A DNA stretch of 29,568 nucleotides from a virus (IMGVR_UViG_3300032213_002044:64770-94337), one strand, 5' to 3'; positions 1-29,568 are shown, counted from the first letter of the stretch. The notes: generated from the letters alone by a model not told the origin. Numbers and translations: made by a program.

Positions 1-1
1 A

Positions 2-442
2 AGAAGTGTAAATTTACCATTCAGAGCATTTTATCTTAATACTGAAACTCCACTTCTCCTAATCAATCCAATTATTACAAAATATTCAAATGAAGCATTT
101 CAATCTACTGAAACTTCTGAATTTGATACTAATGGGAAATTTAGAATTGTAATTAGAGCATATTCAATTGAAGTTCAGACCGATAATTTAGGGTTGGTAG
201 TATTCAAAGGTGATATGGAAAATGAAAGAGAGGAATTGAATGAATGTATTTTTGCTCAACAAATGATTGACCTTTTAGATGGTATTACTGTTGCTGATAA
301 AAATATAAATCAACCTATTAAGGCACCAGTTCAATATGAAAGAAACCAAATAGTTATGGCTAAAGACCCTAATGGTAATATTGAGCAAATAAAATATAAA
401 CATATATCAAAGTATATGGAAAAGGGTTACGTTTTAATGTAA
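2..442 (+). CDS. Peptide deformylase-fold protein, 5'-truncated, active site degenerate (probable pseudo-enzyme)
   Basis: Frame +2 is open from base 2, extending the track ORF at 194: RSVNLPFRAFYLNTETPLLLINPIITKYSNEAFQSTETSEFDTNGKFRIVIRAYSIEVQTDNLG...ECIFAQQMIDLLDGI. It is colinear with PDF landmarks (xQV..R, LINP, EGCLS position, VxRA..V.V, QHExDHLxG), but the EGCLS position reads ETSEF and QHExDHLxG reads QQMIDLLDG. Confidence 0.75.
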   Translation, partial: RSVNLPFRAFYLNTETPLLLINPIITKYSNEAFQSTETSEFDTNGKFRIVIRAYSIEVQTDNLGLVVFKGDMENEREELNECIFAQQMIDLLDGITVADKNINQPIKAPVQYERNQIVMAKDPNGNIEQIKYKHISKYMEKGYVLM

Positions 443-443
443 T

Positions 444-707
444 ATGAAAATGAATCAAAAAGAATTAAACGATGTTCTAACTAATAAAATAGTAGAACAA
501 AGTAATCAGTTGATATCAATACAAATCTTATTATATTCATTAGTAGATTTGGTTATAGAAAAAGAATTGATTTCAAAGGAAGATTTAGAGGAGATGATAG
601 ATAGTAAAAAGGCTATCGTTGAACAATGGATATCATCGGAATTAAAAACTCATACTAAAGATGATTCTTCGTTTATGATGCATTACGGCAAACCAGGAGA
701 AGCTTAA
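444..707 (+). CDS. Hypothetical protein (87 aa, helical)
   Basis: ORF packs 1 nt after the upstream stop; no recognisable motif. Confidence 0.6.
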   Translation: MKMNQKELNDVLTNKIVEQSNQLISIQILLYSLVDLVIEKELISKEDLEEMIDSKKAIVEQWISSELKTHTKDDSSFMMHYGKPGEA

Positions 708-717
708 AATAAAATTT

Positions 718-972
718 ATGATAACACTAACAATAATAATGATATTTTTCATATTAACAACAATCGCAAGTGTGATAGGTATTTTAAATCTATTAAACAA
801 AGTTGATGCGTATGAAAATTTTATATTAGATAGACAGGCGGCATATGAATCTCTTTTACAAAGAATCAGAGATATAGATTATAAAGAAATTTTTGAAAAA
901 GATGATGAAGTTGGTGTTACATTCGATGATATCAAAAATGAGATAGAAGAATTTAAAAACATTATAGAATAA
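718..972 (+). CDS. Small membrane-anchored protein (N-terminal TM helix plus acidic coiled coil)
   Basis: N-terminal hydrophobic run ITLTIIMIFFILTTIASVIGIL followed by a charged helical tail; tight gene packing. Confidence 0.6.
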   Translation: MITLTIIMIFFILTTIASVIGILNLLNKVDAYENFILDRQAAYESLLQRIRDIDYKEIFEKDDEVGVTFDDIKNEIEEFKNIIE

Positions 973-973
973 G

Positions 974-1693
974 ATGCCGAGAAAACCAAAAACTCCTAAA
1001 AGTAAAATGTATTTCACTTTGGAGACGGAGGAAGCGATAATAGCTTACAATAAATCTGACAACCAAAGAGAAAAAAATACATTGTATGTAGAGAGAATTA
1101 AATACCCGTTTGAAAAAATAGCGGAAAACGTTTTGAATACTTATAAGTTTTCTTATTTTGATGATGGGCATGGAGATGTAAAAAGAGAAGTAGTATCTCA
1201 GATGATTTATAAAATCCACATGTTTCAGGAGGGTAAAGGTAAAGCATTTTCTTACTTTACTAGAATGGCATTGAACCATTTAATTCTACTAAATAATTCA
1301 AACTATAAAAGGTACAAGCAGAATGAATTGATGTCTGTAATGCCTGAAAGTTGGAATCCTTCAGAAGATTCATTAGCAATTGAAACTGATGCAACCCACA
1401 TTGAATTCAGAACACTTATGTTATCATATTGGGATGTAAAACTAAATGTGGTATTTGATAAGAAGAGAGATATACAAATTGCAGATGCTATATTAGAATT
1501 ATTTAGGAGAGTTGATTACATTGAGAATTTTAACAAAAAAAGTTTATATCTCTTAATAAGAGAAATGACAGGGCATAAAACACATTACATAACAAAGGTA
1601 ATTTCAACTATGAAAGTACATCAGGATAAAATCTTAGAAGAGTACTTAAACACAGGAGATATTACCGTAGAAGAAGATATTTTTTATAGATGA
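974..1693 (+). CDS. Phage RNA polymerase sigma factor, T4 gp55-like (probable late sigma)
   Basis: YF...TEEAIIAYN start, KIAENVLNTYKFSY, and KIHMFQEGKGKAFSYFTRMALNHLI resemble the sigma region 2 core of gp55 (HNFDE..KNPHAYITQACFNAF). Confidence 0.7.
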   Translation: MPRKPKTPKSKMYFTLETEEAIIAYNKSDNQREKNTLYVERIKYPFEKIAENVLNTYKFSYFDDGHGDVKREVVSQMIYKIHMFQEGKGKAFSYFTRMALNHLILLNNSNYKRYKQNELMSVMPESWNPSEDSLAIETDATHIEFRTLMLSYWDVKLNVVFDKKRDIQIADAILELFRRVDYIENFNKKSLYLLIREMTGHKTHYITKVISTMKVHQDKILEEYLNTGDITVEEDIFYR

Positions 1694-3375
1694 TACAAAT
1701 AGGAATAAGTTGTTATTATCATGATTCATCAGCCTGTTTAATTAAGGATGGTAAAGTGATATTAGCGGTAGAGGAGGAAAGATTTAGTGGGATAAAACAT
1801 GATAGTTCATTTCCAGAAAAATCAATTAAGTGGATTATTAAAGAATCCAGATTTAGTTTTGAAGATATTGAAGAGGTTTGTTTTTATGAGAAACCTTTAG
1901 TTAAAACACATAGAGTTGTAACAAATTGTTTGAAGAATTTCCAAATCGTAGATGCATTTAAATTTGGAGCAAAAGGAATCAAACAATATTTTAATTTGGT
2001 GAAGAAGCTAAAATGGATGTTTTCTAAAGCCCAAATTAAATTCACATCACATCACGATTCACACATTGGGTATTCATATTTAACTTCTCCATATAGAGAA
2101 GCGGCGATATTAAGTATTGATGGTGTTGGTGAATGGGATACGACAGTTTTAGCATATGGAAATGGAAATAGTTGGGAAACATTAGAGGCTACAAAATTTC
2201 CACATTCATTGGGAATGTTATATTCTACATTTACTGCGTTCTTAGGATTTAAACCTAATGAAGGAGAATATAAAGTAATGGGATTAGCACCATATGGTAA
2301 CCCAAAAACATTTTCACATAAATTCAGAGAAATTATTTATCCTTCTAAGAAAGGTGGATACACATTGAATATGAAAATGTTTCAATATGATAAAAGTGAC
2401 GAGGTGATGTTCACTTCAGAGTTATCAAAACACTTAGGAATCTTGCCTCGTTTACCGGAGGAGGAGATTACACAACAACATAAGGATTTAGCAGCGGCAG
2501 TACAATTCATTTATGAGATGTACTTTTTTCGTTTATTAAAAGATTTACATCGTAAAACAAAATGTGATAATTTAGTATTGGGAGGAGGATGCGCATACAA
2601 TGGAACTGCTAACGGAAAGATTTCAAAAAAGACAGGATTTAAAAATGTATGGATACCAAATGCACCATCTGATGCAGGTTCTTCAATTGGAGCATGTTTA
2701 ATATCATATTATAATAGTACACACCCACATAGAATTGATAATACGAATCCTTATTTGGGCCCAAAATATTTGAGTGATGTGGTTAAAAAAGAATTACAAA
2801 ATTACAATAAAAAATTAATATATAATAAACTATCCGATGATGAAATTATTTCAGTTGTTGCAAATGCAATATCAAATGGTAAAGTTGTGGCTTGGCTCGA
2901 AGGTAGATTGGAGTTTGGTGCTAGAGCCCTTGGGCATCGTTCTATTTTGGCTGACCCTACAAATGGGGAAATGAAAAGTAGAATAAATAAGATAGTAAAA
3001 AAGAGAGAAGGGTTTAGGCCATTCGCACCAATTGTAAAGTTGGAAGATGTTTCTACATATTTTGAATGGGATAAATCAGTTCCATATATGAATCAAATAG
3101 TAGGTGTTAAAAAAGAATATAGAGATATGTTACCTGCGATTACTCATGTTGATGGAACTGCTAGAATACAAACTTTAAATAGAGAAGATTGTGTTAGAAT
3201 ATATGATTTACTTACTGAATTAGAAAAACAAAACGAATACCCAATAGTTCTTAATACATCATTCAATATTAAAGACCAAACAATGATTAGAGACCCCAAA
3301 ACTGCAATAGATACATTTTTGGATGTTGAATTGGATATGTTAGTAATAGAGGATTATGTTATAACTAAGAAATGA
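1690..3375 (+). CDS. Carbamoyltransferase, NodU/CmcH/TobZ family
   Basis: Full motif set: HDSSACL, EEERFSGIKH, HHDSH, IDGVGE, EYKVMGLAPYG, GGCAYN, SDAGSSIGA, GRLEFGARALGHRSILADP, REGFRPFAP, HVDGTARIQT, LNTSFN. Confidence 0.95.
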   Translation: MIQIGISCYYHDSSACLIKDGKVILAVEEERFSGIKHDSSFPEKSIKWIIKESRFSFEDIEEVCFYEKPLVKTHRVVTNCLKNFQIVDAFKFGAKGIKQYFNLVKKLKWMFSKAQIKFTSHHDSHIGYSYLTSPYREAAILSIDGVGEWDTTVLAYGNGNSWETLEATKFPHSLGMLYSTFTAFLGFKPNEGEYKVMGLAPYGNPKTFSHKFREIIYPSKKGGYTLNMKMFQYDKSDEVMFTSELSKHLGILPRLPEEEITQQHKDLAAAVQFIYEMYFFRLLKDLHRKTKCDNLVLGGGCAYNGTANGKISKKTGFKNVWIPNAPSDAGSSIGACLISYYNSTHPHRIDNTNPYLGPKYLSDVVKKELQNYNKKLIYNKLSDDEIISVVANAISNGKVVAWLEGRLEFGARALGHRSILADPTNGEMKSRINKIVKKREGFRPFAPIVKLEDVSTYFEWDKSVPYMNQIVGVKKEYRDMLPAITHVDGTARIQTLNREDCVRIYDLLTELEKQNEYPIVLNTSFNIKDQTMIRDPKTAIDTFLDVELDMLVIEDYVITKK

Positions 3376-4154
3376 AACGAATAGTTGCATACGGAGATAG
3401 TTGGACAGTTGGAGAGGGATGTAATCGAGAAATTGAGGATACCCTCTCTAAACACGAAAAGATAATCTATCAAAAAGAAAATAGTTGGGTTAAACACTTA
3501 AGTGATAAATTGGGGTTACCTTATCAAAATAATGGGATAAGTGGCAACCCCAATAATGTTATATTCAATCAAATAGTAGATGATATAAAAAGTGGTGAAA
3601 CAACTAAGAATGATTTAGTAATCATAATGTGGAGTTCATCCTTAAGAGATTACTTACCATTTTTTCCAAAGGGGCCAAAAGGTGAGTGGTTAAGTTGGAG
3701 TACGAAACATCTTATGGAAACTCCTGATAGATTCTTTACTTCAACCCAAACACAAAATAGATATTATGATTTCTTTATGGAGGATTATAAGAAATTCTAT
3801 TTACTTAACCTATATAACGAAAATTATTATAGTATAGTTAACCAAAATTACATAGTATTTTTACAGGAATTTTTTAAACACTATAAGATATCTCACATCT
3901 TTATAGATGGTATAGAAGATATGTTTATGGGTATTCTACCTCACTATGATAAGACGGATTTGATAGATGGTAGAGTTTATTGGGAATTCAGAAAACAAAC
4001 CGCTAGGGGGTATTTAAATACGTTTAATAGGGTTGATTTATGGGAACATACAGAACGATGGGATACTCGTGGAACACAACACCCTAATTCGGAAGGATAC
4101 CAATTACTATCTGATGAATTCTATAAATTTATCGATACACAAAAAATTATTTAA
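3372..4154 (+). CDS. SGNH/GDSL hydrolase-like protein (paralog 1)
   Basis: Block I AYGDSWT, block II GISGNPN, non-canonical block III WSSSLRD, block V TQHPNSEGY. Confidence 0.7.
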   Translation: MKRIVAYGDSWTVGEGCNREIEDTLSKHEKIIYQKENSWVKHLSDKLGLPYQNNGISGNPNNVIFNQIVDDIKSGETTKNDLVIIMWSSSLRDYLPFFPKGPKGEWLSWSTKHLMETPDRFFTSTQTQNRYYDFFMEDYKKFYLLNLYNENYYSIVNQNYIVFLQEFFKHYKISHIFIDGIEDMFMGILPHYDKTDLIDGRVYWEFRKQTARGYLNTFNRVDLWEHTERWDTRGTQHPNSEGYQLLSDEFYKFIDTQKII

Positions 4155-4158
4155 TAAG

Positions 4159-4166
4159 GTATTTAT
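4159..4166 (+). promoter_or_regulatory. Candidate late-promoter motif (GTATTTAT)
   Basis: Intergenic TATTTAT 4 nt before ATG 4171; the same core recurs before 7389, 19326, 21318 and 22899. Confidence 0.4.
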
Positions 4167-4170
4167 TAGT

Positions 4171-4602
4171 ATGGCAAAACAACAATCTACAGATTTTGTA
4201 ATGTTTGGGGAAAAGAAGTTATCTGACTTATTCGGTGAGATATATTCTAACCAACATTCAAAAAAACAGAAAATAAGTGATTTGATTGAGGAATTCAAAA
4301 AACAAATCAGACATGCAGGTGATATAGCATCTATTGGACCGGTTATCAAAGATTTGGTTAAGTTCTCAGTAGAGAATGATGATATATTGATTAGATTAGC
4401 AACAATTGGACAAAGATTCGTTGCTATGGAATACAAAGGAATTAACGATGGAGGATTATTATCCGACAAAGAAAAAGAAGAGTTGCTGGGTGAATTGGAG
4501 AAGATTTCAAAAGACGTTCAAGCTAAAACTATGGATAAAGTAGATGATATTGAATATGAATTGGAAGAAATCCAAAGGAAACTTGAACAAACCAAAAAAT
4601 AA
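4171..4602 (+). CDS. Hypothetical helical/coiled-coil protein (143 aa); start revised from 4033 to 4171
   Basis: The track start at 4033 overlaps the SGNH gene by 120 nt; ATG 4171 (MAKQQSTDF) follows the upstream stop and the TATTTAT motif. Confidence 0.7.
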   Translation: MAKQQSTDFVMFGEKKLSDLFGEIYSNQHSKKQKISDLIEEFKKQIRHAGDIASIGPVIKDLVKFSVENDDILIRLATIGQRFVAMEYKGINDGGLLSDKEKEELLGELEKISKDVQAKTMDKVDDIEYELEEIQRKLEQTKK

Positions 4603-5840
4603 TGGCAGATTTATTAAGCACAAAGAGTGAATATAGAGTAAGCGCAAGTTCCAACAATGTACAAAGTAAACCAACAACTTATTTAGGAGTTGTTGAGAAA
4701 GTGTACCTTTCAATTGAAAAAGATGCGACTGGTAATAATATAATTCCAGGTTCAATATCCGTAAAGGGATTGGGTCTTAATAATAAAGGTATTGCAAAAA
4801 CGGCATACCCAATTGATGAAATGTGTTTAACCGTGCCGATGGTAGGTGAGATAGTTGAAGTATTTAATGATTCAAACGTACCTTCCTATAGGAGATTCAA
4901 TTTCAACGACTCTATCAGTTCAAGTGTAATGAAGGGTAGACAGGGATTGGCAAAATCTCCTCTTACTGATATAAGCTCATTTAAATCATTGGCATTATCA
5001 GGTGGAAGTGCATTGGCAGGATTAACGGGTGGCAAGCCAGCTAAAAGATTAAAATTATACGAAGGAGATACTGTTATTCAATCTAGATATGGTCAATCAA
5101 TTCGAATGAGTAGTGGTGCTGGTAGTGGTAGTCCAATTTTGATTATAAGAAATGGAGAAGCTAAAAAAGGATTATTAGGAGGAATTGTGTCGGGAATATT
5201 AGGAGGAGGTGAGGTAGAAGAGGATATAAATAAAGATGGTTCTTCCATTGCAATAAGTAGTGGAAATTATACATCACCATTTTCACCTGGAACACCTCTG
5301 CCGATTGTAGGAACTACTAATTTTAAGATGAACCCACAGAAAGCAATCCCTTTACCAGGATTTTTACCCAAAAAATCTTACGGGTTTGAAAATTATCCTC
5401 CAGCATTAGATGGTAATCAGATTATAATATCATCCGATAGATTAGTTTTTTCATCTAGAATAAATGAAATGATATTTTGGTCTAAAGGTCATTATGGTGT
5501 AATTACCGATGGAATTTTTTCCGTTGATACTGAGTTAGGGGCAAACATAAACTCAAAAGGTAATATCGATATTCAAGCTCCAGATAAATTTATTACTTTA
5601 TATGTAGGAAACGCTGGAAAGATACGATTGGGTGATATACGAGTACAACCAGCGGTATTAGGTGAATCATTAGTAAATATTTTAAAGGAAATAATAACTG
5701 AAATGGAAAACCTTAAAGCAGGTGGTTTACTTACACCAGCAGGACCTGTTAGTGGTATGAATCCAGAAATGGAAAAAAAACTTGAGCAAATTAGAGGCAG
5801 GTTAGATTCAATATTATCAAAAAAAGTTGGGGTAGCTTAA
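4602..5840 (+). CDS. Baseplate hub/central spike protein (T4 gp5 / P2 gpV-like), no internal lysozyme evident
   Basis: N-terminal OB-fold-like segment (LGVVEKV...AYPID...VPMVGEIVEV), YEGDTVIQSRYGQSIRMS, beta-repeat C-terminus (GNQIIISSDRLVF...NINSKGNIDI), QPAVLGESLVNIL; heads the baseplate gene cluster. Confidence 0.65.
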   Translation: MADLLSTKSEYRVSASSNNVQSKPTTYLGVVEKVYLSIEKDATGNNIIPGSISVKGLGLNNKGIAKTAYPIDEMCLTVPMVGEIVEVFNDSNVPSYRRFNFNDSISSSVMKGRQGLAKSPLTDISSFKSLALSGGSALAGLTGGKPAKRLKLYEGDTVIQSRYGQSIRMSSGAGSGSPILIIRNGEAKKGLLGGIVSGILGGGEVEEDINKDGSSIAISSGNYTSPFSPGTPLPIVGTTNFKMNPQKAIPLPGFLPKKSYGFENYPPALDGNQIIISSDRLVFSSRINEMIFWSKGHYGVITDGIFSVDTELGANINSKGNIDIQAPDKFITLYVGNAGKIRLGDIRVQPAVLGESLVNILKEIITEMENLKAGGLLTPAGPVSGMNPEMEKKLEQIRGRLDSILSKKVGVA

Positions 5841-5853
5841 TAAATTTTAATAT

Positions 5854-7341
5854 ATGCCAGGTTGGGAAGGATTTAAAACACAAATAAGGGCTGTAATGGA
5901 ATCATATCCATTAGATTATGATGTGTTACCCAAACAATTGGCAATAGCATATGATATGGCAATGAAAGTACCACCTGCAGGTGATTTGGTAGCCGGTAAC
6001 CCGGTTTTAGCAGGTAATGTTGCAGGAATGGAGGCAATGTTTAAAATTGTATTTTTACAACAAGCCACATCACCTGAACAATTAGATTTAATTAAACTTT
6101 TATCAACTGGATTTGTAACCTATTGGACAGGTGCAACTCTTGCTCCAATGAAACCACTTGCACTTGTTCCACCGGGATATACACCTCCATCGTTATCAGT
6201 ATTAAGTATATTATGTACCAATCCAGGAACAACCGCACAGATACCTACTTTTATTTATAAAGGAGAACCTAATGTAGATACCTTTATAAATAATTTCATT
6301 ACCGCCGCGGATATACATTTGCGAACCGTAAGTGGAATATTTAATGTAATGGCAATGTTGGGGGCACCACCTGCTGCTGTACTTACTCCCGGTATAGTAA
6401 ATTGGTTAGGATTTACTACAAATGCGAGTGCTGCAATTTTATCAAATCAATTATCATTTGATAGTGCTTTCTTAGCATTAGGATTAGGAGATAGGCCTGA
6501 TTTATTAGGAAATGCCGATGCTATTGTTGCAGCTTACAATGCTACAGCAGCTGGAGATGGTTCTGGAGGAGGAGAAGGTGATTTAACTATATCTAAAAGG
6601 CCGATAACAGACGAACCGTTGACATTCTTAGAAGCGGCTATACAAATTATTGCTACGGTTGAAGGAGGTTATGGAAATCCTGCAATGGTTGTAGACCATC
6701 CTTATAATGTTCCTGGACATAAACACTATAGAGCAAGTACACGAACACCCTTTATCAAAGATAAGAGATATCACAAAAGTGGTGAAACTATGTTTGGATT
6801 GGATAGAATCGCTGGAAATATTGAAAAAAACAACCCAACAGATGGCGTAGAATTTTTTAGATTAATCGATGCTCAGAACGCATGGGATAATTGGTCATAT
6901 AATTATATACCACCTGACCCACTAAAATCTCAATTAGTACTATTAGCAGCAAAAATAATGAAGGTTAGTTTTGATAGAAATATGAAGAATTTTGTTAAAA
7001 ATGAAGAATTAAAAGCATTGATTCCAACGAATGGTAAGCTTATGTGGAATTTCGCATATGCTACTTGGAATGGCCCTGGTTGGTTCGAAGGATTTGGCAA
7101 ACGTTTAGTGGATGTGTATGAAAAAGGAATGAAAGACCCTAAAGATTTGGCTGAATATTTTGTTAATTTAAGGATAAATAACGAAGGATTGATTGGAAAT
7201 AAGATAGGTGGTAGCGCTTATTCTCTTATTAGACAGGGTGGATTTAAGATAGCTAGTAAATTGGGTATAACCCCAACAAGTACAACTGAAGCGTGGGTTG
7301 CTCAGGTACAAACTAAATTAAGTACTACAATATCAGCTTAA
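5854..7341 (+). CDS. Two-domain virion protein: unknown N-domain plus C-terminal GH108-like lysozyme-fold peptidoglycan hydrolase
   Basis: Gly linker AAGDGSGGGEGD, then VEGGY (EGGY at 6661) and SGETMFGLDR (GETMFG at 6781), matching the GH108 EGGY...GGxTxxGI pattern; lies between the spike gene and gp25. Confidence 0.6.
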   Translation: MPGWEGFKTQIRAVMESYPLDYDVLPKQLAIAYDMAMKVPPAGDLVAGNPVLAGNVAGMEAMFKIVFLQQATSPEQLDLIKLLSTGFVTYWTGATLAPMKPLALVPPGYTPPSLSVLSILCTNPGTTAQIPTFIYKGEPNVDTFINNFITAADIHLRTVSGIFNVMAMLGAPPAAVLTPGIVNWLGFTTNASAAILSNQLSFDSAFLALGLGDRPDLLGNADAIVAAYNATAAGDGSGGGEGDLTISKRPITDEPLTFLEAAIQIIATVEGGYGNPAMVVDHPYNVPGHKHYRASTRTPFIKDKRYHKSGETMFGLDRIAGNIEKNNPTDGVEFFRLIDAQNAWDNWSYNYIPPDPLKSQLVLLAAKIMKVSFDRNMKNFVKNEELKALIPTNGKLMWNFAYATWNGPGWFEGFGKRLVDVYEKGMKDPKDLAEYFVNLRINNEGLIGNKIGGSAYSLIRQGGFKIASKLGITPTSTTEAWVAQVQTKLSTTISA

Positions 7342-7362
7342 TTTTACCAAATAATAAAAGCA

Positions 7363-7376
7363 AATATTTATATAAA
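7363..7376 (+). promoter_or_regulatory. Candidate late-promoter motif AATATTTATATAAA
   Basis: 14-nt sequence identical to 22873-22886; in both cases it starts 26 nt before the ATG. Confidence 0.55.
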
Positions 7377-7388
7377 CAATAACAATGT

Positions 7389-7880
7389 ATGGACACGAAC
7401 AAACTATTTAAAGCAATTCAAATAATCGTTCAGGAGGAAGTAAAAAAAGAAATTTCTCTTATCAAAGAAGAAATAAGAAAAGAAGTATTAGCAGAGGTTA
7501 AGAAAACACAACCTGCTAAACAACAATCTTCTCTTAAATCATTGGTGGAGGAAAGTGCTGACCCGTTCGATTTAGCTAACAAAATTTTAAGCAGAGATAG
7601 AGAATCTCAGCCTGAACAAAAGAATTATGTTAAGAACCCAATGTTAAATCAGGTTCTTAATGAAACTGCAATGGCAGGAATTAGACCTAATTTTTCTAGA
7701 ACAGATGGTGAGTATGGTACTATAACTCCAGAAATGATTGGATATGGTAATCCACAAATGGGTATGCAACCACAGTATGCTAATCCATCTGCTCCAATCA
7801 GTACCGGAAATGATATATTAGATAAAGCAATCGCAAGAAGTGCTAAGGTTTTGGCGGCAAGTAAAGATAAAAATAGATAA
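7389..7880 (+). CDS. Hypothetical protein (163 aa)
   Basis: N-terminal coiled coil (IIVQEEVKKEISLIKEEIRKEVL), internal KNPMLNQVLNETA; stop overlaps the gp25 start. Confidence 0.65.
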   Translation: MDTNKLFKAIQIIVQEEVKKEISLIKEEIRKEVLAEVKKTQPAKQQSSLKSLVEESADPFDLANKILSRDRESQPEQKNYVKNPMLNQVLNETAMAGIRPNFSRTDGEYGTITPEMIGYGNPQMGMQPQYANPSAPISTGNDILDKAIARSAKVLAASKDKNR

Positions 7881-8311
7881 TGGCAATAATAACTGGCCCT
7901 AAGTTGGTAAAAGACCTGCCCGAAAGGGATAGGGTAGCAATAGGAATCACTCTTCCATTACAAAAGGGGAATGGTGGTTATTTTGCTCAATCATACCAAA
8001 CTTCTGAGCAAGTTAAATCCAATATAAAAAATTTAATCTTAACCCGAAAGGGTGAAAGATTAATGCATCCCACTTTTGGTACGGATTTGTATAATACTCT
8101 ATTTAACCAAAATACGGATGATTTAGAATCAGAAATTGAACGTTCTATTGATAGAGCTATTCAAGAATGGATGCCGTATATATCAATTGATGAAATATTG
8201 GTAGACCAATCAAACACAAATAGAGATACCTATTTCTTTACGGTTACATTGAATTTTAGAGTTGCTGGACAACAAAATTTAGAAACGGTAACATTTAATA
8301 TAAATGAATAA
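7880..8311 (+). CDS. Baseplate wedge subunit, gp25/gpW family
   Basis: QVKSNIKNLILTRKGERLMHPTFGTDLYNTLF is the GPW_gp25 signature; 143 aa. Confidence 0.9.
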   Translation: MAIITGPKLVKDLPERDRVAIGITLPLQKGNGGYFAQSYQTSEQVKSNIKNLILTRKGERLMHPTFGTDLYNTLFNQNTDDLESEIERSIDRAIQEWMPYISIDEILVDQSNTNRDTYFFTVTLNFRVAGQQNLETVTFNINE

Positions 8312-10344
8312 TGGCATTTAAAGTAACAAATAAAAATATAGGTAGAAATAGTAGAGATATATCCTATTTAGGTAAGGATTTCGATTCGTTTAGAACTAAC
8401 TTAATGGAGTATGCTAAAACATATTTCCCAAGTACATATAACGATTTTAATGAAACCTCACCTGGTATGATGTTTATTGAAATGGCATCTTACATAGGAG
8501 ATGTATTAGGTTATTATACTGATGCTTCTTTAAAAGAGAGTTTAATACAATATGCATCCGAAGAAAAAAATGTATTTGCATTAGCTAACTTATTAGGGTA
8601 TAAACCAAAATCATCTGCGCCAGCAGTAACAACATTATCTGTATATCAATTATGTAAAGCAGATAACGCAGGTGAATTGGATACTAGATACTTATTGAGA
8701 CTTAATTCTGGATTAACGATAACATCTACATCTAATTCTGAAATTACTTTTAGAACGGTTGAATCATTGGATTTTAGTGACCCAATCGATAGAGAAATTT
8801 CTGTATATAATTTATCAGATTTTAATGTTCCTAATTATTATTTAGTTAAGAAGCAAATTCAGGCAATATCAGCTACAGAAAAAGAATACACTCAACCTTT
8901 CACTTCAGCTGAATCATTTGCATCATTGATTTTACCGGAAACAAATGTTATATCAATTGAATCTGTTATAGATGATGAGGGTAATAAATGGTATGAAGTT
9001 CCATATTTGGCGCAAGAAACAATATATATTGATTATCCTAATGCAGAATCTAATGACCCAGATTTATATCAATTTAAAGAAACTGTACCATATCTTTTAA
9101 AATTATTAAAAACTAGTAGAAGATTTGTAAGTAGAGTAAACGATGATTTTACCACATCAATTCATTTTGGTGGTGGAGATAGTTCTTTATCAGATGAACT
9201 TTTAATACCAAACGTTAAAAATGTAGGATTAGGATTAAATAGTTCAATCGATAGAATGGGAGAATCATATGACCCAACCAATTTTTTAAAAACAAAATCA
9301 TATGGTCAATCACCATCTAATACTACATTAACGATAAATTATTTAGTAGGAGGAGGAATTAGTTCAAATGTACCACAAGGAGATTTGACAACTATATCAT
9401 CAATTACATTTGATAATGATTTAGTAGATATGTTAGATTTAGATGATACCGTATATACGTTTATCAAAAATTCAGTTGCAGTTGAAAACGAAATACCTGC
9501 AAAAGGAGGAAGAGGATTTGATACAATAGAAGAGATTAGAGAAAGTGCATTAGCTAATTTTGCATCACAAAATAGAGCAGTGACATCAAAAGATTATCAG
9601 GTAAGAGCTTTATCAATGCCTTCAAAGTTTGGTGCAATTGCTAAAGTAGTTGCGGTTGGTGATAATTCTTTGAATGCTAATTCACCTGAAAGTATTTTAA
9701 ACTCAACTGATAACGTAGACCAATTTACGGAAATAGTAAAAACTATAACTAAAACAGCAATTGCTAATGGGGGTAACATACCAACTACAAATGATATAAA
9801 AGGATTAGTTAGAAATTTTGTACAAAAGACAACACAAAATGCAGAGTTAGTAAATCCTTTTGCTATTAACCTTTATACATTAGGATATGATTCAAACGGA
9901 AACCTAACTACATTAAACAGAGCTGTAAAAGAAAATCTTAAAACATATATTAATGAATATAGAATGTTAACCGATGGTGTTAACATAATCGATGGATTTA
10001 TTATTAATATAGGTGTTAATTTTGAAATAACCACATATAAAAACTTTAATCAAAGAGAAGTAATATTAACTTGTATAAATGAGTTAAAATCTTTCTTCGA
10101 TATAAATAATTGGCAATTTAATCAAACTATAAATCTTTCTGATATAGAATTAACTATAGCTATGGTTGAAGGTGTTGCATCGGTTCAGAGGGTTGAGATT
10201 GTAAATAAGTGTGGTGGTATATATGCAAGAAATAGTTACGATATACAAGCAGCAACAAAGAATAAGATTATCTATCCATCGTTAGACCCATCTATCTTTG
10301 AAGTTAAGTTTCCTGATAAAGATATTAAAGGTAAAGCTATATAA
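8311..10344 (+). CDS. Baseplate wedge protein, T4 gp6 / P2 gpJ-like
   Basis: DFDSFRTNLMEYAKTYFP.TYNDFNETSPGMMFIEMASYIGDVLGYY, GGRGFDTIEEIRE, SQNRAVTSKDY; directly after gp25. Confidence 0.85.
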   Translation: MAFKVTNKNIGRNSRDISYLGKDFDSFRTNLMEYAKTYFPSTYNDFNETSPGMMFIEMASYIGDVLGYYTDASLKESLIQYASEEKNVFALANLLGYKPKSSAPAVTTLSVYQLCKADNAGELDTRYLLRLNSGLTITSTSNSEITFRTVESLDFSDPIDREISVYNLSDFNVPNYYLVKKQIQAISATEKEYTQPFTSAESFASLILPETNVISIESVIDDEGNKWYEVPYLAQETIYIDYPNAESNDPDLYQFKETVPYLLKLLKTSRRFVSRVNDDFTTSIHFGGGDSSLSDELLIPNVKNVGLGLNSSIDRMGESYDPTNFLKTKSYGQSPSNTTLTINYLVGGGISSNVPQGDLTTISSITFDNDLVDMLDLDDTVYTFIKNSVAVENEIPAKGGRGFDTIEEIRESALANFASQNRAVTSKDYQVRALSMPSKFGAIAKVVAVGDNSLNANSPESILNSTDNVDQFTEIVKTITKTAIANGGNIPTTNDIKGLVRNFVQKTTQNAELVNPFAINLYTLGYDSNGNLTTLNRAVKENLKTYINEYRMLTDGVNIIDGFIINIGVNFEITTYKNFNQREVILTCINELKSFFDINNWQFNQTINLSDIELTIAMVEGVASVQRVEIVNKCGGIYARNSYDIQAATKNKIIYPSLDPSIFEVKFPDKDIKGKAI

Positions 10345-11309
10345 TGATATACTTTGTAACGGCATCAAAGGATGCATCGGTTTATAGTTTATATGTAAAT
10401 AAAAACACAGGTTTAGATGAGATACTAACTATATCCAAACATTACTCACGCTTTGCGGAAAGAGATAATGCTAGAACATTTATTGAATTTGATATAGATA
10501 ATGTACCATCTTATGTAACCGCATCATCGGCTACTTTACAATTAACACTTACTCAGCCCGAAGAACTGGCAGTGAGTTATTCGGTGTATGGATATCCTGT
10601 AACTGAAAGTTGGAATATGGGGAGAGGGACATGGCCTGAAAATATTAACACAGATGGTATAAATTGGACAAACCAAAGTGGAGTTGATTATACAATAGAA
10701 ACTATTCAATCATTTACATATTTCGATGGAGATATCAAAATGAATATTAAACCAATATATGATTATTGGACAGGTTCAGCTAATTATGGATTAAGATTAT
10801 CACATACATCATCAGCTGAAAGTACTTCATTGGATTATGGTGTTCTAAAATATTACTCTAAAGAAACAAACACTATATTTCAACCTTTGTTAAAATTAGG
10901 ATGGGATGATTCTCAATTTATCACCGGTTCACTTACTGCATTAACTGATTCACAAATTATAGTTAGAAGTAAAGAATTAAGGGATAATTATACTGAGGGT
11001 AATAAAGTTAAGATAAAAATAATAGGAAGAAGTTTGTATCCAACTAAAAGTTTTACAAATTCCTTTTCATATGATGATGTTAAGTATTTACCTCAAACTT
11101 CATATTATGCAGTTAGAGATGAAATAACAAAAGTTAATATAATAGATTTTTCGGATTACACAAAAATCAGTTGTGATGCGAATGGTAATTACATTAATTT
11201 AGATACTTCTAATTTCGCTAAGAATAGAGTTTATAGATTATTGTTTAAGATAGTTAGGGATGGTATAACTGAATTTATTGAAGATGATTTAACTTTTATA
11301 ATTAAGTAA
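10344..11309 (+). CDS. Baseplate-associated protein with DNRLRE/CBM96-like beta-sandwich
   Basis: SKDASVY...NTGLDEIL...ARTFIEFD...ATLQL...NYGLRL...KYYSKET...PLL pattern resembles DNRLRE domains; family call tentative. Confidence 0.5.
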   Translation: MIYFVTASKDASVYSLYVNKNTGLDEILTISKHYSRFAERDNARTFIEFDIDNVPSYVTASSATLQLTLTQPEELAVSYSVYGYPVTESWNMGRGTWPENINTDGINWTNQSGVDYTIETIQSFTYFDGDIKMNIKPIYDYWTGSANYGLRLSHTSSAESTSLDYGVLKYYSKETNTIFQPLLKLGWDDSQFITGSLTALTDSQIIVRSKELRDNYTEGNKVKIKIIGRSLYPTKSFTNSFSYDDVKYLPQTSYYAVRDEITKVNIIDFSDYTKISCDANGNYINLDTSNFAKNRVYRLLFKIVRDGITEFIEDDLTFIIK

Positions 11310-12322
11310 TGGAATTTGAATTAATTAAAAAGGATTTACAGAATAGTGGTTCGTTAGTGGCTAAAAACAAACCAAACTCTTATTTTCAAACAAACGTTGA
11401 AGATGAGAAAGGAGGGTTTGTGTATGCACCTTCTAAAAAAAGAGTATATAATACTGATGAATTAAAGAAGACAATTGATATAAATGTAGTTGAATTAATT
11501 CCAGATAGATTAGAAACACAATTAGATTTAGTTCCACGTGTAATATATAATCAGGCAACTCGTTCATTAGAACTTGCAAACGAAACTATATTATCACAAT
11601 CCATAGTAATTGGAGGATTAGAGGCGCAAGTATCAGAATTAACTTCAATATCAGCATCATTAGATATACAATTAGATAATGAAAGATTATTAAGAGTTAC
11701 TGCAGAATCAAACGCAGAACAACTTAGAAAACAATTTGTTTTGGTAAATGATACAATGCAAACTGCATTACAACGCTCAGTTAGTGAGGGTATTGAAAAA
11801 ACTGGATTACAAGCTAGAAATGAGGGACAGAGTGCGACGGTTCAATCTCTTGGAAAACAAGTAGATAGTTTAACTCAACAACTAAATGGTAAAAATGCCA
11901 GATTAGCAGAGGGAGCTAAAGCGGCTGCAGATTTTACCATTAGAGTAATTGAAAAATCAGACCCTGCAAATAAGGATTTATATTTTGATGTTAAAACGGG
12001 TAATTCAACCGGTAAATGGAACAATGGGCCAACTGTAGAATTATTTAATACAACATTAGAACCGATAACCGTTGATATAAAAATTAAAGGAACTCAATCG
12101 TGGATTGGTGGGCCATCGATAGTTAATATAGAACCTCAACAAAAAGTTGAAGTAACGATGCAACCTGATTTTGGTGTAATCAATGGTTTAGACCCTAGAC
12201 CTAGAACGTTCTTAGGAATATTCGGAGGAGGTTCTGCTACAAACTACATTGGAACTGTATCATTTAAAAGTAAAAATGGAGAAGTTTCTTTAAGTTGTAA
12301 TTTATACAAACATAGAAGTTAA
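11309..12322 (+). CDS. Putative structural protein: central coiled coil plus C-terminal Ig-like domain
   Basis: Heptad-rich region (LEAQVSELTSISASLDIQLDNERLLR...VQSLGKQVDSLTQQL) then beta-rich VELFNTTLEPITVDI...VNIEPQQKVEVTM. Confidence 0.55.
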   Translation: MEFELIKKDLQNSGSLVAKNKPNSYFQTNVEDEKGGFVYAPSKKRVYNTDELKKTIDINVVELIPDRLETQLDLVPRVIYNQATRSLELANETILSQSIVIGGLEAQVSELTSISASLDIQLDNERLLRVTAESNAEQLRKQFVLVNDTMQTALQRSVSEGIEKTGLQARNEGQSATVQSLGKQVDSLTQQLNGKNARLAEGAKAAADFTIRVIEKSDPANKDLYFDVKTGNSTGKWNNGPTVELFNTTLEPITVDIKIKGTQSWIGGPSIVNIEPQQKVEVTMQPDFGVINGLDPRPRTFLGIFGGGSATNYIGTVSFKSKNGEVSLSCNLYKHRS

Positions 12323-12327
12323 AAAAT

Positions 12328-13719
12328 ATGAGTTTAGATAAATTTAAAAATATTGATGATGTATTAAAGAAGGGAACATCTCTTACTACTGAGTTAAGCG
12401 CTACTGAACTTAAGTTAATAGATAAGGGATTTATTGCAACACCTTTTTTAATTGGTAATAATGATGTTTTAGAATTTATATTGTATGATTCTACTAGTAA
12501 CATATTAGAACAAAAAGATTATGGAAATGTTCGTTATATAAATGCAAATGAAATATCAAATTATATTATAAGAAGTGAAAATGTATTAGATACGATATAT
12601 GATGGAGGAGGATTTCTTATAGATGTTAAAAAATTAGTAAAAGAAGCGGGGTATAACACAGGAGTATTTAGAGTGCAATTTAATTTTGTAAATAATAGAA
12701 TTGGTTCTAAAATAGAAATGGATAGATTATGGATTCATGAAATATCACCATCTAGAACAGAATTAAGATTATTACCTTATAATAATTTCAATACAAATAT
12801 TGCGTATGAAGCTGATATAGAAAGAGATTTAAATCAGGCATATGAAAGTTTTGTAGTAGGTAGATTTAGTGGGGATGAGGTTTATTCTGAAATAAACGAA
12901 ATTATAAACAGATTAGATGTTCAGCGATTACAAGATACATTTGCTAAAATAAAATCAAAGGATTACATAGATAGAATACAATATGAATTTGGTATTACTA
13001 ATTATGACCAATTCTTTAGCAAAGTATTAGAATCTATGGGTGAAGCGGTTAGACATGCATTACTTCATAAAAATTCAATTATAGGAAGTTCAGATTTTGG
13101 TAAACCATTAGGAGATGAAATTGATTTTACATATTATAATAAAAATGATATTGTGAATCTTCTTAATAAAAAATTTAGAGATGCATGTGATTTCCATCTT
13201 CCGAAAAGAACATTGGCTAATGAAGTATTGATAGATGCACAAACACAGGAAAGTATAGATAACTTAACTACATTAATTCAAAAATTAGAATCCGATAAGG
13301 TTACAGAAAATGTTTCTACAGAAAGAGTATCTGTTCCAATACCAACGTATGGAGAAATTAAAGATGCAGTAACATCTGTGACTAAAACAGCAGTTATTGT
13401 TCCTGGTGTAGAAACTCCTGTAATAATAGAAACTCCTGTTATGGAAACTCCAGCGACAACTGTATCAGATGTAATTAATGAAAGAGGTGGTGGTGGATTT
13501 TTAGATAAATTTAGAAAAAAAGGAAATAAACCTAAAACTGGATTTTTAAATAAAGATATAACTAAAAAGAAACTTGGTTTATTTGGAGGAAGGGGTAATG
13601 TAACTAACGGAGGAACAGGAGGTGGAACTACTACCGGTACAACGGAAGGTGATAGAAGAGCTGGAATACCATCTTCTATTGCAGAAAGGTTAAGAAATAA
13701 AAGAGATAACCAAAAATAA
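12328..13719 (+). CDS. Hypothetical structural-module protein with T/P-rich linker and basic Gly-rich tail
   Basis: 463 aa; globular N-part (LWIHEISPSRTELRL), then ETPVII/ETPVM/ETPA repeats and a K/G-rich disordered C-terminus. Confidence 0.6.
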   Translation: MSLDKFKNIDDVLKKGTSLTTELSATELKLIDKGFIATPFLIGNNDVLEFILYDSTSNILEQKDYGNVRYINANEISNYIIRSENVLDTIYDGGGFLIDVKKLVKEAGYNTGVFRVQFNFVNNRIGSKIEMDRLWIHEISPSRTELRLLPYNNFNTNIAYEADIERDLNQAYESFVVGRFSGDEVYSEINEIINRLDVQRLQDTFAKIKSKDYIDRIQYEFGITNYDQFFSKVLESMGEAVRHALLHKNSIIGSSDFGKPLGDEIDFTYYNKNDIVNLLNKKFRDACDFHLPKRTLANEVLIDAQTQESIDNLTTLIQKLESDKVTENVSTERVSVPIPTYGEIKDAVTSVTKTAVIVPGVETPVIIETPVMETPATTVSDVINERGGGGFLDKFRKKGNKPKTGFLNKDITKKKLGLFGGRGNVTNGGTGGGTTTGTTEGDRRAGIPSSIAERLRNKRDNQK

Positions 13720-13726
13720 ATAAAAG

Positions 13727-14377
13727 ATGGCACAAAGAACTATAGAAGAATTAGCTAACGATTTTACTTCCGCTGGTACAAATCCAGGAGGCATTAGCGA
13801 TTCTATATTAACCTCAACCGGCGGCGGAGGTGGAGGAGGAGGAAGAGCGCCAGGTGGAGATATTCTAGCATTTGACCCATATACAAGCCCATATATAACT
13901 TCTAGAAAAGTTTTTTTTACAATAAACACATATACTAATTTAAGTAGAACCGATGTTTTGGCAAAAGCTTATTTAAACGGTACTGAAATAGAAGACCAAT
14001 CGAATTCAAAAGGAAGAGTTACATTTAGTTTAGATGAACAACGATTATTAAATCCATCTACGTTAACATTGGTTAGTGGTGATTTGAAACCACAAAAGTA
14101 TTTTTTAATTCAATCTAGAAAAGATATTGAAAATGAAGTTTCCATAATAGAAATTGATAATATTGCAGATACAACGCCTGTTGAGGGCACTCCTGTGCCA
14201 GGCGGAGAACGATTTGGTGGTGGATTTGTTGATACACGTGGTGGACAGTTTGATGGAAGTGGCGGTGGCTCTGGTGGTGGAGGAAGAAGTTTTTACGAAC
14301 CGGGTAACTATGATTCTGGATTATATGATGGTAGTAAACTTGTAGCTGATAGGCCGAGAATGGACGAACAAAAATAA
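13727..14377 (+). CDS. Hypothetical protein with Gly-rich N- and C-terminal segments
   Basis: 216 aa; TGGGGGGGGRAPGG and GGERFGGGFVDTRGGQFDGSGGGSGGGGRSF flank a ~100-aa beta-rich core. Confidence 0.6.
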   Translation: MAQRTIEELANDFTSAGTNPGGISDSILTSTGGGGGGGGRAPGGDILAFDPYTSPYITSRKVFFTINTYTNLSRTDVLAKAYLNGTEIEDQSNSKGRVTFSLDEQRLLNPSTLTLVSGDLKPQKYFLIQSRKDIENEVSIIEIDNIADTTPVEGTPVPGGERFGGGFVDTRGGQFDGSGGGSGGGGRSFYEPGNYDSGLYDGSKLVADRPRMDEQK

Positions 14378-14380
14378 ATG

Positions 14381-14388
14381 ATAATTAT
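14381..14388 (+). promoter_or_regulatory. Possible variant late motif ATAATTAT
   Basis: 6 nt before ATG 14395, the same spacing as at 21304; this variant also occurs inside ORFs (e.g. ~6899), so support is weak. Confidence 0.3.
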
Positions 14389-14394
14389 TAAGTA

Positions 14395-17300
14395 ATGGCA
14401 CAAAGAGAGATAAAAATACCGTTTAAGGATTACAGAGCTGATATAATATTGGATGTTCCATTTGAGGGAAACATTTCAGTTAGTACACCAGCACCTCCTC
14501 AGGCCATTTCTATAACTATTATTAACTCTATAGACCGACCTTCGGTAAGAGTTTATTATAAGAATGCAGCATCATTAGATGTTCAGGAAACTATAAGTAC
14601 TACTAGAACTATTGAGGTATTACAGAATAGTAAATTATCTATAGGTAGAGCAGATGCTATAAACTTTAACATCACTGGTATTAAGGTATCAAAAAGTGAT
14701 GGAACTTTAGTAAAAGATAGTTCAGCAAATTTATTTGATTTAGAAAATATTGTAGAAAGTTATACTATAAATGTAACAAGTCAGCAAAATGTAACTACTG
14801 ATAATATAGCTAAATTTTCAAATGTATTACAACCAACATACAAATGGAATACGGAATTAAATAAAGAATTTTCCATAAGTGTAGGAGTACAAAATGCTAC
14901 ATATGTAAAATACTATTTCCCAAATCAATCGGGTGCAAATTCAAATGGAGCAAAGATTGCCAACGTTGTTGACGGAACTGCTATAATTGTATTAAATAAC
15001 CCAAACGCGGTAGGAATATATGGATTAGTAGTTATAGCTGGAAATGATTTACTAAAAGATGGAGAAGAACAGAGGGCTAGAATAAATGTATATGTAGAAA
15101 AAACATATGGTCAACCGGATGTAACTAATATTATATTTGATAGAAATATTATAGAGGCCGATTTAAGACCTTTAGATTTTGATTTTAAGTTTGATATAGA
15201 TACAGTAGATTCTGAAGGAGTTGATGTATTTTTAGGTGATAATAAAATTTTTAATACTCCAATAGTAAATGGAGAGGCTAAAATCACATTAAAGGCAAAG
15301 GAATTATATAATTCATATAAAACTTATTTTAATGAAGATGATGATTCGTATGAAATAACATTTACCTTACAACCATATTTTAATGGTATAAATGGTAAAA
15401 TAGTAGGTAAGAGAGAAAGTTTTACTGTTTTTGTTCAAAAGGCTAAATACATTGTTTCAAGTGGAGAAGTTTTAGATACGTTTGCAAATGTATTTTCTCA
15501 ACTATTCTCAGGCGAAACAACTAAAAAAGATTTTGAAGATAACATTGTATTTGAAGATGATAAACACTTATACTATCAAGTTAAAACAGATAATGATGAA
15601 TCGTATGTTATAACAAATACAGGTGCGGATGACGCTACATTCTCATTAGAGGGTGAAAAAATTGTTCCCACTAGATATGAGATAGACCCTCAAAGTGGAA
15701 ATACCGTAAGGGTAAGAGAACAACGAGATTATTATTCATTAATAGTTAAATTATTAGAACCGGTAGCAGAAACTATAACTCCAAATCAATTAATTTGGGT
15801 TACTAAACAAATAATACCATCTATTGTAGAAACTATTATTATAAATGATAGTGATGAAAATACTTGTATTCCATTAAAACCAAACTTTGGAATAGATGTA
15901 GTAGATGAAACGGGCTATGAATTTTTTAATCAAATTGTAGCAAGCGGTTCAGTTACTTCTAATGATATAGTAAATCAATATTTATCAAAATCTCAATTTA
16001 ATTTAGAAGACCTTAATATTGAATACACTAGTGGCAGTAATGTAACTTCATCATATTTTTTAAAATTTGAAAACTTTGTTAACTTTTCAAGTGCACAAAC
16101 TCGTTTAGAAAATTTTCAATATAAAATAGAAACAATTGAGAATTGGGAAAATAAATTAACAACTACTCTTTATTCAGGTTCTACATTATCTACTTCATCT
16201 GTATCATTATTGACAAGTGCATCTTATGATGATAAAATAAGAATTATAAAAAATGGATTCGATGGATTTGAGAAACAGATGTATGTTGATTATGGAGTAA
16301 ATTCTTCAAACTCTCAGTTTTTTGAAATTCAAAAAGATTATGCAGAAGTATATGATAGAGAAAACAGAAACTATTTAGTAAAACACACACCTCAATTTAT
16401 AAAAGAGGATTCAGGTAATTTAGAATTCCTTTCATTCTTAGAAATGATAGGCCAACATTTCGATATTATCTGGTCATATATTAATGGAATTAATAGAATT
16501 AGAAAAGTAACTAATAAATCTACAGATGGTATATCTGATAAATTAGTTTATACCTTATTAGAAAACTTTGGATGGGACCCAAAGACTCCCTTTAGTGGTC
16601 ATCAATTGTGGCAATATGCATTTGGAACAAATGAAGATGGATTGGTTAAAACTAATCAAAACTCATTAGGTAATAATGTGTCGCCTTCTTATACTCCGGA
16701 GCAAGCAAGAAATCAAGTTTGGAGAAGAATATTAAACAACTTACCATACCTTTTAAAACACAAAGGAACTAAGAAAGCTATTAATGCAATTATGGCTTGT
16801 TATGGTGTACCATCTTCATTATTAACAATAGTTGAATTTGGAGGGCCTGCAAATAGTGGTTCTCAGAGTACTAAATATACATATGAGGATAGAACTGCGG
16901 CACTTAACATTTCTAGAGATGAATATCTTACCGTTGATTGGAAAGAAGGAACATCATTCAATGACCCTGATGCAATCGAACTTAGATTTAAAACATCTGT
17001 ATTACCATTTGTATCACAATCTACAACTCTTTATCATACACAAAGTTTAGTAAACATTGGTGGAAATGGTAGTGGTATATGGAATGTTAAGTTAGTACCA
17101 TCTGGTTCTACGATATATGGTGATATAGTATTCCAAATGAGTGCGAGTAGTAATGTTTATATTTCTCCTGGTGTAGTAACTTCAGGTTCTGAATTAGTAT
17201 CAATGAGTATTCAAAATGTTCCTATATTTGATAACACATATAAACACTTTACTATTCAAAGAGAAGTTCTTAGTAGAAATGAGTATATTGGTAATACGTT

Positions 17301-19260
17301 AACTAGAAGTTTGGATTATGAGCAATATACAATGTATTATAAACAAGCTAATGGTGATAGGATATCATTAAGCGAATCTGATGCATTGGATTTATTAATC
17401 ACATCTAATTCTGGCTCATTAGTTTCTAATGCAAAATATTATACTGCTATATCTTGGTTAAGTGGTAGTACGATTAATTTTGGTGGTCAAAATGCAGGTG
17501 GTATTAGTGGTTCAATAGATGAGGTAAGAATTTGGGGTGGAGCATTGAGTGAATCGGTAATAACATCGCATACATTAAATCCGGATACAATATTTGGTAA
17601 CGATGTTTACTCATCCACATCAGACCTTTTTTTCCGTTCAGATTTTGAATATCCTAAAAATAGACAAACTGGAAGTGGTGATAAGTTTATAAAGAACGTA
17701 GCACCATTTGTAACATACACATCTTCTTTAGATACTAATAATAAACAAATTGTTGTAAGTGGATATAGTGGTTATGCAACTGCTAGTATTTTTACAACTG
17801 CAAGTTCTTATCCATACCAATATGATGTATATGAAAGATTCGTAACTGCTGAAGTTCCTTCAATAGGATTTGTAGGAAAGGATAAAGTACGAACTGAAGA
17901 TATCACATTAACTGGTCAACTATCATATAAACAAAGAGCAACTAAAAAGGCGTATGATAGAGCACCGATTGATTCAAACAGATTGGGATTATTCTTCTCA
18001 CCTGTTAAAGAATTGAATTTGGATATTCTTCGTTCATTAGGCCCTATCAATATTGGAGATTATATCGGAGATTGGAATGATGAATATGGAACTGATACTT
18101 ATACAGACTTAGACCAACTTAGAAATTATTATTTTGAAAGAACTCAGTTAAATTTTGATGAGTATATAAAACTTATTAAATCAATTGATAAATCTATGTT
18201 TGATATGTTAGAGCAGGTAATTCCTGTAAGAGCTAACGTATCAAAAGGATTATTAATTGAACCATCATTATTAGAAAGAAGTAAAATTAAGATTAATAGA
18301 CCGGTAGCAGAAAATATATTACATACTGCTTCTATTAATACAATGGATACGATTTTAATAGAAATGAGTGTTCCTACATATACCGGTTCTCTTAATATGA
18401 ACGATGGTATAACATTTGAAGCAACTCTTCCATACTATTCAGGTAGTTACGATATAATTGAAAATTTAAATATAACAACGGAGTATCCTACTTATGGTGG
18501 AAATTATAGTGTTATTGGAAATATTACATCTAGTGCATCTATATTATCAAATTTACCAAATGCAGGAGGCATAGTAATAGAAATAGATTGTGGGCTGAAG
18601 AATCCTACTGTTTTGGGTGAAGTTGATTTAGAAGATTCATACCAACAAGTGGGTAATGATGCAGATTCTCCATTTAACAAAGGATTTGGAATAGTAGGAT
18701 TTAATGGAGCAGTTGATAGAACGTATTATAAAGAGTCCGGCAATTTAGTATTAACTGAAAGATATAATTCATATATAATAACTGTTAAATATACTAGAAG
18801 TGTACCTAGAAGAGTTCCTGCAAACGGATTATCCGGTTCACTATTTAATACATCTAAATTAGCACCAACGGATAAGGTAGTATTGGAAAAGATAGCACGA
18901 TATGAAAAGAAATTAATTTTAATAGACCCAATAGATTATTCACTTGGTGTACCCGCTTTTAGAGCACCATTACAACATTCATTCTATATAGATATATTAG
19001 CTGGTTTAGGAACATATCCATATAAAAATGGTATAATAACTGCAATTGAGCCGTTTGTAGGGCTAACATCGGGTCATTATAGTAATACAAAGGATACCAC
19101 TAGAGGTTTGGAAAATAGTTTTTATATGGGTTCTAAGCAAACATCATTAACAACTTTGGATGGAACTCCAGCGGTTGAAACATTCTCAACTAACCCTAAT
19201 AGATTAAGAGTTGGACCAACCGGTAGAGGTAGTGGAGAACCAATTTTAGAGGTAGATTAA
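14395..19260 (+). CDS. Large baseplate/tail protein (1621 aa): Ig-like N-terminal region, P2 gpI-like domain, LamG-like domain
   Basis: MIGQHFDIIWSYI...GISDKLVYTLLENFGW...WRRILNNLPYLLKHKGTKKAINAIMACYG resembles the gpI/Tail_P2_I domain; FGG...ISGSIDEVRIWGGALS is the LamG/concanavalin C-terminal signature. Confidence 0.65.
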   Translation: MAQREIKIPFKDYRADIILDVPFEGNISVSTPAPPQAISITIINSIDRPSVRVYYKNAASLDVQETISTTRTIEVLQNSKLSIGRADAINFNITGIKVSKSDGTLVKDSSANLFDLENIVESYTINVTSQQNVTTDNIAKFSNVLQPTYKWNTELNKEFSISVGVQNATYVKYYFPNQSGANSNGAKIANVVDGTAIIVLNNPNAVGIYGLVVIAGNDLLKDGEEQRARINVYVEKTYGQPDVTNIIFDRNIIEADLRPLDFDFKFDIDTVDSEGVDVFLGDNKIFNTPIVNGEAKITLKAKELYNSYKTYFNEDDDSYEITFTLQPYFNGINGKIVGKRESFTVFVQKAKYIVSSGEVLDTFANVFSQLFSGETTKKDFEDNIVFEDDKHLYYQVKTDNDESYVITNTGADDATFSLEGEKIVPTRYEIDPQSGNTVRVREQRDYYSLIVKLLEPVAETITPNQLIWVTKQIIPSIVETIIINDSDENTCIPLKPNFGIDVVDETGYEFFNQIVASGSVTSNDIVNQYLSKSQFNLEDLNIEYTSGSNVTSSYFLKFENFVNFSSAQTRLENFQYKIETIENWENKLTTTLYSGSTLSTSSVSLLTSASYDDKIRIIKNGFDGFEKQMYVDYGVNSSNSQFFEIQKDYAEVYDRENRNYLVKHTPQFIKEDSGNLEFLSFLEMIGQHFDIIWSYINGINRIRKVTNKSTDGISDKLVYTLLENFGWDPKTPFSGHQLWQYAFGTNEDGLVKTNQNSLGNNVSPSYTPEQARNQVWRRILNNLPYLLKHKGTKKAINAIMACYGVPSSLLTIVEFGGPANSGSQSTKYTYEDRTAALNISRDEYLTVDWKEGTSFNDPDAIELRFKTSVLPFVSQSTTLYHTQSLVNIGGNGSGIWNVKLVPSGSTIYGDIVFQMSASSNVYISPGVVTSGSELVSMSIQNVPIFDNTYKHFTIQREVLSRNEYIGNTLTRSLDYEQYTMYYKQANGDRISLSESDALDLLITSNSGSLVSNAKYYTAISWLSGSTINFGGQNAGGISGSIDEVRIWGGALSESVITSHTLNPDTIFGNDVYSSTSDLFFRSDFEYPKNRQTGSGDKFIKNVAPFVTYTSSLDTNNKQIVVSGYSGYATASIFTTASSYPYQYDVYERFVTAEVPSIGFVGKDKVRTEDITLTGQLSYKQRATKKAYDRAPIDSNRLGLFFSPVKELNLDILRSLGPINIGDYIGDWNDEYGTDTYTDLDQLRNYYFERTQLNFDEYIKLIKSIDKSMFDMLEQVIPVRANVSKGLLIEPSLLERSKIKINRPVAENILHTASINTMDTILIEMSVPTYTGSLNMNDGITFEATLPYYSGSYDIIENLNITTEYPTYGGNYSVIGNITSSASILSNLPNAGGIVIEIDCGLKNPTVLGEVDLEDSYQQVGNDADSPFNKGFGIVGFNGAVDRTYYKESGNLVLTERYNSYIITVKYTRSVPRRVPANGLSGSLFNTSKLAPTDKVVLEKIARYEKKLILIDPIDYSLGVPAFRAPLQHSFYIDILAGLGTYPYKNGIITAIEPFVGLTSGHYSNTKDTTRGLENSFYMGSKQTSLTTLDGTPAVETFSTNPNRLRVGPTGRGSGEPILEVD

Positions 19261-19288
19261 AAGATTTTGTATAAAACGAATAAGTTAT

Positions 19289-19296
19289 ATATTTAT
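19289..19296 (+). promoter_or_regulatory. Candidate late-promoter motif ATATTTAT
   Basis: In the 65-nt gap before ATG 19326. Confidence 0.5.
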
Positions 19297-19325
19297 AATA
19301 GAAATAACAAAAAGAAAACCAAAAC

Positions 19326-19940
19326 ATGGCATACTTAGATAACTCGGAAATCATTGTAGATGCTATTCTAACAAAGAAAGGTAGAGAAAAATTGGCAGCT
19401 GGTCAACAATTAGGTATTACTCAATTCGCATTGGGTGATGATGAAATTGATTACCAATTATTTGATGCGGCACACCCAAAGGGTTCTGCATATTATGATG
19501 CGGCAATTAAAGCTACTCCTATATTAGAAGCTTCTCCAGATGAAACACAGGTTTTGAGATACAAACTTGTAACTCTTCCAAAAAACACAACTAAAATACC
19601 TCAAGTATCAATCGGCACAACTGCTATTAGTACTAATCAGACGAGAGGTAAAGTTTCTATTACACCTTCAACCTCACCAGCAGGTAACTCAACAAGTGGT
19701 TACACTGCGGTATTAGCTGATAAGACAGCAGGTACTTTGGTAGGAATTGGTATTGCATCATCAGGACAAATTTCTGTTAGTGATAATGTAACTGCAACAG
19801 CGGATGTTAAGAAAGGTTTAACTTTCGAATTCATCCCTAATCCGAATTTAACTTCGGCGGTTGTAACAACATTGACAGTTTATGGAAACGAAACAGGTGG
19901 TTCGATTTCTATTCCTGTGACAGTAAACTATGTAGCATAA
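19326..19940 (+). CDS. Tail-fibre anchor-like protein (N-terminal half of a P2 gpH/DUF3751-like domain)
   Basis: ILTKKGREKLAAGQQLGITQFALGD resembles the P2 gpH start VITTAGAAKLAAA...VGITTMAVGD (recalled sequence); follows the gpI-like gene. Confidence 0.55.
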   Translation: MAYLDNSEIIVDAILTKKGREKLAAGQQLGITQFALGDDEIDYQLFDAAHPKGSAYYDAAIKATPILEASPDETQVLRYKLVTLPKNTTKIPQVSIGTTAISTNQTRGKVSITPSTSPAGNSTSGYTAVLADKTAGTLVGIGIASSGQISVSDNVTATADVKKGLTFEFIPNPNLTSAVVTTLTVYGNETGGSISIPVTVNYVA

Positions 19941-19957
19941 AAATATAATATAATAAG

Positions 19958-21205
19958 ATGGCACAAATTACAGGAGCACAGGGAGCAGATTTAACCCAGA
20001 AACTTTCCCAATATTTAGTAGATAATGCGGGATTAATAGATTCTACTACGGTAGCTAATTTATTGAACCAATACTTACCTGCTAATGAAAAAGTGGGATT
20101 ATCAAGTGGTGGGGTTATTTCAAACGGAATATATAAAAAATTCGGAGATTTTGATGTTATTTCAAATAAAATAGAAGTAGTAACTGAAGGATTATGGAGT
20201 AATGGTAGCGGTAGTTTAAGTGGAGCTATTGCAACCGGTTCTACCGCAACTATAGCAGGACATAGTGGTTCAGATGCATCAAAGTATTACTTAAATGTAT
20301 TCTTAACTGGTTCTAATACCGGTTCTACTGCACCAATCGAATTTGCAGTAGCATACGGACACAAATATGGTAGTGGTTCAGTTCAGTTAACAACTTCGGA
20401 TTCTGCATTATTACCTACTAAGGCGATATACTCTCAATATAGAATTTTATTAAATAATAACTTTGAGGGAGATGCAGATGATTTCTTTACTTTTTATTCT
20501 TCTTCAGTAGAAGATGGGTATCAATCTAACCAAATCTATGTTATTAACTTAGCAAGAGCAAGATATAGACAACAAGCGGATGCGGGTAATATTAAAATCA
20601 CATTGAGTGGTTCTAATGGTACTTCGTTTACTTTCATCGATGATAGTGGTAAGAAATTCTCAGATAAAGCTGGTAAGGCTGGAACTGTATTTAATATAGT
20701 ATCTGGTTCTAATAATTTAGGAACTGAATTGGATGCTACGATTCATTCGTATGTAGCTTCTAACCAACAAGGATTTGGTAAATTTTATCCACAATTGGGT
20801 ATAATTTTATTAAACCCGGCAGCTATAGCAACCGTAGTAGGTTCAGAGGTGTTACCATCTACTGCAACAACTCCTACTGCTGAAACGTATAATCACAGAA
20901 GAATATTTAATGCAATTAAAGGTGGAGGAGATTTCGAAATGAGAAGAACTGAAAACGTATCAACTCAACACTTCTTTGTAAGAGCAACAAATAGAGAGTT
21001 TAACTTCTCTAATAATCCTACATTCACAAGTGGTTCAGATGGTACTCTAAGAGAACCTTCATTCGAGACAGACCCTAAAACATATATTACATCAGTTGGT
21101 TTATTCAATGATGCTAACGAATTAATGGCTGTGGCTAAAACTTCACAACCAATAGCGAAATCCTTCGATAAGGAGGTGTTGATTAAGGTAAAACTTGATT
21201 TTTAA
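19958..21205 (+). CDS. Tail/baseplate protein ending in the C-terminal half of a gpH/DUF3751-like domain; paralog of 21318-22859
   Basis: C-terminal YITSVGLFNDANELMAVAK resembles gpH WMRELGLYDDAGTLIAVAN; shares EFNxSxNP and GxxY..GI motifs with 21318. Confidence 0.55.
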   Translation: MAQITGAQGADLTQKLSQYLVDNAGLIDSTTVANLLNQYLPANEKVGLSSGGVISNGIYKKFGDFDVISNKIEVVTEGLWSNGSGSLSGAIATGSTATIAGHSGSDASKYYLNVFLTGSNTGSTAPIEFAVAYGHKYGSGSVQLTTSDSALLPTKAIYSQYRILLNNNFEGDADDFFTFYSSSVEDGYQSNQIYVINLARARYRQQADAGNIKITLSGSNGTSFTFIDDSGKKFSDKAGKAGTVFNIVSGSNNLGTELDATIHSYVASNQQGFGKFYPQLGIILLNPAAIATVVGSEVLPSTATTPTAETYNHRRIFNAIKGGGDFEMRRTENVSTQHFFVRATNREFNFSNNPTFTSGSDGTLREPSFETDPKTYITSVGLFNDANELMAVAKTSQPIAKSFDKEVLIKVKLDF

Positions 21206-21263
21206 ATTTTATTTTTAAACTTCATTTTTAAACTTTGTTTTTAAACTTAATTTTTAAACCTTA
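21198..21263 (+). repeat. Five-copy ~13-nt tandem repeat (consensus ATTTTTAAACTTN)
   Basis: ATTTTTAAATTTT / ATTTTTAAACTTC / ATTTTTAAACTTT / GTTTTTAAACTTA / ATTTTTAAACCTTA, starting across the upstream stop codon. Confidence 0.8.
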
Positions 21264-21273
21264 ATTTTAATAG

Positions 21274-21296
21274 AACCCGCTTCGGCGGGTTTTTTT
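21274..21296 (+). terminator. Rho-independent terminator
   Basis: AACCCGC-TTCG-GCGGGTT hairpin with a cUUCGg tetraloop followed by a T run. Confidence 0.9.
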
Positions 21297-21303
21297 AATT
21301 ATG

Positions 21304-21311
21304 ATATTTAT
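21304..21311 (+). promoter_or_regulatory. Candidate late-promoter motif ATATTTAT
   Basis: Immediately after the terminator and 6 nt before ATG 21318, where a new promoter is needed. Confidence 0.6.
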
Positions 21312-21317
21312 TGGTAT

Positions 21318-22859
21318 ATGTTTAAGTCAATTCCTAAATCCGATATCACCGTTAGACCTTTTAAAGTCTTCAAAAATTGGTCTTTTAATGAAGATACAAT
21401 AAATCTTCACGCTATTGAACGTAGAGAGGGGGCATTTGAAGATTATGAAGCATTCAATATAGCTGGTTCAGGTAGTAATTATGATTTTCAGTATTCGTAT
21501 AGTGAATATGCAACTGATAGAAGTATTAGAGCTATGTTCTATAATAATGCACCTAAATTAGTAGCGGTTGTAACGAATTGGAATTTAGAAAAACATAAAG
21601 CTAAAAAACAAAGATATTATTTAGTACAAAATATTAATGATATTACTAGTAATACAACCACATATCAATATTACTATGATATTACTACGGATTCTTATAT
21701 AGATGAGTTTCAATCATATTTAGATAATCATGGTTATATTGTTAGTGATAAGGGGCAAATATTAGCTGGTAAATTCACCGATATTACTAAGATGTATGGT
21801 AGTATGAAGAGTTTGGGGTCAGTTCAAGAAAGACAAATAGGTAATAGATTTTTCTTGTGGAATATACCAAATAAATTTATAGGAGAGGGTATAAAACCTG
21901 GTTCATTTAGAGTGGTAGATTATGGTAGAACAAGAAATACAAAAGGTAAGAAAGGAGAATTTATAACTATAGTTGATGATGGAAAATCTAATTTAATTGA
22001 TAATGATAGAGATTTATTAGGAATTATAGAATTAGATTTTAGTGGAAGTAATGATACGGGCAGTATGCTTATCAGAACAACTGAAGGGTTGGATTACACA
22101 TTTAATTTATATGAAAATGATTTTGGGGATGATACAATTAATAATGATGAAGTTCTAACTTATCAGTACAAAAATGATAGACCATACGGAGTAGATACAC
22201 GTGATATAGATGAAACAGATTTTAATGCTGGAGTAATGTTTGCAGATGAGGATTGGGATTTACCCTACCCAATACAAAATCCAAAAAAATCATTAGGTAA
22301 TATATTCTATGCAAATGGTATAGCTACTATAACTTGGCAAACAGGGTTCAGTACAGGTAGTGGTGTATATATAGAAGGAACTAATTATAATTTTGGAAGT
22401 GCGGGATATCAGATGAGTTTTCAATCTACAAAAACAATATTTGAGAATGAATTGTTTTTGGAAGTTAAACCAAACGAATTTAATATATCAACTAACCCAT
22501 CGGCTACAACTCATTATAGTGGTGGGTTGTATATAAACAAATACATAGAAAACCGACCATCCGCATTAGGTGATAGTGGTTCTTTCTTTGATTTAGATTT
22601 CCGTATTAAATCGGAACATATATTCAATTATACCTCATCGTGGGGGGCACCTGGCACTTCGGTTACTCGTTCAATAGGATTTGATGATTATGAATTTAGT
22701 TCTTCTCTAGATTCAACGGGTTCGTATTTAGCACCATACATAACTACAGTTGGATTGTATGATGATGAGATGAATTTAGTTGCAGTAGCAAAATTACCTT
22801 CTAAACCAAAATCGACACCTGATTACCCAGTGAATATAGTAGTTCGATTTGATACTTAA
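21318..22859 (+). CDS. Tail/baseplate protein, paralog of 19958-21205, ending in the gpH/DUF3751-like C-half
   Basis: GEGIKPGSF...IVDDGKSNL, GNIFYANGI, EFNISTNPS, YITTVGLYDDEMNLVAVAKLPSKP. Confidence 0.55.
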   Translation: MFKSIPKSDITVRPFKVFKNWSFNEDTINLHAIERREGAFEDYEAFNIAGSGSNYDFQYSYSEYATDRSIRAMFYNNAPKLVAVVTNWNLEKHKAKKQRYYLVQNINDITSNTTTYQYYYDITTDSYIDEFQSYLDNHGYIVSDKGQILAGKFTDITKMYGSMKSLGSVQERQIGNRFFLWNIPNKFIGEGIKPGSFRVVDYGRTRNTKGKKGEFITIVDDGKSNLIDNDRDLLGIIELDFSGSNDTGSMLIRTTEGLDYTFNLYENDFGDDTINNDEVLTYQYKNDRPYGVDTRDIDETDFNAGVMFADEDWDLPYPIQNPKKSLGNIFYANGIATITWQTGFSTGSGVYIEGTNYNFGSAGYQMSFQSTKTIFENELFLEVKPNEFNISTNPSATTHYSGGLYINKYIENRPSALGDSGSFFDLDFRIKSEHIFNYTSSWGAPGTSVTRSIGFDDYEFSSSLDSTGSYLAPYITTVGLYDDEMNLVAVAKLPSKPKSTPDYPVNIVVRFDT

Positions 22860-22872
22860 TCCGTTACGAAGT

Positions 22873-22886
22873 AATATTTATATAAA
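22873..22886 (+). promoter_or_regulatory. Candidate late-promoter motif AATATTTATATAAA
   Basis: Identical to 7363-7376, with the same 26-nt distance from motif start to ATG. Confidence 0.55.
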
Positions 22887-22898
22887 AGATACAAACAT

Positions 22899-23132
22899 AT
22901 GGCAAAGCAAATTATTGATTTATACAAGACTTCTAGAATAAAGGAGAAGAACGCTTCAGGACAAGCTAGTGATTTTAGTAAACCTAAAATCAATGGACAA
23001 ATAGCAGTAGATGGGTTTACACCAAAAGCAACTTTAGGTATCAGCGGATATAATACAGATGAAAAGGTACTAGAAGGTGCAAGAAAAGGTAAAGTGAATT
23101 CAACCAAATATTCATCCTCTACAAAGAGATAG
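22899..23132 (+). CDS. Small basic hypothetical protein (77 aa)
   Basis: K/S-rich, fills the intergenic space and has its own upstream motif; ends TAG followed by TAA. Confidence 0.55.
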   Translation: MAKQIIDLYKTSRIKEKNASGQASDFSKPKINGQIAVDGFTPKATLGISGYNTDEKVLEGARKGKVNSTKYSSSTKR

Positions 23133-23148
23133 TAAAAAAATAAAGGTT

Positions 23149-23595
23149 ATGTGGAAATATGATAAAGGGGAAATCTCAGATATAAATGAGATTCCCTATG
23201 GAGCATTTGGGTTTGTCTATGAGGTGAAACATATTCCATCTGGTAAAAAATATATTGGAAGGAAGCAACTCATATCAGTAACTACAAAAGCATTGGGTAA
23301 AAAAGAACTAGCTGAAATAACTGATAAAAGAGCTAGTAAGAAAAAGAAGGTTCAAAAAGAGAGTGATTGGAAAACATATTATGGTTCTCACTCTGAAATC
23401 AAACAACTTATTAAAGAAGGTAAAAAAGAAGAATTCGAAAGAACGATTATTGAATTTGCCTTTTCCCCAAAGCATCTTACATATTTGGAAACAAAGTATC
23501 TATTCTCATTAGGAGTATTAGAAAATGGAGATGTCTATTTCAACGATAATATATTAGGAAAGTTCTTCAGAAAAGATATACCGAGATATGAGTGA
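23149..23595 (+). CDS. GIY-YIG-fold nuclease-like protein
   Basis: FGFVYEVKHIPSGKKYIGRK (GxVY..YIG), later YYGS and LETKY..F (conserved Glu) with YFNDNI. Confidence 0.65.
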   Translation: MWKYDKGEISDINEIPYGAFGFVYEVKHIPSGKKYIGRKQLISVTTKALGKKELAEITDKRASKKKKVQKESDWKTYYGSHSEIKQLIKEGKKEEFERTIIEFAFSPKHLTYLETKYLFSLGVLENGDVYFNDNILGKFFRKDIPRYE

Positions 23596-24412
23596 TTTAT
23601 TAATTACAATTGGTGATTCGTTTACTTATGGTGAAGGATTACAATTTCATTTATGGAAAGATAAATATACTAATACCTTCGATAAATTCAAAGGTAAAAA
23701 TTCGTATGAACCTTGTCAAACAATAAGTGAAACATTTCAAGAATTTCACCTATACAGAATGGATAATAACTATAGTGGAGTTTTGGGAACGCTGATAGGT
23801 GTTAATAAAGTATCTAATTTTGGAAATGGCGGGAGTAACTATGGTGCGTTAGAAACTATGGATAAATGGTTGGATTATCTGAATCATGAAACTCAACTAA
23901 ACCCAAAATTATGTGTATTTCAATTTACCAACATTATTAGAGATATTGGACATGTTCAGAGTAACTATAGAAATACAGGTGGATTATTCGGAGCTGAGCT
24001 ATATGAGGATATAAAATATACCATAGCTAGGTTAAACCCCACACATATTCAAACAAAGGGTGATATAGAAAAAATGAATCCTATACTTGTAAAAATATTT
24101 AATACAATGTTTTTGGAAGTTAAAAAAAGATTCACTATATTAGAGGAGAAATATGGATGTAAGTGTATATTCTTACTCGGTTCAGTTGAGGAGTACTCAA
24201 GAAATCTTATTTATGATATAGCTAAGAATGATGAATACTATCTTCCTACTATATACAATGATGTTCCCTATGAAAGTTGGGATATAATGAATAGAAAGTG
24301 TGGACTCACTCTAAGAGAAAATATAGGGGTAAATGATGACCACCCTTGTTTAGAATCTCACAATTGGTTAGCTAATCAGCTTTACAAAAAATATTTGGAA
24401 ATCTCCAAATAA
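23588..24412 (+). CDS. SGNH/GDSL hydrolase-like protein (paralog 2)
   Basis: ITIGDSFT, GNGGSN, QFTNIIRD, NDDHPCLESH. Confidence 0.65.
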   Translation: MSDLLITIGDSFTYGEGLQFHLWKDKYTNTFDKFKGKNSYEPCQTISETFQEFHLYRMDNNYSGVLGTLIGVNKVSNFGNGGSNYGALETMDKWLDYLNHETQLNPKLCVFQFTNIIRDIGHVQSNYRNTGGLFGAELYEDIKYTIARLNPTHIQTKGDIEKMNPILVKIFNTMFLEVKKRFTILEEKYGCKCIFLLGSVEEYSRNLIYDIAKNDEYYLPTIYNDVPYESWDIMNRKCGLTLRENIGVNDDHPCLESHNWLANQLYKKYLEISK

Positions 24413-24425
24413 TTTCGTATATTTG
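24394..24425 (+). promoter_or_regulatory. Bacteroidota housekeeping-sigma promoter (-33 TTTG, -7 TATATTTG)
   Basis: TTTG 24394-24397, 20-nt spacer, TATATTTG 24418-24425; matches the TTTG-N19-21-TAnnTTTG consensus. Confidence 0.75.
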
Positions 24426-24428
24426 GGT

Positions 24429-25175
24429 ATGAAAAAATTGTATCTTTTCGGAGATTCATTCTCGTTATTTACTGAGGATATTAAAGACTATTATCTAAAC
24501 GATATAGAATTTAATACACATCATTCGTTATCAAACGAACATATCCTTAAATTGGTTAAGCTAAAGCTTACTAAAATTTTAGAACAGAACATTGATGTAA
24601 GTGGTAGCACGATACTAGTTCAATTAACCGTTTGTAGTAGAATGTGTGTTAATGAATCAAATATTCCGCATGAAAAAGATTTACTAAGGAAAATTTATTC
24701 ATATGAAACATCCGCCACTCAATATGGAGATGGTGATATTTTCAATAATAGATATTATACTTTATACCCAAATATGGGTACAAAAGATTCGGATTTAATC
24801 AAAATGGTATTCATGCCTTATTTGGGATTTTTTATAAATCGAAATGAGTTAAATATATTAAATGATTTATTGTTAGAAGTAAACCTATTAAAGAATCTAG
24901 CAAATTCAGTTGGTATGGATTTAGAGTACCTTTTCTACTCAAGTGATTTTGATGTATCGTTAAATGGGTTGAGCCCATTCAGAAAGGATAGAGTTCTTCT
25001 TCGTGAAATAAATAGTAATCACATTAAGTTTGGTGAGTTCAATAGTGTAGAATCTTATATAGCAGAAAATCATCCAGAATACTTTGTATCTAAATTAGAT
25101 ATTCACTTTAATAATCGTGGTAATAGATGGTATATTAATTGGTTAAAAGAAAGATATGATATCGGAAATAGATAA
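24429..25175 (+). CDS. SGNH/GDSL hydrolase-like protein (paralog 3); start revised to ATG 24429
   Basis: LYLFGDSFS, QLTVCSR, KLDIHFNNRGN; the track's TTG start at 24423 lies inside the -7 promoter element. Confidence 0.6.
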   Translation: MKKLYLFGDSFSLFTEDIKDYYLNDIEFNTHHSLSNEHILKLVKLKLTKILEQNIDVSGSTILVQLTVCSRMCVNESNIPHEKDLLRKIYSYETSATQYGDGDIFNNRYYTLYPNMGTKDSDLIKMVFMPYLGFFINRNELNILNDLLLEVNLLKNLANSVGMDLEYLFYSSDFDVSLNGLSPFRKDRVLLREINSNHIKFGEFNSVESYIAENHPEYFVSKLDIHFNNRGNRWYINWLKERYDIGNR

Positions 25176-26085
25176 ACAATATGTATTAGGCCAAATGAAT
25201 ATAGTTTTGGGAGAAGGAAGAAACTTAGGTAGTTCCGAAATCCAATATTATTGCCCATTTTGTTCCCATCATAAACCTAAATTACAGGTCAACTTAGAAT
25301 CACAAAAGTGGAGATGTTGGGTGTGTAATGCTAGAGGCAAGAAGGTTCATTCTCTATTAAAGAAGTTGAGTGTAGATTATGATGTTATCCAAAGGGTAAT
25401 GAAAATTTACGATGAATCTGGATATGTAGCAAGAGCAGAAGATGAAGAGTTTGTAGAGATACATTTACCATCGGAATATAAAACTCTTTTGGATAATCAG
25501 CATATTATAGAGTTCAGAGTAGCATATAATTACCTAAAGAAAAGAGGTATAACTGATAAAGATATTCTCAAACATAAAATAGGATATTGTGATGGTGGTA
25601 TGTATAAAGGGAGAATTATTGTACCATCTTACAATTCACTTCATCAACTTAATTTCTTTTTGGCTAGAAGTATTTATCCAGATGAGAAATTAAAATATAA
25701 GAATCCACCTGTATCAAAAAATATAATTGGATTTGAATCAATGATAAATTGGAAAATGCCCGTAACACTTTGTGAAGGAGCATTTGATGCAATAGCAATC
25801 AAACGAAATGCTTCTCCGGTATTGGGTAAAACATTATCGAAAGAATTAACTGATAAAATCCTAACGGAGAAGCCATCAATCAATATTGTATTAGATGATG
25901 ATGCAATGGGAGATGCTATTAGGCACTACGAATACTTAACTGCAAATGGAATCGATTGTAAGTTAGTTAGATTAAGTGGTAAAGACCCTTCGGAAATGGG
26001 ATTCGTAGAAGTAACAAAACAAATAGAACAAAACACAACCTCATCATTTGAGGATTTAATAAGATTAAAACTATCGTTTACATAA
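25156..26085 (+). CDS. DNA primase (Zn finger plus TOPRIM)
   Basis: CPFCSHHKPKL...WRCWVC zinc finger, YLKKRGI, GRIIVP, LKYKNP, LCEGAFDA, VLDDDA. Confidence 0.9.
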   Translation: MISEIDKQYVLGQMNIVLGEGRNLGSSEIQYYCPFCSHHKPKLQVNLESQKWRCWVCNARGKKVHSLLKKLSVDYDVIQRVMKIYDESGYVARAEDEEFVEIHLPSEYKTLLDNQHIIEFRVAYNYLKKRGITDKDILKHKIGYCDGGMYKGRIIVPSYNSLHQLNFFLARSIYPDEKLKYKNPPVSKNIIGFESMINWKMPVTLCEGAFDAIAIKRNASPVLGKTLSKELTDKILTEKPSINIVLDDDAMGDAIRHYEYLTANGIDCKLVRLSGKDPSEMGFVEVTKQIEQNTTSSFEDLIRLKLSFT

Positions 26086-27107
26086 TGAATAACTTAGACA
26101 AAAAATATCAACAACTATTAAGTGATATCATTGAATTTGGTGTAGAGAAAGAAGATAGAACAGGAACTGGTACTATCTCAGAATTTGGTCATCAAATACG
26201 CCACAAAATGAGTGAAGGATTTCCATTGCTTACTACAAAAAAGATGCATTGGAATTCCATTGTAACGGAACTCTTATGGTTTCTAAGAGGTGATACTAAT
26301 ATTAAATTCCTATTAGATTATGATTGCCATATTTGGGATGGTGATGCTTATAAGAACTATGCTTCAAAAACATCTCTTGATGCGGATGGGCAACTTACAA
26401 AAGAAGAGTTTATTAAAAAAATCAAAACCGATGAAACATTTGCTGAAAAATGGGGTGAGTTAGGACCAATCTATGGTAAGCAATGGAGAAATTGGGAAAG
26501 TGTAGATACAAGTCAATATTGGCAAGAAGATTGGAGTAGTAAAGATACTGACCAAATCCAAAACCTAATCAACGAACTTAAAACAAATCCAGATAGTAGA
26601 AGATTAGTGGTATCCGCTTGGAATGTGGGAGAGTTAGATAAAATGGTATTACCTCCTTGTCATTATGGATTTCAACTTTATACTAGAAAAACAACAAGAG
26701 ATGAAAAGATAGTTCATCCTGGAAAATATAGAGCAATCTCCCTAATGTGGAATCAAAGAAGTGTAGATACATTTTTAGGATTACCATTTAACATTGCTTC
26801 TTACGGATTGTTATTGGAGATTATTGCAAAAGAAGTGAATATGATACCGGATGAATTGATTGGAAACTTAGGAGATGTACATTTATATAAAAACCACATT
26901 GAACAGGCAAAAGAACAAATCGGTAGAACATCATTTGATTTACCAACAATCCAAATCACCGAAAGGAATTGGTATCAACATCAATTGGTTAAAGAAAGAT
27001 TGGGTGAAAAAACTTTAGATGAAAAACTTAAAAGTTATAGACCCGATTGTTTTGAATTAATAGGATACGAATCACATCCAAAAATTAAAGCACCATTAAG
27101 TAATTAA
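26085..27107 (+). CDS. thyA: Thymidylate synthase
   Basis: DRTGTGT, PLLTTKK, ELLWFLRG, LGPIYGKQWR, PDSRR, LPPCH (catalytic Cys), QRSVD, GLPFNIASY (dUMP-specifying Asn), DVHLYKNH. Confidence 0.97.
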   Translation: MNNLDKKYQQLLSDIIEFGVEKEDRTGTGTISEFGHQIRHKMSEGFPLLTTKKMHWNSIVTELLWFLRGDTNIKFLLDYDCHIWDGDAYKNYASKTSLDADGQLTKEEFIKKIKTDETFAEKWGELGPIYGKQWRNWESVDTSQYWQEDWSSKDTDQIQNLINELKTNPDSRRLVVSAWNVGELDKMVLPPCHYGFQLYTRKTTRDEKIVHPGKYRAISLMWNQRSVDTFLGLPFNIASYGLLLEIIAKEVNMIPDELIGNLGDVHLYKNHIEQAKEQIGRTSFDLPTIQITERNWYQHQLVKERLGEKTLDEKLKSYRPDCFELIGYESHPKIKAPLSN

Positions 27108-27108
27108 T

Positions 27109-27501
27109 ATGAAATTAGAAGTAGAAATTAAACAACCCCTTAAAATAGAAAAGGCATGGGGGCACGAATTATGGATTCACAATGATGAAGAGTATTGTGG
27201 AAAATTATTAGTATTCAATAATACCGGTGATAAGTTCTCAATGCATTATCACTTAAAGAAAAAGGAGAGTTGGTATGTTCAGCAAGGCAGTTTTATATTC
27301 AGTTGGTTAGATGTAGAAGATGGTAAATTAATATCACAAATAATCAAAGTAGGAGATTCTGTAACAATAGAAAGAGGATTACCACATCAACTGCAAGCTA
27401 TAGATGATTTATCTACTATATACGAGGTTAGTACTCAACACTTTAATGAGGATTCATACAGAATATTCCGCAACACACCAATGGATTTAATTGGTAAATA
27501 A
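27109..27501 (+). CDS. Cupin-domain protein (mannose-6-phosphate isomerase/sugar isomerase-like)
   Basis: KAWGHELWI, SMHYHLKKKESWYV, IERGLPHQL, EVST: the cupin HxH...E...H metal motif. Confidence 0.8.
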   Translation: MKLEVEIKQPLKIEKAWGHELWIHNDEEYCGKLLVFNNTGDKFSMHYHLKKKESWYVQQGSFIFSWLDVEDGKLISQIIKVGDSVTIERGLPHQLQAIDDLSTIYEVSTQHFNEDSYRIFRNTPMDLIGK

Positions 27502-27533
27502 TTTGGTAGTCTCACCTTTTTTTCGTATCTTTG
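27502..27533 (+). promoter_or_regulatory. Bacteroidota housekeeping-sigma promoter (-33 TTTG, -7 TATCTTTG)
   Basis: TTTG 27502-27505, 20-nt spacer, TATCTTTG 27526-27533; shares TTTCGTATnTTTG with the 24394 promoter. Confidence 0.8.
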
Positions 27534-27555
27534 TAACACAACATATAGTATAAAC

Positions 27556-29568
27556 ATGCTTAACCTAAAAGTAGATTACATCTATCACTTAGCGGATTTA
27601 CACATCCGTAACTTAAAACGTCATAAGGAGTATAGAGAGATTCTAACTAAATTTTTAGCGGATGTAGATTCTCAAAAGAAAGAGAATGCCGTTATTTATT
27701 TAGCAGGAGATATTGCACACGCTAAAACGGAAATGAGTCCGGAATTAGTTAGAGAAATCACTTGGTTTTTTAATGAATGTGCAAATCGATTCCCTACATT
27801 TGTAATCACAGGAAACCACGATTGTAACTTAAACAATATGGATAGATTGGATGTATTAACTCCTATCTGTGATAACCTAAATAATCCAAACTTATATTAC
27901 CTAAGAGATACGGGTACAACTCATATCAATAATGAATTAACTTTTACAGTCTATTCAATCTTAGATAAGAAAGCGAATTGGCCGTTAGGAAAAGATGTAG
28001 AAGGTAAAACTAAAATATGTTTCTTTCATGGACCAGTAGATGCGGCTAGAACCGATATTGGTTATGTGGTATCATCTAACAATTTCACACCCGATATGTT
28101 TGATGGGTTTGATATGGTATTGATGGGGGATATTCACAAAAGACAAATCGTTCAACAAAGAGATAAGGCAAATGGTAAACCGATTGTAGTTTATGCGGGT
28201 TCGGTTGTTCAGCAAAATCACGGAGAATACTTAGAGAATCATGGTTACCTATTATGGGATGTGAAAAATGAAACTTTTGAAGAGTTTAACATTCACAATG
28301 ATTATGGTTACTTAACTATTGATGTAACGAATGGAGTTATACCACAATGGGTTCATGATGAGATAGGAACTAAGTTACCTAAACAACCTCGACTAAGAGT
28401 TAGATTTCAGGAAACAGAGGGTGGGGATATTAAGTTAGTATCAACGGAATTACAAAAGATGTTTAATATATCTGAAATTACCGTCACTAGGCAGGATACA
28501 TTGAACTCTCTTAAAACTAAAAACAGAAACGCTAGAAACTTAGCGGGTAATGTTAAGGATGTAAACATTCAGAATGGGTTAATTAAGGAGTATTTAGAAA
28601 GACAATTTCTTTTAGATAATGAGACTGTAAATAAAGTAATTGAAATTAACAATAACGTTAACACAAAGATTACTCATGAAGATACAGATAATATTCTATG
28701 GATTCCTAAGAAGTTTGAATTCAGTAATATGTTCTCATATGGTGAAGGTAATAAAATAGAATTCGATAGAGCAAAGGGAATCATTGGTTTATTTGCACCA
28801 AACACACAAGGTAAATCATCCCTATTCGATTCACTTTCATTTTGTATATTCGATAAGTGTAGTAGAGCATTTAAGGCTACTCATATTATGAATAATCAAA
28901 AAGATACATTCAGTTGTAAATTTAATTTTGAGATTGATGGTATAGATTATTTTATCGAACGAGAGGCTCATACAACTAAAACAGAAAAGGTTAAGGTAAA
29001 TGTTAATTTTTGGAGAGTAGTTGATGGAATAGATGAATCTTTAAACGGAGATGAAAGACGAAACACAAATGATGTAATCAAAAAGTATTTAGGTACTTAT
29101 GAAGATTTTGTAATGACTTCTCTTTCATTGCAAGGTAACAATGCTTTATTCATTGATAAATCACAATCAGAAAGAAAAGATATTCTTGCACAATACATTG
29201 GAGTAAATGTGTTTGATAAATTATTTGATGTAATTAGTGAAGATAATAAAGAAGCTGCTATTCTATTAAAGAATTTTAAGAAGGATGATTTCTCTTTGAG
29301 ATTAGCAGAATTAGATGAGATTGTTAACACTAATGGAAAGGTATTTAATGAGTTAGTTGAAAAGAAGGATGAGTTTGAGCAACATAAAACTGAAATAGAA
29401 AGGAAGTTATCTAATTTAGAATCTCAGATTCAACAAACTACTCTTTCAATTGATTTAGATGTTGAAACAAAACGATTAGAATCTTTTACAAGTTCATTAG
29501 AAACCGATAATGGTAAACTTGTAAAGATGGGAGAACAATTAACACAGGCGGAAGGTATAGTATCGGAG
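27556..29568 (+). CDS. Fused Mre11/SbcD nuclease - Rad50/SbcC ATPase (gp47-gp46-like), 3'-truncated; absent from the ORF track
   Basis: Translated by hand from ATG 27556 with no stop to the window end (671 codons). Nuclease motifs HLADLH, AGD, GNHD, FFHG, GDIH; then FEFSNMFSYG, Walker A GLFAPNTQGKSS (28786-28821), Q-loop SLQG, SERKDIL and coiled coil. Confidence 0.92.
   Translation, partial: MLNLKVDYIYHLADLHIRNLKRHKEYREILTKFLADVDSQKKENAVIYLAGDIAHAKTEMSPELVREITWFFNECANRFPTFVITGNHDCNLNNMDRLDVLTPICDNLNNPNLYYLRDTGTTHINNELTFTVYSILDKKANWPLGKDVEGKTKICFFHGPVDAARTDIGYVVSSNNFTPDMFDGFDMVLMGDIHKRQIVQQRDKANGKPIVVYAGSVVQQNHGEYLENHGYLLWDVKNETFEEFNIHNDYGYLTIDVTNGVIPQWVHDEIGTKLPKQPRLRVRFQETEGGDIKLVSTELQKMFNISEITVTRQDTLNSLKTKNRNARNLAGNVKDVNIQNGLIKEYLERQFLLDNETVNKVIEINNNVNTKITHEDTDNILWIPKKFEFSNMFSYGEGNKIEFDRAKGIIGLFAPNTQGKSSLFDSLSFCIFDKCSRAFKATHIMNNQKDTFSCKFNFEIDGIDYFIEREAHTTKTEKVKVNVNFWRVVDGIDESLNGDERRNTNDVIKKYLGTYEDFVMTSLSLQGNNALFIDKSQSERKDILAQYIGVNVFDKLFDVISEDNKEAAILLKNFKKDDFSLRLAELDEIVNTNGKVFNELVEKKDEFEQHKTEIERKLSNLESQIQQTTLSIDLDVETKRLESFTSSLETDNGKLVKMGEQLTQAEGIVSE

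Follow-up and report, generated by a model that had tools for sequence, protein, structure and literature searches.

Peptide deformylases (PDFs) normally act at the ribosome exit, and their genes rank with the most abundant of the auxiliary genes carried by aquatic phages. The glutamine of PDF motif 1 (GxGxAAxQ), which is Gln50, serves the transition state. Ribosome binding by Escherichia coli PDF requires the enzyme's own C-terminal helix, and the known viral PDFs have been described as having no C-terminal ribosome-binding region (PMC5591237; PMC12690207). Inactive PDF paralogues, designated type 3, are already known in bacteria. A further ribosome-binding element relevant here is the C-terminal metal-binding domain (MBD) of SecA, also called SEC-C. 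In E. coli, the MBD sediments together with 70S ribosomes and forms crosslinks with uL23; the ribosome contact has been proposed to run through conserved basic residues on the surface of the domain (PMC6620043). The zinc-type MBD is also established to bind SecB and phospholipids and to modulate the conformation of SecA (Jamshad et al., PMC6620043).

Here we describe, from an uncultured large phage of fresh water, a gene whose predicted product joins a PDF fold devoid of catalytic residues to a SecA-type C-terminal domain. Relative to the type 1B PDFs (E. coli Def; PF01327, TIGR00079), this protein, hereafter pseudo-PDF, has the same fold, the same structural residues and a catalytic domain of similar size, but it replaces all five of the Def residues Cys90, His132, His136, Glu133 and Gln50. 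In place of the C-terminal ribosome-binding helix of Def it has a predicted hairpin-plus-helix domain of SecA type. The type 3 PDFs also combine the PDF fold with motif substitutions and are reported to be weakly active or inactive. By description, however, they are cellular paralogues without a SecA-type tail that have lost only one or two ligands, whereas pseudo-PDF has lost all of them and nests in a clade of tail-bearing phage PDFs. The viral PDFs of Vibrio phage Vp16 (5mtc), of cyanophage S-SSM7 (3uwa) and of marine type 4 are likewise phage-encoded proteins of PDF fold; these are active enzymes in which the three motifs are intact and the C-terminus is shortened, whereas pseudo-PDF appears catalytically dead and carries a conserved C-terminal domain of 35 residues.

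The tail of pseudo-PDF agrees with the SecA SEC-C/MBD (PF02810) and with its Cys-less variant in its C-terminal position, its R-N...K-Y/F-K signature and its similar length. It differs from PF02810 in being borne on a PDF fold rather than on SecA, in having no Cys or His ligands and in having no Pfam match. It is also more divergent than the tails of the presumably active phage PDFs, with YERNQ in place of GRND and GY in place of GW. In the literature that we searched, neither a phage pseudo-deformylase nor a PDF with a Cys-less SecA tail has been described.

The pseudo-PDF gene and its setting

The window analyzed is a stretch of 29,568 nt, bases 64770–94337 of a 94,337-nt viral record with an estimated completeness (CheckV) of about 46%. 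Window positions 2–442 are the 3' part of a longer ORF that is open at the 5' end of the window, as established by ORF listing and translation. The complete ORF occupies L001:1391–1942 in the parent record and encodes 183 amino acids; its ATG lies 110 nt upstream of window base 1. The part within the window comprises residues 38–183 and the stop codon, and was assigned to pseudo-PDF from the ORF listing and translation, the Pfam match to PF01327, and AlphaFold2 (AF2) modeling with Foldseek comparison. All features of the gene given below are on the plus strand. An initial annotation of this DNA had described the ORF as intact and tightly packed; it is intact but extends beyond the window.

A near-consensus σ70-type sequence, TTGAAA-17-TATAAT (11 of 12 positions), is found at L001:1348–1376, from 152 to 124 nt before the first base of the window and 15 nt upstream of the pseudo-PDF ATG. 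This is a consensus match only; if the promoter is used, the unmodified host polymerase would transcribe the gene, that is, early. A single TTTG-N20-TAnnTTTG site is also present upstream of the gene; such a site arose by chance in 48 of 200 shuffled sequences. Over the window as a whole, TAnnTTTG, the promoter motif of Bacteroidota type, occurs 53 times where 44.7 ± 7.2 are expected, which is no enrichment, and neither result bears on the host. Further upstream, at about L001:1100–1324, a short frame with repeated D-x-D-G-D-G-x-I-D motifs of the calcium-binding-loop type ends with a TAA at L001:1322–1324. It lies between a 322-amino acid membrane/coiled-coil protein and pseudo-PDF and was not called as an ORF of ≥50 amino acids.

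Downstream of pseudo-PDF, after gaps of 1 and 10 nt, are small ORFs of 87 and 84 amino acids (window 444–707 and 718–972), the second with an N-terminal hydrophobic segment. Neither had family matches; a related 287-kb contig has syntenic ORFs of 85 and 82 amino acids. Window 1690–3375 encodes a NodU/CmcH-type carbamoyltransferase (PF02543 and PF16861, E about 1e-63; phrog_1601), which shares an ATGA overlap with the gene of a weakly GDSL/SGNH-like protein of 260 amino acids (3372–4154). The order of these last two genes recurs in the 287-kb relative. That contig preserves the gene order pseudo-PDF, two small ORFs, a 239-amino acid ORF and carbamoyltransferase.

The window has a GC content of 31%, its leaders are A-rich, and a Shine-Dalgarno-like motif precedes only one of 25 gene starts (444 to 27556). 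Low GC and few Shine-Dalgarno motifs are compatible with a Bacteroidota-type, Shine-Dalgarno-independent host. A host of this type fits the data, which do not prove it. The spacing between RN and KYK in the pseudo-PDF tail is 16 residues, the same as in the SecA tails of Flavobacterium, which is a weak hint in the same direction.

DNA nearly identical to a 3.4-kb stretch was found in freshwater and lake metagenomes of several studies, and among the matches listed none was recorded as RNA. Four freshwater metatranscriptome libraries, drawn from four studies (X21, X22, X23 and X25), contain contigs of 150–350 nt that match L001:1330–1960 at about 88–97% identity. RNA libraries can contain DNA, and these fragments hint only weakly at transcription in nature of the gene or of close relatives.

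Pseudo-PDF has a peptide deformylase fold

Pseudo-PDF matches the Pfam family PF01327 at 26.0 bits (gathering score, 22.8) with an E-value of 7.6e-6. The match spans residues 8–137 of the protein and positions 18–149 of the 156 in the profile. An AF2 model of pseudo-PDF built on 21 homologues has a mean pLDDT of 90.5, and the secondary structure of its core agrees with the PDF fold. When the model was compared with the PDB using Foldseek, the top 50 matches listed were all peptide deformylases, with E-values from 2e-6 and TM-scores, normalized to the target, of 0.53–0.73. The phage PDF structures 5mtc and 3uwa are among the top matches. Together, the family match and the model indicate that the window gene product has the PDF fold, and the PF01327 score and Foldseek matches provide statistical backing for a fold that had initially been recognized by eye.

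The Pfam match, the AF2 secondary structure and the Foldseek comparison delimit a PDF-fold core of residues 1–141, of which residues 38–141 are encoded in the window (positions 2–313). The core is joined to the C-terminal domain by a linker, residues 142–148 (positions 314–334), which is the region of lowest model confidence. The pLDDT for the block of residues 141–150 is 68, and column entropy is higher in the linker than in the flanking segments.

Other searches at the level of sequence did not recognize the protein. A phmmer search of pseudo-PDF against the sequences of the PDB gave no matches even at an E-value of 10, PHROGs assigned it to no family, and no NCBIfam PDF model, the TIGR00079 equivalog model included, matched it at E ≤ 0.01. 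A tail-bearing relative with canonical motifs (P0076) scores 109.6 bits with TIGR00079, for which the cut-off is 103.95.

The catalytic residues are replaced

Pseudo-PDF and canonical relatives were aligned using MAFFT with the E. coli Def reference sequence (from NC_000913). Motif 1, GIGLAATQ in Def, reads LSAVCTRS in pseudo-PDF, and Gln50 becomes Ser39, a position occupied by Thr in most family members. The end of this degenerate motif, Arg38-Ser39 where PDFs carry T/P-Q50, is encoded at window positions 2–7. Motif 2, EGCLS, reads ETSEF (positions 110–124), and the place of the Cys90 ligand is taken by Ser76, a residue shared by 21/21 aligned family members. In motif 3 (positions 257–274) QHEMDH has become QQMIDL; neither of the two His ligands survives, nor does the catalytic Glu, with Gln124 in place of His132, Met125 in place of Glu133 and Leu128 in place of His136. 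For motifs 2 and 3 the assignments follow from the codons as well as the alignments. Specifically, the codons GAA ACT TCT GAA TTT at 110–124 and CAA CAA ATG ATT GAC CTT at 257–274, both in the frame of 2–442, give precisely the residues and coordinates of the initial annotation. That annotation had also held that every active-site residue was replaced, with Ser apparently substituted for the Gln of motif 1, and the Def alignment is in agreement.

Structural residues of Def have nevertheless been retained, namely the pair Glu88/Arg102, together with Gln131, Asp135 and Gly139. With Ser, Gln and Leu at the positions of the Cys and two His metal ligands, and Met at that of the catalytic Glu, pseudo-PDF, as judged from its residues, cannot be a canonical metal-dependent deformylase.

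The C-terminal domain is related to the SecA tail

Residues 149–183 (positions 335–439, YERNQ...KYK...GY) are, on the evidence of profile comparison, a Cys-less version of the SecA-terminal SEC-C/metal-binding domain. The assignment draws on hhalign, HMM scoring, genome scans, the AF2 model and dN/dS analysis. The tail contains no Cys. It is predicted to form a β-hairpin and a helix with a pLDDT of about 90 in the AF2 model, or 87 when the tail is modeled alone. Alignment of the tails of the pseudo-PDF family with SecA tails using hhalign gave a probability of 95.8% and an E-value of 7.2e-9 over 40 columns. An HMM of 68 SecA tails scores pseudo-PDF itself at 14.2 bits, and the best of 20,000 shuffled sequences at 11.3 bits. 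A score of 14.2 bits is modest; the homology of this one tail rests on the profiles and on intermediate family members.

A profile of six PDF tails was scanned over 185,579 species genomes and gave 188 confirmed matches. The best 80 of the 188 are all SecA C-terminal ends, from Flavobacterium, Crocinitomicaceae and other Flavobacteriales, many Patescibacteria, Puniceicoccaceae/Opitutales MAGs and a SAR86 MAG. With a profile of 18 PDF tails, that of the window gene included, exactly one ORF was matched in each of 41 out of 151 sampled Bacteroidota genomes. The matched ORFs are SecA-sized, at about 1,065–1,154 amino acids, with one of 876. The initial annotation had likened the tail to the C-terminus of Flavobacteriales SecA. 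Profile similarity and the link to Flavobacteriales are upheld, but the tail type is not restricted to Bacteroidota, occurring also in Patescibacteria, Opitutales/Puniceicoccaceae and SAR86.

MAFFT and BLAST pair the Cys-less tails with the E. coli SecA MBD through GRND...KYK, and the R-N...K-Y-K signature is common to zinc-type SecA tails, Cys-less SecA tails and phage PDF tails. Established family models do not capture the domain. PF02810 does not match the whole of pseudo-PDF at E ≤ 10, and a Pfam scan of 18 tails found neither SEC-C nor any other credible family. Foldseek comparison of the tail-only model with the PDB gave nothing at E ≤ 0.001, the domain being too small for the method. 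The Cys-less module of SecA itself (loci L005–L084 and L136–L143), with the consensus GRND.VTI..G.E.K..KYKKAEPFL..GW.I, is covered by no Pfam family, and a literature search for SecA/SEC-C in Bacteroidetes found no paper on it.

In pseudo-PDF the domain sits on a 183-amino acid protein of PDF fold and not on the SecA motor; in four phage records it is found on that gene only. The cellular PDFs of five genomes that encode a SecA with a Cys-less tail have ordinary helical C-termini and no such tail, suggesting that the phage module was not inherited from a host PDF.

Tail-bearing relatives include canonical and dead PDFs

An exhaustive phmmer search of pseudo-PDF against 1.84 billion representatives recovered 63 remote relatives, nearly all of which align up to the very C-terminus of the query; every one of the 63 either reaches that terminus or bears the tail. 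Their C-terminal pattern is (G)RN(D/E).V ... K(Y/F)K ... G(W/Y). The layout of the tail-bearing PDFs is a PDF core, a short linker and the SecA-type terminal module. The tail is not peculiar to the dead protein, for many tailed phage PDFs have canonical active sites. In a 79-sequence alignment, a sample biased towards relatives of the dead query, the C/H/E/H set is kept in 23 tail-bearing representatives and not in 48. The canonical tailed relatives are presumably active enzymes.

In a maximum-likelihood tree the clade of the window gene, with the pattern S-Q-M-L at the ligand positions, has support of 100/100. Its sister (98/89) is a second dead clade (among P0074–P0135) with a fixed pattern D-R-L-A/S, in which Asp replaces Cys, Arg and Ala/Ser replace the two His residues, and Leu replaces Glu. 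This pattern would represent a second, independent-looking way to a dead cleft. Both sister clades are nested among canonical tailed PDFs, and another all-dead clade (95/83) and a small pair are found elsewhere in the tree. Considering the well-supported branches, there are at least two changes of state at the catalytic residues, and parsimony suggests about four. On this tree, the tailed PDFs lost their catalytic residues at least twice.

All tail-bearing relatives stem from metagenome or viral collections and none from the sampled cellular genomes, and the ESM Atlas clusters of the family are 100% Viruses. The genomic context of remote relatives was available on two contigs, of which one is phage-like and the other is too short to tell. 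A canonical tailed member adjoins a gp25-like baseplate gene. Searching 50,697 GenBank phage records with tblastn gave no match and hence no cultured relative. A family profile also found no match in 401 sampled Bacteroidota genomes, although this empty result is uninformative. A 164-kb relative with an estimated completeness of 83% has a single PDF-like gene. Because the record containing the window is about 46% complete, a second, active PDF may be encoded elsewhere in that phage genome.

The gene is maintained by purifying selection

A word-index search returned 71 homologues of 47–95% identity and 120–189 amino acids. Nearly all have 182–189 amino acids, and three shorter ones appear truncated. 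All 36 coding sequences obtained from viral contigs are intact. Across 21 representatives, with identity down to 47%, 40 columns are invariant; these include Ser72, Glu74, Ser76, Asp79, Gln123, Gln124 and Asp127 in the former active site and Arg151, Asn152, Lys168, Lys170, Gly179 and Tyr180 in the tail.

Nei-Gojobori dN/dS is 0.09–0.13 for pairs with dS of 0.3–1.0, and has a median of 0.21 over 202 usable pairs. Taken separately, the core gives a dN/dS of 0.23 and the tail one of 0.11. Column entropy is 0.36 in the motif-3 helix, 0.43 in the DNLG segment, 0.81 in the motif-2 segment and 0.86 in the tail, compared with 1.09 overall. Within the core, conservation peaks in the first three of these segments. 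For pseudo-PDF as a whole, it is highest in the remodeled segments of the former active site and in the tail.

The pseudo-PDF gene is not decaying, and its family, which is found only in viruses, is under purifying selection. Relaxed selection among the homologues was looked for and was not seen, with dN/dS of about 0.1 in close pairs. Purifying selection and the 36 intact copies bear out the original reading of a retained pseudo-enzyme, and a decaying pseudogene is contradicted by the selection analysis.

Discussion

Our preferred reading, to which we assign a probability of about 0.6, is that the phage pseudo-deformylase serves as a non-enzymatic factor at the ribosome exit, docked there by its tail. 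Since the SecA MBD and the PDF C-terminus both bind ribosomes, holding the protein at the exit site would be the simplest role for the tail that is common to active and dead members. Docking is suggested by the R-N and K-Y-K residues that zinc-type SecA, Cys-less SecA and phage tails have in common. By analogy, the tail would attach pseudo-PDF to host ribosomes, at the polypeptide exit or close to it, or else to a host partner of the SecA tail; because the zinc-type MBD also binds SecB and lipids, that partner may not be the ribosome. At the exit, the dead cleft could bind or occlude nascent N-termini, or the protein could merely occupy the site. Co-translational processing or targeting would then be altered during infection, for example through competition with host PDF, MAP, SecA, SRP or trigger factor. 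The initial annotation had similarly suggested a binder of fMet peptides or of the ribosome exit, which might compete with host PDF or SecA.

The conserved cleft (Ser72, Glu74, Ser76, Glu77, Asp79, Gln123, Gln124 and Asp127) could equally mark new catalysis or ligand binding. Pseudo-PDF would in that case be a neo-functionalized enzyme or binder whose remodeled cleft carries out, for instance, metal-independent hydrolysis or the binding of other acyl-peptides, with the tail serving for localization only. The entropies of 0.36–0.81 that make the former active-site segments the most conserved in the core (1.09 overall), and the invariance of 4 of 11 and 8 of 16 columns in them, are what such a protein would display. 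The replacements Ser, Gln, Met and Leu are specific and fixed rather than random, and the sister dead clade has fixed another set (Asp, Arg, Leu and Ala/Ser), as if each clade had settled on a cleft of its own. Nevertheless, no known hydrolase motif has been formed, all four catalytic positions are now occupied by residues without a metal-chelating or general-base role (such as Leu and Met), and the unrelated replacements in different dead clades are better explained by a lost chemical constraint with a retained shape. Inactive PDF paralogues with motif substitutions also have a precedent in type 3 (PMC12690207, PMC5591237). We regard new chemistry as unlikely.

A SecA-tail mimic acting away from the ribosome seems no more probable. 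The destination of the protein, set by its tail, would here be the membrane, SecYEG or some other factor that the host SecA C-terminus binds; there it would compete with SecA and perturb host secretion, the PDF body being mainly a stable carrier. The homology of the tail to SecA C-termini, its position under the strongest purifying selection (dN/dS of 0.11), and the SecB and phospholipid binding and the modulation of SecA conformation known for the zinc-type MBD all accord with this. The same family, however, fuses the tail to canonical PDFs, the substrate of which is the ribosomal nascent chain; because of these, a ribosome-proximal role is the simplest common function, and the cleft in the core is too conserved for a mere carrier. 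It is highly improbable that the gene is a remnant of a phage PDF gene that is decaying or has no function. The disappearance of all catalytic residues and the failure of the PHROGs and NCBIfam models to recognize pseudo-PDF would be expected of a remnant, but 36 intact copies, a dN/dS of about 0.1, 40 invariant columns down to 47% identity, a length of 182–189 amino acids in nearly all homologues and synteny in the 287-kb relative would not.

Docking of a non-enzymatic factor at the ribosome exit can be extended to a more general, and decidedly more tentative, proposal. Large phages of Shine-Dalgarno-independent hosts, probably Bacteroidota, may have copied the SecA docking module of the host onto a PDF body, with catalysis abandoned in several lineages. 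The selected role in this form of molecular mimicry would be to occupy the landing site of SecA and PDF at the ribosome exit and so to re-route or block co-translational processing and secretion, and the type of phage tail would track the type of SecA tail in the host.

The published picture of viral PDFs as minimal, active and devoid of a ribosome-binding C-terminus would need revision in that one viral lineage bears what appears to be a SecA-derived terminal domain. Genes of this kind are sometimes labeled "peptide deformylase" in the source databases, which overstates their function. The Cys-less SecA C-terminal domain of Flavobacteriales and Patescibacteria would seem to be a portable module, and its partner is worth identifying. 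Active tailed, dead tailed and tail-less PDFs together make up a natural separation-of-function set for the docking of PDFs. Catalysis has been lost repeatedly and stably under purifying selection, which suggests that this phage "metabolic" gene acts non-enzymatically where the nascent chain emerges.
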